Shown: one piece after another, positions 1 to 64,000 of the stretch
Position numbering within the stretch: position 1 is the stretch's first letter
Layout of the letters: each line of letters starts with the position of its first letter
Assembly: GCA_963706645.1 (NCBI GenBank)
Contig: CAVPNR010000018.1
Location: 151,818 to 215,817 of the forward strand
Direction of reading: 5' to 3'
Origin: an uncultured Acidobacteriaceae bacterium
GTDB lineage: Bacteria; Acidobacteriota; Terriglobia; Terriglobales; Acidobacteriaceae
Length of the DNA: 64,000 bases
The notes under the pieces: generated by a model
The model's database searches: none
What the model saw: only the letters and a program-made list of their open reading frames with translations
What the model was told of the DNA's origin: nothing
Position numbers and translations under genes: made by a program

Positions 1-261
1 CGCCAACACTTCCCGATAATCCAGATGCGCCGTAGCCAGGCCTTTGGACCGCTGCACGATCGCGTCGCGGCTCGGACCATACACGTCGCTCACGGCGACA
101 ATCTCGCAAGGCCCGACTTTGTCCGCCGCGTCGAGCAGCCCTCGCATCCGGTGCCCCGCCCCAATGACTCCAATGCGAAGAGTATCGTTCGCGCCAAACA
201 CCCGGGTTGAAGCCAGCGCGGTCATTCCGCTGGCAACGATGAAACTGCGGCGGGTGATCAT
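1..261 (-). CDS. Gfo/Idh/MocA family oxidoreductase, N-terminal 87 codons (gene runs off the window start)
   Basis: Own translation of the minus strand from ATG at 261: MITRRSFIVASGMTALASTRVFGANDTLRIGVIGAGHRMRGLLDAAD... It has a twin-Arg leader followed by a Rossmann 'IGVIGAG' block. Absent from the ORF track because there is no stop in the window. Confidence 0.6.
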   Translation of the reverse strand, partial: MITRRSFIVASGMTALASTRVFGANDTLRIGVIGAGHRMRGLLDAADKVGPCEIVAVSDVYGPSRDAIVQRSKGLATAHLDYREVLA

Positions 262-528
262 GGACAATCCTCCAGTCGGTTTTGTGCGGAACGATCCTAT
301 CAAGTTTCAGTACGCTCGGAATCCCTCATTGGATGCGGCGCTCAGTGATCCGTCCTTTGGTCCCTGCGTGCGTCGTTCCCGCGGAGGGTGCCCCATCCTT
401 GCGCCTTTTGCAAGGGTGGGAGCAATTCCGCCTGCATCGTCGGTTTTGCCAAGCGCACTTAGCGCTATCGGTGCCACTCTTCGCGTGCCTCTAGCAACGG
501 GTAGGAGGCACTCTGCTAGAATGCCGCC

Positions 529-969
529 GTGAAACGACGCACCTTGCTCCAAGCCATCCCTGCCGCAGCCTTCCTCCCGGCACAACTCTGGGCCGCTTCT
601 CAAGCGGGCAACACTCATCCCGCGCAAGTCTCGAACGGGATCTTCGAACTGCGCATCTACCACGCCGCCCCGGGAAAGTTGGAAGACCTGATGGCACGCT
701 TCCGCGACCACACCATTAAGATCTTTGACCGGCATGGAATGAAAAGCGTCGCGTACTGGACGCCGCTCGATGAGCCAGAGAAGAGTAATACTCTCATCTA
801 CATCCTCCGTCATCCGAACCGCGAAGCGGCAGCCGCCAACTGGAAATCTTTTCAAGACGATCCGGAGTGGAAGAGTGTCAAAGAAAAATCCGAGGCGAAC
901 GGTAAACTCGTGGACAAAGTCGACTCCACCTATATGGCTCTAACCGACTTCTCCCCGGCGTTGCCCTAG
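529..969 (+). CDS. NIPSNAP-like secreted protein
   Basis: 146-aa ORF with a GTG start and a signal-like N-terminus (KRRTLLQAIPAAAFLPAQLWA). 'FELRIYHAAPGKLEDLMARFRDHTIKIFDRHGM' resembles the NIPSNAP/dimeric alpha-beta barrel family. Confidence 0.55.
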   Translation: MKRRTLLQAIPAAAFLPAQLWAASQAGNTHPAQVSNGIFELRIYHAAPGKLEDLMARFRDHTIKIFDRHGMKSVAYWTPLDEPEKSNTLIYILRHPNREAAAANWKSFQDDPEWKSVKEKSEANGKLVDKVDSTYMALTDFSPALP

Positions 970-1112
970 GGACGCAAAACGACCCGGTGACTGGCCCTCA
1001 GCGTTTTGAACCAAGCCCCTAAATGAGTAAGCCGGCCGCGCTCCTGCGCGACCGGCCGTCTCAGCGCTCCAGACAGTTCAAACTGGAGTTGGGGGAGGAC
1101 ATCCACAAAGCA

Positions 1113-1829
1113 CTAAGACTGCACAATCTTCTCCAGCGCCATCCGACTGCGAATCACCAGCGTCGCGCCCTTCAGAGTCATCAACTGCTTCCTTTTGAAC
1201 TCCGAAAACAGCCGGCTTACCGTCTCGCGCGTCGTCCCGATGATCTCCGCCACCTCTTCATGCGTCAGCGTCAGCTTCACCTGCGCCGAGCCGTCATCCT
1301 GTGCGCTCTTGGTCGACCACGAGAGCAGCAACTTGGCAAACTTCTCCGACGGCGACGCCGCCAGCCCCAGCGTCCGGATCTCCTCATACGCCACGTAGTA
1401 GTTGCGACTCAACTGCTGTGCCACCTTCACCGCCACTTCTGGAAAGTCGCGCAAGAAATGCAGCAATGAATCGCGCGGAATAAAATTGGCCTGGCCGGGC
1501 TCCATCATCTCGGCAGTCACTTCATACGGACGGTTCGACACCACGGCGTTCAGTCCCAGCACGTCTCCCGAGTCCGAAATCTTCGTAATGATGGTCTTGC
1601 CTTCGCGGGACGAAGTCGACAGTTTCACCTTCCCCGCACACAGCACGAACACGCCGCGCGGCTGCTGCCCTTCAATGAACAGCATCGCGCCCTTGGGATA
1701 AACGGCGGTCGATTTGATGTCGTTCAGCCGTTGCGCCGCCTGCAGCGAAAGATTGCAGAAAAGATGTTCTCCGCGAACCGGACAGCTGACACAGTTATCA
1801 AGAATATTCAGACCATAAGGAGCTCGCAT
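1113..1829 (-). CDS. Crp/Fnr family transcriptional regulator
   Basis: cNMP-binding-like core and a C-terminal HTH ('LTHEEVAEIIGTTRETVSRLFSEFKRK'). The internal ATG at 1829 is preceded by GGAGGAGG, so it is preferred over the track start at 1922. The N-terminal CxxCx8C cluster (CVSCPVRGEHLFC) suggests an FNR-like Fe-S sensor. Confidence 0.8.
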   Translation of the reverse strand: MRAPYGLNILDNCVSCPVRGEHLFCNLSLQAAQRLNDIKSTAVYPKGAMLFIEGQQPRGVFVLCAGKVKLSTSSREGKTIITKISDSGDVLGLNAVVSNRPYEVTAEMMEPGQANFIPRDSLLHFLRDFPEVAVKVAQQLSRNYYVAYEEIRTLGLAASPSEKFAKLLLSWSTKSAQDDGSAQVKLTLTHEEVAEIIGTTRETVSRLFSEFKRKQLMTLKGATLVIRSRMALEKIVQS

Positions 1830-2213
1830 CGCCAACCTCCTCCGGGCTAGAAGCTGCCAGAACTCCTCGGCATCGCCCCTGCCTACGTGAAGGGTATGGC
1901 ACGCTGCGAGCCAAAGCTCCACCGGCGCTCCAACCTCTCTGCCTTAACCTTATGTAATTGATATTAAGCAACTTACGACTTAAGCCAAAAAACGGAACAC
2001 ATGCGCGGAAACACCCAAATCCACAATTTTGGGTTATTTCCCGCACACCCCTGCGTGATCTGGATCACTATTCCTTGTGATTAAAGTAATCGGACCGCGC
2101 CTTACCATTGTCCTTTCGCCCAAGAACGCACAAGGGCACCGGGCGCTTGACCGCTCTTGGGGAAACGCAGCGTCTTCAGCGCCGGCATCGATCCTTCGAT
2201 GTCACGGCGAAAT

Positions 2214-4412
2214 TCAGAATATTCGGCCCAATTTGAAGAACACTCGTTCATGCCCAGCCGTTCCCACGGCTCCCCCAACCTCAATCGGCCCAAATATCGT
2301 ATTGACCAGGAGTGCACCAACGACATCGCCTGGAGTCTGAGACTGGAACGGTGGCGCGAAGACCCTGCCCACTTCGAACAGCCCATTGAAGTAGAGTCCC
2401 TCGCCCAGCAAGACTGGAATTTTGGCTATCTTTCGAAGGTATCCCGCATGAAACAGGTAATACTGGTCGGTCAACAGTTCGTTTTGACCATAGGCGGCGA
2501 AAGCGTTGGGGCCCCCTAGCGCAAACGGCGGTACGCCCACTCGTTCATTGCCAAAAGTGGTGCCGCCACGTGCTCCGAAGTAGACGGAGGATGGATCACC
2601 GAGCCTGACGAATTTGACCAATCGGCCCTCGGACGTGGGAAACGAATGTGCCGCCCCCGGGTTCGCATCGACCCAGGTACCACTGATGTCCATGAATTGT
2701 CCCGTGCGCGGGATGACCGGATTGTCGACCTCATTCAACACCCAACGAAGTGTCGTACCCCCGAATCGGCCAGAGACATTGGGCAGGAGAGCCTGATCGC
2801 CGATCTTGGGCACAAATGTATCGTAGGCGGCCGTGTAACCTAACGTCAGCTGCGCGACACGATCAAATTCGTAACCGAGCGCAAGACCTCCTCCCACGGA
2901 GGACTGGCGATACTGGGCGATAAAAGTATTTCCCTGGTAGATAGGATATTGCTGGGAATCGGCGAACGCGTTGGGCGCGATAAACCAGTTGCTGGTAGCG
3001 CTGAACGGACGGTAATACTGGCTATGAATGCCATACTCCGACCCGATGATCAAATCACTGCGGAGTTCAGCCCGGTAAGAACCGAAGTCAAGAAAGGTAA
3101 TGCGAGCACCCATGCTGAAATTGACGCCGCTGAAATTGGAGCCGTCGAGCAGAAGCAGCGGTTGCACGATCGGCGGCGCATAGGGCTTCTCCACTCCCGT
3201 CACGAGCAGACCGGGCTGTCCGTTCCGGCTGGTCATCTCGTAGTTGAGGTTCGAGAACCGTCCGTCCCCTTTCAAATCCATTAACTGGTTCTGTAGCGTG
3301 GCCGTATCCACCGGTTTTCCAATGTTGCCCTTCAGATCATTTTCGATGGCAGTTGCTAATTTTGGGCTCGTTCCGACGACCTGAACGAACTGCGGAGCGG
3401 GAGTTGCGAGGCGCCGAGCAGAGCGCTGGGCCAGATAAGCTTGCCAAGTCGCTTCATCGACGGAAAGGGTATTCAGCAGAGCGGCCTTGGCCTGCGCCGC
3501 TTGATACCCCATCTTGATGATTTCTTCCGCCCGGTTGTATTCCAAAGAATCGAATTTCTGGAGTGGGACGGAGATCAGCATGTCAGCCTTCTCGATGCTG
3601 CGCAGTTCGTTGGCGGCAACCACCACACTGACCGAGCGGCCCAGCACTCCGAAGGTAGACAGCGTTGCATTGGAATCGAGTTTGGAGGTTTCCAGGTGGA
3701 CAGCAAGCGTCAGATCGGCGCCCATACTCTGAGCCACGTCGACAGGAAGATTGTCCATCAGTCCGCCGTCGGCGAAGATGTGCCCGTCCGATCTTACGGG
3801 ACTGAAGATTCCCGGCAGCGACATGGTGGAACGCAGCGCGAGGGAAAGCGACCCCTGGCGGAACACGAACGGTTGCGATGTAACGAGATCAGTCGCAACA
3901 CAGGCAAACGGAATGGGAAGATCGTTGAAGTCCCTCACCTCCGAGTAAGGCAACGAAATTCGGTCGAGAATCAGCACGACTTCCTGACCTGAATTGAACC
4001 CTTCCGGAAACTGCAGTCCTTTTCGCAAGCCGAACTCGAGGTGATTGGGGTATTCCACCGCATCCTGTTTTCGGCGATAGGAGAGATCCTTGTACGGAGT
4101 CTGACCTTGCAGGACCTGGTCCCAGTTGATAGTCGCGACGAGCGCTTTGACTTCCGCAGCCGAGTAACCCGTTGCGTAAATCCCCCCAACCAGGCCGCCC
4201 ATGCTGGTTCCAGCAATGTAGTTCACCGGAATCCGATGTTCTTCGAGCCACTGTATGACGCCGATATGCGCCAACCCAAGCGCTCCGCCGCCTTCAAGCA
4301 CCAGACCGACTTTCGGACGGGGCGGCCTCGGTGCGGACTGGGAGAACAGAGGAACAAACGAGAAAGCAGCCACAAGGCTGATAAGAGAGCTTTTGACAAG
4401 GAGGTATCGCAT
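2214..4412 (-). CDS. Patatin-like phospholipase fused to an Omp85/BamA-type beta-barrel (PlpD-like)
   Basis: 732 aa with a signal peptide. It has the patatin oxyanion 'GGGALGLAHIG', the nucleophile elbow 'GTSMGG' and 'DGG'. The C-terminal about 350 aa are aromatic- and Gly-rich, ending '...FFKLGRIF', typical of a barrel terminus. Confidence 0.8.
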   Translation of the reverse strand: MRYLLVKSSLISLVAAFSFVPLFSQSAPRPPRPKVGLVLEGGGALGLAHIGVIQWLEEHRIPVNYIAGTSMGGLVGGIYATGYSAAEVKALVATINWDQVLQGQTPYKDLSYRRKQDAVEYPNHLEFGLRKGLQFPEGFNSGQEVVLILDRISLPYSEVRDFNDLPIPFACVATDLVTSQPFVFRQGSLSLALRSTMSLPGIFSPVRSDGHIFADGGLMDNLPVDVAQSMGADLTLAVHLETSKLDSNATLSTFGVLGRSVSVVVAANELRSIEKADMLISVPLQKFDSLEYNRAEEIIKMGYQAAQAKAALLNTLSVDEATWQAYLAQRSARRLATPAPQFVQVVGTSPKLATAIENDLKGNIGKPVDTATLQNQLMDLKGDGRFSNLNYEMTSRNGQPGLLVTGVEKPYAPPIVQPLLLLDGSNFSGVNFSMGARITFLDFGSYRAELRSDLIIGSEYGIHSQYYRPFSATSNWFIAPNAFADSQQYPIYQGNTFIAQYRQSSVGGGLALGYEFDRVAQLTLGYTAAYDTFVPKIGDQALLPNVSGRFGGTTLRWVLNEVDNPVIPRTGQFMDISGTWVDANPGAAHSFPTSEGRLVKFVRLGDPSSVYFGARGGTTFGNERVGVPPFALGGPNAFAAYGQNELLTDQYYLFHAGYLRKIAKIPVLLGEGLYFNGLFEVGRVFAPPFQSQTPGDVVGALLVNTIFGPIEVGGAVGTAGHERVFFKLGRIF

Positions 4413-4693
4413 GATTCGCTAGCCTAGGACAAAGGACTCTGGCTAGCCACTGGCAGAACTAACGGACCTTTTTGGCGATTGTAGTATGTCGTTATACCGA
4501 GGAGGGTGTCTCATGGCTTCTCGTTGCCAGGCTGCTGGAGGATTCCGCGCATCTGCAAAATGCCCCGCCACCACTTCATTCAGAGCCTGCGCCCGCTCCA
4601 ACAGCCACGCCACCGCAGGTGCGGATGCGACCACCGCGGCCGAAACGTAAGGACTTGAGAGCGGGGGAGAGTTTAACTCCCGAGCTTCCCTGC

Positions 4694-5440
4694 TCAAGGG
4701 CCCACCGTCACCTGTAGTGGTCCGGGCGTCTCCATCCGGTCTCGATAAATCCGGTTCGGAGGCACTTCCCCCACCGCATCCACATGGATGACATATCCGC
4801 CGTGCGGCAGGGTCTCGCCAAAGGGCAACTCCATCCCGATTGTGCCCCGCTTCAACAAAAAATGCTGATATCCAATTGCTGTCGCCCGTCCGTTCTCCGC
4901 CACCGCCATGACGACGAACGTCAAATCCATATCATCGGGCGACGTGTTCGATACTTCCACGGTCCCAGCGATCCGATTCCCCGTTACCCGCGCGGGCGAC
5001 TTCCAATTGATCGCCAAGGCCGCCACCACCTTCAGCACAAACTGCCTTTGCACTGCCGACTCGCGGTCCCCGCCGTCCATCACCGACACCGTAAACTGAA
5101 ATTCCCCCGGACGCTCCGGCTCTCCAATCAGCAGTCCGCTCTCCTCAAGTTTCATCCCCGGCGGCAGCGCACCCTTCTCAACCTTCCAATGCAGCACCGA
5201 CACCCCACCATGCGCGTGGAAGTGAAGCTCATAATGTCGATGCGGATAAGCATCCGGCAGCTGCGATTCATTCTCTATGACTACGCCCGCCCCGCTGTGC
5301 TGCGCCGACGCACCCTGAGCCGAAGCCTGTCCGTCGCCCGCTGACGCCAACTCAAGTTGACATGCCGACCCCACCACCACGGAGACCACCAGGACGCCAA
5401 GCTCTACAGCCCGCCACACCTTTTGCGCCTTTGCCATCAC
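4694..5440 (-). CDS. Hypothetical membrane-anchored/secreted protein with Ig-like repeat
   Basis: 248-aa ORF with an N-terminal hydrophobic anchor. 'LPPGMKLEESGLLIGEPERPGEFQFTVSVMDG' resembles the putative Ig (He_PIG-like) domain. Confidence 0.5.
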   Translation of the reverse strand: MMAKAQKVWRAVELGVLVVSVVVGSACQLELASAGDGQASAQGASAQHSGAGVVIENESQLPDAYPHRHYELHFHAHGGVSVLHWKVEKGALPPGMKLEESGLLIGEPERPGEFQFTVSVMDGGDRESAVQRQFVLKVVAALAINWKSPARVTGNRIAGTVEVSNTSPDDMDLTFVVMAVAENGRATAIGYQHFLLKRGTIGMELPFGETLPHGGYVIHVDAVGEVPPNRIYRDRMETPGPLQVTVGP

Positions 5441-5640
5441 GCCACCTTAGACCGATCCGAGCGTTCCCACGGCCGACCAATCCCCAATTCTCCTACTCTC
5501 CCACACTTCTCCCGCTTCCGTATAAGAATGTTCCGGCCATCCAAACTTGCGTCGGCGCCGGCCCCCGACGGGGATCACATTGACTTGGATTTGAGATTTC
5601 TGAAAAACTACTAGCTCGGGGTTTCGTTTCGCACCCTGGT

Positions 5641-6066
5641 TTGGTCTCCGTGGAACTCCTGCTTAATCTCGCGTGGCTACTTCTGGCGCTACCTGCGTAT
5701 TGGCTGTGGCGTGCGTCCAGAACTGCGGGCGCTGGTCGAAGGTTCTCGACTTTGCAGCGCCTGCTAACCTTGGCGTGCTTACTCGTCGTTCTCTTCCCCG
5801 TCGTTTCGGCTACCGACGATCTCCGCGCCATGCGCGCCGAGATGGAAGAATCTCCCTCCAGCAAGCGCACCGTTCGGCAAGCCTGCAACGATAAAGCTTC
5901 ATCTCCGAAGTTGCAGAGTCCCCCCGCGCTGACCTGGACCACAAATCACTCTCTGCTGCTAAACTCCGAGCACTGGCTCCAATTGCCGGCCCAGGATCTG
6001 TCCGTGCCGCGCCCGCCTGCTCTCGCGCTCGCGGATCGCGCTCCCCCCGATTCTCTCCTCGCATAG
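5641..6066 (+). CDS. Hypothetical small membrane protein
   Basis: 141-aa ORF with a non-ATG start and two hydrophobic segments, lying upstream of the efflux operon. No recognisable domain. Confidence 0.25.
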   Translation: MVSVELLLNLAWLLLALPAYWLWRASRTAGAGRRFSTLQRLLTLACLLVVLFPVVSATDDLRAMRAEMEESPSSKRTVRQACNDKASSPKLQSPPALTWTTNHSLLLNSEHWLQLPAQDLSVPRPPALALADRAPPDSLLA

Positions 6067-6223
6067 TCCCGCGAATCGCCAATCGCTTACAGAGGAAGAA
6101 ACTGCAGAATCTTTCTTGCTCTTCACGTGATTCTTAGGCGGGAAACCAGATCGTGTGGGTTGCCGTCGGACTCGTCGGCCACCCACCAACCGCCGGGGCC
6201 CATCCCTTACACCGTGGTTGCCC

Positions 6224-7522
6224 ATGGAGTCCCATATGCACTGCAAATTTCTCGGTCTAGCGTTGGCCTTCGGCGCCTCCTGTCTGCCCGCTCAGACTGC
6301 GCCCCAGCCCGCGCCCGCTTCTCAAGTCTGGACATGGGAGGCCGTCAAAGACCGCTTCGAACTCAATAACACTTCACTCCAGGCCAGTCGTCTGAACATT
6401 GACGAACTGAAGGCGCAGGAAATCACGGCCCACCTTCGCCCCAATCCCGACTTCACGCTCTCTGCCGATGGAACCCAGATCGCTCCGAGCCACGGTGTCT
6501 GGACGCCCTTTGCCGGCACCTTCATTTCGCCAGGTGTTAGCTACCTGTTCGAACGCCGCAACAAGCGCGGACTCCGCTACGACGTCGCGAAGCAAGGCAC
6601 CGCCATCGGCGTCGCTCAACAGTCTGACTCGGAACGCAATCTTCTCTTCAATCTGCGTAGCGCATTCGTCGGCGTCCTGCAAGCCAAGGCTGTTCTTCAA
6701 CTCGCACAGGACAATCTCAATGCGTACGACAGAATCCTCAAAGTCAGCCGCGACCGCTTTCAGGCTGGAGACATCGCTCGCATCGATCTCGACCGCCTCG
6801 AACTGCAGCGCCTGCAATACGAGTCCGACCTGCAGACCGCGCTCGTCAATCTACGCACGACGAAGATCAACCTGCTCGCCCTGCTCGACGATCGCCGTCC
6901 GGTCGACAGCTACGATCTCGATGGACGATTCGATTTCAGTGAAGACCTGGCCTCGCTCGACGATTATCGCAAAGACGCTATCGAAGCGCGCCCCGACCTC
7001 CGCGCCGCCGGGCTCTCGGTGCAGCAAGCCGAAACCAATTACCAACTCGCCGAAGCCAACGGATCCACCGATCCCACCATCGGCGTCTGGTTCACCCACA
7101 ACGGTTCGTTTAACAATCCCGATGCCCTGAACACCATCGGCGCCAGCGTCAGCATCCCGCTGCGCTTTTTCGACAGCAACCAGGGAGAAAAGCTGCGCAC
7201 CAAGGTCGATGTCACACGCAACGAAAAGCTGCGCCAAGGCATCGAGACCCAGGTCTACGCCGATGTCGATTCCGCTTACGCCACGCTCACCAGCAACATC
7301 GATCTCCTGAAGCCGTACAAACGCCAGTATCTGAACCAAGCCGTCCGCGTGCGCGACACGGTCCTGTTTTCCTACCAGCACGGCGGTGCATCGCTGCTCG
7401 ACTTCATCAATGCGGAAAGTGAATACCGCACCGTGGAGTTGAACTACGTAAATCTAGTCGGGTCTTATCTGACGGCGGCTGCCCAGCTGAATCTGGCCGT
7501 AGGGCGCGAGGTAATCCAATGA
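6224..7522 (+). CDS. czcC: TolC-family outer membrane efflux protein (CzcC-like)
   Basis: ORF 6155..7522. ATG at 6224 gives a signal peptide (MESHMHCKFLGLALAFGASCLPAQ). The body has the two-repeat coiled OEP architecture. Its stop overlaps the next start (ATGA at 7519-7522). Confidence 0.8.
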   Translation: MESHMHCKFLGLALAFGASCLPAQTAPQPAPASQVWTWEAVKDRFELNNTSLQASRLNIDELKAQEITAHLRPNPDFTLSADGTQIAPSHGVWTPFAGTFISPGVSYLFERRNKRGLRYDVAKQGTAIGVAQQSDSERNLLFNLRSAFVGVLQAKAVLQLAQDNLNAYDRILKVSRDRFQAGDIARIDLDRLELQRLQYESDLQTALVNLRTTKINLLALLDDRRPVDSYDLDGRFDFSEDLASLDDYRKDAIEARPDLRAAGLSVQQAETNYQLAEANGSTDPTIGVWFTHNGSFNNPDALNTIGASVSIPLRFFDSNQGEKLRTKVDVTRNEKLRQGIETQVYADVDSAYATLTSNIDLLKPYKRQYLNQAVRVRDTVLFSYQHGGASLLDFINAESEYRTVELNYVNLVGSYLTAAAQLNLAVGREVIQ

Positions 7523-8658
7523 AAAATCGTTTCGAGTCTCTGGCCAGTGTTGTGCTTTCTCTCGCTCTTATTGCTTGCTTCACTGGCTGCAATTCCGGCA
7601 AAGCAGACCCGAAAGCCGAGGCTCCGCCGCCTGCAACGGTCGAACCTGATCTGGACGCAAACAATTTCAAGGTCGATCACGCAGACCAATTTCCCCTTGC
7701 GACGGCGGCCGCACACAAGGCAGCTCCCGCATTGAATGTTACCGGCGTCGTACAGCCAGATATCGCACGCGCTGTTCCCGCCATCTCGGTGGCCTCTGGA
7801 CGTGTTGTGGAAGTGAAGGCTCGGCTGGGCGACGTGGTGACGAAGGGCCAACTGTTGCTCAGAGTCCAAAGCAACGATGTCTCCGGCGCTTATCAGTTGT
7901 ACTTGAAAGCCGTGAACGACGAGCGGTTGGCTAACCAGCAGCTCCAACGTGCCCAGACCCTCTACGAGAAGGGCGCTATCGCCAAGAGCGCCCTCGAACA
8001 ATCAGAGGTCGCCGAACAGGATGCCAAGGTCGATCTGAATGCCGCCACCGAACAGTTGCGTCTTCTTGGTGTCGACAAGGATCATCCGTCGGGAATCGTC
8101 GACGTCAGGGCGCCCATTTCCGGCGTGATCACCGACCAGCAAGTGACGAATGCGGCGGGCGTACAAGGCCTCTCCGGACCAAACCCCTTCACCATCGCCG
8201 ATCTCTCCTACGTCTGGATTATCTGCGACGTTTACGAAAACGATCTCGACGCGGTCCGCGTTGGCGACATCGCCGACATTCACCTCAATGCCTATCCGAA
8301 CCAGGTCTTCAAGGGCCGCGTGGACAACATTCTGCCGGTTCTCGATCCTAACCTCCGCACCGCCAAAGTGCGTCTGGAAGTAAAGAACCCCGGTCCGATG
8401 CGCATCGGAATGTTTGTCACGGCCACGTTCTACGGCAAGCAACCGGAAACGCACGCTGCGGTCCCAGCCAGTGCGATTTTGCACCTGCACGACCGAGATT
8501 GGGTTTACATGCCGCTCGGCAACGCGCACTTCAAGCGCGTAGAGGTGAAGACTGGAAACATGCTTCCCGGCAACCTGCAGGAAATCGTTTCCGGCATCAA
8601 GCCTGGTGATCAGGTGGTCTCGAACGCCCTCGATCTGCAGAACACGGTGGAGCAATAA
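7519..8658 (+). CDS. czcB: Efflux RND periplasmic adaptor subunit (HlyD/CzcB family)
   Basis: 379 aa with a lipoprotein-like leader (LIACFTGC), a lipoyl/beta-barrel MFP pattern, and translational coupling to czcC. Confidence 0.85.
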   Translation: MKNRFESLASVVLSLALIACFTGCNSGKADPKAEAPPPATVEPDLDANNFKVDHADQFPLATAAAHKAAPALNVTGVVQPDIARAVPAISVASGRVVEVKARLGDVVTKGQLLLRVQSNDVSGAYQLYLKAVNDERLANQQLQRAQTLYEKGAIAKSALEQSEVAEQDAKVDLNAATEQLRLLGVDKDHPSGIVDVRAPISGVITDQQVTNAAGVQGLSGPNPFTIADLSYVWIICDVYENDLDAVRVGDIADIHLNAYPNQVFKGRVDNILPVLDPNLRTAKVRLEVKNPGPMRIGMFVTATFYGKQPETHAAVPASAILHLHDRDWVYMPLGNAHFKRVEVKTGNMLPGNLQEIVSGIKPGDQVVSNALDLQNTVEQ

Positions 8659-8671
8659 GGTGGAACGCTAG

Positions 8672-11600
8672 ATGATTCGCCGCGTCGTCGATTTCGCGCT
8701 CAGTAATCGCCTGCTGGTTTTGGGGCTTGCCCTCGTGCTGTTCGTGTGGGGCATCATTTCCTTCCACAACTTGCCCATCGAGGCCTATCCCGACGTCGCC
8801 GACAATTATGTCGAAATCATCACCCAGTGGCCCGGCATTTCTGCGGAACAGATCGAACAGCAGGTCACGATTCCACTCGAAACCGTGATGAATGGCATCC
8901 CTGGCGTGGTGCACCTGCGGTCGTTCTCGCTTTTCGGACTCTCCGATCTAAAGCTTGTCTTCGAGGACGGAACTGACAACGCGTGGAACCGGGAGCGTGT
9001 TCTGGAGCGGCTCGCCCAGGTAACTCTGCCGCCAGGCGTCGTACCTCAGATGGGCACGGACTGGAGCCCCGTCGGCCAGATCTATTTCTTTACCCTGCAC
9101 AGCACGAATCCGCAATATGACCCGATGGAGCTGAAGTCGCTGGAAGACTGGGTCGTCGAGAAAAATCTCAAGTCCGTCCCTGACATCGTCGACGTCGCCA
9201 GTTTCGGCGGGCCCACCCGCGAGTACCAGGTGCGACTCGATCCCAACAAACTGATCGCCTTCGGACTAAGTCTCGCCCAGGTCGAGCAACAGCTCACCAA
9301 CAACAACACGAATGCCGGCGGAAGTTTCATTCAGGAGGGTCTGCAACAAATCAACGTCCGCGAAGTCGGCCTGGTCGATCGTGTTCACGACATTGAACAG
9401 ACGGTGATTCTCACCAAAAACGGCACACCGCTGCGCATTAAAGACATTGCCGTGGTTTCGCAAGGCCCCAAGATCAGGCTCGGCCAGTTTGCCCGCGCGT
9501 GCAGATCTTGCCCCTACGGCCCCAATGGTGCCATCCAGCGTGACGACGGCAAGATCATCGATAACGACGACGTCGTGTCTGGCATCGTCCTGCTCCGCAA
9601 AGGCGCCCCGGCCGATCCCGCTCTCAAAGCCCTCCACGAAAAAATCAAGGAGATGAACGATCACATCCTGCCCAAGGGTGTGAAGATCGTTCCCTTCATC
9701 GATCGCAGCGATCTGGTCCACTTCACCAGTCACACGGTGCTGCACAACCTCACGGAAGGAATGATCCTGGTCTCGATCGTTCTTTTTCTATTCCTCGGCA
9801 ACATTCGGGGGGCCCTGATCGTCGCAGCCACGATTCCGTTTTCGCTGTTGTTTGCCTCGATCTGTCTGGACTTGAAAGGCGTTCCCGCAAACCTTCTGTC
9901 GCTCGGTGCACTGGATTTTGGCATGGTGGTCGACGGTGCCGTTGTCATGATCGAAAATATCGTCCGCCACATGAGTTTTTCGAACGGCACACAAACTGCC
10001 ACCGAACGGATCGCTGAGGCTTCGCACGAGGTTCAGCGCCCTGTGTTCTATGCCATCGCCATCATCATCACCGCCTACTTGCCCATCTTTACTCTGCAGC
10101 GCGTGGAAGGGCGTTTGTTTCAGCCCATGGCCTGGACGGTTGCTTTCGCGCTGCTGGGTGCGCTCCTGTTCTCCATCCTGATTGCGCCGGTTTTAGCCAG
10201 CTTCGCGTTCGCCAAGGGGGCCAAGGAGTGGCATAACCCGGTCATGCATTTTGTGATCGAACGCTACCGCACGGCCGTTCGATGGGCGATTCGTCATCGT
10301 GCCATCACCGTCGGTGTCTGCCTGGTCGGTGTGTTGGTGGCGAATTACCTGTTATTCAGCGGCGCGATTGGCTCCGAATTCCTTCCTCACCTCGATGAGG
10401 GCGCTCTCTGGGTTCGCGGTACGCTCGCCCCCAGCACCGGTCCCGACGAGGGCATCCGCGTAGCCAACCAGGCCCGCATCGTCCTCTGTTCTTTTCCCGA
10501 AGTCCCGCAATGCACCAGTCAGGTCGGCCGTCCTGACGACGGCACCGATACCACAGGATTTTTCAATACCGAATTCTTTGTCGATCTCAAACCCAAGGAA
10601 GAGTGGCGCCCGATCTTCCACGAAAACAAAGACGAACTCATCGCCGCCATGCAGCGCGAACTCGACAAAATTCCAGGAGCGCTATGGGGATTTTCTCAGC
10701 CCATCGAAGACAACATGGAGGAGGCAGTCAGCGGCGTTAAGGGTGAACTCGCCACCAAGATCTATGGGCTCGACTTGAAGACTCTCGAAACCAAGGCCGA
10801 TGAGATCACGGCGGTCATGCGCAAGATTCCCGGAATCGAGGATCTTGGAGTCTTTCGTGTGCTCGGTCAGCCAAACCTGAACGTCACCGTGGACCGCGAG
10901 GCCGCCGCCCGCTACCAGATCAACGTCGCCGACGTGCAGGACGCAATTCAAACTGCGGTCGGCGGCAACGCCCTCACCCAAGTTCTGCAACAAGAGGCCC
11001 GCTACGACCTCGTCCTGCGTTATCTTCCGCAATTCCGCGACACTCGGGAAGCGATCGAAAAAATCCGCCTGCTCTCGCCCACCGGTGAAAGAGTCTCGCT
11101 CGCGCAACTGTGCAAGATCGAGGTCGCCGACGGTGCCTCCGAAGTCTATCGCGAAGGCAATGAGCGCTACATTGCCATTAAGTACAGCGTCCGCGGCCGC
11201 GACCTCGGCAGCACCGTGGAAGAGGCCATTCAGAAGGTCAACTCTCAGGTGACATTGCCCACGGGCTATCACCTGCGGTGGGAGGGCGAATATGCCAGTC
11301 AAAAAAGAGCCAACGCCCGACTACTGATTGTGCTCCCCATCACGATTCTCATCATCTTCATCATTCTCTACACCATGTTCAAGTCGTTTAAGTGGAGCAT
11401 GCTGATCATGGCCAACATCGCCATCGCCCCCATCGGCGGACTGCTGGCGCTTTTGGTAACGGGAACGAACTTCAGCGTTTCCTCCGGCGTCGGATTCCTC
11501 GCTCTGTTCGGCGTGTCCGTGCAAACCGGCGTCATCATGTTGGAATACATCAACCAGTTGCGCGTGCGCCGCTTCACCGTGGAAGACGCCGCGGTCGAAG

Positions 11601-11854
11601 GAGCCGTGCTCAGGCTGCGCCCCATCATGATGACTATGCTGGTAGCAACTCTAGGACTGCTCCCGGCTGCGATGTCACACGCGATCGGCTCGGACTCGCA
11701 ACGGCCGTTTGCCATTGTGATCGTCGGCGGCTTGATGGCGGCACTCGTCATGAGTATCTTCCTGTTGCCAACACTCTATGTATGGATTGCTCGCGACACC
11801 GATGTGCTCCCGCCGGACGAATCGGGCTTCGCCGAGGGTGAACACGTCGACTAG
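8672..11854 (+). CDS. czcA: CusA/CzcA family heavy-metal efflux RND transporter
   Basis: 1060 aa with 12-TM RND topology. N-terminus 'MIRRVVDFALSNRLLVLGLALVLFVWGIISFHNLPIEAYPDV' and 'GALDFGMVVDGAVVMIENI' are typical of the HME-RND family. Confidence 0.9.
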   Translation: MIRRVVDFALSNRLLVLGLALVLFVWGIISFHNLPIEAYPDVADNYVEIITQWPGISAEQIEQQVTIPLETVMNGIPGVVHLRSFSLFGLSDLKLVFEDGTDNAWNRERVLERLAQVTLPPGVVPQMGTDWSPVGQIYFFTLHSTNPQYDPMELKSLEDWVVEKNLKSVPDIVDVASFGGPTREYQVRLDPNKLIAFGLSLAQVEQQLTNNNTNAGGSFIQEGLQQINVREVGLVDRVHDIEQTVILTKNGTPLRIKDIAVVSQGPKIRLGQFARACRSCPYGPNGAIQRDDGKIIDNDDVVSGIVLLRKGAPADPALKALHEKIKEMNDHILPKGVKIVPFIDRSDLVHFTSHTVLHNLTEGMILVSIVLFLFLGNIRGALIVAATIPFSLLFASICLDLKGVPANLLSLGALDFGMVVDGAVVMIENIVRHMSFSNGTQTATERIAEASHEVQRPVFYAIAIIITAYLPIFTLQRVEGRLFQPMAWTVAFALLGALLFSILIAPVLASFAFAKGAKEWHNPVMHFVIERYRTAVRWAIRHRAITVGVCLVGVLVANYLLFSGAIGSEFLPHLDEGALWVRGTLAPSTGPDEGIRVANQARIVLCSFPEVPQCTSQVGRPDDGTDTTGFFNTEFFVDLKPKEEWRPIFHENKDELIAAMQRELDKIPGALWGFSQPIEDNMEEAVSGVKGELATKIYGLDLKTLETKADEITAVMRKIPGIEDLGVFRVLGQPNLNVTVDREAAARYQINVADVQDAIQTAVGGNALTQVLQQEARYDLVLRYLPQFRDTREAIEKIRLLSPTGERVSLAQLCKIEVADGASEVYREGNERYIAIKYSVRGRDLGSTVEEAIQKVNSQVTLPTGYHLRWEGEYASQKRANARLLIVLPITILIIFIILYTMFKSFKWSMLIMANIAIAPIGGLLALLVTGTNFSVSSGVGFLALFGVSVQTGVIMLEYINQLRVRRFTVEDAAVEGAVLRLRPIMMTMLVATLGLLPAAMSHAIGSDSQRPFAIVIVGGLMAALVMSIFLLPTLYVWIARDTDVLPPDESGFAEGEHVD

Positions 11855-11943
11855 AATGGGGCGTTTCTAACTGGACGACCGATCGTTACTAGAATTCGGG
11901 CTTCCGCTGTATTGGTCCCCAAACAATCTGCTGCCGCGTAAAT

Positions 11944-12026
11944 GGGCCTGTGGTGTGAGGAACACGGCGGACGGCGACCTCGGTCGCCGCCCGCAGTTGC
12001 AAGTTCGAATCTTGCCAGGTCCACCA
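11944..12026 (+). ncRNA. tRNA-like element with no canonical anticodon loop, ending in encoded ACCA
   Basis: Hand fold. The acceptor GGGCCTG/CAGGTCC is 7 bp with a G3:T70 wobble, followed by A then CCA. The T-arm GCAAG-TTCGAAT-CTTGC is perfect. A short D-arm GTGT-GAGGA-ACAC is present. The anticodon arm is replaced by an 11-bp helix (GCGG.CGGCGAC / GTCGCCG.CCGC) capped by the tetraloop CTCG. Confidence 0.4.
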
Positions 12027-12145
12027 CCCTCAGCTGCCAGCGATGGACAGAAATTTTCAGCCACGGATTTCTACGGATTGAAGTGCGGAAGGATCCTAGG
12101 AGGATTTTGATGGGGAAGGAATCCCGGCTTGGCTAGAAGCCAGCA

Positions 12146-12205
12146 GCTAGTAGCTAGTAGCTAGTAGCTCGTAACTCGTAACTCGTAACTCGTAACTCGT
12201 AACTC
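12146..12205. repeat. Heptamer tandem repeats: (gctagta)x3 then (gctcgta/actcgta)x5
   Basis: Read directly: gctagtagctagtagctagtagctcgtaactcgtaactcgtaactcgtaactcgtaactc. Confidence 0.9.
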
Positions 12206-12802
12206 AAAAAAATAAGAGTTCCGAGGTGGTGTGGGGTCCATTCGTCTCGGCCAGTAGCTCGCGTTTGACCCTTGCTCGACCTGCTCTCGCTGCTTCCCTT
12301 GCGGGGAACTGCGCGCGATCTTCGCTTGGGCTCCGGGCTCACCGCCAACCGGATAAACCTACCCTACGCCTCGGAACTCTATCTTGCTCCGACATCTCTT
12401 CTTCGTTCTCCTCAACCAGCGCTTTGCTATAGACCCTCGCTCGCCCTCCGTCCCAACCTCGCGATCAGAACAGTGACTCCGCTTGAGCCCCGGACGCCGC
12501 ACCAACCGGAAAAACTTAAGAAGCTGTCAAAGAACGATCTTGTTGTACTCCTTCTATTTTTTCCGTCAACGAAAAATACGCGCCTGTAAGTACACGTGTT
12601 TTCAATCGAGTGCACGCCGTCCACAAGCCAGTGACCGAAAATAGTGCAGCTACGCAATTGGTTTTCGCGGAAAGCCGCGTCAGACAAAGCTTTTCGCCGC
12701 ATTCATCGGGCGGAGACACTCTTGCAATCGAAGCAAGAGCTTATTTGCAGACTGTGAAAATCGCGCACTTCCCGCGCCCAGCAAGGAATTTGGATTTTGA
12801 TG

Positions 12803-12865
12803 AATGTAGGGACGGCCGCCTTCGACCGTCCGTCGAGCGCAGCTCGACGATCGCAGCTCGGCGAC
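12803..12865 (+). repeat. REP-like palindromic element, family A (core ggacggccgccttcg[ag]ccgtcc + gagcgcagc tail)
   Basis: aatgtagggacggccgccttcgaccgtccgtcgagcgcagctcgac... is homologous to the copies at 19117, 28029, 35486, 58466(-) and 59661(-). Confidence 0.8.
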
Positions 12866-13339
12866 CTAAGCCTCGTTCTTCTTCTTCACCGGCATCACCC
12901 CACTCTTCGCGCCTGCCCCCTTCTTGCCCTTCCCGCTCCCCACAATATCCGCGATGGTTGTATTCTCCAGAATCTTTGCCGCCGCATCCCGCACTGCCAG
13001 GAACACTTCATAAAGTGCCCGGTGATCCGCGTCCTTCGCGATCAGCCCCCGCAATTGCTCCGCGTCGCCCATCGGCGCCAGCGGACCATCCACCAGCCGG
13101 ATAATATCGCTCAGCGGAATCTCCGCGGGATCGCGCCTCAACTGGTATCCGCCTCTCGCTCCGCGAACGCTGTCCACAATGCGCGCGTTTTTCAACTCCA
13201 GCAGAATCAGTTCCAGAAACTTCTCCGGCAAATCGCTTTCCGCCGCAATATCCCGGATCTTGATCGCGCCCTGATTGTGCCGCTTCGCCAGCGTCATCAT
13301 CGCCTGCAGCGCGTACAGTCCTTTTTGCGAGATCTTCAA
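12866..13339 (-). CDS. Rrf2 family transcriptional regulator (no Cys, so probably not an Fe-S type)
   Basis: 157 aa. 'MKISQKGLYALQAMMTLA...IRDIAAESDLPEKFLELILLELKNARIVDSVRGARGGYQL' is the Rrf2 winged-helix signature. Lys-rich tail. Confidence 0.85.
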   Translation of the reverse strand: MKISQKGLYALQAMMTLAKRHNQGAIKIRDIAAESDLPEKFLELILLELKNARIVDSVRGARGGYQLRRDPAEIPLSDIIRLVDGPLAPMGDAEQLRGLIAKDADHRALYEVFLAVRDAAAKILENTTIADIVGSGKGKKGAGAKSGVMPVKKKNEA

Positions 13340-13573
13340 AGTAGCCTGCCTCCCCCATCCCGCCCTGATTGTGCCCCATTTCGCCCCGGTTGCCTAGCCT
13401 CTTCGCAGTGCCGCTTATGGCATGGTATGGCATAGCGGATCGACCACGGCCGTGTATGGCATGACGGTTCGGATGTAGGCCTTGAAGTTTTGACTGAAGA
13501 ACTAGCTTTTGGGTGGCGCAGCGCTTTGAGCGCTCCGATCAAGCGTTGCGTTTCTGTTAGGGCCTTAGCCACC

Positions 13574-13665
13574 GTGGCTGAATGTTCTGGTGGCTGATTT
13601 CTCTGTGGCTGATTGTTCTCGGGCTGAATGTTGTCGGGCTGAATGTTGTCGGGCTGAATGTTCCG
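13574..13665. repeat. Tandem repeat, about 6 copies of a 15-16-nt unit (g[tg]ggctgaatgtt[gc]t[cg])
   Basis: Read directly. The last three units, gggctgaatgttgtc/gggctgaatgttgtc/gggctgaatgttccg, are near-identical. Confidence 0.85.
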
Positions 13666-13755
13666 TGGAAGTGCGGCCCTTCAGGGCCGCGTTAAGCACG
13701 TGGAATGAAGTGGGCTTCAGCCCCTGTGGTCGCCTCTATCCCGCGATGTCCGCAT

Positions 13756-14967
13756 TCAGATCACGGCTACATCGAGAAACTTGTGGCTGTCCACCGGCAC
13801 GCTACATAAGCATTGCTCATAAGCTTCGTACATACCCTCGAAGATTCGATCCCACGAAGTTTCCAGCGCCTGCTTCCGGGCAGCCGCGCGCATCGCCACC
13901 AGCAACTCAGGCTGTTCCATCAGCCTCGCCGTGTAAGTCACAAACTCATCGAAGCTGCGCGCAACGAACCCCGAACACTCATGCCGCACCGTAAACTGAG
14001 GTCCACCCTCATCGGTCACCACCGCCGGCACTCCCGATGCAAACGCCTCCAGCACCACCAGTCCAAATGTGTCAGTCTCCGACGGAAACGCCAGCACATC
14101 AAAATTCGCGAAGGTCCGCGACAATTCCGCGCCTCGGAGCACGCCCGTCAACTCAACCCGCTGCATATTGTTTCGCAGCCATTCCGATTCCGCGCCTTCG
14201 CCCACAATCACAAACTCGAAATCGCGATAGCCCTTCGCGAGCAGCGCCTGCTCCAGTCGCGCCAGCACGCGCACGCTCTTCTCCGTCGTGAGCCTCCCCA
14301 CATATCCAATGCGAAATGTCCCATCGGTCCGGTCGCGCAGTTCCGGACTGAAAACCTCCGTGTCCACGGCGTGCGACATCAGGTAGCAGGGCTTCCCCGT
14401 CGCCGCCTCCAGCACGCGGATCATCTCCTGGTTCGGCGCAAACAACAGCCGCGGAATGTGATAGAACCGCGCCGACGCCCGGAAACTCAGCCCCTCCGCC
14501 ACATCGGCAATTTTGCCCGCAATATCCTGCGGCAGAAACGACACCGCAGCCGCCATCCTTCTTCGCGCATATTGATGAAGATTGGTTTGCCACGACGCCG
14601 CCAGCGGAATCCCCATCTTGTGCGCGACGTACGCTCCCAACGTGCCCACATCGCTCGGCCCCGTGATCTGCACTACCTCCGGACGGAACTCGCGCAACAT
14701 CGGTTCCAGTTTCCGGTAATGTCTCAGGAAAAGAAGATCGTAGTCGTGCGCTCGGTCGAGTGGAAATTTCACCGGACTGCGGGGCAATTGCACGCGCGTC
14801 ACTGGGCCCGCCGCTGTGACCTCATCGTACGGCCCGGCATGCACCATCAAAAACGGTAACGCCTGCCGCTTCGCAAACGCTTCGAAGTGACGGCTGGTTT
14901 GGGCCACGCCGTCTACCTCGTGGTACACGCAAGGAAAAAACGCGACCCGTGGACTGCCCTTCTTCAC
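13756..14967 (-). CDS. Glycosyltransferase family 4 (GT-B, GT1/GT4 type)
   Basis: It has the EX7E block 'ETDTFGLVVLEAFASGVPAV' and 'GYVGRLTTEKSV'. A GTG start at 14967 overlaps the upstream stop (GTGA), so it is preferred over the longer track ORF reaching 15159. Confidence 0.8.
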   Translation of the reverse strand: MKKGSPRVAFFPCVYHEVDGVAQTSRHFEAFAKRQALPFLMVHAGPYDEVTAAGPVTRVQLPRSPVKFPLDRAHDYDLLFLRHYRKLEPMLREFRPEVVQITGPSDVGTLGAYVAHKMGIPLAASWQTNLHQYARRRMAAAVSFLPQDIAGKIADVAEGLSFRASARFYHIPRLLFAPNQEMIRVLEAATGKPCYLMSHAVDTEVFSPELRDRTDGTFRIGYVGRLTTEKSVRVLARLEQALLAKGYRDFEFVIVGEGAESEWLRNNMQRVELTGVLRGAELSRTFANFDVLAFPSETDTFGLVVLEAFASGVPAVVTDEGGPQFTVRHECSGFVARSFDEFVTYTARLMEQPELLVAMRAAARKQALETSWDRIFEGMYEAYEQCLCSVPVDSHKFLDVAVI

Positions 14968-16169
14968 GTAAGCGCCTCGGACGAAACAGCATCTGCAGAA
15001 ACGGCCTCTGCCGGAAGAATCGCTTCCGCAGTCTCCTGCGGAAAGTCTGGAATGACCCCGCGCCTGAAAACGCGCTCCATCGCGCGTTGCACAGTCGCAT
15101 TCTCGAGCAGTCGAATGCCCCCAAGGATCTGCTCCACAAATTTCGGTGGCGCTTTCCAAAGCGCCGAAATCGGCTGGTCCGGCCCGCCATTCTGGTCGGG
15201 ATGGAAAATGCGCTCATCCCAGCGCTGCGATCCGATCGGATAATCCGGATAGTGGCGAATTACATCCAGCAGAGTCCGCGTCGTCCTTACACTCACCGGC
15301 TCGGTGTACTGCGGCATCAACAGCACGTGACTGCGCTGCTCGATTCGGATTTCACTCACGAACTCGCAGAAAGTTTCTGCTCCCGTCAGATTCAGCGCGC
15401 CACTGGCCTCGCATCCGTGCCGGTCTCCGCCGGAAACCAGCGGCCGCTGCCACTGCTCAGCGAGTTTACGCACGAGATTGTTTTCCTTAGTACTGCGCGT
15501 GGCATTGATTTCGAAGGCATGCAGAAACTGCACCGCGCGCCTCAAGAACCGCTCCAGAGCCTTGTCGTCCCGGTACACTCCCACGCAAGTCTGCGTCCAC
15601 AGCGGATGGTTAAACACCACCAGGACATCTGGGTACGCATCCAGCATCGCCAGCAATTCCACCAGGCGTGCCTCGTTTGGATTCCGCGTGTATGCCGCCA
15701 GTTCGCCAACGATCGACTGCGCTTGCTCGGACGGCAGATTGTGCACGCCAAGGTGGAAGATGGTTCCCGCGTAGGGAACACTCCATTCCAGCGAGATCGG
15801 CGTCTCCGCCGTTTCCCGCGCGGTTCGCAACAACAGCGGCGCCTCGATCGTGTCGTGATCCGTCAGCGAGATCAGGCTCTTGAGTCCAACCGTATTCTCG
15901 ATTTGATCTTTTTCCGTCTCGTAAGCGCGTCTTGGCGACAGCGGCGGAGTCCAGTAGGCCCGCGCAAAATCCACCGGGAACCGTGACTTGCGGCACTGCT
16001 TTTCCAGTGCCTCATGCAGCATCGGGCCCTTGCGGGCCAGTTCCGGGATCAGTTGAAGGCTTTCCTTCGATCGATTCGTGTGACCGTGAAGTGAAACCGC
16101 GGCCTGTGTATCCCGGCCAAGGTCCGGTCCATGCCAGAAGCAAGAGAGTTTTGTTTCGGCCATTCTCAA
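14964..16169 (-). CDS. PHP-like metal-dependent phosphoesterase family protein (tentative)
   Basis: 401 aa with the ordered blocks 'LHGHT' (HxH), 'LTDHD', 'HLGVH', 'FNHP' and 'GGDRHG' (DxH), reminiscent of the PHP motif order. Translationally coupled to the GT4 gene. Confidence 0.45.
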   Translation of the reverse strand: MRMAETKLSCFWHGPDLGRDTQAAVSLHGHTNRSKESLQLIPELARKGPMLHEALEKQCRKSRFPVDFARAYWTPPLSPRRAYETEKDQIENTVGLKSLISLTDHDTIEAPLLLRTARETAETPISLEWSVPYAGTIFHLGVHNLPSEQAQSIVGELAAYTRNPNEARLVELLAMLDAYPDVLVVFNHPLWTQTCVGVYRDDKALERFLRRAVQFLHAFEINATRSTKENNLVRKLAEQWQRPLVSGGDRHGCEASGALNLTGAETFCEFVSEIRIEQRSHVLLMPQYTEPVSVRTTRTLLDVIRHYPDYPIGSQRWDERIFHPDQNGGPDQPISALWKAPPKFVEQILGGIRLLENATVQRAMERVFRRGVIPDFPQETAEAILPAEAVSADAVSSEALT

Positions 16170-16337
16170 TTGTGGTTACGGGGTTCCTAATTCTAGCCTA
16201 GGACTACTTGATTAGCGACCATTCTTTCGGCAGCTGTTCCTGAACTAGTTAGATGCGTGCATCCATCTCTTTTCAGGGTAACTGCCCCGCAAAATCTTCG
16301 GGGATCAAACTCACCAACCACCGCTTACGCCAGTAAC

Positions 16338-16365
16338 TTGGCTGCCCAACTTTCTGTGCTATACT
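16338..16365 (+). promoter_or_regulatory. Candidate sigma70-type promoter for the DEAD-box helicase (TTGGCT-16 nt-TATACT)
   Basis: Read directly. It would give a 5' UTR of about 190 nt. Confidence 0.3.
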
Positions 16366-16558
16366 GTCGTTGACGCTTTTTCCACGGTTTGCTCGTGACG
16401 CGGTGGTCCCCCGTTGGACCAGATTCATCTCCGCCTTTCCTGCCCGCCGTTTAGTTCCAGCGTGAATTCAAAACAATGTGAGCGGCATGGAAGCTTCACG
16501 TGTATCCAGTCACTGAACGTGTATATCGACAGGCCCCTCCAGAAAGAACCAATCTAGA

Positions 16559-17755
16559 ATGACCACATTTACCGAACTGCCCTTGTCTTCGGCTCTCCAG
16601 CAGAAGCTCGCGGCAGCCCAATTCATCACCTTAACCCCCATCCAGGAGCGCGCCATCCAGCCTGCTCTCGATGGCAAGGACGTCATCGGCACCGCCCAGA
16701 CCGGCACCGGCAAGACCCTCGCATTTCTGATCCCCGTGATCGAAATGCTTCGCAAAGAGCCGGTGGGTCAGGCGAACGCTCTGGTTCTGTTGCCGACTCG
16801 TGAACTTGCGATGCAGGTCCACGAACAGTACGAACAATTGCGCACCAAGAACATGCCCAAGGCCGCGCTCGTCATCGGCGGCGTCTCCGAGAAAGCTCAG
16901 ATCCAGGGCCTGCGCGCCGGTTCCTCGCTCATCATCGCGACTCCCGGACGCCTGCAGGATCTCACCGACCGCCGCTTCGCCGACCTGCGCCACATCAAGG
17001 TGCTCGTGCTCGATGAAGCCGATCGCATGCTCGATATGGGATTCCTCCCCGCCATCCGCCGGATTCTGGCGGTGCTGCCCAAAAACCGTCAGACGCTCTG
17101 CTTCTCGGCCACTCTCGAGCAGTCCGTCGCCGGACTCGTGCATGAATATATGCGCGATCCCGTGCGCGTCGCCTTGGGCTCGGTCCTGAAGCCCGCCGAA
17201 AGCGTGGAACTCAAGGCGTACGAAGTTCGTCCCGGCGAAAAGATCGATGTTCTCCGCCAGCTTCTCTACAACGAAAAAGGACAGACGCTCATCTTTACCC
17301 GCACCAAACGCGGCGCCCAGCGCCTCGCCCAGGACCTTGCCCGCGACGGCTTCACCGCCACCATGATTCACGGCGATCGCTCGCAGTCGCAGCGCAACGG
17401 CGCCCTCAGCGGATTCCAGGAAGGCCGCTTCCAGGTGCTCGTCGCCACCGACATCGCGTCCCGCGGATTGCATTGTGATGACGTCGCCCACGTCATCAAC
17501 TATGACGTCCCCAAAATCGCCGAAGACTTCATCCACCGCGTCGGCCGTACCGGACGCGCCGGCTCTACCGGCCGCGCAACCACGCTGGCTGCTGGTGTCG
17601 AAGTCGTCGAACTCCGCAACATCGAGCGCACCTTAAAACTGCGCATCGAACGCATGCAGATGGATCAGTCCGGCGCAACTCAACCGCGCCGTTCCGTCCA
17701 GAACACGCTGGCGTCACGCACGCTGACAGCGCTACCTGGCGAAGTTTTCGTCTAA
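16559..17755 (+). CDS. DEAD-box ATP-dependent RNA helicase (RhlE-like)
   Basis: Q-motif region, 'AQTGTGKT', 'PTRELA', 'DEAD', 'SAT' and 'HRVGRTGRAG' are all present in order. Confidence 0.95.
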   Translation: MTTFTELPLSSALQQKLAAAQFITLTPIQERAIQPALDGKDVIGTAQTGTGKTLAFLIPVIEMLRKEPVGQANALVLLPTRELAMQVHEQYEQLRTKNMPKAALVIGGVSEKAQIQGLRAGSSLIIATPGRLQDLTDRRFADLRHIKVLVLDEADRMLDMGFLPAIRRILAVLPKNRQTLCFSATLEQSVAGLVHEYMRDPVRVALGSVLKPAESVELKAYEVRPGEKIDVLRQLLYNEKGQTLIFTRTKRGAQRLAQDLARDGFTATMIHGDRSQSQRNGALSGFQEGRFQVLVATDIASRGLHCDDVAHVINYDVPKIAEDFIHRVGRTGRAGSTGRATTLAAGVEVVELRNIERTLKLRIERMQMDQSGATQPRRSVQNTLASRTLTALPGEVFV

Positions 17756-17787
17756 CGCGTTTCTTGTTAAATCAAGGGAAAGTGGGT

Positions 17788-17822
17788 GCCCCATTTCTCG
17801 CGCTTTTCGCGAGAAGTGGGGC
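17788..17822. repeat. REP-like palindrome, family B (gccccatttctcgcg-N4-cgcgagaagtggggc)
   Basis: Read directly. Related copies lie at 24454, 43441 and 41056 (variant). Confidence 0.8.
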
Positions 17823-17839
17823 TTCTCCCTTTTGAGCTG

Positions 17840-18082
17840 CTACCGCCCGATTTTGGGACTCGGGATAAACGTATGCTCCGGCTCGGCTTCGTCCTCAGTG
17901 CCGATGCGGAACAACGCCGCCTGCGCCTCGGCAAGCTCCCGCAGTTCCTGCATCTCATCGACAATCGCGCCTTCCGGCTTGTCCTGCTTGCGCTGAACCC
18001 TGCGCTCGGCCTTGTCGCGCTGTTTCTGTTGGCGCGTCTGTTCCTTCTGGCGTTTAGTAAAAGTTGATCGTCCTCGTGGCAT
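17840..18082 (-). CDS. Hypothetical small highly basic protein
   Basis: 80 aa with ATG start: MPRGRSTFTKRQKEQTRQQKQRDKAERRVQRKQDK... followed by an acidic C-terminal half. It sits directly upstream of the RRM gene on the same strand. Confidence 0.4.
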   Translation of the reverse strand: MPRGRSTFTKRQKEQTRQQKQRDKAERRVQRKQDKPEGAIVDEMQELRELAEAQAALFRIGTEDEAEPEHTFIPSPKIGR

Positions 18083-18167
18083 TCACAATCCCTCCTTGAT
18101 GTTATGGCTTGCAGTGCCGGCCCTCACCACTCGCGAGTCCGGCGACGAACAGAAACCAACAACAAAC

Positions 18168-18536
18168 CTACCAGCGTGGTTCGCGCGGCTGGCGTGCGTG
18201 TCCCTGGTAGTCATCGCGCCCGCGTCCCCCACCACCGCCTCCCCCGCCAAATCGCTTCCCGCCACCGCCACCACCGCCCCGCGGTTTGTCCGTCTTCGGC
18301 TGCGCTTCGTTGATCTTCAACGCGCGCCCGCCTAGCTCCGTTCCGTTCAATGCCGCGATGGCCTTATCCGCCTCGGGCGCATTCGTCATCTCTACGAACC
18401 CAAAACCTCGGGCGCGCCCTGTCTCGCGGTCGGTCACGATGCTGACTTTTTCCACGGCACCGTGAGCCTCGAACACCGTTCGCAGCTCCGACTCAGTTGT
18501 GCTATGGGGCAAATTCCCTACGTAAATATTCTTCAT
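18168..18536 (-). CDS. RRM-type RNA-binding protein with Gly-rich tail
   Basis: RNP2 'IYVGNL' and RNP1 'RGFGFVEM', with a GGGGGGGKRFGGGGGGGGRG tail. Confidence 0.9.
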   Translation of the reverse strand: MKNIYVGNLPHSTTESELRTVFEAHGAVEKVSIVTDRETGRARGFGFVEMTNAPEADKAIAALNGTELGGRALKINEAQPKTDKPRGGGGGGGKRFGGGGGGGGRGRDDYQGHARQPREPRW

Positions 18537-18594
18537 TGCTTTCCTCTCTCAGTAGCTCAAAAACTCGGGAAACCCTCTTGCGATCGGCAGGTCG

Positions 18595-18744
18595 CTAGGC
18601 CTTGACTGGCTTCGGTGCAGCCGCTGCCTCCGGCTTGCCCTGAGCCACCAGGCTCTTCAGCAGCTCACGATTCCGCATTCGCTTTGCGGCGTTCTGCCTT
18701 CGCACTCGGTTAAATCTCGACTTGTCGCCATTGACTCTGGACAT
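18595..18744 (-). CDS. Hypothetical 49-aa basic protein (below the ORF-track cutoff)
   Basis: Own translation: MSRVNGDKSRFNRVRRQNAAKRMRNRELLKSLVAQGKPEAAAAPKPVKA*. It has an ATG start and lies 58 nt upstream of the RRM gene on the same strand. Confidence 0.35.
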   Translation of the reverse strand: MSRVNGDKSRFNRVRRQNAAKRMRNRELLKSLVAQGKPEAAAAPKPVKA

Positions 18745-19116
18745 AATGCGCTCCTGTCATTCGGGCAGGTTCAACTGATGAACCGTTTCTCTTGTTGGAC
18801 TACCGTGGGACTGCTGGCGACTGCGTCCGCAACGAGCCTGCAGCGCTTCGTCACAACGCACCTTCTCTGGACGGAGCAGTTGCGTCCTGCTCCGGTCAAA
18901 GTGAATTGTTAGGGACGCTTCCCTGGCACAGAAAAGGCGCCTCTCGATCTCTCAATCGCGAAGGCGCAAATAGGGCCATGGGTCTTCGAGGTTAAGTATC
19001 TCAAGTATACCCTGTTTACCCCAATCCCGCTGCGAGACAAAAATCCTAGAACGATAGATGCGAGGGTAGGGATGAAGGCAGATGAAGCCACAAGCATCGA
19101 AGATAACAGAAGCCAG

Positions 19117-19165
19117 ATGTCGGGACAGCCGCCTTCGGCTGTCCGACCGAGCGAAGCTCGGCCAG
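19117..19165 (+). repeat. REP-like element, family A variant
   Basis: gatgtcgggacagccgccttcggctgtccgaccgagcgaagctcggcc. Confidence 0.75.
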
Positions 19166-19195
19166 CTCTTTGCCGCCCGCCCAGTCTCATTCCCC

Positions 19196-19224
19196 TTGCT
19201 AATCCCGCACAATCCAAGTACTAT
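19196..19224 (+). promoter_or_regulatory. Candidate promoter of csp (TTGCTA-17 nt-TACTAT)
   Basis: Read directly. It would give a 5' UTR of about 115 nt, in line with the long leaders of cold-shock genes. Confidence 0.35.
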
Positions 19225-19346
19225 AAACAAGTACGTTGTCCGAATCGGACGTGAGCAGTTCTTGCCTCAACAGCCAGTAACCTCTCGCAGTACCTCCGAA
19301 TCTCTCCAGCGTAAAATCGATTCACATTAAAGGAACACCTAACACC

Positions 19347-19550
19347 ATGGCAGAACAAGGAACAGTAAAGTGGTTTAACGACGCCAAGGGCTACGGCTTC
19401 ATCAGCCGTCAGTCGGGCGAAGACGTTTTCGTGCATTTCTCGGCGATTCAAGCAGGCGGCTTCCGCAGCCTGCAAGAGGGCCAAACCGTGCAGTTCGACG
19501 TGACCAAGGGCCCCAAGGGCTGGCAAGCTGAGAACGTCCAGCCGCTGTAG
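19347..19550 (+). CDS. cspA: Cold-shock protein, CspA family
   Basis: 67 aa: '[17 protein letters not shown]...DVFVHFSAI'. The RNP1/RNP2 motifs of the CSD are present. Confidence 0.95.
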
Positions 19551-19570
19551 ACCATCCCCTTATTGCAAAA

Positions 19571-19598
19571 AGGCGATCTCGCAAGAGATCGCCTTTTT
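19571..19598 (+). terminator. Rho-independent terminator after csp
   Basis: aggcgatctc-gcaa-gagatcgcct is a 10-bp stem with a tetraloop, followed by tttt and preceded by aaaa (potentially bidirectional). Confidence 0.85.
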
Positions 19599-19700
19599 CA
19601 CGTTTACACCAAATCTTCTTACCATTGTCATCCCGACCGAAGCGCAGCAAGCGTAGTGGAGGGACCTCGCGTTCCCCGCCGCAGGAATTGTTAGATTGCA

Positions 19701-19771
19701 GATTTTTGATTGTTGATTGAAAACCCTTCCGGTTCGCGCAAGGGGTTCAATCAACAATCAGCATCAAAAAT
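19701..19771. repeat. Long imperfect palindrome (tgattgttgattgaa...ttcaatcaacaatca)
   Basis: Perfect 15-bp arms plus a GC clamp (aaccc/ggggt) around a 15-nt loop, flanked by gatttttga/tcaaaaatc. Located next to tRNA-Leu. Confidence 0.75.
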
Positions 19772-19789
19772 CAACAGTTTCTTTAAGCT

Positions 19790-19876
19790 TGGTGCCATCG
19801 AAGGGACTCGAACCCCCACACCCTTGCGAGTACATGGACCTGAACCATGCGCGTCTGCCAATTCCGCCACGATGGC
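19790..19876 (-). tRNA. tRNA-Leu (anticodon CAG), class II, CCA encoded
   Basis: Reverse complement: GCCATCGTGGCGGAATTGGCAGACGCGCATGGTTCAGGTCCATGTACTCGCAAGGGTGTGGGGGTTCGAGTCCCTTCGATGGCACCA. It folds with a 7-bp acceptor, anticodon stem CATGG/CCATG with loop TTCAGGT, a long variable arm, and the T-loop GGTTCGAGTCC. Confidence 0.93.
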
Positions 19877-20054
19877 AAATGAACTTGCTCAGCAGCGGCG
19901 ACCCATCGTCGCCGTGTCAGGAAGACCTACACATCTATTCTACAGACGCAACGCCACCTGTCAAACCAGCGAGCCACGGTTTCCTTCGTGATCCGGAGCC
20001 TGCCCTGAGCGAAGTCGAAGGGTGTCCTTAGTGGTTAATGCTTTTGAAGCCGCC

Positions 20055-20477
20055 CTACTCCAGCTTCGCCGTCATCGTAATCTTCGCGTTCAGCACCTTC
20101 GACACCGGACATCCCTTCTCCGCCGCCTCCGCATACTTCTGAAACGTCTCTGCATCCGCGCCCGGAACCTTCCCCACCACATCAATATGGCTCGCCGTGA
20201 TCGTCCATCCCGAATCCAGCTTGTCGAGCGAAAGCGTGACCGAAGTCGAAATGCTCTCCGGAGTCAGATTCGCCCCGCCCAACTGCGCCGACAGCGCCAT
20301 CGAAAAACATCCCGCATGCGCCGCCGCAATCAGTTCCTCGGGATTCGTCCCCGGAGCGTTCTCAAACCTCGTCGTAAAAGAATACGGAGTATTGTTCAGC
20401 ACCCCACCCGGCGCTGAAATCGACCCCTTCCCGTCCTTCAACCCACCCTTCCAAACCGCACTAGCCTTCCGTTGCAT
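20055..20477 (-). CDS. osmC: OsmC family peroxiredoxin
   Basis: 140 aa. 'AVWKGGLKDGKGSIS', '...AAAHAGCFSMAL...' and '...KGCPVSKVL' carry the two conserved Cys of OsmC. Confidence 0.9.
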   Translation of the reverse strand: MQRKASAVWKGGLKDGKGSISAPGGVLNNTPYSFTTRFENAPGTNPEELIAAAHAGCFSMALSAQLGGANLTPESISTSVTLSLDKLDSGWTITASHIDVVGKVPGADAETFQKYAEAAEKGCPVSKVLNAKITMTAKLE

Positions 20478-20634
20478 GATCGTCTCCTAAGAATGATTTC
20501 TGAAGCACGCCCAATTGTAGTCGGAACCCAGCAGACCTGTCAGGACAGCAGCCCCGGAATGGACTGTCCAAACTATCCCGAAGATGGAGGTGAAGCAGAA
20601 CAGACGACTGAGTACTGAGTACCGAGTACTGTTT

Positions 20635-20817
20635 TCAATAGAAATCCGAGCAGCTCAAATAAAATCCGCACTGCGGACACTTCATCTTGCACCGGCTCTC
20701 CCGCAACTTCGAAGAGCAGTTTGGACAGTATTGCCCTGGATCGGCCGACTTCGCTCCCGCCCCACGTCCGCTCTCACTGGTCATCTGCGTCGCCGTTTGT
20801 TCCTGGCTCATACTCAC
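20635..20817 (-). CDS. Hypothetical small zinc-ribbon protein
   Basis: 60 aa with a C-terminal '[26 protein letters not shown]' (CxxC...CxxC). Confidence 0.45.
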
Positions 20818-20880
20818 CGACGGTACCCGCGCTCCCTCTGCTCTGCAAGTGCGGATCTCGATTCCGCGGCCGAATCGCTC

Positions 20881-21324
20881 CTACGCCGCGCGCTCACTCA
20901 CCGCCACCGGACTGCGGCTCCAGCAGTCAGCCACCAGCCGCCACGCTCCCAACCGCCGCCACACTTTCACATACTTCCCGCGTTCCGCCGCCTCGGTGCC
21001 GTCCGCCTTCCGTACCACCACCGAAAAGCGCCCAACTTCCATCGCCATGTCGCCGGAATGCTCCACCCGCGTGGTCTCCATCCGCAAATCGCTGTATCCC
21101 AACTCACCGAGCTGGCGCAGCAATCGTTCGACCGCTTTTTGCCCGTAGGCTCCTTCATGGTGCGGAGCCATCAACTCCCCGTCGCTTACGAACAGCAATG
21201 CCGCCTGATCGTAGTTTCCGGTGTTGAATGACATCGCAAAGTCTTGGGTCAGGTCGCGAAGTTGGGACTCCACATCGCGAATAGGACGAGAATCCCCTGA
21301 GGGACTCGCATAGGGCCGGTACAT
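20881..21324 (-). CDS. SnoaL-like / DUF4440-type (NTF2 fold) protein, tentative
   Basis: 147 aa. The size and the pattern 'FNTGNYDQAALLFVSDGELMAP...GKYVKVWRRLGAWRLVADCW' are typical of NTF2-like proteins. Confidence 0.45.
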   Translation of the reverse strand: MYRPYASPSGDSRPIRDVESQLRDLTQDFAMSFNTGNYDQAALLFVSDGELMAPHHEGAYGQKAVERLLRQLGELGYSDLRMETTRVEHSGDMAMEVGRFSVVVRKADGTEAAERGKYVKVWRRLGAWRLVADCWSRSPVAVSERAA

Positions 21325-21485
21325 CTACTACCTCCTGGGGGAAGGCACGCGGCTGAGTTCGCTTCGACACAAGCAGACTCAACCGGAAAGGCCCGCTCAT
21401 TCTAGCGCAAAAAGGACTTGTGGAAAGAGAAAACTTTTCCACCTCCCGCATTTAAATTTTGGATGAAGGAAAATCGTTACGGCAG

Positions 21486-21698
21486 TTATCTGTCAAATGG
21501 AGCCGAACGGCTGGGCAGCCGCAATATCCCCGACTCCGTGCGCAACGTTCCCCCGCTGCGCCCGGGTTGGTCACGGTCCGCAATCTGGCGCTTCACGCGC
21601 TCCATCAGCACAACAAGTTTTTTGGACTCTTGGTCTCTCTCTGCCTGCTTGCACATCTTTTGGAAGTCCTGCGGTGCGTAGCTAACACGATTGGTCAT
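21486..21698 (-). CDS. Hypothetical protein
   Basis: The ATG at 21698 (MTNRVSYAPQDFQKMCKQAERDQESKKLVVLMERVKRQIADR...) is preceded by GAGGA. The C-terminal third may be read-through. Confidence 0.3.
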   Translation of the reverse strand: MTNRVSYAPQDFQKMCKQAERDQESKKLVVLMERVKRQIADRDQPGRSGGTLRTESGILRLPSRSAPFDR

Positions 21699-21995
21699 GG
21701 GGGATATCCTCGTCTGAGGAGAAGGCATAGCCTACAGGATCGGCCCGGCCTTGCCAAGTCCGATCCAGGCATTAACGCCTTGGTAAAGTTGTTTCTCCAG
21801 GAGCTACCTATTTGGATAACAGATTCCGCACGCCAGGTTGCTCCCGACCGCGCCTTCGTCTTATAACGCATTCCATGGCTCCCTCCGTCCCCATCCTCTT
21901 CTTCCTTGAGGCACATGACCTTAGTTACGTTGAGCCGATGACCTTTTTCCCTGAAAATTAAAGCAAGGCCGATTCCGCCTTGCGGGAGAAAGCGT

Positions 21996-22466
21996 GTGCT
22001 TCACCGAAGAGCCCTAAGCTTCTGTCTATTTCTCGCCGTCAGCGTCTCGCTGGCAGCCGCGCGCGATCTCGCGCTGGTTTCCAACAAGGCTAACTCATTA
22101 TCCGCCATTGCGATACCCGACCTCATCAAGGTTTGCAAGGGACAGACGAATCGCTGGCCCGATGGCAAGCCGGTTACTTTCATTATGCGCAATCCCTCCG
22201 CGCCGGAAATGAAGTTCTTTCTCGAAAAGATTTATGAACTCCCGGAATCGCAGGTCAAGGAACTCATTGTCTCCGCTAACCATGGACGCATGGGGCATCC
22301 CGCAGTCATGATCGTTGATTCCGATGAGGATCTGGTCAATAAGGTCGCGTCCATCCCCGGCGCCGTTGGCGTCGTGGACGTCTACGCCATCAACAGCAGC
22401 GTCGCGGTCGTCAAGGTCGCCGGCAAACTGCCGCTCGAACCTGGCTACATGCTGCACGGCAATTAA
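21996..22466 (+). CDS. Small periplasmic PBP-like (PstS-type fold) protein
   Basis: 156 aa with a signal peptide. 'LALVSNKANSLSAIAIPDLIKVCKGQTNRWPDGKPVTFIMRNP...IPGAVGVVDV' resembles short substrate-binding-domain proteins. Confidence 0.5.
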   Translation: MLHRRALSFCLFLAVSVSLAAARDLALVSNKANSLSAIAIPDLIKVCKGQTNRWPDGKPVTFIMRNPSAPEMKFFLEKIYELPESQVKELIVSANHGRMGHPAVMIVDSDEDLVNKVASIPGAVGVVDVYAINSSVAVVKVAGKLPLEPGYMLHGN

Positions 22467-22580
22467 CCCGCTCCGCGGCTGACCATCGCCGCCGGTCCGC
22501 AAGACTGAAGTGTTGCAAGAGTGAAGCGTTGCAAGACTGTAGCATCAGATGACTGAAGGCTTGTGTAACTCGAGGCCTGT

Positions 22581-22997
22581 ATGAGTAAAGAAGAAAAAGC
22601 CAAAGCCGCCGCTGCTGCCGCTGATACTGGAAGCGGCACGCGCATTCCCGCCAATGCGCCCGCCGGCAAGGTCGCCTTTACTCGCCGCTTCCCTCGCTTC
22701 ACCATCGACGTGCGCCTGCAGGTCAAAATGTTTCAAGCCGGAGAGTTCCGCACTTGCTGGGGACGCTCCACGGAAATGGGTCAGGACGGCATTGGCGCCA
22801 CCCTCACCGGCAGCCTCGAAACCGGCGAGATCGTCACTCTGGAAATTCCCCTGCCCCTCACTCCTTATCCCATCAAAGTCCGCGCCATCGTGCGCTATCG
22901 CCAGGGCCTCCGCTACGGATTCGAATTCCTCACCCTTAACGACGGCCAGCGCGACACCATCGTTCGCGTCTGCCAGTACCTCGCCACCAAAGCCTAA
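22581..22997 (+). CDS. PilZ domain protein
   Basis: 'RRFPRFTIDVRLQV' (RxxxR block) and 'STEMGQDGIGATL' (D/NxSxxG-like), followed by a beta-barrel-like remainder. Confidence 0.7.
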   Translation: MSKEEKAKAAAAAADTGSGTRIPANAPAGKVAFTRRFPRFTIDVRLQVKMFQAGEFRTCWGRSTEMGQDGIGATLTGSLETGEIVTLEIPLPLTPYPIKVRAIVRYRQGLRYGFEFLTLNDGQRDTIVRVCQYLATKA

Positions 22998-23013
22998 GTT
23001 CCCAGTTCTAACT

Positions 23014-23889
23014 TCACTCCGGAATCGTGAAATCCCAAACTCTGCCAGAGGCCGATCCCCCCGACCGATTCCCTCCGTGTGCTCCGGCCATCGTATTGCT
23101 CTGGCCCGTGCCCATGAAGAATGCGTATTCCCCCGGCTTCAAGGCTTCGTCTAAGGTGATTTTGTAGACCCTGATCCCCATGTGGTCGGCATGGAACGGG
23201 ACTTCTTTCTCTTTTTGCACGCCCGATTTGCCCCCCGTGATGCCTCCGAAAGACCCGATCTGGAATTCCCGGTGATCGCTCTTCTTGTTTAGCTTGATCA
23301 GCTGGTAGTCGGACGAGTCGTCTCCATCGGGAACATACAAGTAGAAAATCGGCTGGCGGTCCCGCACCACGTTCTTCGACGTGTTCCCTTCGATGGTCGC
23401 ATCCCAGTGCTGATTCCTCAGCCCGTTCGTGAAAAAACTGCCAGCCTTGCCGCCCGTCTTCGTGTTCGTCACCGCCTGGCCCAGAACCAGCACAAACTTG
23501 CCTTGGTCCCGCCAGTACACGCCCACCTCCGGCGGAGGCAGATTCGGATCGACCGAGATCGGACTCGTACCCGCTACCACAGTTGCTGGCGGAGGCGCTG
23601 GGTTGATCATGACTTTGATGACCGAATCGGGAACGTTTGCCGCCTTGAGTGCCTTCAATCCTTCGATGCCCGTGTCGAAGCTGACTGCATCGGTTCCACC
23701 CTCGTACGCCTGGCGAATCTTTGTGATGATCACGTCGTCAGACAGGCCCATCTTTGCCATCTCGATGACGTCCTGGTTGGTGAACCGCTTACGCAACGTC
23801 GTGCCTGCCTGATCCTGTGCAACCCCCGCTGCAAGTAACAAAAACAGCACAGCGAACAGACTGGCCGTCGCACTCCGACGGGTTCTCAT
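23014..23889 (-). CDS. Hypothetical secreted protein
   Basis: 291-aa ORF with a signal peptide (ATASLFAVLFLLLAAGVAQ). No recognisable domain. Confidence 0.55.
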   Translation of the reverse strand: MRTRRSATASLFAVLFLLLAAGVAQDQAGTTLRKRFTNQDVIEMAKMGLSDDVIITKIRQAYEGGTDAVSFDTGIEGLKALKAANVPDSVIKVMINPAPPPATVVAGTSPISVDPNLPPPEVGVYWRDQGKFVLVLGQAVTNTKTGGKAGSFFTNGLRNQHWDATIEGNTSKNVVRDRQPIFYLYVPDGDDSSDYQLIKLNKKSDHREFQIGSFGGITGGKSGVQKEKEVPFHADHMGIRVYKITLDEALKPGEYAFFMGTGQSNTMAGAHGGNRSGGSASGRVWDFTIPE

Positions 23890-23977
23890 CCCTGATCACC
23901 TTCCACGATTAGGTTTTGCCCGGCTGCCCAGGCGCGGAGCGGCAGGGATTATATCCCACCTCTCTCGGCGTACCGCC

Positions 23978-24436
23978 TCACTTCTTGCCGGTGCTGCGAA
24001 TCTTGTAAATCAGGTATGCCACGATCGCGACATTCACGATCAGCGCCCCCACTCTCACCCCAGTCGGATGCCGGTAAATCTCATACATCTCCACCGGAAC
24101 CAAACTGCCGGTGATAATCACCGTCAGCCACTCCCCCCACCGCTTCTGCAGCCACAACCCCGTCCCCTCGGCAAGGAACAGCCCTGCATACAAGAAGCCG
24201 ACCAGTCCCAGTTTCTTGATCTGGTCCGGACGCAGATTCGATACCTTCGCCAGAAACATGACTACATACCGGCTCCCAGGGTCGAACCGCAAGGCTTCCA
24301 TCCAATGTTCGGCTAACCCGCCCACATCTTTGTGCATTAATTTGAACGCGCCCACACCGAGCGCAATCAACGCCGCGGACTTCAGAAACTTGAAGACCGC
24401 GATCATTCGCAGGATCCTGTCGTTCGATGATTTCAT
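23978..24436 (-). CDS. DUF2127-type membrane protein
   Basis: 152 aa with 4 TM segments. 'RMIAVFKFLKSAALIALGVGAFKL' and 'GLWLQKRWGEWL' are typical of that family. Confidence 0.6.
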   Translation of the reverse strand: MKSSNDRILRMIAVFKFLKSAALIALGVGAFKLMHKDVGGLAEHWMEALRFDPGSRYVVMFLAKVSNLRPDQIKKLGLVGFLYAGLFLAEGTGLWLQKRWGEWLTVIITGSLVPVEMYEIYRHPTGVRVGALIVNVAIVAYLIYKIRSTGKK

Positions 24437-24453
24437 TCGACTCTAACCCGGGT

Positions 24454-24491
24454 GCCCCATTTCTCGCACGTCCTTTGCGCGAGAAGTGGGG
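24454..24491. repeat. REP-like palindrome, family B
   Basis: gccccatttctcgcacgtcctttgcgcgagaagtgggg. Confidence 0.8.
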
Positions 24492-24552
24492 ACTTTGACC
24501 TCAAAACCAACTCCGGCCTCGCCGCATCCCACCGTAGAATACCTGTGACCGC

Positions 24553-27069
24553 ATGCGTGTCCTGCTCCTCACCCTCGTTCTCGTGTCTGCCGCCGCGGCC
24601 CAGTCGAACCTCGCTCCGGCCGCCATCATCGTCACCGACGAAAATGGCGTCGTCGTCCCTTCCGCTCGCGTTTCACTGCAAGCGCCGCCTTCGCCTGCCG
24701 TCCGCTGCGAGACCGATCTCACCGGACGCTGCCAGTTCCCTTCCCTCGCCGCAGGAGAATACCAACTCCGCGTCGAAAAACAAGGCTTCTATGCTCTCGA
24801 TCAACCCAGCGTTCAAATCAGGCCCGGCTCGACCGTCGATGTTTCCATCTCACACCAGCAGGAAGTCCACGAGGTCGTCGATGTCCACGAATCTCCTCCC
24901 GCCATCGATCCCACGCAAGTCGTCGCGCAGGAATCTGTCAGCGGACTCGACGTCATCAACATCGTCTATCCCGGCACCCACGACTATCGCAATGCCCTGA
25001 ACTTTATTCCCGGTGTCATTCAGGACCAGGCTGGCCAACCCCACGTTGCCGGAGCTCAGACCTACCAGACCGTCACCCTGCTCGACGGCTTCAACGTCAC
25101 CCAACCTGCGACCGGACAACTCGACGTCCGCGTCAGCACCGATGCCTTTCGCTCTATACAGGTCCAGCCCTCCCGCGAACCCGCTGAAGACGGCAAAGGT
25201 TCAGGCGGCATGCTCAAGCTCAACACCGGTATCGGCGATGATCACTTCCGCTTCTTTGCCACCAACTTTATTCCTTCCATCCAAGACAAACACGGATGGC
25301 GCTTCGACCAGTTCCTTCCCCGCTTCACTTTCTCCGGCCCCATCGAAAAGGGAAGAATCTGGTTCTACAACGCACTCGAAGGCGATTACGCCAATACCGT
25401 TTACACCGCACTCCCCATCGGCGCCGACAACGATCACACCATCCGTGTCGGCGATCTCACCAAACTCCAGTCCAACCTCACCAGCCGCAACATCTTTACC
25501 GCCAGCTTTCTTCTGAACCATCTGCATGACCAGTACGCTTTCCTGTCTCCGCAGATGCCTCAACTGACGAATCCCGAAGATGTCGAATCCGCATACTTTG
25601 GCAGCCTCAAAGACCAGCATTATTTCGCCGGAGGTCAACTCCTCGAAACCGGATTCGCCTATGCCGAATATGACGCGCAACTCACTCCCTACGGATCCCT
25701 TCCTTACTTCATCAATCCCAACACCGCCGGCGGCAACTTCTACTTCGCCAACCAGACCAACGCCAGCCGCTGGCAAATTCTCTCCAACCTCTACCTCCCC
25801 TCGCATCAATGGCACGGCCGTCATGATTTCAAGGTTGGCATGGATCTCGACCGGATTTTTTATAACGCCACTTTCGAGCGTCAACCCATTTCATTCCTGA
25901 GCGCTAACAACACACAGCCCTCAACTTCACCCGACCTCTGCCTCACCGCGCCCCAGGACGCCAGCTTTCCCTGCACCCGCTACTCCACCTTCGGCCCCGC
26001 GCCCTTGTACGAGCAATACAACACCGAACTCAGTCTCTACGCGGAAGATCGTTGGAGCATCACCAACCGCCTGCTCCTCGAACCCGGCATCCGCTTCGAC
26101 CGCGATGCGATCGTCCGCAAACTCACGTTCTCTCCCCGCCTCGCCGGTACCTACGTACTCGACAACTCCGGCAACACCAAGCTCTCCGCCGGCATCGGCC
26201 TCGTCTACGACGGCACCCCTATCTATCTCATCGCCCGTCCCTACGCGGGCACGCGGCAAGACACCTTCTACTCCGTCGATCCCAACTGCACCGCGCCCAC
26301 CGGATGCGTCAGCACCACCGGTCCCGTCCTCACCACCTTCACCGTCAACAACACCACGCTCCAGGTCCCTCGCTTCCTCAACTGGAGCATCGGCCTCGAA
26401 AAAAAACTCCCCTATGCCATCTACATGAAGGCCGAGTTCCAGCAGCGCCGCGGCAATCACGGCTTCGTCTACGACACTCTCAACAACACCGCCGGCGGCA
26501 ACTTCATCCTCCAGAACACCCGCAATGACCGCTACGACGCCTTCCAAATCTCCCTCCGCCACAACTTCCGCGAAAGCTATATGCTAATGGGCTCCTATAT
26601 CCGCTCCAGCTCGCGCTCCAATCAAGTCCTCGACTTCAACGTCGACAACCCCATCTTCAGCCCCCAGGAACCCGGCCCTTATCCTTGGGACGCTCCCAAC
26701 CGCTTCCTCTCCTGGGGATATCTCCCGTTCTTCAATCTTCCCATCATTCACCAACTCGAAATCGCCTACTCCCTCGAAGCCCGCACCGGATTCCCCTTCA
26801 GCCTCTTCAATAACCAGCAGGAACTCATCAGCGCACCCGGCGCCGAGCGTTTCCCCTCTTACGTCTCTCTCAATCTGCAACCCGAAAAACGCTTCCACCT
26901 TTTCGGCTACTACCTCGCGATCCGCGGCGGCTTCGACAACATCACCGGACGCTGCAATCCCTATGTCGTCAACAGCACCATCGATCCCATCTCTCATCCC
27001 ACGCCCACCTTCACCGCCTGCCAGGGCCGCGCCTTCACCTCCAGAATCCGCCTTCTAGGCCGCAAATAG
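24553..27069 (+). CDS. TonB-dependent-receptor-like outer membrane protein with N-terminal carboxypeptidase-regulatory-like domain
   Basis: 838 aa with a signal peptide. N-terminal 'VTDENGVVVPSARVSL...TDLTGRCQFPSLAAGEYQLRVEKQGF' (CarboxypepD_reg-like), then a long beta-rich barrel. Confidence 0.75.
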   Translation: MRVLLLTLVLVSAAAAQSNLAPAAIIVTDENGVVVPSARVSLQAPPSPAVRCETDLTGRCQFPSLAAGEYQLRVEKQGFYALDQPSVQIRPGSTVDVSISHQQEVHEVVDVHESPPAIDPTQVVAQESVSGLDVINIVYPGTHDYRNALNFIPGVIQDQAGQPHVAGAQTYQTVTLLDGFNVTQPATGQLDVRVSTDAFRSIQVQPSREPAEDGKGSGGMLKLNTGIGDDHFRFFATNFIPSIQDKHGWRFDQFLPRFTFSGPIEKGRIWFYNALEGDYANTVYTALPIGADNDHTIRVGDLTKLQSNLTSRNIFTASFLLNHLHDQYAFLSPQMPQLTNPEDVESAYFGSLKDQHYFAGGQLLETGFAYAEYDAQLTPYGSLPYFINPNTAGGNFYFANQTNASRWQILSNLYLPSHQWHGRHDFKVGMDLDRIFYNATFERQPISFLSANNTQPSTSPDLCLTAPQDASFPCTRYSTFGPAPLYEQYNTELSLYAEDRWSITNRLLLEPGIRFDRDAIVRKLTFSPRLAGTYVLDNSGNTKLSAGIGLVYDGTPIYLIARPYAGTRQDTFYSVDPNCTAPTGCVSTTGPVLTTFTVNNTTLQVPRFLNWSIGLEKKLPYAIYMKAEFQQRRGNHGFVYDTLNNTAGGNFILQNTRNDRYDAFQISLRHNFRESYMLMGSYIRSSSRSNQVLDFNVDNPIFSPQEPGPYPWDAPNRFLSWGYLPFFNLPIIHQLEIAYSLEARTGFPFSLFNNQQELISAPGAERFPSYVSLNLQPEKRFHLFGYYLAIRGGFDNITGRCNPYVVNSTIDPISHPTPTFTACQGRAFTSRIRLLGRK

Positions 27070-27370
27070 CCCCCTTGTTTAGCATCAAAATAGTTTGTCA
27101 TCCTGAGGCGGGCGCCTTTGGCCCGCCGAAGGACCTTTGCAACTTGCATAAAGCCCCCGATCCCTTCAATCGCCGAGCTTTTGCGCGGAACCACCCGAAT
27201 TTGTCGTGCTGAGCGAAGCGGTGAGGAGCGCGAAGCGATCCTCGCCGCGCAGTCGAAGCATCCCTACCCTCCTCTGCCTCCCATCGCGAAGCGATATAAT
27301 CATCCCACGCAAACTTGCATCGAAAATCCGCTTCCCGTCATCTCAAAAGCCTGGAGGATAATAGACAATC

Positions 27371-28018
27371 ATGGCTCACGAATTACCTGCACTCCCCTAC
27401 GCATACGACGCCCTCGAACCGGTCATCGACAAGCAGACGATGACCCTGCATCACGACATGCACCACGGCGCCTATGTGAAGAATCTGAACGCCGCCATCG
27501 AGAAGCATCCTGACCTCGCCGGCAAGACCGCCGAGGATCTCATCCGCGACCTCAACGCCATTCCCGAGGACATCCGCGCCGCCGTCCGCAACAATGGCGG
27601 AGGCCACGTCAACCACACCATGTTCTGGAAGATCATGAAGCCCAAGGGCGGCGGCGATCCCTCCGGCCCCATCGCCGACGTGATCAACAAGACCTTCGGC
27701 AACTTCAAAGATTTCCAAACCAAATTCAACGACGCCGGCGTCAAGCAATTCGGCAGCGGATGGGTCTGGCTCGCCGGCAAGTCCACCGGCGAAGTGCAAA
27801 TCATCAGCACCCCCAATCAGGACAACCCCATCTCCCAAGGCCTCTACCCCATCTTCGGCAACGACGTCTGGGAGCACGCCTACTACCTCAAATACAACAA
27901 TCGCCGTCCCGAATATCTCTCCGCCTGGTGGAACGTCATCAACTGGGACGAAATCAACAAACGCTATGCCACCTTCAAATCCGGCAAGTCCGTCCAAGAG
28001 CCGGCCATGGCCCGCTAG
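27371..28018 (+). CDS. Fe/Mn superoxide dismutase
   Basis: '[13 protein letters not shown]...HHDMHH' and '[18 protein letters not shown]' are the canonical motifs. Metal specificity was not determined. Confidence 0.95.
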
Positions 28019-28028
28019 AGGAAAGTGG

Positions 28029-28082
28029 AATGTGGGGACGGCCGCCTTCGGCCGTCCCGCCGAGCGCAGCGAGGCGAGTGCG
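28029..28082 (+). repeat. REP-like element, family A
   Basis: aatgtggggacggccgccttcggccgtcccgccgagcgcagcgaggcgagtgcg. Confidence 0.8.
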
Positions 28083-28171
28083 TTAGGCCTCCGCGTCACG
28101 TTAGCGAAAAAGGCCTTCGCGCACCATGCACGAAGGCCTTTGCACTTCCACTTCTTAGTGACGGAGATGCC

Positions 28172-28330
28172 CTACGCGGCAGACGCCGACCGCGCGTACT
28201 GTTCCGGCTGCTTCTCGAACTTCGTCTTGCAGTCCTGCGAGCAGAAACTGTACTTCTTCCCGCCATACTGTGTGTGGTATTGAGCATTATTCTCGTCAAC
28301 GTTCATTCCGCAAACCGGGTCTTTTGTCAT
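28172..28330 (-). CDS. YHS-domain protein (52 aa, below the ORF-track cutoff)
   Basis: Own translation: MTKDPVCGMNVDENNAQYHTQYGGKKYSFCSQDCKTKFEKQPEQYARSASAA*. 'DPVCGM...Y.G..Y.FCS..C...F' is the YHS/TRASH signature. It replaces the out-of-frame track ORF 28096..28299. Confidence 0.75.
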   Translation of the reverse strand: MTKDPVCGMNVDENNAQYHTQYGGKKYSFCSQDCKTKFEKQPEQYARSASAA

Positions 28331-28530
28331 CGTTCACATCTCCCATATGAATTTTTTCTTCCACATACGATTGTCGCCAAATCCGCCCCAACTTCCGCTC
28401 GGGTAGTTCCTGTAGTCGCTTCGGTCCCCACCTTCCGCCTGTCTCCGTGTCCTCTGAGTCGTCTGTGGTTAAGTTTGTTGCCTAACTGTGGAACCGTGCT
28501 CCCCCATCCTCCGTACCATCCCTAAGACAC

Positions 28531-29451
28531 ATGCCCGCTTCCCGCCGCGCCCGTTACGGACTCATCCTCCTGACTCTCTACCTAGCCCTTTGCATAATCG
28601 GGGGCGTTTACCTCGCCGATGGCACACTCCACCCCGCCCGCCGCCCGCTGACGCAAGAAGAGATCACCACAGTCCGCAACGACGCCCGCAGCCTCAACGC
28701 CGACCTCGCCGACGCCACGATCACAACGTCCGACAACGTAACCCTCCGCGCCTGGATGATTCTTCCGCACAACCCTAACGGCGACGCCGTCCTCCTCCTG
28801 CACGGCCTCGGCGACAACCGTCTCGGCATGACCGGATACGCACAACTCCTCCTCGCTCACGGATTCACCGTCCTCCTCCCCGACGCCCGCGCTCACGGCA
28901 CCAGCGACGGCCCGCTAGCTACGTACGGACTCCTGGAGCGCAACGACATCCACGCATGGATCGATTTTCTGCAAACGCATGAGCATCCCCGCTGCATCTT
29001 CGCCCTTGGCGAATCCATGGGGGCCGCGCAACTCCTCCAGTCGCTCGACACTCACCCACACCTCTGCGCCGTAATCGCCGAATCTTCCTTCTCCAATTTT
29101 CGTGAGATCGCTTACGACCGCATGGGACAGCCCTTCCACCTCGGTCCCTGGGTCGGACGCACAATCCTCCGACCGCTGGTGGAAGTAGCCTTCCTCCGCG
29201 CGCGCCTGAAATATCACCTAAGAATGGAAGACATTTCGCCGGAGGATTCACTGGCCACCACAAAGATGCCGGTGCTCCTGATCCATGGAGCCGAAGACAG
29301 CAACATCCCCGTCCGCCACTCGCAACAAATTCACGCCCACGCCCCAAACACAATCCTGTGGGAAGTCCCCGAAGCCGATCATTGCGGCGCCCTAAGCACG
29401 AGCCCCCAAGAATTCGAGCGGCGCTTGCTGGCATGGTTCAAAAACACGTAG
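28531..29451 (+). CDS. Alpha/beta hydrolase (membrane-anchored)
   Basis: 306 aa with an N-terminal TM segment, 'LLLHGLGDN', the nucleophile elbow 'GESMGA', and late 'HGAEDSNIP' and 'ADHCG' (a candidate Ser-Asp-His triad). Confidence 0.8.
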   Translation: MPASRRARYGLILLTLYLALCIIGGVYLADGTLHPARRPLTQEEITTVRNDARSLNADLADATITTSDNVTLRAWMILPHNPNGDAVLLLHGLGDNRLGMTGYAQLLLAHGFTVLLPDARAHGTSDGPLATYGLLERNDIHAWIDFLQTHEHPRCIFALGESMGAAQLLQSLDTHPHLCAVIAESSFSNFREIAYDRMGQPFHLGPWVGRTILRPLVEVAFLRARLKYHLRMEDISPEDSLATTKMPVLLIHGAEDSNIPVRHSQQIHAHAPNTILWEVPEADHCGALSTSPQEFERRLLAWFKNT

Positions 29452-29473
29452 CCCCGGACGCATTCGTCCGGGG
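29442..29473 (+). repeat. 32-nt hairpin repeat (copy 1) containing the hydrolase stop codon
   Basis: aaacacgtagccccggacgcattcgtccgggg has a 9-bp stem and is identical to 31791..31822. Confidence 0.9.
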
Positions 29474-29627
29474 CCGACAAGGTAGCGCCGGCGTCCCGCC
29501 GGCTGTCGCAGGCATCCTGCCCACGCACCAGATATCCACATACTCAGGTGAGTTTGAAGACGAACACGGACCTCGTCCAATCAGCAATCAACAATCCGCA
29601 ATTGCCTCCCTCTGTGTCCTCTGTGGT

Positions 29628-30998
29628 TCAAGGCTTTTGTCTTTCGCTCGAAGCCCCGCGATACACCACTCCGCCCTTCATCACAAAATCCACCTTCTCC
29701 ATCACTGTCACATCCCCCAGCGGATCCCCCGGCACCGCCACAATGTCCGCCAACTTCCCCGCCTCAATCGTCCCCAACGAATCCTGCATCCCTAACAATT
29801 CCGCCGCGGTCGCGGTGGCCGATCGAATCGCCTGTGCCGGAGTCATCCCAAACTTCACCATCGAAGAAAACTCCTTCGCCGGATTGATCTTCCAATCAAA
29901 CCCACCCGCATCCGTGCCAAACGCAATCTTGACCCCAGCCTTCATCGCGCGCCGAAACGTGTCTTCATGAATCTGAATCATCTTCACCCACACCGGAGCC
30001 CCTTCCGCCGCCCGCCCCTGCGCCACGTACTCCCCCACAAAAATTGTCGGCACATAAAAAATCCCCCGCGCCGCCATCGTCTTCAAGTCTTCGTCTGCAA
30101 TGTAGTTCCCATGCTCGATCGTATCCACGCCCGCCTCGACGGAATTGTGCACCCCATGCAACGCCATCGCATGCGACGCAACTTTGTGCCGCTCTCGATG
30201 CGCTTCATCCACAATCGCGTGCAACTCTTCCGGCGTGAACGTCGGAATATCGTCGAGCACGCCGTCCTCTCGCACCCGATACGTCCGGTCGCTGTACACC
30301 TTGATCCAGTCCGCCCCGTGGCTGATCTGCTCCCGCACCGCCGCCCGCGCGTTGTCCGCACCATCGACAAGCTGCACGCCATGCGGCACCATCACGGCAG
30401 GCGCATACCCCTGCAGCGGATAAGCCCCCGTAACATCCAAAGCCCGCGTCGCCACCTGCATCCGCGGCCCAGGAATCACTCCGCCATTGATCGCCTTCTT
30501 CACGTCCGCATCGGCATATCCCGCGCCCTCCGTCTCCAGATCCCGAATCGACGTGAACCCATACTCCAGCGCCCGCCGCGCATTCACCGTCGCCAGAATC
30601 GTCCGATACTCCGGCGACTGCTTCAACAATTGTTCGTCATACTCCGCCGCCGTAATGTCCCCCTGCAGCAAAATATGCGTGTGCGTATCAATCAGTCCCG
30701 GCAGACACGTGTGCGTTTCGAGATTAATCACGATCGTCTGTGGAAGCGTTCCTCCGCCGGTCCCAGGAATAACCCTTTCGATCTTGCCCTCGTACACGAC
30801 GATCGTGCTCGCGCCGAGTAGCTTTTCGGACTTCCCGTCCCACACATGTCCGCAGAGCAAGTCTATCTGCGGCTCAGTTGGTGGTGGCGTCAACACCAAC
30901 GGCGGTTGCTGGATCACAACGGGTTTGCTCACCTGTTGCGCCATCACCATCCCGCAAACCAAAAGAAAAAAACTAACGAGCAAGGCAACTCCGCGCAT
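29628..30998 (-). CDS. Amidohydrolase family protein (metal-dependent hydrolase)
   Basis: 456 aa with a signal peptide. 'GLIDTHTHIL' (HxH), later 'ASHAM', 'IEHG' and 'FGTDAG' match the amidohydrolase_1 metal ligand order. Confidence 0.8.
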   Translation of the reverse strand: MRGVALLVSFFLLVCGMVMAQQVSKPVVIQQPPLVLTPPPTEPQIDLLCGHVWDGKSEKLLGASTIVVYEGKIERVIPGTGGGTLPQTIVINLETHTCLPGLIDTHTHILLQGDITAAEYDEQLLKQSPEYRTILATVNARRALEYGFTSIRDLETEGAGYADADVKKAINGGVIPGPRMQVATRALDVTGAYPLQGYAPAVMVPHGVQLVDGADNARAAVREQISHGADWIKVYSDRTYRVREDGVLDDIPTFTPEELHAIVDEAHRERHKVASHAMALHGVHNSVEAGVDTIEHGNYIADEDLKTMAARGIFYVPTIFVGEYVAQGRAAEGAPVWVKMIQIHEDTFRRAMKAGVKIAFGTDAGGFDWKINPAKEFSSMVKFGMTPAQAIRSATATAAELLGMQDSLGTIEAGKLADIVAVPGDPLGDVTVMEKVDFVMKGGVVYRGASSERQKP

Positions 30999-31008
30999 CG
31001 CCCCTCCT

Positions 31009-31082
31009 CTTGAAACCTTGAAACCTTGAAACCTTGAAACCTTGAAACCTTGAAACCTTGAAACCTTGAAACCTTGAAACCT
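31009..31082. repeat. Octamer tandem repeat (cttgaaac)x9
   Basis: Read directly. On the minus strand it reads (gtttcaag)9 and runs straight into AGGAGG-N5-ATG of the amidohydrolase gene. Confidence 0.95.
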
Positions 31083-31414
31083 CGCCTTTCTGCATTTCCT
31101 GTGCGCCCTCTGTGGATATTCCGGCTGCCCACTCTACCAGATTTTCTTCCGCCCGCCGCGCCCGCACGAAAACCACAGCGATCCAGTGCTAATTGACCCG
31201 TACTTAAGCCGTTGCTTCATCCGTGATAATCCGCGAAAATCCGTGGCGAATCTTTTCCTCAATTGCACCAAAAATACTGAATTGACCCGCGCCCGTTTCG
31301 CTCGTACAGTCTCCTTCGCCTTCATAAAAATCCCAGTCGTTCCAGCCGGGCAAAACCGGTTGACGATGCGTAATCAAAACCTCAGCAGAAAGTTCATATT
31401 CAGGTCAGCGCCAC

Positions 31415-31792
31415 ATGAAATCAGAGCAATGGAAGACATACCGCACGCGTTTCTTAGTCAAAGCCAAACAACTTAGTTCCAGCCTCAGCTTCGTCGACCA
31501 TCTCGGTCGCCAGCATTGCGGACGCAAAGGCGACTACCTCGTCGAATCCTCCGACGGCGTCCTCAGCATCGCCCCGCGCCGCATCTTCGAGGACATCTAC
31601 GTTCCGATGACCCTCCTCCACACACCGGGGAGCGACGCGCCACGACCCGGCTCCTTGAGGTTTGAGCCACTCGAGATCGAAGAGGTTAAGCTCGCCAAGT
31701 CGCCATCCGCGCACGAAAGGGCCGACACAGCGAGCCGAAAACTTCCTCAATCCTGCCGCATCCGTCCCAGCTCCGGCCTGGGTTTGATGTAA
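31415..31792 (+). CDS. Hypothetical protein
   Basis: 125-aa ORF. The first about 65 aa look globular (KGDYLVESSDGVLSIAPRRIFEDIYVPM). The C-terminal part is low-complexity. Confidence 0.4.
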   Translation: MKSEQWKTYRTRFLVKAKQLSSSLSFVDHLGRQHCGRKGDYLVESSDGVLSIAPRRIFEDIYVPMTLLHTPGSDAPRPGSLRFEPLEIEEVKLAKSPSAHERADTASRKLPQSCRIRPSSGLGLM

Positions 31793-31822
31793 ACACGTAG
31801 CCCCGGACGCATTCGTCCGGGG
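31791..31822 (+). repeat. 32-nt hairpin repeat (copy 2)
   Basis: Identical to 29442..29473. Its first two bases complete the TAA stop of ORF 31415. Confidence 0.9.
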
Positions 31823-32510
31823 TTAACTACTAGCCAGCAAGCAGTGAATTTTTCTTGAGAGCCAGCCAAGATTGGAAAGGCACTCGCGACCACGAGTTAG
31901 GTTCCAGAGGGACGGCTGAACCTGTCGATCTCGATCGTTGCAATGCCCACGGCAACCCCAGCCCCTGCCGTGGAATACGACCCCAAAATGCCCGATTCCA
32001 CAAATAACGCCTGCCGTCCGTTTTCCACAATGTGGAAAACGAGGCTCGAAACCCGCACCAAGCCCGTCATTGCTAGGGATACAACCTATGGTGTTTCCCT
32101 CTTGACAGCTACTACCTGCGGGAGTAACTTTGCAATCCCAAGCACCAAAATTCCGCCTCACGGGAATGGGACGGAATTCCCAAGCGGTACAGACAAGTAA
32201 GCATGCGGTCCGGTGCCCAGCCAGAGGTGACTCGGCACCCTCCGCCAACAACAACACAGGCCTCAGGCGCCCGGGCTTCCAGATCCGTAAGCCCGGCGCC
32301 CGAAACCTTAAGCAGTTGGGAACAAAGCATTCTCGACCTTCCGGAAGCCGAATGCCGGAAGCCGGCAATCAGTGCGGTGGCCGTTCCCCGACCCTCCCCC
32401 GGGGCGCGACAACAACTGAAGTGGAGTGAATCACAAATTTGTAACCTGCCCCCCGGCAGATCAGGAAACTCCTTTTCCTACGGGCGGCAGCAACACCCTA
32501 GGAGCCCGGA

Positions 32511-33512
32511 ATGGAAGCTTTAACTCGTCTCGTTGCAGAATCCCTCGCGCGCCACGGTTTCGATCGTCCCCTGGACTATCGTCGCCTTCACTGGTCACGC
32601 TGGTTCCGTTGCGACTCCCACCACAGTCTCCTCGCCGTCCCCAGCAAACCCGGCGTCTTCGCCGTCGCCGAAGAAGTCATGGACTTCGGGCCGAATGTGG
32701 AACAACGGCCCTTTCGCGCAATGACAGATGTGAAGGAGCGCTTCAGCGCCACGACGGTGGTGGAAGAGCAGCCCCTTAGCCCGACGACTCGGGTGGAAGA
32801 GCGGCGCTTCAGCGCCGCGTCAGGCAGCCACTCTAATCCGGCTTTAGCCGCTGCGGGAATCTCTCCGGAAGCCGAAAGCTGGAAGCCGGAAGCCCCACAG
32901 CGCCGCCGCATGCTCGCCGTTACCCAATTCTTCGAAGACGACGACATGGCCTTCGTCCTCGACCGCATGCTCTCGCGCCCCAATTCCATGAGCGCTCGCT
33001 TGGCCTCCGGCCGCTACTTCGTCCGCTTCGTCGTCATCGAAGACCAGACCCAGCGCCGCAGCATTTGCAGCGCCCTGAATCAATGGATGGTCTCCGCCTC
33101 CGAAAAAGCCACCGGCATCGGCGCCCATTTCGCCACCTCCCTTGAACTCACCCCGGCCACCGAATACAACCCTCAAGCCGATGAGAGACAGCAATCCCTT
33201 TTCGCGAACGAAGAGAATCTGGCGCGTACGCCCTCACCCGCGACTGCCGTCGCCACCGATGCGCATGCGGCGACGGCCGCTAAGCCTGCCCTGAGCGGAG
33301 TCGAAGGGGCCGTCTCGCGAAGCGAAGCGAGCCGCCCAGTGGAAGAGCGGCGCTTTAGCGCCGCGTCAAGCGCCTCGCAGGAATCCGCGGCTTCAGCCGC
33401 TGAGGTTCACCGCGTGCCCGCCGCCGTTTCACCCATTCCGACGACCCCGCACCTACACTCCGGAGCCGCCACCAACATTCACTGTCCCTCCCCCTTCCCC
33501 TCCGGCTTCTAG
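32511..33512 (+). CDS. Hypothetical protein whose reading frame runs through several REP-type repeats
   Basis: 333-aa ORF. Segments such as 'VEERRFSAAS' (twice), 'PEAESWKPEA' and 'PALSGVEGAV' are translations of repeat families seen in intergenic DNA elsewhere in the window. Confidence 0.4.
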   Translation: MEALTRLVAESLARHGFDRPLDYRRLHWSRWFRCDSHHSLLAVPSKPGVFAVAEEVMDFGPNVEQRPFRAMTDVKERFSATTVVEEQPLSPTTRVEERRFSAASGSHSNPALAAAGISPEAESWKPEAPQRRRMLAVTQFFEDDDMAFVLDRMLSRPNSMSARLASGRYFVRFVVIEDQTQRRSICSALNQWMVSASEKATGIGAHFATSLELTPATEYNPQADERQQSLFANEENLARTPSPATAVATDAHAATAAKPALSGVEGAVSRSEASRPVEERRFSAASSASQESAASAAEVHRVPAAVSPIPTTPHLHSGAATNIHCPSPFPSGF

Positions 33513-33873
33513 CCGAGGGTTTCGGGTTGGCGCAGCGCTTCCAGCGCTGCGATCAAACGTTCTTTGCAGGAAGATTCGTATCAGGGCACGGCTTAGGCCG
33601 TGCCGTAAGAAGGTTTTGGGAAGGGCACGACTTCAGTCGTGCCGCTAGCAGTCCGAGATGATGGGCGGCTTTAGCCGCTGAGGTTAGCCTGAAGGGTCGG
33701 AATATGTTACCCCAAGGACGGAAGTCCTGGGTGGACCCGAAGAACCGGAACGAGTCCCGTAGGGACACTACAAGATCTTTGAAAGACCCATGCACCACCC
33801 CGATTCCCCGCCCGCCAGCCCCGGACGCCTGAATCGGCGCATCACGCATAGAATCTAATAATTGGAGAGCCCA

Positions 33874-36800
33874 ATGGCAGAATTGAAAACCGCAACCGAA
33901 ACGACCGTCCCAGCAGCCCCGTCCGTCCCCGCGAAGAAGAAGTCCTCTGGCCTCTCCTTCCGCCGCTTCTTTACCAAGCCCGGCGTCTCGCCCTACAACG
34001 AAGTCGAATGGGATCTCCGCCTCGCTCAGATCACCGATGCCCAAGGCAACATAATCTTCGAGCAGAAGGACGTCGAAGTCCCCAAAGACTGGTCCATGAC
34101 CGCCACCAACATCGTGGCCAGCAAATATCTGCACGGCAAAATCGGCACTCCCGAGCGTGAAACCGGGGTCCGCCAGCTTGTCGCCCGCGTCGCCGAAACC
34201 ATCCGCGACTGGGGAATGGCGCAAGGCTACTTCAAGACCGCCGACGACGGCGCCACCTTCCACGACGAACTTGTCCATATCCTCGTGCGCCAGTACGCCG
34301 CCTTCAACTCGCCCGTTTGGTTCAACGTGGGATGCGATCGCATCGAGCCCAACTCCGACGGCCGCAACTGGCACTGGAATCCGCAGACCCAGCAAGTCGA
34401 ATTCGGCGTCACCGGATACTCCAAGCCCCAGTGCTCCGCTTGTTTTATTAACTCAGTAAAAGACTCGCTCGACTCGATTCTCACTCTCGCCAAGACCGAA
34501 GGCATGCTCTTCAAGTGGGGCAGTGGCACAGGAACCAATCTCTCGCCCCTGCGCGGATCCACCGAAACTCTCTCCGGCGGTGGCACTGCCAGCGGCCCGC
34601 TCAGCTTCATGAAAGGATTCGACGCCTTCGCCGGCGTCATCAAGTCCGGCGGCAAAACTCGCCGCGCTGCCAAGATGGTCATCCTCAACGTCGACCATCC
34701 CGACATCATCGAATTCATCGAGTGCAAACAGAAAGAAGAAGCCAAGGCCCACGCCCTCGTCTCCATGGGATACGACGGCTCCCATCCCGACTCCGACGCC
34801 TACTCCTCCATCTTCTTCCAGAACGCGAATAACTCTGTCCGCGTCACCGACGACTTCATGTATGCCGTCGTTCGCGACACCGACTTCTCCACCCGCACCG
34901 TAACCGATGGCTCGGTCGTCAAGACCTACAAGGCGAAAGAACTCCTTCGCAAAATTTCTGAAGCCACCTGGCACTGCGGCGATCCCGGCATGCAATACGA
35001 CACCACCGTCAACCGCTGGCATACCTCGAAGAACACCGCACGCATCAACGCCAGCAACCCGTGCAGCGAATACATGTTCCTGGACGATTCCGCCTGCAAC
35101 CTCGCCAGTCTGAACCTGCTGAAGTTCGCGCCCAACGGCACCTTCGACGTGGAAGCGTATCGTCACGCAGTAGACGTGCTAATCACCGCGCAGGAAATCC
35201 TGGTCGACAACGCCGGATATCCCACCGAACACATCATGCGCAACTCGCACGACTACCGTCCTCTAGGATTGGGCTATGCAAATCTGGGCGCGCTACTGAT
35301 GGCCGCAGGCCTCCCCTACGACAGCGACGCCGGCCGCGACTACGCCTCCTGCGTAACCGCAATTATGTGCGGCGAAGCCTACCTGCAGTCCAGCCGCATC
35401 GCCGAACAATGCGAACCTCTGGTCCCCGCAACCGAAGCCACAAAAAAGAATCTGTCAGAAACAAATCTGGGAGCGAGCATTGCACATGTGGGGACGGCCG
35501 CCTCGGCCGTCCAGCGAAGCGAAGCGAGCGCCTCGGCGGCACAAACCATGCCCGGCGGAGCCTGCCCCGGCTGGTACATCAACCGCGAACCCTTCCTCGA
35601 TGTAATTCGCATGCACAGAGCAAGCGTCAATGGAATCAATAAAGCTAACGTCCCCACCACCATCTACGAAGCCAGCAAGCAATGCTGGGATGAAGCCCTC
35701 GCCCACGGCGAAAAACACGGCTACAGAAATTCCCAGGTCACAGTGCTAGCCCCCACAGGCACCATCGGTTTCATGATGGACTGCGATACAACTGGAATCG
35801 AGCCGGATCTGGCTTTGATTAAGTACAAGAAGCTGGTGGGTGGGGGGATGATTAAGATCGTCAACAACACTGTGCCGACGGCTTTGTTCAAGCTGGGGTA
35901 CAGCCATGACCAGGCGGATGCGATTGTTAGTTACATTGACGCTACCGGAACCATCGAAGGGGCGCCGCATATTAAGGACGAGCATCTCGCGGTGTTTGAT
36001 TGCTCGTTCAAGCCGGCTAAGGGGACTCGATCGATTGCTTATATGGGGCATCTGCGGATGATGGCTGCTGCGCAGCCCTTCATCTCTGGAGCGATCTCGA
36101 AGACGGTCAATCTTCCCGAGAACGCTAGCGTCGAAGACATTGCCGAAGCTTATCTGCAGGCTTGGAAGCTGGGGCTGAAGGCCGTCGCGGTTTATCGCGA
36201 CGGATGCAAGAAGTCGCAACCGCTCTCGGCCGCCGGCACCAAGACTGCGAACTCCACCAAGGACGACGCCCGCATCGCCGCCGCGCAGCATGTTGAGGAA
36301 GAAGATATGAACGCTCCTCCTCGCGCCGTGCGGCATCGGTTGCAGGAAGAGCGCGCTTCGATCACGCACAAGTTCAAGATCGGAGATCACGAGGGGTACA
36401 TCACCGTCGGCCTCTATCCCAACGGAGAGCCCGGCGAACTGTTCATCACCATGGCGAAAGAAGGATCGACCGTCAGCGGCCTGATGGACAGCTTCGCGTT
36501 GACGACCTCGATCGCGCTGCAGCACGGCGTTCCGTTGCGCCTGCTCTGTGAAAAGTTCGCGCACACGCGCTTCGAGCCCAGCGGTTGGAGCGGCAATCCC
36601 GACCTCGGCTACGCCAAGTCGATCACCGACTACATCTTCCGCTGGTTGCAACTCCGCTTCCTGACCGGGCAGCAGCAGTTGCTGTTCGACAACCTCAGAC
36701 TGCGGCCCGCCGGTGGAGCACCACCGGAAGCCGGAGATGTGAACGTCGCAAGCAGTCCGGAAGCCAGAAGCCGGAAGGCGGAAGCCGGCCCGGTCCACGC

Positions 36801-36930
36801 CGCCGACGCGCTCTCCAGCATGGTCGACATGGGAGACGCCCCCAGTTGCAGCTTCTGCGGCAGCATCATGACCCGCAACGGCAGCTGCTATCGCTGCGGA
36901 AGCTGCGGCAGCACCAGCGGCTGCAGCTAG
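33874..36930 (+). CDS. nrdJ: Vitamin B12-dependent (class II) ribonucleotide reductase
   Basis: The ATG at 33874 is preceded by GGAGAG. 'NSPVWFN', 'SACF', 'NPCSEYMFLDDSACNLASLNL' and 'ISKTVNLP' are present, with a C-terminal zinc ribbon CSFC...CYRC. Confidence 0.92.
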   Translation: MAELKTATETTVPAAPSVPAKKKSSGLSFRRFFTKPGVSPYNEVEWDLRLAQITDAQGNIIFEQKDVEVPKDWSMTATNIVASKYLHGKIGTPERETGVRQLVARVAETIRDWGMAQGYFKTADDGATFHDELVHILVRQYAAFNSPVWFNVGCDRIEPNSDGRNWHWNPQTQQVEFGVTGYSKPQCSACFINSVKDSLDSILTLAKTEGMLFKWGSGTGTNLSPLRGSTETLSGGGTASGPLSFMKGFDAFAGVIKSGGKTRRAAKMVILNVDHPDIIEFIECKQKEEAKAHALVSMGYDGSHPDSDAYSSIFFQNANNSVRVTDDFMYAVVRDTDFSTRTVTDGSVVKTYKAKELLRKISEATWHCGDPGMQYDTTVNRWHTSKNTARINASNPCSEYMFLDDSACNLASLNLLKFAPNGTFDVEAYRHAVDVLITAQEILVDNAGYPTEHIMRNSHDYRPLGLGYANLGALLMAAGLPYDSDAGRDYASCVTAIMCGEAYLQSSRIAEQCEPLVPATEATKKNLSETNLGASIAHVGTAASAVQRSEASASAAQTMPGGACPGWYINREPFLDVIRMHRASVNGINKANVPTTIYEASKQCWDEALAHGEKHGYRNSQVTVLAPTGTIGFMMDCDTTGIEPDLALIKYKKLVGGGMIKIVNNTVPTALFKLGYSHDQADAIVSYIDATGTIEGAPHIKDEHLAVFDCSFKPAKGTRSIAYMGHLRMMAAAQPFISGAISKTVNLPENASVEDIAEAYLQAWKLGLKAVAVYRDGCKKSQPLSAAGTKTANSTKDDARIAAAQHVEEEDMNAPPRAVRHRLQEERASITHKFKIGDHEGYITVGLYPNGEPGELFITMAKEGSTVSGLMDSFALTTSIALQHGVPLRLLCEKFAHTRFEPSGWSGNPDLGYAKSITDYIFRWLQLRFLTGQQQLLFDNLRLRPAGGAPPEAGDVNVASSPEARSRKAEAGPVHAADALSSMVDMGDAPSCSFCGSIMTRNGSCYRCGSCGSTSGCS
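35486..35537 (+). repeat. REP-like element, family A, embedded in-frame in nrdJ
   Basis: atgtggggacggccgcctcggccgtccagcgaagcgaagcgagcgcctcggc is homologous to the intergenic copies. It is translated as HVGTAASAVQRSEASASA. Confidence 0.75.
36821..36930 (+). repeat. Direct repeat DR1 (functional 3' end of nrdJ)
   Basis: 110 nt, matching 37483..37592 at 100/110 positions without indels (hand alignment). Confidence 0.9.
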
Positions 36931-36995
36931 AATCGTGTTTCATTATGTGGGGCGGGCGCCCTCGCCCGCCCGCTCTTTGCTAGCGGAACTGCCGC

Positions 36996-37229
36996 ATGCA
37001 CTTCAAGGTCGTCGGACCCATCGAGAATGTGGAGCTGATCGCATCCGGCAAAGCGATCCGCGAGCGCAAGCGGCTTTGGAAGGCGTATGGCAAGGGACGC
37101 TGGCGGAAACTGAAGGGCAACGCCGAGGTAGAGTTTCCCGATGGTACGATGTGCCATGCGGAAATCCACTGGTACGAAGCCCACGGGATTGGGGCGAAAG
37201 AGCACAAGATCAAGCGAATCGTTGAATGA
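36996..37229 (+). CDS. Hypothetical 77-aa protein, first gene of a two-gene cassette
   Basis: ATG start: MHFKVVGPIENVELIASGKAIRERKRLWKAYGKGRWRKLKGNAEVEFPDGTMCHAEIHWYEAHGIGAKEHKIKRIVE. No repeat-derived sequence and a globular composition. Confidence 0.6.
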   Translation: MHFKVVGPIENVELIASGKAIRERKRLWKAYGKGRWRKLKGNAEVEFPDGTMCHAEIHWYEAHGIGAKEHKIKRIVE

Positions 37230-37245
37230 CCTAAAGACGAGTGAT

Positions 37246-37473
37246 ATGAAACGCGAGGCACAATACGTTATTTGCGTGGGGAACAAGGGTTACCCGGCTT
37301 CGCTGGAGTTGCGCAAGATCTATCAGATCATTCCGGACACGGTCGCAGCCAGACTTCATCAAATTCGCGTCATTGATGAGTCTGGCGAAGACTATTTGTA
37401 CCCGGAAGACTATTTCGTCCCTGTGCAGTTGCCGCAGGCTGTCGAGCGAGCTGTGCGACGGGCGACCGCATAA
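37246..37473 (+). CDS. Hypothetical 75-aa protein, second gene of the cassette
   Basis: The ATG at 37246 is 16 nt after the previous stop: MKREAQYVICVGNKGYPASLELRKIYQIIPDTVAARLHQIRVIDESGEDYLYPEDYFVPVQLPQAVERAVRRATA. Confidence 0.6.
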   Translation: MKREAQYVICVGNKGYPASLELRKIYQIIPDTVAARLHQIRVIDESGEDYLYPEDYFVPVQLPQAVERAVRRATA

Positions 37474-37482
37474 GTCCGGAGT

Positions 37483-37592
37483 TGGTCGACATGGGCGACG
37501 CCCCCAGTTGCAGCTTCTGCGGCGTCATCATGACCCGCAACGGCAGCTGCTATAGATGCATGAGCCGCGGCAGCACCAGCGGATGCAGCTAG
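37483..37592 (+). pseudogene. Direct repeat DR2: displaced, diverged copy of the nrdJ 3' end
   Basis: It would read VDMGDAPSCSFCGVIMTRNGSCYRCMSRGSTSGCS*, against VDMGDAPSCSFCGSIMTRNGSCYRCGSCGSTSGCS* in nrdJ. It is not connected to any upstream nrdJ-like frame. Confidence 0.85.
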
Positions 37593-37800
37593 ATTTCCAA
37601 CGCTTTGTCATCCCGAGGGAGCGCGTACTTTGCGCGAGTCGAGGGACCTGCTGTTTAGGTTTCGTGGAAGGGCACGGCTTCAGCCGTGCCGTAACAAAAA
37701 CAAACCTCGACGGCTTTAGCCGCTGAGGCCAATAAGTCGTCGGGTGGACGCAAGCTGTGAAGGGGGCACGGCAAACGTGGCCCCTTGTTTTATTTGCCAC

Positions 37801-39912
37801 ATGTTGAATGCAGACGATTCCGAAAGCGTGCTCGCGATGCGCTCGCTCGCGAGTGTGGCAGCATCAGGGAGCAGACCCATCGTTTTCTGGGTGGGAGCCG
37901 GAGCAAGCAAATGGCTTGGGTACCCATTGTGGAAGGACTTGTCTCTCCAACTACGTAAGGCGTTTTTTCAGCGCGTTTCCGGTTTCGACAACCATCAAGC
38001 GGAGAGGCTACTCAACGCAGAACGGTACCCGGAATTATTTCAGATTTGCCGAAATCTCGACAGTGGACATTACAACAAGTTTCTTGTCGATATCTTCAAA
38101 CCAAGAGTTCAGGATGGGCCTTACGGGACATTTGTTGAACTTCTCAGGGAAATCAACCCTCTGTTCGTCGTGACGACGAACGTAGATGAGGCCCTCGAAA
38201 AGAGCCTCCCCGCGGCGGTGACGGTACAAAGAACAGATCTCAGTAGATGCGTAGACTTTCTGCAAACAAAGACGCCGTTCGTGGCTAAGCTGCATGGATC
38301 GATCAGTTCGGTGCGCTCGATGGTCTTTACAACCGAGGACTATAGCGAACTGGTTTCAGATCCTCATTACATTCAGTCGCTGAAATACATCTTCACGGGA
38401 TGCACGGTCGTCTTCTTAGCATATGGAGTTCGTGATTCCTACGTCGTCAGTCTTCTGCGAGACAACGTAGCGCACATGGAGCTATTTGGCGCGGGGCCTC
38501 ATTTTGTTGTTACTAACGGCCCCGCGCCCGTCCCATCGCTTCGTAGAATCCGCTATCTAGTTAAGGTCAAACCTGACCACAGCGCAGCGTTAAATGTATT
38601 GGCTCACATAGCTCAGTCTGCAACCCGTACTGCTCCCACAACACTCGATGTTCAAGGGCCGAACTCAACGAGTCAAGATGGGGCGAAGGCGCCCGGACGC
38701 GTCCCGCCTGGAAAAACGGCTTACTACATCACCGATCTATTGCCAGGAGATTTTCAAGAAATTACGGCTGGCAGGGAGGGGACCGAAATAGAAGCATCAT
38801 TTGGTCTCGGTTTCACGGCAGAGGAAATGCCTTTCACTGCGTCCACGGCTCTACATGATATTACGGTCGCTCTCATCTGCTTCGACTACGTCTACCTTCC
38901 GGCAGGAGCCTTAGGGCTGATTTTTACACTGGTGGGCGAACCCCTTTTTCGCGAGCTCATAACGGGAGACGTCATCCGCTTCATACACGACATAACCAGA
39001 CTTGGTGTTTTCTTTAGTCCTCACCAGGCGATGGGGTCCCTCGGAAACGCCACCGCACGCTCGAAAGATGGAGCATCTGCACGACCCCTTTCGGATGTAA
39101 TTCGAAGGTCCTTTTCTCCTATCGCGGGAAAAGAAGTGGAGGCGGAGAAGCTATTTTCGGACATCGAGCGGCGGACCTGTGTTTATCGAAAGGCAGACGA
39201 GATAGAATTCACCTCACTCGTCCGTGGCGCTCTACTGATGCCTGCAGTATCGACGTTACTAGGAATCGGGGACTGCATCTTACCCACACAAGTGCCTCGC
39301 TGGCTGAGATACCCCTATCTGAGACTTGGCCACCTGGTACAGACCGCGGTGTTGTGTGGCGAATATGGAATCCAGGCTGCAAAGGTTTCGTTCGGTGGCA
39401 TCCAGCTAACAAACGCGGCGTTTGGGGTGGAGCCCACAGGGAATTCCGCGGATCACCTAGCGAGCTATGTAACGGCAGGTGCGTACAATGCGGATCTAGG
39501 TGCTCTAGTGCTACAGAACCCCCCCATCGTAAAGCAGATTCTGCATTTTCGGGACTCGTCGGCAGGTCAAGCATTTCGGGCGGAGATTCGGCAGGTTTTG
39601 GCCGCAGAGAATGGACCTGAATTCAACGCTTCGGTAAACGCTGGTTTGTCACGAGCAATCCCAGTTACCATTCTCCAACAGGCCCGAGACAAGATGCTAA
39701 CCCTAATGACGGAAAGCACCCGCGCGACCGTGGTGCCTGCGGTGTGGGGAAATGTTCTTTATTCCGACTCAGTCACGAAGCGATGGCGTGACAGGAGCGC
39801 GAAAATGCTTGTGGAGTTGTGCCAATCGAGGAACATAACGAAAGACGATCCCTGCATCTGTGGCTCTGGAGAAAAATTGCGGCTGTGCTGCATGGCGCCA
39901 CTTCGCCACTGA
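37801..39912 (+). CDS. SIR2-like (SIR2_2/ThsA-type) domain protein with unassigned C-terminal region and SEC-C motif
   Basis: The ORF is open from 37744 and ATG 37801 is the likely start. 'VFWVGAGASKWLGYPLW', 'FVVTTNVDEALE' and 'AKLHGSI' occur in SIR2_2 order. The C-terminal 'CICGSGEKLRLCC' is a SEC-C motif. Confidence 0.7.
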   Translation: MLNADDSESVLAMRSLASVAASGSRPIVFWVGAGASKWLGYPLWKDLSLQLRKAFFQRVSGFDNHQAERLLNAERYPELFQICRNLDSGHYNKFLVDIFKPRVQDGPYGTFVELLREINPLFVVTTNVDEALEKSLPAAVTVQRTDLSRCVDFLQTKTPFVAKLHGSISSVRSMVFTTEDYSELVSDPHYIQSLKYIFTGCTVVFLAYGVRDSYVVSLLRDNVAHMELFGAGPHFVVTNGPAPVPSLRRIRYLVKVKPDHSAALNVLAHIAQSATRTAPTTLDVQGPNSTSQDGAKAPGRVPPGKTAYYITDLLPGDFQEITAGREGTEIEASFGLGFTAEEMPFTASTALHDITVALICFDYVYLPAGALGLIFTLVGEPLFRELITGDVIRFIHDITRLGVFFSPHQAMGSLGNATARSKDGASARPLSDVIRRSFSPIAGKEVEAEKLFSDIERRTCVYRKADEIEFTSLVRGALLMPAVSTLLGIGDCILPTQVPRWLRYPYLRLGHLVQTAVLCGEYGIQAAKVSFGGIQLTNAAFGVEPTGNSADHLASYVTAGAYNADLGALVLQNPPIVKQILHFRDSSAGQAFRAEIRQVLAAENGPEFNASVNAGLSRAIPVTILQQARDKMLTLMTESTRATVVPAVWGNVLYSDSVTKRWRDRSAKMLVELCQSRNITKDDPCICGSGEKLRLCCMAPLRH

Positions 39913-40410
39913 GCGAGGCGGGGCTCAGCCTTTTGGTTTTGATTTCCTCTCCAACACATGGCTGCGGCGTACCCCGTCTCTTCGACTGCGCTCAGGGCAG
40001 GCTCTTGCGTTCTTTGCAAGGGCGGGTAGCGATGCGGCCGATGGCTTTTGTTTCGAACTCACGTGGCGTTTCTGCCGTCCCTCCGGGACTCGGTTCCATT
40101 TCCCTGGCACTGACCCAGGACTGAAGTCCTGGGCTATTTTTGTTGCGTCGCTCCGCGACTGGGTTTCCCTAGCGGCTGAAGCCGACCTTCGATTCTCGCG
40201 TTATTGGCACGGCTGAAGCCGAGCCCTTCCCTGTCGTCTCCCCAAGCAGTTTTCCACAGAATCTTGGAGTTTTCCTCAGGCGGAGTATGTGACGGATGAC
40301 CTTTACTGAGGATTCTAGAACTGGAATAGTCGGGCTGGGAGCGCGGAAAGCGAGTTCCTCGCTCTGACCAACCAAGCCGAAGGATCGAAGGGGAAAGAAT
40401 CACGAGCAAG

Positions 40411-41037
40411 ATGAGCCAGGGAATCGAAAATCCGGGACGTAACTCCTTATTCCGCAATATTTTACCCGCAAGTCCTTATGGCTCAAGATTTTGGGCATAC
40501 CTCGACCCATATCAACCCCGCAAGTTACAGAAAGGAAAGATTTTAGCTGAGGGGCGTAAAAAAAGTGAGAGGCCCTCAAGCTGGCATCGCCACTGCAAGG
40601 AGCGCGGGGAGTGGGCGGAGCTTTGTTTTATGACGCTGGCCAAGGGAATGAGTTTGGGGAGTGTTGAAGCCGTTTGGGGAGTCGGGACGGTATGACGTGG
40701 CGGTGGAGAATGGAGGTCCGATCTGGCGGGTGCAGGTGAAGTCGACGATCTATTGCCGGCGCGGGAATGAGTACAGCTTGAATGTGATGGGGCCGGGGAG
40801 GAAGCAATATAAGAAAGGCACGGTGGACTTTTTTGCGGTGTGGGTGATTCCGGAGGAGGAGTGGTACATCATTCCGTATGCGGCGATGGGGAAGAAGAAG
40901 ACGCTGTGCATTTCACGGCGGGGAGCGAGCGGGCGAAGTGGGCGCGGTATCGGGAGGCTTGGGATCTGTTGAAGGTGGTGGAGATTCGGGCTTGTGTGGA
41001 TCCGTTGTATGAGGAGGAGATTTCGGAATGTGATTGA
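40411..41037 (+). pseudogene. PD-(D/E)XK endonuclease (group-I-intron-associated type), disrupted by two frameshifts
   Basis: Three consecutive frames read '...KERGEWAELCFMTLAKGMSLG', then 'LKPFGESGRYDVAVENGGPIWRVQVKST...WYIIPYAAMGKKKT', then 'HFTAGSERAKWARYREAWDLLKVV'. Joined, they give one PD..(D/E)XK-type protein. The true 5' limit is uncertain. Confidence 0.55.
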
Positions 41038-41055
41038 TGGGTGAGTAGAGTCAAA

Positions 41056-41099
41056 GTCCCCACCCTAAGCCGCAAAGAACGCGGCTTAGGATGGGGCAC
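41056..41099. repeat. REP-like palindrome, family B variant
   Basis: gtccccaccctaagccgcaaagaacgcggcttaggatggggcac. Confidence 0.7.
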
Positions 41100-41199
41100 C
41101 CGGATGGTCCCAGAATAGGATCGGTCTGCAAACCTTTGGGTCGGGCTTGCAACCTCTGATATCTGTCGAGAAAGCGGGAGGAGACGCCAGCATTGAGGA

Positions 41200-41778
41200 A
41201 TGAAGTTTTCATTCCTCCCCCTGCTGTTGAGTGTTCTCGTGTCCCCAAGTGTGGCATCGAGCGTGACCATCACCACCAAGAGCGTGCCGAACGGCACGGT
41301 TGAAACCGCATATTCTGCGGTAATCCAGGCGAGCGGCGGATGCACGCCCGACAAGTGGACGATCGCATCCGGAAAACTGCCGGCGGGCGTCACCTCGACG
41401 GTGTCGCACACGACGAAGTCGCTGACGCTGGCCGGAACGCCGACCACCGCGGCCACCTATTCCTTCACGGTGAAGGTCACGGGATGCGGCGGAGGAACGT
41501 CGCAGGTCGCATACACGGTCGTGATCCAGGGGTCGTCGAACCACGTGGTGGACCTGAGCTGGAAGGCTTCGACGTCAACGGACGTGGTGGGCTACAACGT
41601 GTATCGCGGTCCCGACGGGGTCAGCTGGACGAAGATCAATGCGAGCCTGGTGCCCTCGACCTTGTACAGCGATTCCACGGTAGCCAATGGCACGACGTAC
41701 TATTATGCGGCGACGTCAGTGGACGTGTCAGGCGATGAGAGTTCGAAGACCGCGCCGGTGAAGGCGGTTGTGCCCTGA
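41200..41778 (+). CDS. Secreted protein with Ig-like (He_PIG-type) and fibronectin type III domains
   Basis: 192 aa with a signal peptide. It has 'LPNGTVETAYSAVIQASGG...LPAGVT...GTPTTAATYSFTVKVTG' and then 'VVDLSWKAS...VVGYNVYRG...YYYAATSVDVSGDES'. Confidence 0.65.
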   Translation: MKFSFLPLLLSVLVSPSVASSVTITTKSVPNGTVETAYSAVIQASGGCTPDKWTIASGKLPAGVTSTVSHTTKSLTLAGTPTTAATYSFTVKVTGCGGGTSQVAYTVVIQGSSNHVVDLSWKASTSTDVVGYNVYRGPDGVSWTKINASLVPSTLYSDSTVANGTTYYYAATSVDVSGDESSKTAPVKAVVP

Positions 41779-41859
41779 GTCTCACGGGCCGCGGCTGGAT
41801 TGGTGACCGCCGAATCCTTGCCTGCGAAGGACACGAAGGTTTTACTCAGGAATGCTGCC

Positions 41860-43206
41860 TTACTTCTTGCTTGCCGATTTCTTCTTCTCTTTAACCTTGC
41901 CGACGTTTTTGTTTCCGCCGAAGACGCGGGCGAAAATCTTATCTACATTTTTCAGTTGGCGTGGGAGGTCGAAGGCATATTCGATCTGCTTGCGCGGGAC
42001 TTTGCTGGTGATTTCTTTGTCGGCCAGGACGAGTTGATGGAAGTCTAGATTTCCCTTCCAGGCGCGCATGGCGTGGGATTGGACGAGGCGGTAGGCGTCT
42101 TCGCGGCTCACACCGTGCTCAACCAGATCGAGCAGCAACTGTCCGCTGAAGATGAGGCCGTGCGTGCTTTCCAGATTGGCGCGCATGCGGTCGGGATAGA
42201 CGAATAGCGCGTCGATCAGGTTCGTGGTCTTGGTCAGGAGATAGTCGACGAGCGTGGTCGAGTCGGGGAGGATGACGCGCTCGGCGGAGGAGTGCGAGAT
42301 ATCGCGCTCGTGCCAGAGGGCAACGTTTTCGAGTCCTGCCTGGGCGTTGCTGCGGACGACGCGCGCGAGGCCGCTGATCTGCTCGGCAGTCACCGGATTG
42401 CGCTTGTGCGGCATGGCGGAGGATCCCTTTTGCTTTTCGCTGAAGAACTCCTCGGCTTCGCGAACTTCGGTGCGTTGCAGGTGGCGGATCTCAGTGGCGA
42501 TCTTGTCGAGCGTCGATGCGATGACGGCAAGCGTGCCGAGATAGTGCGCGTGGCGGTCGCGCTGGATGACTTGCGAGGAAACCGCGGCGGCTTTCAGTCC
42601 CAGGCGCGCACAGATCTTTTCTTCGAGTTCGGGCGTGAGGTGGGCGAAGATCCCCACTGCGCCGGAGAACTTTCCTATCCGCATGTCTTCAGCCGCAGCC
42701 ATGAAGCGTGCGATGTTGCGCTGCGTCTCGGAATACCAGTTGGCGATCTTGAATCCGAAGGTGATGGGCTCGGCATGGACTCCGTGGGTGCGGCCGACCA
42801 TGGGGGTGTCTTTGAACTCCCAGGCGCGGCGTTCGAGGACTTCGGCGAGGCGTTGGAGATCCTGGGCGATGACTTGCGAAGACTGGCGGATGAGCAGGGC
42901 CTGCGCGGTGTCGACGACGTCGTTGGAAGTGAGTCCGTAGTGGAACCAGCGGGCATGCGGGCCGACTATTTCCGCGACGGCGGTGGTGAAGGCGATGACG
43001 TCGTGGCGGACCTCGGCTTCGATCTCGTGGATGCGCTCGACGCGGAAGTCGGCGCGCTCGCGGATGGCGCGGGCGGCGTCTTTGGGGACGAGTCCGGCTT
43101 CGGCTAACGTCTCAGTGGCGGCGACTTCGACGGCCAGCCAGGTACGAAAGCGATTTTCGTCGCTCCAGATGCGAGCCATCTCCGGACGGGTGTAACGCGG
43201 GATCAC
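41860..43206 (-). CDS. purB: Adenylosuccinate lyase
   Basis: 'MIPRYTRPEM..IWSDENRF..WL.VE' and 'SSAMPHKRNP' (the fumarate-lyase signature). It has an unusual Lys-rich tail of about 17 aa. Confidence 0.95.
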   Translation of the reverse strand: MIPRYTRPEMARIWSDENRFRTWLAVEVAATETLAEAGLVPKDAARAIRERADFRVERIHEIEAEVRHDVIAFTTAVAEIVGPHARWFHYGLTSNDVVDTAQALLIRQSSQVIAQDLQRLAEVLERRAWEFKDTPMVGRTHGVHAEPITFGFKIANWYSETQRNIARFMAAAEDMRIGKFSGAVGIFAHLTPELEEKICARLGLKAAAVSSQVIQRDRHAHYLGTLAVIASTLDKIATEIRHLQRTEVREAEEFFSEKQKGSSAMPHKRNPVTAEQISGLARVVRSNAQAGLENVALWHERDISHSSAERVILPDSTTLVDYLLTKTTNLIDALFVYPDRMRANLESTHGLIFSGQLLLDLVEHGVSREDAYRLVQSHAMRAWKGNLDFHQLVLADKEITSKVPRKQIEYAFDLPRQLKNVDKIFARVFGGNKNVGKVKEKKKSASKK

Positions 43207-43440
43207 GGTGGGGTTCTCCTGTGGGTGCGGCGAAATTGTGGACTAGAGATTCTAAATGGATCGTGGGAAAGAGTGCCAGCGGGCGCGTGGCTTCGCGGAC
43301 TTCCGGGAACAAACCTAAACCACTAAGAACTGCTCGGAAGAAAAACTTCACCACTAAGGTCACTAAGGTTCACGAAGGAAACCCCAGGCGGAATCAGACT
43401 GAGCTAGATGGTTGGAAACCGGGGACACGGCAGCCGAAAA

Positions 43441-43479
43441 GCCCCACTTCTCTCGCAGTAGCGGCGCGAGAAATGGGGC
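43441..43479. repeat. REP-like palindrome, family B
   Basis: gccccacttctctcgcagtagcggcgcgagaaatggggc. Confidence 0.8.
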
Positions 43480-43585
43480 ACCCGAGACTACCCTGTGCAG
43501 TCCGGGGACGCTGACAAGCATGAGCACGGTATATCGTTTCACGATATAATATTCATGGACTATCGCAAGACGATACAATCGGCGC

Positions 43586-44017
43586 ATGAGGAAGCTCACC
43601 CTGTCGGACTATCAGGCATTGGCCGAGTTCCGGTACCAGATCCGGAAGTTTTTGCGTTTCAGCGAGCAGGCGGTGCAGGCGGCCGGACTGGAGCGCGGGC
43701 AGTATCAACTCATGCTGGCGATCAAGGGTATACCGGAGGGAGTGCGGCCGAGGATTCGGGAACTGGCGGAGCGGATGCACATCCAGCATCACAGCGCGGT
43801 GGAATTGGTCAACCGGCTGGAGAAGGGTGGGTACGTGCAGAGGGAGCGGGCGCAGGAAGACCGGCGTGAGGTGTTGCTGGCTCTGACGGCGAAGGGAGAG
43901 CGGGTACTGGGAGAGCTTGCGTTGCATCATCACGAGGAGTTGCGTAGCGCAGCGCCCGGGCTGGTGGCGGCATTGCAGCGGTTGATGCCCGAGAGGGAGA
44001 AGCGTAGCGCGAGTTGA
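43586..44017 (+). CDS. MarR family transcriptional regulator
   Basis: 143 aa. 'GLERGQYQLMLAIKG...IRELAERMHIQHHSAVELVNRLEKGGYVQRERAQEDRREVLLALTAKG' is a winged-helix MarR pattern. Confidence 0.85.
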   Translation: MRKLTLSDYQALAEFRYQIRKFLRFSEQAVQAAGLERGQYQLMLAIKGIPEGVRPRIRELAERMHIQHHSAVELVNRLEKGGYVQRERAQEDRREVLLALTAKGERVLGELALHHHEELRSAAPGLVAALQRLMPEREKRSAS

Positions 44018-44184
44018 TCGGAGGATGCAGCAGGGTTTAGAAGCGTACCTCCGAGGGCCAAAGCCCTTTTTGATAGCTGAGCCCAGATTCGCAGCGCTGA
44101 AGCGCGCGCTGCGCCACCCCAAACCCGAGGGCCCGCCTGCGTCGCGCATTTCCCGAGACACTCAGAGGACGGTTCAACATACGG

Positions 44185-45984
44185 ATGGCAACTAACGCAC
44201 CTCGAAACTCGACTTTGACAACGCAGCCGGCGCAGTTTCGCATTGTGCTGGTGTCGTTTCTGGCGGCGGCGATTGGGCTCGTGGCTGGACTGGTGGCTTA
44301 CGCGCTTTACAAGCTGATTGGACTGTTCACGAATCTGTTTTTCTTCCACGAATGGTCGACGACTTTCCGGAGCGTGGGATCGCATCATCTGGGCGCATGG
44401 GTGATTCTGGTTCCGGTGGCAGGCGGGCTGATCGTGGGAGTGATGGCGAAGTATGGATCGTCGAAGATCAAGGGGCACGGAATTCCGGAGGCGATGGAGG
44501 CGGTGCTGACGAACCGCAGCCGGATCGAGCCGAAGGTGGCGATTCTGAAGCCGATTTCGGCGGCGATCGCGATTGGGACCGGCGGGCCGTTCGGCGCCGA
44601 AGGACCGATCATTCAGACGGGCGGAGCGCTGGGTTCGCTGGTAGGGCAGGTATTGCATACGACCGCGGTAGAAAGGAAAGTGTTGCTGGCGTGCGGTGCG
44701 GCTGCCGGAATGTCGGCGACGTTTAACACTCCGATTGCGGGAGTGATTCTCGCGATTGAGTTGCTGCTGTTTGAGTTCAAGTCGCGGTCGTTTATTCCTC
44801 TTGTCATTGCCAGCACGCTGGCCACTGCGGTCCACATGCAGCTTTTGGGCGCGGGCCCTATGTTTCAAGTGGGGACCATGGACTTCGGGATTCCGCATGC
44901 GCTGCCCTTTTACCTTGTGCTGGGGCCGATCTGTGGATTAGCCGCCGTGGGGTTGAGCAAGGCGCTGTATTGGGTGGAGGATTCATTCGAGAAACTCCCC
45001 TTCGACGAGCTGTGGTGGCCGGCAGTTGGGGCGCTGGCGCTGGGGATCATTGGATACTTTGTGCCGCGCGTGTTCGGCGTGGGATACGACACGATTGGGG
45101 ATATTCTCAACGGGCATCTGGTGTGGAAGATTCTTCTGGTGGTGATGATCGCGAAGTTTGCTGCGCTGGTGATTTCGTTGGGATCAGGGACGTCGGGAGG
45201 ATTGCTGGCTCCGACGTTCATGTGGAGCGCAGCCATGGGCGGGCTGTTTGCGATGATTGCAAATCGGGCCTTTCCTTCGGCACATCTTTCGCCGGGCGCG
45301 TTCGCGCTGGTGGCGATGGGCGCGGTGTTTGGAGCGGCGTCGCGGGCGACGTTCTCGTTCATTATTTTCGCGTTTGAGATTACGAGGGACTACAACTCGG
45401 TTTTGCCGTTGATGCTGGTGGCCGTGATCGCAGACGGGATCGCGATGTTGTTCATGCCCAACAGCTCCATCATGACGGAGAAGCTAGCGCGGCGCGGACT
45501 GCGCGTGCATCAGGACTACGAGGCGGATGCTCTGACGCAGGCGACGGTCGGAGAAACGATGGAGAAAGAAGCGCCAGTGGTCTCTGCCGATACAAAGGTG
45601 GGAACGCTGGCCGAGCGGATTGCTCGACATGATCCGGCAGTGGCGCGGCATGAGGCGCTGCTGATTCTGGACGATGCGGGGCGACTGGCGGGGATCATCA
45701 CGCGGAGCGATCTGCTGCGCGCGCTGGATAAGGATTCGTCGGGGGCGGCAACGGTGCTGGAAGCCGGCAGCACACATCTGGTGGTCACGTATCCGGATGA
45801 GTTGGTGTCGGAGGCGGCGGCGAAACTGCTGCGCTTCGACATTGGGCGCTTGCCGGTGGTGGAGCGGACGGACGAGCGCAAGGTGGTGGGATACCTGGGA
45901 CGAGCGACGATTCTGGCCACGCGACTGCTGCGGTTCCATGACGAGCATGTGCGCGAACCGGGGTGGCTTACGGTCGCGAGATGA
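44185..45984 (+). CDS. ClC-family chloride channel/antiporter with C-terminal CBS pair
   Basis: 'GHGIPE', 'GGPFGAEGP' and 'GGLLAPTF' match the ClC selectivity motifs. The C-terminal about 150 aa are CBS-like. Confidence 0.9.
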   Translation: MATNAPRNSTLTTQPAQFRIVLVSFLAAAIGLVAGLVAYALYKLIGLFTNLFFFHEWSTTFRSVGSHHLGAWVILVPVAGGLIVGVMAKYGSSKIKGHGIPEAMEAVLTNRSRIEPKVAILKPISAAIAIGTGGPFGAEGPIIQTGGALGSLVGQVLHTTAVERKVLLACGAAAGMSATFNTPIAGVILAIELLLFEFKSRSFIPLVIASTLATAVHMQLLGAGPMFQVGTMDFGIPHALPFYLVLGPICGLAAVGLSKALYWVEDSFEKLPFDELWWPAVGALALGIIGYFVPRVFGVGYDTIGDILNGHLVWKILLVVMIAKFAALVISLGSGTSGGLLAPTFMWSAAMGGLFAMIANRAFPSAHLSPGAFALVAMGAVFGAASRATFSFIIFAFEITRDYNSVLPLMLVAVIADGIAMLFMPNSSIMTEKLARRGLRVHQDYEADALTQATVGETMEKEAPVVSADTKVGTLAERIARHDPAVARHEALLILDDAGRLAGIITRSDLLRALDKDSSGAATVLEAGSTHLVVTYPDELVSEAAAKLLRFDIGRLPVVERTDERKVVGYLGRATILATRLLRFHDEHVREPGWLTVAR

Positions 45985-46082
45985 CTTTGGCAGCGCGAAG
46001 GTCGAATTACGTTGGTAAGGCTGCGTCGGCAGGAGCGGCGGCTGGGAAAGTGAGTCTCCCAAGTATAATTGGGGACAATTCC

Positions 46083-46388
46083 ATGACTCCTGGCCGAATG
46101 GGTTGCGCGCTCGCAGTGGTGGCGGTGATCTGCGTGCTAGCAGTGTTCTTTTTCCCCGCCATGGAAGGGCCTTATTCGGTGGTACACGGTCCGGTTACGG
46201 CGCTGCTTTCGGCGCGCGCGGCGGCGGGTGTGCGCATCGCAATCGTTCGCGCTGGCCTAAACCCTGTGCGTAGCGGCCTCAGTTACGCGCAGACCGTTCC
46301 ACTGCCGTTGTTCTGGATAGAAACTTCCCTTGCAGGTTTCGAAGGCGGCAGTTCGCCTGCCGATTCGAGTCTGATTCTCCGCTGCTGA
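46083..46388 (+). CDS. Hypothetical small membrane protein
   Basis: The ATG at 46083 gives 101 aa with one TM segment (CALAVVAVICVLAVFFFP). The RBS is weak and there is a competing antisense ORF. Confidence 0.25.
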   Translation: MTPGRMGCALAVVAVICVLAVFFFPAMEGPYSVVHGPVTALLSARAAAGVRIAIVRAGLNPVRSGLSYAQTVPLPLFWIETSLAGFEGGSSPADSSLILRC

Positions 46389-46535
46389 TTCCATTCAAGT
46401 CCCACCCAAATCTCTCAACATCCCAGTCGCGGTCGCGAAAGATCCTGTGGATCGTGCGGGCTCTTCCGCGACTGGCGGACCGTTGGGTAAGTCTCTTGGC
46501 CATTTCAGACTTGACTCTTCAGGAGGAGGACTCCA

Positions 46536-47261
46536 TTGACACAGACAGTGAAGATACTTACGCTCGCAACAGTTCTTGCAGGTGTGTTGTCATTCTCAGG
46601 GTGCAGCAAGAAGGCAGCCCAGGCGACGCCGCCATCTCCGCCGCCACCGGCCGCGCCGACGGCCACTCTGGCCGCGAACCCAGCGGCGATTCAGCAGGGA
46701 CAGGCCACGACGCTGACATGGCATACCGACAACGCAACTCAGGCCACGATTGAGGGTCTCGGAACACTGCCGCCATCGGGATCCAGATCGATCACACCGG
46801 GCAGTTCCATCACGTACACACTGGTCGCGAAGGGGCCGGGAGGAACGAGCGACGCTTCGGCTCGGGTAACGGTCAATGAGCGTGCTGCGTACGTGGCTCC
46901 ATCCCCGACGGATGAAGATCTGTTCGCGAAGAACGTGCGGGACATTTTCTTCGACTACGACAAGGCGAGTATCCGGCCGGATGAAGTACCGGCTGCACAG
47001 GGAGATGCGGCATTCCTCTTGCAGCACAAGTCGATCAAGGTCATGGTGGAGGGGCACTGCGACGACCGGGGCTCGGAGGAATACAACCTGGCGCTGGGAA
47101 CGAGCCGGGCGGAATCGCTGAAGCGATCGCTGTTGCAGCAGGGGGTATCGGAGGAACGCATCAAGACGATCAGTTACGGGAAGGAACGTCCGCTGTGCGC
47201 GGACGACAACGACCAGTGCTGGCAGAAGAATCGAGTCGACCACTTCGCGCTGGCGCGATGA
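46536..47261 (+). CDS. pal: Peptidoglycan-associated lipoprotein (OmpA/Pal family)
   Basis: TTG start 6 nt after AGGAGGAGG; lipobox 'LSFSGC'; an Ig-like insert; OmpA_C block 'FDYDKASIRPDE...EGHCDDRGSEEYNLALGTSRAESL'. Confidence 0.88.
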   Translation: MTQTVKILTLATVLAGVLSFSGCSKKAAQATPPSPPPPAAPTATLAANPAAIQQGQATTLTWHTDNATQATIEGLGTLPPSGSRSITPGSSITYTLVAKGPGGTSDASARVTVNERAAYVAPSPTDEDLFAKNVRDIFFDYDKASIRPDEVPAAQGDAAFLLQHKSIKVMVEGHCDDRGSEEYNLALGTSRAESLKRSLLQQGVSEERIKTISYGKERPLCADDNDQCWQKNRVDHFALAR

Positions 47262-48529
47262 ACCGGGACGGCGGCTCGAGGGGCGAGCCGCCGTTCTGCT
47301 CTATGGCAAAGTTGAAAATCTCGCGGGGATTTCCGGATAGTATGAGTGAGTCAGTGGAAGTACTGGAATCGCAGGAAGATATGAAGGCATCGGGAAGACT
47401 CGAAGAGATCCGGCTGTATTTCCGGCAGCAGCCGGTGATGCTCGTGCTTCTGGCGGTGCTGGCGGTGATCTTTTTTCTGGCGGTGACAGGGTTGTCACGG
47501 GCGTATCATGCGCAGCGAGATTTCCTCGGAGACCGGTGGTTTACGCGCGGTGTGGCTGACCTGAGCGTGGGACACTACGACGCCGCAGTGATGGAATTCC
47601 GGTCGGCTCTTCTCTATTCGCGCGACAACTATACCTACCAACTCAATCTGGCTGAGGCTTTAATCGGTCTCAAGCGAACGAGCGAAGCCGCGGCTTACCT
47701 GGGCAATCTGTGGGAGCGCCAGCCAGAGGATGGTGTGGTCAATCTCGAACTGGCGCGCATCGCGGTGCAAAAGGGACAAACGGAACAAGCGTTGCGTTAT
47801 TACCACAACGCGATCTATGCGGCGTGGCCGAGCGATCGGGAAGGAAAACGGCGCGAAGCACGGCTGGAGTTGATTGAGTTCCTGTTGAACACCGGCGCGA
47901 ATGCAGAGGCGCAATCGGAGTTGATCGCGCTGCAAGAAAATTTGGGGAATGATCCAGTGCAGCAAGAGCGAGTCGGGGATCTGTTTCAGCGGTCCCAAGA
48001 CTACGAACATGCGCTCTCCGCGTACCGGGAGAGTTTGAAGTTGGAGCGGGACAACCGGGCGGCCCTCGCGGGAGCAGGGTTCGCGGCGTTCCAACTGGGG
48101 CGTTATCCGCTGGCACAGCAATATTTGGAAGCCGCAGTTGCGGCCAACCCCAGCGACAAGCAAAGCGCAGACCGGCTCAAGCTGACGGAAATGGTACTGG
48201 AGATGGATCCATTCCGGCGCCAATTGTCGGTCGCACGGCGAGACAGGATTGTCGTCTCAGCATTTACAACTGCGGGAGAACGGCTGAAAGCATGCAGCGC
48301 TGCGAGCGGACTTGCCCTGCCAACTGCATCGCAATCGAGTCTGGCGGCAAACTGGGCAAGGATGAAGCCGCAGATTGTCGAGGCGGAACTGCGGCGAAAT
48401 CCAGACTTAACGGAATCGGCGATGGATTTGGTGTTCGACATCGAGCGCCAGACGAGCGCGACCTGTGGAACTCCTACAGGAGCGGACATGGCGCTGCTGC
48501 TGATCGCAAAGCTGCACGAGGGGAGCTGA
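47258..48529 (+). CDS. TPR-repeat membrane-anchored protein (possible Tol-Pal associated)
   Basis: The ATG at 47258 overlaps the pal stop (ATGA). One TM segment (VMLVLLAVLAVIFFLAV) is followed by multiple TPR-like repeats. Confidence 0.65.
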   Translation: MNRDGGSRGEPPFCSMAKLKISRGFPDSMSESVEVLESQEDMKASGRLEEIRLYFRQQPVMLVLLAVLAVIFFLAVTGLSRAYHAQRDFLGDRWFTRGVADLSVGHYDAAVMEFRSALLYSRDNYTYQLNLAEALIGLKRTSEAAAYLGNLWERQPEDGVVNLELARIAVQKGQTEQALRYYHNAIYAAWPSDREGKRREARLELIEFLLNTGANAEAQSELIALQENLGNDPVQQERVGDLFQRSQDYEHALSAYRESLKLERDNRAALAGAGFAAFQLGRYPLAQQYLEAAVAANPSDKQSADRLKLTEMVLEMDPFRRQLSVARRDRIVVSAFTTAGERLKACSAASGLALPTASQSSLAANWARMKPQIVEAELRRNPDLTESAMDLVFDIERQTSATCGTPTGADMALLLIAKLHEGS

Positions 48530-48530
48530 A

Positions 48531-50306
48531 TTGGACTCGCAAGCGAACGCACAATCCGGAGTTCTGGTGGAGAACGGTGAACCGGTGACGGCGAGACCGA
48601 TCAACGGGCATTCGCCGAAGGCTCTCTTGCAGTCGGTGTTCCGGGAAGAACGTTTTTTTCTGGTGCTGTCGGTATTTATAGGAGTGTTTTCGGGGCTGGC
48701 GGTTGTGTGCTTCCGATTTGCCATTGGATGGTGCCGTGTCTATCTGTTGGGATCGGGAGCGGTGCTTTCGCCTACGCGGCTGCTGCTTGCGCCCACGCTG
48801 GCAGGACTGGTCATCGCGGTGCTGGTGATTCATTTCTTCCCGCAGACGCGGGGGAGCGGAGTGAATCAAACAAAGGCTGCGCTGTACATCTACAACGGGG
48901 ATATCCCGATTCGCACGGCGATCGGGAAGTTCATCACGGCAGCGCTGGCGATTGGGTCGGGACATTCGCTGGGACCGGAAGATCCATCGCTACAAATTGG
49001 CGCGGGCCTGGCATCGGTGCTGGGGCGGCGGATGCGGTTGTCGCGAGATCGCATGCGGCTGATTGCGCCGGTGGGCGCAGCGGCTGGACTGGCGGCGGCG
49101 TTCAACGCGCCGATCTCCGCGGTGCTGTTCGTGATTGAAGAAGTGATTGGGCGGTGGACGGCGGGCATTCTCGGCTCGGTGGTGCTTTCGGCGGTATCGA
49201 GCGTGGTAGTGATGCGGTGGTTTCTTGGGTCGGAGTCGCTGTTCCGAATTCCGGCGGTGCAACTGGAACGGCCGTCGGAGTTGATCGCGTATTCCATCCT
49301 GGGCGTGGTGGGCGGGTTGGCTTCGGTTCTGTTCTCAACCGGGATTGCGACGTTGCGCCCGCGGTGCAAGGCGCTACCGCAGTGGACACAGTATTTTCAG
49401 CCGGCTCTGGCAGGATTGATGATTGGGATCATGGCGGTTCTGGGCGCACCGCAGGTCATGGGTGCTGGATACGAGGCCATTGACGAGGCTATGCACGGGC
49501 GGTTCACGTGGCAGTTCCTGGCGATTCTGGCCGGGCTGAAGATTGTCGCGACTCTGCTGTCGTTCGTGAGCGGAACGCCGGGCGGGATGTTTGCGCCGAC
49601 GCTGTTTGTGGGAGCAATGCTGGGCGCGGCGGTGGGCGGGGCGGAGCATGTGTTTCTGCCGCATCTGAGCGGGTCCCCCGGCACGTATGCGCTGGTGGGG
49701 ATGGGCGTATTGTTCGCCGGATTTCTGCGGGCACCAATGACATCGGTGTTCATGGTGCTGGAGGTGAGCGGGAATTACTCCATCATTGTGCCGGTGATTA
49801 TCGCTAACACATTTGCGTATGTAATTTCCCGAGGACTGCAGCCGATTGCGATTTTTGACTTGCTGACGCGCCAGGACGGGCTGGAATTGCCGTCGATGGA
49901 AGAACAACGGGAAGAAGGGATCCTGCGAGTTGAAGACGCAATGCGTCCGGCGGAAGGTCCGGTGCTGGATGCTCAAGAGACTATCGATCAAGCGTTGCAG
50001 AAGGCGGAACTGGCGACTGCGGATGATCTGCTGGTGCGACTGAATCCGATTGGCTGGAACGTCATCTCGAAGCAGCAACTGCGAACGATGGCGCAGGAGG
50101 GGAAAGGCGGGACCAATCTGGGCTCGCTGTTACCGATCCGCCGCATTCCGGATGTCCATCCCGATCATCCCCTGGAGACAGCGCTGCGGTATGTGAACCG
50201 GTGGCCGCTGGTTCCGGTGGTGAGCCGGGCCGACTTCCAGCAGCTAGAGGGAGTGATTTCGCAGCGCGACATCCTGGAGCGCTACCGGGAATTCGGAGAA
50301 AGCTAG
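48531..50306 (+). CDS. ClC-family chloride channel/antiporter with CBS pair (second paralogue)
   Basis: 'GSGVNQ', 'GHSLGPEDP' and 'GGMFAPTLF' are present, with C-terminal CBS-like repeats. The start codon is non-ATG in the track and uncertain. Confidence 0.85.
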   Translation: MDSQANAQSGVLVENGEPVTARPINGHSPKALLQSVFREERFFLVLSVFIGVFSGLAVVCFRFAIGWCRVYLLGSGAVLSPTRLLLAPTLAGLVIAVLVIHFFPQTRGSGVNQTKAALYIYNGDIPIRTAIGKFITAALAIGSGHSLGPEDPSLQIGAGLASVLGRRMRLSRDRMRLIAPVGAAAGLAAAFNAPISAVLFVIEEVIGRWTAGILGSVVLSAVSSVVVMRWFLGSESLFRIPAVQLERPSELIAYSILGVVGGLASVLFSTGIATLRPRCKALPQWTQYFQPALAGLMIGIMAVLGAPQVMGAGYEAIDEAMHGRFTWQFLAILAGLKIVATLLSFVSGTPGGMFAPTLFVGAMLGAAVGGAEHVFLPHLSGSPGTYALVGMGVLFAGFLRAPMTSVFMVLEVSGNYSIIVPVIIANTFAYVISRGLQPIAIFDLLTRQDGLELPSMEEQREEGILRVEDAMRPAEGPVLDAQETIDQALQKAELATADDLLVRLNPIGWNVISKQQLRTMAQEGKGGTNLGSLLPIRRIPDVHPDHPLETALRYVNRWPLVPVVSRADFQQLEGVISQRDILERYREFGES

Positions 50307-50590
50307 GAACCGGGGCGGAAACTGGTTTGTTACTTCAGTGCAACATCTTTCTTGCAAACAGCTGCTCTAATTCGGTAATCTCTTCCCACTCCACGCAAGC
50401 AGTTCGAGTAGAGCTGTACCTCAATAGCAATGGCAGGGGATCGACCATTCTTAATGGGACTTCGCGACCGGAAGCGGCCGTCGCAGATCCGTGCCAGGCT
50501 GTGCATTGTCGGTTGTTGTCGATGTACGAAGTTCTCAAATCCGCGCTAACGAACAACTGATGTTTCTGTTTCAAGAACGGGGAGAAGAGC

Positions 50591-53500
50591 ATGCCAAGCT
50601 ATTCAATCAGGTTAGTAATTCTCAGTCTGATCGCATTCGCCTTTACCGCACAAGCGTTCGGGCAGGGCGGGGCCACCGGGGCCATCGCGGGGACGGTGCA
50701 GGATCCGAGCGGGGCGGTAGTCGCCAACGCTGAGGTTCACATCACAAATCAGGACACGAATGTTCTGGAGCGCACGGTGACGACCGGCGCGGACGGAACG
50801 TTTGCAGCTCCCCTGCTGCCGGTTGGGACTTATACGGTGAGCGTGCAGAGTGGAGGGTTCGCTCCGGGAACGTTTACGGGCATCGTGGTGCGCGTGACGG
50901 AGACGACGCGCATGATTGCGAAGCTGTCAACGAAATCGGTGCAGCAGAAGATTGAAGTTGAGGCGGAAGTGCAGACCGTGGATACGAGCGACGCGACCAC
51001 GGGGCAGGCGATTGACAGCAACACGATTCGCGCTCTGCCGCTGGCCACCCAGAACTTTCAGCAGTTGTTGACCCTGTCGACGGGAGCGCAGAGCGAATTG
51101 AACGCGGCAGCCCAACTGGGACGCGGGCAGGTGCGCATCCAGGTGAACGGACAGCGCGAAGATAACAACAATTATTTGATCGAAGGCATCAGTGCCACCG
51201 ATTACAACGTGGCGGAACTGACGAACACGCCGCTGCCGAATCCGGATGTGGTTCAGGAATTCAAGGTGCAGACATCGCTGTACGACGCCAGCCAGGGACG
51301 CAATGGCGGAGGAAACATCAACGCCATTTTGAAGTCAGGGACGAACCAGATTCACGGAGACGCTTACGAATTTTTCCGGAACACGGCTCTGGATGCGAAC
51401 GAATACTTTCTGAAGGGGAGCGGCTCCCCGCGGCCGGTGATCCAGCAGAACATTTTTGGCGGCAGTTTAGGCGGTCCTGTGGGCCCAGGGGGCAAGCTGG
51501 GATTCTTTTTCGTGAATTATCAGGGGACGCGGCAGCGCAGCGGTGATTCGCCGGGGACGCTGATCAGCACATTTGTTCCGTACGTTCCGGCGGCGGATCG
51601 AGGGCCAGCGGGGGCAGCACAGTTGGCGGCGGATTTCGGAGTAGCGAGCGCTGATCCGGTAGCGGTGTCGCTTCTGGGGTTTCAAAGCGATCAGTTTGGT
51701 GCTCCGGCCAATGGGTACCTGTTTCCACTCCCCAACAACGTTCCGGCGGGAACTCAGGCAGGCACGCCGGTGCAATTTACGGTGAGCAAGCCGGGGAAGT
51801 TTACCGACGATCAACTGACGGCCAATTGGGACCACGATTTCCGCAATTCCAAAGATTCGGTGGCGGCGCGCTTCTTCTTCTCGGACTCAGAGCAGGATAT
51901 TCCGTTCGGAGCCGGTGGACTGCAGGCGTCACTGGGCGCGGCGGCCAGCGGGACGGACTTGAACTTCCCGTACCAACTTCCGATTCACGACCGGCTGTTC
52001 ATCGTTTCGGAGACGCACGTATTTTCTCCGAGACTGGTGAACGATTTCCGCTTTGGATTGGTTCACATCGACAACAGCGCGATTAACGTCAATCCGGTCA
52101 CGGTGACGGACGCGGGAATCGACCGGCCAACCAGCAATCTGACGAGCAGCATTTACAAGTTCACCTTCGCGACCTCGGGATTTCAGTTCGGACCGACGCC
52201 GCAGGCGAACCAATCGCAGACACAGAATAATTACAACTTCGTGGAGAACCTGAGTTGGGTAAAGGGAGCGCACACCTTTACGTTTGGCGGGCAGTACATT
52301 CGGGTGAGCCTCAACAAGCAGTTTCCGCAGGTCTTTAACGGGCAGCTCTTTTTTACGAACACGTCGGCCACGGAGACGGATTTTGGAAACTTCGTGGGCG
52401 GGACGCCAGAATTCAGCTTCGGCGGCGGCGGCGTTTATAACCACCAGTACCGGCAGAACAATTCGGCGATCTTCGCGCAGGACGACTGGAAGGCCACTGC
52501 GAACCTTACGTTGAACCTGGGCCTGCGCACGGAATTCCTGGGAGCATGGACGGATGGGGACTGCCACATTGGCAATATGGAGTCAGACCTGACGAAGTCG
52601 GGGACGTATCCGTTCGTCTATCCGACTTGCGTCAACAAGCTGGGTGTTTCCGGACTGACGGGGAACGCGGCAGGCTCGACGTTCAAGAACAGCGTTTCGA
52701 CAGGTTGGGGACCGCGCGTTGGGTTCGCGTGGGACCTGGCCGGACGGCACACGACGACGGTGCGCGGAGGCTACGGCATCTACTACGTGCGCGAGGACGT
52801 GGGCGCGGTGGACCAGTTGAGCTTCCAGTCGCCGTTCATCCCGATTGTTTTTTTCGGACAAACGCCGGGGTTCACGATGTCGGACTTCTTTACGGGTACG
52901 CCTGCGACCAATCCAAACGCCGTGCCCCAGGCCGGACAGCTGTCAGGGGCGTGGTTGCCTTGCCTGGCGCAACTGACGAGTTTTCCAGACACGAATGGCG
53001 CCGCCACGTACGGCGGATGCACGGGGCCGGGCGTGAACAGCACGCAGAATCTGTTTGTGCTGGAAGTGCCGCGGCATTTCGTGGTTCCGAATACGCAGCA
53101 GTGGAACCTGACGGTGCAGCGCGAATTAGGGCGGCACTGGGTGCTGGAGGCGGGTTACGTGGGCACGCGAGGAATCCACTTGCGTGAGACGCGGGATGCG
53201 ATTCAATCGGTGAACGCCAGCCCGACCAATCCGTTTACGGTTACCGATGCCAGCAATAACACCTACACGATCACGACGAACACCTTCGCCAACGCGATTG
53301 CGCGAACCCCGGCACCCGGCTTGAATGGATATAGCGGGTACCAGATTTTCGCAAACGACGCGTACTCGATTTATAACGCGCTGCAAGCGACGGTTTCGCG
53401 GCGATGGGGTGCAAACTATTTTCAGGCGGCGTATACCTTCTCGAAGAACATTGATGCCACGTCGACGGGGAACACGGCGTTTAATACCGCGTACAACGAT

Positions 53501-54148
53501 CAGAGCAACATTAATGCCTCGCGGGGAATCTCGGATTTCAATCGTCCGCACCGGCTCGCGGTAAGTTATGCGTATGAGCTTCCGTTCTTCGGGCATGCCA
53601 CTGGCTTCAAGAAGGCCGCTTTCGGCGGCTGGCAGGTGAGTGGCGTGACCATCTTCCAGAACGGCTTGCCGTTCTCGATTTTCGATTCGAGTGCGGGAAC
53701 TGCGTTCCTCGGACAGGGGAGCACGCCGCTGCTGGGTGCGAGCCTGGCTCCGGGAGCGACCATTGCCAGCGGACTGTCGAGTGGGGATATTCACTCGCGG
53801 GTGGTCAACGGCTATCTCAACGCGGCAGCGTTCACGCCGGCGCCGCAGCTGTATCCGACGCAGTGTCTATCCGATCCTAACTTCTGCACGACTGGGTTCG
53901 GAGATTTGGGACGCAATATCTATCGCGGGCCGTTCCAGCAGAACTGGGATGTGTCGTTCCTGAAGCACTTCAAGATTGGGGAGCGGCAGGACGTGCGCTT
54001 CGCGGTCGACTTCTTCAACCTATGGAACCATACGAACTTCGGTGATCCGGCTGTGACGGATATCGAGGCGGGAAGTTCGTTTGGGAAGATCTTGCAGACG
54101 AACGGCAACCCGCGGTTGATTCAGTTCTCGTTGCGGTGGGGGTTCTAA
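50591..54148 (+). CDS. Large TonB-dependent-receptor-like outer membrane protein with carboxypeptidase-regulatory-like N-domain
   Basis: 1185 aa with a signal peptide. 'GAIAGTVQDPSGAVVANAEVHITNQDTN...TTGADGTFAAPLLPVGTYTVSV', a plug-like region, and the C-terminal barrel ending '...RLIQFSLRWGF'. Confidence 0.8.
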   Translation: MPSYSIRLVILSLIAFAFTAQAFGQGGATGAIAGTVQDPSGAVVANAEVHITNQDTNVLERTVTTGADGTFAAPLLPVGTYTVSVQSGGFAPGTFTGIVVRVTETTRMIAKLSTKSVQQKIEVEAEVQTVDTSDATTGQAIDSNTIRALPLATQNFQQLLTLSTGAQSELNAAAQLGRGQVRIQVNGQREDNNNYLIEGISATDYNVAELTNTPLPNPDVVQEFKVQTSLYDASQGRNGGGNINAILKSGTNQIHGDAYEFFRNTALDANEYFLKGSGSPRPVIQQNIFGGSLGGPVGPGGKLGFFFVNYQGTRQRSGDSPGTLISTFVPYVPAADRGPAGAAQLAADFGVASADPVAVSLLGFQSDQFGAPANGYLFPLPNNVPAGTQAGTPVQFTVSKPGKFTDDQLTANWDHDFRNSKDSVAARFFFSDSEQDIPFGAGGLQASLGAAASGTDLNFPYQLPIHDRLFIVSETHVFSPRLVNDFRFGLVHIDNSAINVNPVTVTDAGIDRPTSNLTSSIYKFTFATSGFQFGPTPQANQSQTQNNYNFVENLSWVKGAHTFTFGGQYIRVSLNKQFPQVFNGQLFFTNTSATETDFGNFVGGTPEFSFGGGGVYNHQYRQNNSAIFAQDDWKATANLTLNLGLRTEFLGAWTDGDCHIGNMESDLTKSGTYPFVYPTCVNKLGVSGLTGNAAGSTFKNSVSTGWGPRVGFAWDLAGRHTTTVRGGYGIYYVREDVGAVDQLSFQSPFIPIVFFGQTPGFTMSDFFTGTPATNPNAVPQAGQLSGAWLPCLAQLTSFPDTNGAATYGGCTGPGVNSTQNLFVLEVPRHFVVPNTQQWNLTVQRELGRHWVLEAGYVGTRGIHLRETRDAIQSVNASPTNPFTVTDASNNTYTITTNTFANAIARTPAPGLNGYSGYQIFANDAYSIYNALQATVSRRWGANYFQAAYTFSKNIDATSTGNTAFNTAYNDQSNINASRGISDFNRPHRLAVSYAYELPFFGHATGFKKAAFGGWQVSGVTIFQNGLPFSIFDSSAGTAFLGQGSTPLLGASLAPGATIASGLSSGDIHSRVVNGYLNAAAFTPAPQLYPTQCLSDPNFCTTGFGDLGRNIYRGPFQQNWDVSFLKHFKIGERQDVRFAVDFFNLWNHTNFGDPAVTDIEAGSSFGKILQTNGNPRLIQFSLRWGF

Positions 54149-54315
54149 ACCGCAGCGGAGATATTCTGGGCCGGGGAGCGAATGCTTCCCGGCCCTTTGC
54201 TTTGAAAGGGTCAAAGGCGTGCGTTCCCTCAGGGGCTGAAGCCCACACTGCTTTCACATCGCTCACGCGGCCTTGAAGGGCCGTTCTTCCACGGTAGCGC
54301 AAGGATCTGGTACGA

Positions 54316-55272
54316 CTACACGCCGATCCAATGGAACAGGATCAGGGCCAGAGTGCTTGCTCCAACGATGATCCAGAGGGCGAGACCCTGGAGCAGAGGG
54401 CGGGCGCCAACGCTCTTGAGGGTTTTTCTGTTCAATCCTGTGCCGATGAGGAAAAGAGTAACGGTGAGGCCGATTTTTCCGAGATGATTGAGAACACCAA
54501 AGGCCGGGTTGAATGACGGCAGCAGAGTGTTCAGCAACGCGGCCATGCAGAACAGCAAGATGAACCAGGGCCACTGGATGCGTGCCTTGCTTTTCAGGGT
54601 GACGGCGGTGACGAAGGACAAGGGAACGATCCAGAGAGCGCGGGCCAGTTTGATGGTGGTTCCAATGGCGAGTGCGGTTGCGCCGTATTTCGCGGTCGCG
54701 CCTACGACGGAACTCGTGTCGTGAATGGCAAGAGCCGACCAGAGGCCGAACTGAGCCTGCGTCATGTGAAAGGCGTATCCAATCACGGGGAAGAGGAAGA
54801 GTGCGACGGAGTTCAGGATGAAGACTGCGCCCAGGGAGACGGCCATCTCTTCTTCGTTGGCTTCGGCAATGGGGCCGACGGCGGCGATGGCGCTGCCACC
54901 GCAGATGGCTGTGCCGGCGCTGATCAAGAATGCGGACTTCTTTCCGACGTGGAGGAGATAACCGAATCCCAGTCCCAAAAGCATGACGGCGGTGATGCTG
55001 ACAGCCGTGTAAAGGAAGCCGGAGCGTCCGGCTTGAAGGACTTGATGCAGGTTCATGCCAAAACCGAGGGCGACGACGGAGGCCTGCAGGAGAAACTTCG
55101 CGAGGCGTTTGCTTTCGACATGGAAGGGATGCACGGCTACGAAGCCATAGATGAGGCCGCCGAGGAGTGCGAGGGGCGGAGAGATGAGGCCGGAGGCGGC
55201 GAGGATGAGGGCCAGAAAGAATATGTTCTTGCTCACGCATCCAGTCTGCGGCGGTGACGGAGGCGAGTCCAA
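54316..55272 (-). CDS. YeiH/UPF0324 family putative sulfate-exporter-type membrane protein
   Basis: 318 aa, polytopic. 'AICGGSAIAAVGP' is typical of this family. A GTG about 12 codons in is an alternative start. Confidence 0.7.
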   Translation of the reverse strand: MDSPPSPPQTGCVSKNIFFLALILAASGLISPPLALLGGLIYGFVAVHPFHVESKRLAKFLLQASVVALGFGMNLHQVLQAGRSGFLYTAVSITAVMLLGLGFGYLLHVGKKSAFLISAGTAICGGSAIAAVGPIAEANEEEMAVSLGAVFILNSVALFLFPVIGYAFHMTQAQFGLWSALAIHDTSSVVGATAKYGATALAIGTTIKLARALWIVPLSFVTAVTLKSKARIQWPWFILLFCMAALLNTLLPSFNPAFGVLNHLGKIGLTVTLFLIGTGLNRKTLKSVGARPLLQGLALWIIVGASTLALILFHWIGV

Positions 55273-55302
55273 GCAGTAGTTTTGATGGGCGATTAGCTAA
55301 AC

Positions 55303-56247
55303 TTATCGGCCGGACCTGGTGGAGCGAGAAGGCTTTCTACCAGGACTGGCGAGAAGCCGGGCGCGTTCGAGGGCAAATGCGCGAAAAGCTCCAGCCGGGC
55401 CTTGGGGATCGGGGCCGGTGCGCGAAATGAGCGAAAAGTGGCGATCGGCCTTTACTTCGGCCACTTCCGCGACCTTCAGGGCGCCGAGTTCCAGTTCTTT
55501 GGAGATGGCCCAGCGCGAGACGAAACCGACGCCGAGGCCAGCTTCGACTGCGGACTTGATCGCCTCGGTGGAATCGAGGTCCATCACGTTCTTGAAGGAC
55601 TTGAGCTTGAGGCCGGCTTTCTCAAGAGCAATTTCGACGACGCGGCGAGAGCCGGAACCCTGTTCGCGCATAAGAAGATTGGAGTCCAAGAGCTGGGCCC
55701 GAGACATGTGCTCAGACGGGAATGTGGGTGGCACGATCAGGACCAGTTCGTCCTGCATGAAGGGTTCGGTGCGAATGCCGCGGTCGCGCGCGGGACCTTC
55801 GATGAGGCCGATGGCCAACTTGTCGTCGAGAAGAAGGCGGACGATCTCGCCGGTGTTGCCGCTGTGGAGCGAGAACTGGACGCGGGGATGCTCGTTGAGA
55901 AAAGCTCCAAGCAGGCGCGGGAGAACATATTGGGCGATGGTGGTGGAGACACCGAGGGATAAGTCGCCCGAGACTTTACCATCTTGCGCAAGGAGTGCCT
56001 GTTCGGCCTGGGAGACGAGGACGGCAAGCTTTTTCGCATAGGTGAGCAAGACGGATCCTTGTGGAGTCAGGGAGACGCGATTGCCGGCGCGATCGAAGAG
56101 GCGGGTGCCGAGATCGTCTTCGAGGGCCTTGATCTGAAGCGTGATGGCGGGCTGCGTGAGGAAGAGATGTTCCGCGGCCTTACGAAAGTTCAGATGTTCG
56201 GCAACTGTGCGGAAAACCTTGAGGCGAAAATTCTCCAGTTGGGCCAC
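55303..56247 (-). CDS. LysR family transcriptional regulator
   Basis: N-terminal HTH 'FRTVAEHLNFRKAAEHLFLTQPAITLQIKALEDDLGTRLFDR' plus a LysR substrate-binding domain. Confidence 0.9.
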   Translation of the reverse strand: MAQLENFRLKVFRTVAEHLNFRKAAEHLFLTQPAITLQIKALEDDLGTRLFDRAGNRVSLTPQGSVLLTYAKKLAVLVSQAEQALLAQDGKVSGDLSLGVSTTIAQYVLPRLLGAFLNEHPRVQFSLHSGNTGEIVRLLLDDKLAIGLIEGPARDRGIRTEPFMQDELVLIVPPTFPSEHMSRAQLLDSNLLMREQGSGSRRVVEIALEKAGLKLKSFKNVMDLDSTEAIKSAVEAGLGVGFVSRWAISKELELGALKVAEVAEVKADRHFSLISRTGPDPQGPAGAFRAFALERARLLASPGRKPSRSTRSGR

Positions 56248-56413
56248 GTGGATGATTATCCACGAAATGGCGATTCAGGGTAGAGAGAAGGCGCGAATAT
56301 GGCGGGAGAACCTGTGAGTTCCGCCGCGGCGAAGGCGGTTGAATAGAAGGACAGAAAGAGCATCAACCACTAAGGACACGAAGGACCACGAAGGCTCTGC
56401 TGGTCGACGATGT

Positions 56414-57430
56414 CTAGTTTTGCTTTTGTGCTTCCTGCAGCAATGGGCGCAGAGAATCGACCGAGACTCCCAGGGTGCCACCGGAGAAGCCGTCCATGTA
56501 GGCGGAGTTGACGCCGATGACTTCGCCTTTTGTGTTGAAGACGGGGCCGCCGCTGCCGCCGTGGGCGGTGGGGGCGTCGTAAATGAGTTTGTCGCCGACT
56601 ACGTCGCCGAGATGTCCGCAGGTGGTCGACGGACGAATCAGAGACAAGGCAGCCAACTCACTGGCCGCGTTGATGTCATTGTGACGGTAGGCCATGCGCT
56701 CGTAGATTCCAGCGGGAGATTTGGCCACCATCCCGGCAATGCCCATGGGGTAACCGATGACGGTGACGAGTTGTCCCGGAGAACCCGGCGACTTTGCGAG
56801 CGGCGGGATCGGGAGGCCGCGGACCACATCGGCATTTTCAGCATGCAGTACGGCCAGGTCTGAGGTCTTCGAGACGGATGCAGGGGATAATGTCACGGGC
56901 GTAGGCGAGCCGGGGAAGAAAACAACCAGGCTTTCGAGCATCCCGACGGCGCCTTGATCGATGAGCTTCTGTGCTTCGGAGTCTCCGTACCAAGGCTCGG
57001 CGACGTGACGGTTGGTGGCCACGAGGCCATTGCCGACCAAAAATCCTGTGCCGGAGACTCGGGCGCGAATGACAGGCCGCTGGTTCGAAAAGCCAACCTG
57101 ATAGACACCGTAAATATATCCAATGGAATTGCGGTAGCGATTCAAAACCACGGCGGGCATCGCCTGGTCTTGCTTGAGTTGTTCGACCTGCGCGGTGAGT
57201 TCATGAACCTGCTTTTGGAGGTCGGTGGGAGGCTCATCGAAGGCGGTCGTCGGAGTGTAGTAGTGGACCAAGGCGAGGGCACCCAGGAGCAGCACGATCC
57301 CCATGACGGCTTGCACCATCTGCTGCCAGCAGTCGCAAACCATACTAGATTCTTGCGGAGGCTGGGCTTCGGGAGCGGAAACGGGGGAAGTGTCGGAAGA
57401 TGGAGGCTCGTTGATCTGGGAATCGGCCAT
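56414..57430 (-). CDS. Trypsin-like (S1C-type) serine protease, membrane-anchored, no PDZ domain
   Basis: 'ATNRHV' (His), 'DLAVL' (Asp) and 'HGGSGGPVF' (Ser) blocks, with an N-terminal TM segment. Confidence 0.8.
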   Translation of the reverse strand: MADSQINEPPSSDTSPVSAPEAQPPQESSMVCDCWQQMVQAVMGIVLLLGALALVHYYTPTTAFDEPPTDLQKQVHELTAQVEQLKQDQAMPAVVLNRYRNSIGYIYGVYQVGFSNQRPVIRARVSGTGFLVGNGLVATNRHVAEPWYGDSEAQKLIDQGAVGMLESLVVFFPGSPTPVTLSPASVSKTSDLAVLHAENADVVRGLPIPPLAKSPGSPGQLVTVIGYPMGIAGMVAKSPAGIYERMAYRHNDINAASELAALSLIRPSTTCGHLGDVVGDKLIYDAPTAHGGSGGPVFNTKGEVIGVNSAYMDGFSGGTLGVSVDSLRPLLQEAQKQN

Positions 57431-57654
57431 GAGCGTCGAAGTAGCGGTCCTCGGTACTCGCCCAAGTCGTTCTGTTTCAGCCGTTTGAGCGATGGGACGC
57501 TGGGCGGGCCGAGTACTTGGAGTCGTTATCTTCGCTTGTCTGGCGCGGGTTGGCTACGGTACTGAAGACGATGTACGTGCGATAGGGTGAAGGAATTTTC
57601 ACCACAGAGGACACGGAGGACAACGGAGGAAACCTACCGAGAAGTATGGCTTAG

Positions 57655-57912
57655 CTACGGGGTCTTGATTCCCAAGCGTTTGGCCATCTCTTCGTAGAGA
57701 AAGCCTTTGCGGGGGTCGTAGGGCTGGACCCATTCGCCATCAATTACGAATTGGGGGATGGCACGCTTGCCGGTGCGTTTGACGATTTCTTCGATGGCGC
57801 CGGGGGTGGCTTGGACATCGATCTCTTTGTAGGGAATGTTGTGCTTCGCGAGAAAGCGCTTGGCCTCGCGACAGTCGGGGCACGTGGCGGCGGAATAGAC
57901 GGTGAGATCCAT
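57655..57912 (-). CDS. Glutaredoxin-family protein
   Basis: 85 aa. 'VYSAATCPDCREAKRFL...IPYKEIDV' carries a CxxC thioredoxin-fold motif. Confidence 0.85.
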   Translation of the reverse strand: MDLTVYSAATCPDCREAKRFLAKHNIPYKEIDVQATPGAIEEIVKRTGKRAIPQFVIDGEWVQPYDPRKGFLYEEMAKRLGIKTP

Positions 57913-57940
57913 ACGTTGATTGTACGCGGATCGGCGATCG

Positions 57941-58300
57941 CTAGACTCGCTCCAGTTCTTTCACCGTGCGCTCGTTGACGATGTTGCCGGTATTCAGGGT
58001 GGAGGCGGGCTCGAATAGCAGGAACCAGCATTCTTCATCAGCAACGGGCTTATGTTCGACTCCGCGGGGGACGACGATGAACTCGCCTTCTTCGATCCAT
58101 TCGTGGTGGTCGAGGAATTCCATGCGGAAGCGCCCTTTGACCACCAGGAACAGCTCATCTTCATGGTCGTGGTGGTGGAAGATGAACTGGCCTTTGATCT
58201 TGTCGAGCTTCACGTGTTGGCCGTTGAGTTCGGCGGCGATGTAGGGCTTCCAGTATTCGGAGACCTTGGAAAATTTCTCGGCGATGTTGATTTTGGGCAT
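57941..58300 (-). CDS. Cupin domain protein
   Basis: 119 aa. 'HHHDHEDELFLVVKG...GEFIVVPRGVEH' matches cupin motifs 1 and 2. Confidence 0.8.
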   Translation of the reverse strand: MPKINIAEKFSKVSEYWKPYIAAELNGQHVKLDKIKGQFIFHHHDHEDELFLVVKGRFRMEFLDHHEWIEEGEFIVVPRGVEHKPVADEECWFLLFEPASTLNTGNIVNERTVKELERV

Positions 58301-58465
58301 GAAGACCTCCTGAAGTGGAAATTACCCTTAGCGCGACCATTGGTTCGATGGATCGGGAACAGAAATGGTCGCTGAAAATTGCCAAGAAACACGGCAGTGG
58401 GCAGGCGGGGGCGTCCGCCTCGCATAAACAAAAAGCCAGCTTTGGGCTGGCTGCTTGGAAATCTT

Positions 58466-58510
58466 CCGAGCTGCGCTCGGAGGACAGCCGAGGGCGGCTG
58501 TCCCCACATG
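58466..58510 (-). repeat. REP-like element, family A (reverse orientation)
   Basis: ccgagctgcgctcggaggacagccgagggcggctgtccccacat. The similarity extends upstream to about 58430. Confidence 0.8.
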
Positions 58511-58517
58511 AGCACAA

Positions 58518-59498
58518 TTAGAAGCCAGCAGTCGAAGCGGCCGCATGGCTGTTGTGGAGCGTCACGCGCACGCCGCGCTGGGCGTTGAGCTGCGTGGTGG
58601 TGGTCCAGTCGACATCGTCGGTACTGATGACACCGGTGCCGCCACCCACCAGGGAGTAGGTGATTCGGCTGTCGGTATATCCGTACCCGCTGACCGAGAG
58701 AATGGTGCCATTGGTCAGGACGAAGACAGGCATACCCGGAGCAGCGTTCACCGGAGCCGGCGTTATGGTTCGCGTTACGAGACTTGCGTAGGAGGCCTGG
58801 GGGACCGCCTGGCTGGTTCCGTTCGCGAGCGAAGCATCCCGCAGCATGAGTTGCGGTTTGCTGTCGTCATAAATCGAGGGTTGGTAGGACTGGCTCTGGG
58901 GGCGTCCAAAGAAATGCCAGCTCGGGCCGTAGGTCTGCGCCACCTGCGGGATCTGAACATCATCCATCAAGCGCATGCTGAGGACGGTTTCGCCCTTCAG
59001 CGTAGGACGCGGGCCGCGCGCAGGCAGCATGATCACCTTCCAGGGCCATAGCGGAGGGATCATCCATTCGACAACGTCGCGAACGGGATGTCCTTTGCCG
59101 TCGATCTTCCCCTGCTTGTCGACTTTGTAGCCGCGTGTCGCGATGACTTTGGCCTCGAGAGGCAGGTCGCCGCTGGGAACGCCGATGCGATCGAATTGGA
59201 GCTTGAGATATCCCTTGCCCCAGAAATGGCCGGGATCCTTGGCTGCCTCGAGATGGCCGACAAGATAGCTGCCGCGCGGAAAAGCCTGCTGCCCGAACTC
59301 GGTGATTCCGTGCAGGTGGCACAGAACGGGGTCCCCGACATCGACAGTGGCCGAGGAAAAGTTAGGTTCGTTGAGGGTACATTGCAAAAGGGTACCGGCG
59401 GGCAGGACGACATCCCGTGCGCTGGCGCCCAGGCTCAAAGAAAAGACGGCGAGGCCTAGCACGCTTACAGCTAGGGCCGCATGCAGAGTGGACTTCAT
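58518..59498 (-). CDS. Hypothetical secreted protein
   Basis: 326 aa with a signal peptide. 'VLPAGTLLQCTLNEPNFSS...FPRGSYLVGHL' is faintly TrbI/VirB10-like, which is not enough to make a call. Confidence 0.5.
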   Translation of the reverse strand: MKSTLHAALAVSVLGLAVFSLSLGASARDVVLPAGTLLQCTLNEPNFSSATVDVGDPVLCHLHGITEFGQQAFPRGSYLVGHLEAAKDPGHFWGKGYLKLQFDRIGVPSGDLPLEAKVIATRGYKVDKQGKIDGKGHPVRDVVEWMIPPLWPWKVIMLPARGPRPTLKGETVLSMRLMDDVQIPQVAQTYGPSWHFFGRPQSQSYQPSIYDDSKPQLMLRDASLANGTSQAVPQASYASLVTRTITPAPVNAAPGMPVFVLTNGTILSVSGYGYTDSRITYSLVGGGTGVISTDDVDWTTTTQLNAQRGVRVTLHNSHAAASTAGF

Positions 59499-59660
59499 AC
59501 ATCACCTCGGTCGCACGCCCCAATCGTGGCGGGCTGTGGCGCTGGCCCGCAAAGGATTCGGGCATCTAATCACAGGTTGAACACGGGGTCAATCGGGAAG
59601 TTTCTTTCGGGCTTAGCAAAGAATAAGCCGCCAGCTTTGGGGCTGACGGCTCAAAACCTG

Positions 59661-59704
59661 CCGAGCTGCGCTCGGCGGACAGCCGAGGGCGGCTGTCCCC
59701 ACAT
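59661..59704 (-). repeat. REP-like element, family A (reverse orientation)
   Basis: ccgagctgcgctcggcggacagccgagggcggctgtccccacat. The similarity extends upstream to about 59625. Confidence 0.8.
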
Positions 59705-59722
59705 AAACCCTCCCACAAACTT

Positions 59723-62167
<2,445 letters not shown>

Positions 62168-62468
62168 AATGCCCCTTCCCCCTGACCTTTCCTGATCGAG
62201 AAGAACTTTGCCCGCCCGACCTACCGAACCCGATCCTCAAATCCGACTCACCTTATTCTATCCCTACATTATGCAATCAAAGGGCCTCAAATCCAAAGCA
62301 CTGAAACGATTTTACAAACCTTTGATCACGTTACCGAAGGAACGGTTGTCAAGCCCTTCGGGGCGGAACCTCTTGCGTCAATTTCTTGCGCATTGTCTTA
62401 CTAATCTTTCGCCTCGGGGGCTAAAGCCCGCAACATCCCGGACCGCTTGACGCGGCCCTGAAGGGCCC

Positions 62469-62570
62469 CTCTTCCACCCTCGCTCCCGCCGCTCTTCCAC
62501 CCTCGCTCACGCCACTCTTCTACCCTCGCTCACGGCGCTTCCCACGCTCTCACCGCTCTTCCTCGCTCAG
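62469..62570. repeat. Tandem repeat, about 4.5 copies of a 23-nt unit (ctcttccaccctcgctcacgcc[ga])
   Basis: Read directly. The copies decay toward the lolD stop codon, which the last copy overlaps. Confidence 0.85.
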
Positions 62571-63301
62571 GCCGGGAGCGACTCCGGGGCAATCTCTTCG
62601 ACGTGGCCTTTCTGCAACCTTAATACACGATGGCAGCGGCGCGCGAACGATAAGTTATGCGTAGCAATGAGGGAGGTGAGTTGGTGCTCGCGGTGCAACC
62701 GCGCAATCAAATCGAAAACCGCTTCCGCTGTCCGGCCGTCGAGATCTCCTGTTGGCTCATCCGCCAGCAGCAACTTGGGGCCGGTAATCAAAGCGCGAGC
62801 CAGAGCCACCCGCTGCTGCTCTCCGCCCGAAAGCTCCCCGGAGCGATGATGCGCGCGCTGCTCCAGTCCGACCTCACGCAGCCAGCGTGAAGCTTCGGGC
62901 TCGACCTGTTGCCAGGTGTGGCCGCGAAGCAGCAAGGGCATGGCAACGTTCTCTGCCGCCGTGAATTCCGGCAGCAGGTAATGAAACTGCCAGACGAAGC
63001 CCGTCTCTCGATTACGAAAGTCGGCGGCCGCGTCGTGCGATAGAGAATTCAATCGCAAGTTGGCGCAGTATACGTCACCGGCAGAAGCACGATCAAGAGC
63101 GCTCAGGATGTGCAACAAGGTACTCTTCCCTGCTCCGGATTCTCCCACAATGGCGAGCATTTCTCCTTGCTTTACATCAAACGACAGATTTTCAAAGAGC
63201 ACTAGATCCGACTCGCCGGATCGGAAAACCTTCTTCAAGCCTTCCACTCGAAGCATCGACTCTTGTTCGGTTAGATGCACGCTGTGTCTCTTTCGTTCCA
63301 A
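62567..63301 (-). CDS. lolD: Lipoprotein-releasing ABC transporter ATP-binding protein LolD
   Basis: Walker A 'GESGAGKST', signature 'LSGGEQQRVALARAL' and Walker B 'LLLADEPTGDLD'. The start may instead be the internal ATG at 63256 (MLRVEGL...). Confidence 0.85.
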   Translation of the reverse strand: MERKRHSVHLTEQESMLRVEGLKKVFRSGESDLVLFENLSFDVKQGEMLAIVGESGAGKSTLLHILSALDRASAGDVYCANLRLNSLSHDAAADFRNRETGFVWQFHYLLPEFTAAENVAMPLLLRGHTWQQVEPEASRWLREVGLEQRAHHRSGELSGGEQQRVALARALITGPKLLLADEPTGDLDGRTAEAVFDLIARLHREHQLTSLIATHNLSFARRCHRVLRLQKGHVEEIAPESLPA

Positions 63302-63725
63302 GGGCTAAAGTGCGGAAGAACGGAAACTACTGTTGGGCCCGTATTTGCCGCCGCTTAGATTAGTGCCTTACTGCGATCAAATCGTTTCTCGGTGGCGAAT
63401 TCCAAAATCGGTGATTCCAAAGACTGTACGCCCGGGCAAATCGCCCTGTGATTGGGCTTCAGGCGCACACTGCGGCCTCCGGAGCTACACTCCGCGGCCT
63501 CCGTTGCTTGCAGCGTGGATCGGGACCACAGAGGCTAAAGCCTTTCTGATTCCACATGCCTTACGCGGCCCTGGAAGGGCCGCTTTTCCACAGCTGTGCA
63601 AGGGTTTCGGTCGTGCAGCAAGGATTTTGCCTGTGAACGGATTTGTAATTCTTCTGCGAACTCTGAGGCGACTCGTAACTCCTGCCGGGTCTTTGGAAAC
63701 TCGCGACTCCGCGGCCGGGAAGCTC

Positions 63726-64000
63726 TTACTCATAACGCAACGCCTCTGCCGGAAGAATGCGCGAGGCTGACCACGACGGATACAGCGTCGCTACAAAGGA
63801 GATCAGCACCGCGAACAGCGCGACCCATACGCCGTCAATCACTCGGGGAGCGAATGGCACATAGTCGATGGAATAGACCTCGGGAGAGAGCGTCAGGACG
63901 TGGTAGTGGCCTCCGGCGTAGGAAATGGCATAGCCGAGGACCAAGCCGATCGCGGTGCCGATCACGCCGATAAGCACGCCTTGAGCGATAAAGAGGTTGC
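63726..64000 (-). CDS. LolC/LolE-type (FtsX-like) permease, C-terminal part (gene continues beyond window end)
   Basis: The frame stays open to the window edge: ...NLFIAQGVLIGVIGTAIGLVLGYAIS...LYPSWSASRILPAEALRYE*. This is a typical FtsX-family C-terminus. Confidence 0.8.
   Translation of the reverse strand, partial: NLFIAQGVLIGVIGTAIGLVLGYAISYAGGHYHVLTLSPEVYSIDYVPFAPRVIDGVWVALFAVLISFVATLYPSWSASRILPAEALRYE

What the first reader, a model, noticed from the sequence alone, without database searches (positions are those of the whole stretch)
37744..39912. Orphan SIR2-like protein with a roughly 430-aa unassigned region and a SEC-C zinc tail: candidate single-gene defence system
Seen: the first 270 aa or so carry, in the order expected for the SIR2_2/ThsA-type fold, 'VFWVGAGASKWLGYPLW' (Gly-rich NAD loop), 'FVVTTNVDEALE' (catalytic Asn block) and 'AKLHGSI' (catalytic His). 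The last 13 coded residues before 'MAPLRH', 'CICGSGEKLRLCC', fit the SEC-C motif CxCGSGxKxxxCC. Residues about 290-700 match nothing I recognise. By eye the gene is A/T-richer than nrdJ and purB. It is bracketed by REP clusters and shares the nrdJ-purB gap with a displaced nrdJ 3' copy, a two-gene cassette and a decayed endonuclease gene. Established: SIR2-family NAD+ hydrolases are effectors in Thoeris (ThsA), DSR1/DSR2, SIR2-HerA and SIR2-pAgo systems. Inference: this is a stand-alone sensor-effector that depletes NAD+ on infection. As far as I can tell, the architecture (SIR2 + novel domain + SEC-C) does not correspond to any named system.
Basis: partly seen in the sequence, partly recalled or inferred. 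Interest (0 to 1): 0.8.

Follow-up and report, generated by a model that had tools for sequence, protein, structure and literature searches.

The report
Orphan SIR2 enzyme with novel domain
This gene encodes a probable NAD-destroying SIR2 enzyme fused to a large domain of unknown fold and a small zinc-binding tail. It belongs to a horizontally mobile, uncharacterised family that most likely acts as a one-gene anti-phage suicide switch, though this has not been tested.

Summary
The ORF at 37744-39912 is real, with the likely start at ATG 37801 (703 aa). It passes Pfam cut-offs for SIR2_2 and SEC-C. The Gly-loop, catalytic Asn127 and His165, and all four SEC-C cysteines are invariant in 41 homologues. 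His165 aligns with DSR2 His171.

Residues 298-680 model confidently (pTM 0.83) but match nothing in PDB, BFVD or Pfam. A profile search of 1.84 billion proteins finds this domain only in the same ~700-aa architecture.

The family has about 300 clusters at 50% identity. It is mostly in Acidobacteriota and patchy in at least 10 other phyla. No partner gene is conserved. The gene is AT-richer than its flanks in 59 of 59 genomes, is under purifying selection (dN/dS 0.1-0.24), and shows cross-phylum transfer. Saturated, swapped alleles sit between near-identical flanks.

Adjacency to nrdJ is a Terriglobia-specific hotspot, not a functional link.

Best reading: a stand-alone SIR2 NADase abortive-infection protein with a new sensor domain. 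This is a new variant of the DSR1/DSR2 kind and a member of no named system. Defence activity and NAD+ depletion are inferred only.

The parts
37801..39912 (+). Coding sequence of the SIR2-CTD-SEC-C protein (703 aa, ATG to TGA). The maximal ORF extends upstream to GTG 37744.
   Evidence: ORF list. The N-termini of 41 homologues coincide at M1. P0001 is 100% identical and 703 aa.
37801..38625 (+). N-terminal SIR2 (SIR2_2, DSR2/ThsA-type) domain, aa 1-275
   Evidence: Pfam PF13289 E 6.8e-17. PDB profile search: DSR2 E 1.1e-13, KomC, ThsA. Foldseek TMt 0.66-0.71 to the DSR2 and KomC SIR2 domains.
37882..37914 (+). Gly-rich NAD-binding loop VFWVGAGASKW (W30, G32, G34 invariant)
   Evidence: Alignment A1.
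38173..38190 (+). TTNVDE block with invariant T126 and N127 (the catalytic Asn; aligns with DSR2 N133)
   Evidence: A1 invariant columns. HMMER alignment to DSR2.
38287..38301 (+). KLHGS block with invariant K163, H165 and G166. H165 aligns with DSR2 H171, the residue mutated in the inactive DSR2(H171A) structures.
   Evidence: alignment, counted by hand. PDB entry titles.
38626..38691 (+). Low-confidence, poorly conserved linker (aa 276-297)
   Evidence: pLDDT below 50 for residues 276-297. Gappy, variable columns.
38692..39840 (+). C-terminal domain of unknown fold (aa 298-680): an alpha/beta subdomain followed by a helical subdomain. Conserved motifs include GLGF, HDxxVGLICFD, PRWLxFPxLR, FRxSxxG and SVNAGL.
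   Evidence: AF2 pTM 0.83. No PDB match (best E 0.046, TM 0.17). No BFVD match. No Pfam family in 17 members. No PDB sequence match. Found only in this architecture.
39853..39891 (+). SEC-C / SecA-like metal-binding knuckle CICGSGEKLRLCC (C685, C687, C696, C697 invariant)
   Evidence: Pfam PF02810 in 17 of 17 members. PDB profile hits to YchJ-C, 2i9w and the SecA MBD. Invariant columns.
37760..37795 (+). GC-rich hairpin plus T-run (terminator-like), ending 14 nt before the ATG. Conserved with covarying stems in the nrdJ-linked clade only.
37666..37690 (.). Palindromic REP-like element upstream of the gene
40173..40230 (.). Two REP-like palindromes downstream of the gene (cores at 40173-40184 and 40210-40221)
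36821..37593 (+). Context: the duplicated nrdJ 3' end (36821-36931 and 37483-37593, 91%) brackets an inserted two-ORF cassette (36996-37229, 37237-37473). This marks the nrdJ 3' end as an integration site.
40582..40974 (+). Context: PDDEXK_5 endonuclease pseudogene with two frameshifts. It is intact in relatives L011 and L020.

Best explanation
This is a stand-alone, single-polypeptide abortive-infection protein. The N-terminal SIR2 domain is a DSR2/ThsA-type NAD+ glycohydrolase (catalytic Asn127 and His165) and is kept inactive in uninfected cells. The ~380-aa C-terminal domain, a fold not yet described and found only in this family, is the regulatory or sensor module. When it binds an infection-derived trigger, it is inferred to release or oligomerise the SIR2 domain. 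NAD+ is then depleted and the infected cell stops growing before phage are released. The invariant C-terminal SEC-C metal knuckle is inferred to be either a docking module (SecA's equivalent binds SecB and ribosomes) or an oligomerisation or redox switch (as in YchJ). Shown here: domain identities, conservation of catalytic and metal-binding residues, novelty and exclusivity of the C-terminal domain, absence of a partner gene, purifying selection, and horizontal mobility. Inferred: NADase activity, the trigger, the activation mechanism, and the anti-phage role.
For: SIR2_2 and SEC-C pass Pfam cut-offs. The Gly loop, T126/N127, K163/H165/G166 and four Cys are invariant in 41 homologues sharing 30-70% identity. 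The closest solved relatives of the SIR2 domain are all anti-phage NADases: DSR2 E 1e-13, KomC, ThsA, SPARSA and Avs5. PADLOC's best hits are Dsr1, LmuA, PDC-S25 and ThsA, over the SIR2 region only. The full-length model is compact (pTM 0.78), which is consistent with the two domains packing together. No neighbour is conserved across 69 loci. 148 nearest neighbours fall into 134 Pfam families, none seen more than 3 times. Defence and TA neighbours occur: AbiEi x2, Uma2/PDC-S03 x2, PIN x2, DRT, HEC-05, type I R-M. Transposases or integrases lie next to the gene in L009, L013, L095 and L097, and there is a second SIR2-TPR gene in L096. The gene is AT-richer than its flanks in 59 of 59 genomes, by 7.1 points on average. 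Both domains have dN/dS 0.09-0.24. Alleles from Latescibacterota and Gemmatimonadota are 78% identical with dS 0.6, while the within-Acidobacteriota median is 37%. Between the window and L016 the SIR2 ORF is 67.6% identical in DNA with saturated pS 0.77, while the flanks are 87-95% identical and nrdJ pS is 0.41. N-terminal remnants in L091 and L093 show loss. SEC-C-like tails also match the C-terminal ends of the PADLOC E2, E1-E2 and PDC-S12 models.
Against: There are no experimental data for any family member. The family is absent from the phage and plasmid collections and from PADLOC and NCBIfam as a full-length model. Known defence genes make up only a small share of the nearest neighbours, and I had no matched background rate. 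The C-terminal domain is as conserved as the SIR2 domain (0.37 vs 0.41 mean pairwise identity). That is unlike a sensor in a fast arms race with phage proteins and fits better a conserved ligand such as a small molecule or a conserved host or phage component. In the window's clade the gene sits at a fixed site after a housekeeping gene.
Confidence: 0.6

Rival explanations
1. It is the effector half of a system whose other parts are encoded elsewhere. The C-terminal domain binds a small-molecule signal made by an unlinked synthase, as ThsA senses ThsB's cADPR isomer or KomC senses dITP, rather than sensing the phage directly.
For: The C-terminal domain is as conserved as the catalytic domain, as expected for a pocket that binds a fixed ligand. 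It has invariant polar residues: E342, D353, D362, R508, R584, R593. The nearest SIR2 relatives include the ligand-activated ThsA and KomC.
Against: No synthase-like or any other gene co-occurs in the flanks (+/-6 kb across 69 loci in the clustering; 10-kb flanks held for each locus). Horizontally mobile single genes that depend on an unlinked partner are rarely functional after transfer, yet this gene crosses phyla and stays under purifying selection. There is no SLOG, CARF, SAVED or other known signal-binding fold.
Confidence: 0.12
2. The SIR2 domain is not a bulk NADase. It is a protein- or nucleic-acid-directed ADP-ribosyltransferase or deacylase. The gene is a toxin or conflict effector (addiction module, anti-plasmid, inter-element competition) rather than an anti-phage abortive-infection system.
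For: SIR2 folds support several NAD-consuming chemistries, and sequence alone cannot tell them apart. The gene lies among mobile elements and TA genes. It is compositionally foreign.
Against: Its closest sequence and structure relatives are all NAD+-depleting defence effectors. No adjacent antitoxin-like small gene is conserved. It is absent from sequenced plasmids and phages.
Confidence: 0.12
3. It is a housekeeping or regulatory partner of ribonucleotide reductase, for example an NAD-dependent modifier or regulator of dNTP synthesis, co-expressed with nrdJ.
For: The gene lies directly downstream of nrdJ on the same strand in the window, in 12 GTDB Terriglobia loci, in further metagenome loci, and once after a class I nrdB-nrdA operon (L013/L015, a 36% allele). 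In the nrdJ clade the ATG sits 5-40 nt after a terminator-like hairpin, leaving no obvious room for its own promoter, so expression may depend on read-through from nrdJ.
Against: Of the 69 loci clustered (66 GTDB genome loci plus three metagenome contigs), 56 have no RNR gene within 6 kb. Only 5 of 80 metagenome loci have one, and all of those are close relatives. nrdJ-linked alleles are saturated at synonymous sites while nrdJ is not, so alleles were swapped in rather than co-inherited. GC3 is 0.55 against 0.76 for nrdJ. The nrdJ 3' end is duplicated around an unrelated cassette, which marks it as an integration site. The class I case has GC 44.5% against 62% in its flanks, with a Y1 transposase next door.
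Confidence: 0.05

Closest known systems
DSR2 (defence-associated sirtuin 2, Bacillus subtilis)
   Same: A single polypeptide with an N-terminal SIR2 NADase domain and a large C-terminal sensor, and no partner gene. It is the best sequence match for the SIR2 domain (E 1.1e-13), with aligned catalytic Asn and His and TMt about 0.7.
   Different: DSR2 is about 1000 aa, with a MID domain and an alpha-solenoid CTD that binds the phage tail tube. Here the C-terminal region is about 380 aa of mixed alpha/beta plus helices with no structural match to DSR2. The NCBIfam Dsr2 score is 26 bits against a cut-off of 1400. DSR2 has no SEC-C tail.
DSR1
   Same: A single-gene SIR2 defence protein and the best PADLOC hit (E 1.1e-14) over the SIR2 region.
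   Different: The match covers only profile positions 25-210 of 1227. The remaining ~1000 positions of Dsr1 have no counterpart here.
Thoeris ThsA (SIR2-SLOG)
   Same: A SIR2 NADase activated through a C-terminal regulatory domain, with SIR2 sequence and structure similarity.
   Different: No SLOG/STALD domain and no ThsB/TIR gene nearby.
KomC (Kongming), SIR2-HerA, SPARSA and Lamassu LmuA-SIR2 effectors
   Same: Related SIR2 effector folds.
   Different: All of these need adjacent partner genes (KomA/B, HerA, a short pAgo, LmuB). None is present in the window or recurrent in homologous loci.
SecA MBD / YchJ / YecA SEC-C motifs; Rugutis (lactococcal SEC-C defence protein)
   Same: The same CXCX8CC metal knuckle (PMC6620043). 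Rugutis shows that a SEC-C-containing single protein can be anti-phage (PMC11381338).
   Different: Outside the ~20-residue knuckle there is no similarity. In Rugutis the motif is N-terminal, and that protein has no SIR2 domain.

Membership tests
SIR2_2 (PF13289) superfamily of DSR/ThsA-type sirtuin-like NADases | Significant match to the family profile | tested here: met
   62.3 bits against a cut-off of 24.5. All 119 homologues but one carry PF13289.
SIR2_2 (PF13289) superfamily of DSR/ThsA-type sirtuin-like NADases | Gly-rich NAD loop plus catalytic Asn and His in the aligned positions | tested here: met
   W30/G32/G34, N127 and H165 are invariant in 41 sequences. N127 and H165 align with DSR2 N133 and H171.
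SIR2_2 (PF13289) superfamily of DSR/ThsA-type sirtuin-like NADases | SIR2 Rossmann-type fold | tested here: met
   Foldseek E 1e-8 to 1e-10, TMt 0.66-0.71 to the DSR2 and KomC SIR2 domains.
SIR2_2 (PF13289) superfamily of DSR/ThsA-type sirtuin-like NADases | NAD+ glycohydrolase activity | not testable with these tools
   Needs a biochemical assay.
DSR2 | Full-length match (MID plus alpha-solenoid CTD, ~1000 aa) | tested here: not met
   NCBIfam NF041819 gives 26 bits against a cut-off of 1400, over aa 60-201 only. The C-terminal model has no PDB match although DSR2 structures are in the library.
DSR1 | Full-length match to the Dsr1 profile (1227 positions) | tested here: not met
   Only positions 25-210 matched.
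Thoeris (ThsA/ThsB) | SLOG/STALD ligand-binding domain on the SIR2 protein | tested here: not met
   The PADLOC ThsA match is restricted to the SIR2 part. No Pfam or fold match in aa 298-680.
Thoeris (ThsA/ThsB) | Adjacent TIR-domain ThsB gene | tested here: not met
   No such ORF between nrdJ and purB. No recurrent neighbour across 69 loci.
SIR2-HerA / SPARSA / Lamassu-SIR2 / Kongming | Adjacent HerA ATPase, short pAgo, LmuB SMC or KomA/KomB partner | tested here: not met
   None in the window. None among the recurrent or top neighbour families.
Avs5 (SIR2-STAND) | STAND NTPase domain with a Walker A motif | tested here: not met
   No NTPase family hit. The only GxxxxGKT-like string (GRVPPGKT, aa 299-306) lies in the low-confidence linker and is not conserved in homologues.
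SEC-C motif (PF02810) | CXCX8C(C/H) metal-binding knuckle passing the Pfam cut-off | tested here: met
   23.9 bits against 20.4. 17 of 17 members match. The four Cys are invariant. Metal binding itself was not tested.
Anti-phage defence gene (generic genomic criteria) | Enrichment next to known defence genes | tested here: inconclusive
   Among 148 nearest neighbours: AbiEi x2, PDC-S03 x2, PIN x2, DRT, HEC-05 and a type I R-M, plus single cases in L096 and L097. No matched background rate could be computed.
Anti-phage defence gene (generic genomic criteria) | Patchy distribution, horizontal transfer, presence/absence and allele turnover | tested here: met

The most novel reading that the evidence does not exclude
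The SEC-C knuckle docks this NADase on the ribosome or on SecB, as SecA's metal-binding domain does. The novel C-terminal domain would then inspect nascent or newly made phage proteins during translation, making this a ribosome-tethered immune sentinel with a new sensor fold. A weaker variant: the Cys4 knuckle is a redox or metal switch, as in YchJ, that couples infection-induced stress to NAD+ depletion.
Probability: 0.1. Interest if true: 0.85.

Novelty: new variant of a known kind. Interest (0 to 1): 0.55.

Why it matters
Single-protein SIR2 NADases such as DSR1 and DSR2 are model systems for how one polypeptide couples phage recognition to metabolic suicide. This family would add a third sensor architecture, with a fold absent from PDB, BFVD and Pfam, plus a SecA-type metal knuckle that has not been linked to SIR2 immunity. 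It comes from soil and peat Acidobacteriota and other poorly cultured phyla, which current defence catalogues barely sample. The sensor domain is unusually conserved, which suggests a conserved trigger that might be identifiable. The nrdJ-3' hotspot with swapped alleles provides a natural set of variants for comparative experiments.

Tried and rejected
1. A functional link to ribonucleotide reductase. This was prompted by adjacency to class II nrdJ in several loci and to class I nrdAB in L013/L015. Surveys of 79 genome loci and 80 metagenome loci show it is confined to one Terriglobia clade plus that single case. The alleles there were swapped in rather than co-inherited.
2. The 25-nt inverted repeat flanking the gene (37666-37690 / 40206-40230) as transposon ends. 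Each arm is itself a palindromic REP-like element, reported as both a direct and an inverted repeat, so it is not evidence for a mobile unit.
3. A Walker-A-like string GRVPPGKT (aa 299-306). It is not conserved and lies in the low-pLDDT linker.
4. The C-terminal domain as a hypervariable sensor. It is as conserved as the SIR2 domain, with the same dN/dS.
5. The hairpin before the ATG as a family-wide 5' regulatory element. It is locus-specific (16 of 109 against 9% in controls; 13 of the 16 are in the nrdJ clade), and its fold z-score is only -0.98.
6. Weak Foldseek hits of the C-terminal domain to TyrRS and pantothenate synthetase (HUP class). E 0.4-4, TM at most 0.2, not significant.
7. Occurrence on plasmids or phages. 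There are none; only distant matches limited to the SIR2 domain.
8. Literature search for SIR2 plus SEC-C. Nothing found.
9. Recurrent neighbour clusters (ABC transporter, MacB, SDR, histidine kinase, sigma factor, transposase). These are ubiquitous paralogous families, not partners.
Full report
OBSERVATION

The ORF 37744..39912 (+) exists (722 aa from GTG). Its identical database twin is 703 aa. All 41 aligned homologues begin at an invariant Met followed by LNADD, so the true start is most likely ATG 37801. Residue numbers below use the 703-aa protein.

Pfam gives SIR2_2 (E 6.8e-17, 62.3 bits against 24.5) and SEC-C (E 3.7e-5, 23.9 against 20.4). The tail CICGSGEKLRLCC fits the SecA metal-binding consensus CXCX8C(H/C) described in PMC6620043.

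Across 41 homologues sharing 30-70% identity, the following are invariant:
- the Gly loop (W30, G32, G34);
- T126/N127;
- K163/H165/G166;
- the four SEC-C cysteines (C685, C687, C696, C697).

In the HMMER alignment to DSR2, N127 and H165 align with DSR2 N133 and H171. H171 is the residue mutated in the inactive DSR2(H171A) structures (counted by hand).

LOCAL CONTEXT

- The gene is the lowest-GC 2.1-kb stretch of the window: 53.1% against a mean of 58.4% (sd 1.6). GC3 is 0.553 against 0.755 for nrdJ and 0.782 for purB.
- A 111-nt copy of the nrdJ 3' end (37483-37593, 91%) lies downstream of the real end (36821-36931). The two copies bracket two small ORFs with no family hits.
- That cassette is missing from the close relatives L016 and L031.
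- The PDDEXK_5 gene at 40582-40974 is broken by two frameshifts, while relatives keep it intact.
- The REP-like palindrome core CGGCTKMAGCCG occurs 4 times in the window against 0.04 expected, and three of those sites flank the gene.

THE UNASSIGNED REGION

A full-length AlphaFold2 model built from the 41-sequence alignment is confident (mean pLDDT 81.8, pTM 0.78), with a disordered linker at residues 276-297. Foldseek against PDB returns only SIR2-domain matches: ThsA, DSR2, KomC, Avs5 and SPARSA, with TMt 0.66-0.71 to the isolated DSR2 and KomC SIR2 domains.

A separate model of residues 298-703 is also confident (pTM 0.83). It has no significant neighbour anywhere:
- PDB structures: best E 0.046, TM 0.17;
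- the viral BFVD library;
- Pfam: in 17 diverse members, nothing but the SEC-C tail;
- PDB sequences by profile search: nothing but SEC-C knuckles from YchJ, 2i9w and SecA.

A profile of this region, searched against 1.84 billion representative proteins, finds 307 clusters (159 at E <= 1e-30). In every full-length hit visible (the best 150 are listed) the protein is about 700 aa and the domain starts near residue 290. The shorter hits look like metagenomic fragments. Among the hits I could see, the domain is therefore exclusive to this one architecture and is not shuffled onto other effectors.

FAMILY, DISTRIBUTION AND EVOLUTION

The family is mostly in Acidobacteriota (Terriglobia, Bryobacterales, Blastocatellia, Vicinamibacterales). 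It also occurs patchily in:
- Betaproteobacteria and Gammaproteobacteria, including the isolate Nitrosomonas oligotropha Nm75;
- Gemmatimonadota, Latescibacterota, Nitrospirota and Bacteroidota;
- Planctomycetota, Syntrophales, Sumerlaeota and Ignavibacteriales.

It is absent from the phage and plasmid collections.

Evidence on its evolution:
- In 59 of 59 genome loci the gene has lower GC than its flanks, by 7.1 points on average.
- Twelve close pairs give dN/dS of 0.09-0.24 in both the SIR2 and the C-terminal domain, so both are under purifying selection.
- Latescibacterota and Gemmatimonadota alleles are 71-78% identical with unsaturated dS of 0.6. The median identity within Acidobacteriota is only 37%. 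This shows recent inter-phylum transfer.
- Short N-terminal remnants in L091 and L093 (the latter right after nrdJ) document loss.
- The C-terminal domain is about as conserved as the SIR2 domain (mean pairwise identity 0.37 against 0.41). That argues against a hypervariable sensor and for a conserved trigger.

PARTNERS AND NEIGHBOURHOODS

I clustered all flank ORFs within 6 kb across 69 loci. No neighbour is shared family-wide. The recurrent clusters other than RNR are ubiquitous paralogous families: ABC and MacB transporters, SDR, histidine kinases, sigma factors and transposases.

The two nearest ORFs on each side in 37 diverse loci (148 ORFs) fall into 134 Pfam families, none seen more than three times. 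Among them are AbiEi (2), Uma2/PDC-S03 (2), PIN (2), a DRT reverse transcriptase, HEC-05 and a type I R-M.

Individual contexts add:
- DDE, Y1, IS1595 and Mutator transposases;
- an rve integrase with ORF6N;
- a second SIR2-TPR gene;
- an AAA_15/21 ATPase with DUF3226.

This fits a mobile, defence-like context. I could not compute a background rate, so I rate enrichment as inconclusive.

THE RNR ADJACENCY

The gene lies directly after nrdJ in the window, in P0004 and P0008, and in 12 GTDB Terriglobia loci. A 36% allele lies directly after a class I nrdB-nrdA operon. I took this seriously as a possible functional link. The evidence points the other way.
- Fifty-six of the 69 loci clustered (66 GTDB genome loci plus three metagenome contigs) have no RNR gene within 6 kb. 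In an independent sample of 80 metagenome loci only 5 do, and all of them are close relatives.
- Between the window and L016, nrdJ DNA is 86.8% identical, the upstream intergenic DNA 95% and the PDDEXK_5 region 94.6%. The SIR2 ORF alone is 67.6% identical. Its synonymous sites are saturated (pS 0.77) against pS 0.41 for nrdJ.
- The alleles are therefore older than the genomes that carry them. Divergent alleles have been exchanged at one locus.
- L097 carries a 36% allele upstream of the same panC-panB synteny that follows a 60% allele in L011.

Together with the duplicated nrdJ 3' end, this marks the nrdJ 3' flank as an integration and recombination hotspot in Terriglobia.

One detail remains open. 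In this clade a covarying GC hairpin plus T-run ends 5-40 nt before the SIR2 ATG (14 nt in the window). Expression may therefore depend on read-through of the nrdJ terminator. The feature is locus-specific, not family-wide.

MECHANISM

Shown:
- a catalytically intact DSR2/ThsA-type SIR2 domain;
- a conserved, family-exclusive C-terminal domain of unknown fold;
- an invariant Cys4 SEC-C knuckle;
- a stand-alone gene;
- purifying selection together with horizontal turnover.

Inferred: the SIR2 domain is an NADase held inactive until the C-terminal domain binds an infection cue. Activation, probably through oligomerisation as in DSR2, ThsA and KomC, depletes NAD+ and aborts the infection.

The SEC-C knuckle may dock the protein on ribosomes or SecB, as SecA's MBD does (PMC6620043; bioRxiv 10.1101/613315). 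Alternatively it may act as an oligomerisation or redox switch, as reported for YchJ's C-terminal cysteines (PMC13377102). SEC-C-like tails also match the ends of PADLOC's E2, E1-E2 and PDC-S12 models. The only validated SEC-C defence protein I found, Rugutis, is otherwise unrelated (PMC11381338).

COMPARISON AND NOVELTY

It works most like DSR1 and DSR2: one protein with an N-terminal SIR2 and a C-terminal sensor. It is a member of neither.
- DSR2: the NCBIfam Dsr2 score is 26 bits against a cut-off of 1400.
- DSR1: the PADLOC Dsr1 profile matches only positions 25-210 of 1227.
- Thoeris: it lacks the SLOG domain and ThsB.
- SIR2-HerA, SPARSA, Lamassu and Kongming: it lacks HerA, pAgo, LmuB and KomA/B.
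- Avs5: it has no STAND NTPase.

No paper in the searchable library describes SIR2 combined with SEC-C.

I classify it as a new variant of a known kind, with interest 0.55. The sensor fold and the zinc tail are new, and the family comes from under-sampled phyla. However, uncharacterised SIR2 fusions are common, and the defence function is untested.

Noticed in passing
window 36821-37593: The last 111 nt of nrdJ are duplicated (91%) around a 550-bp insert. The insert carries its own strong terminator hairpin (36950-36971) and two small ORFs (77 and 78 aa) with no hit in Pfam, NCBIfam or PHROGs. The insert is absent from L016 and L031. L016 has its own tandem duplication of the nrdJ 3' region. 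ORF2 has 72-75% DNA matches twice in L020. The nrdJ 3' end looks like a recurrent attachment site for a small mobile cassette.
   Followed up: partly
window 37760-37795; loci L002, L012, L016, L019, L021-L023, L098, L100, L101, L103, L107: A terminator-like GC hairpin plus T-run ends 5-40 nt before the SIR2 start codon in the nrdJ-linked clade, with compensatory stem changes between loci. No separate promoter is evident, which suggests low-level expression by read-through of the nrdJ terminator.
   Followed up: partly
L013 3267-10100, L015 (metagenome contigs, P0109): A 36%-identical allele (GC 44.5% against 62% in its flanks) sits 99 nt after a class I nrdB-nrdA operon and is followed by a Y1 (IS200/RAYT-type) transposase. 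This is a second, independent insertion downstream of an RNR gene of a different class. It may be coincidence, or RNR terminators may be favoured landing sites.
   Followed up: partly
window 40582-40974: A PDDEXK_5 (homing-endonuclease-like) gene is broken by two frameshifts (frame 1, then 2, then 1). Intact copies recur 2-4 kb downstream of the SIR2 gene in several Terriglobia loci (L011, L020, L022, L079).
   Followed up: yes
L097 3370-6343; L096 1-650: Other candidate defence genes lie beside family members. In L097 an IS1595 transposase is followed by an AAA_15/AAA_21 ATPase plus a DUF3226 protein. In L096 a separate 721-aa SIR2_2-TPR protein lies 9 kb upstream.
   Followed up: no
L069 vs L051/L056/L057: Latescibacterota and Gemmatimonadota (Longimicrobiales) genomes carry alleles that are 71-78% identical with dS of about 0.6, indicating recent transfer between phyla. 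The taxon labels are those of the MAG records.
   Followed up: partly
L091 10001-10126; L093 10001-10111: Only 37-42 N-terminal codons of the gene remain (49-74% identity). In L093 they lie directly after nrdJ. These are remnants of gene loss at the same hotspot.
   Followed up: no
window 32511-33512: A 333-aa ORF upstream of nrdJ has no Pfam or NCBIfam hit and contains repeated peptide strings (VEERRFSAAS twice, VVEEQPLSPTT). It overlaps one REP-like core (33388-33399). It may be a spurious ORF running across repeat elements rather than a gene.
   Followed up: no
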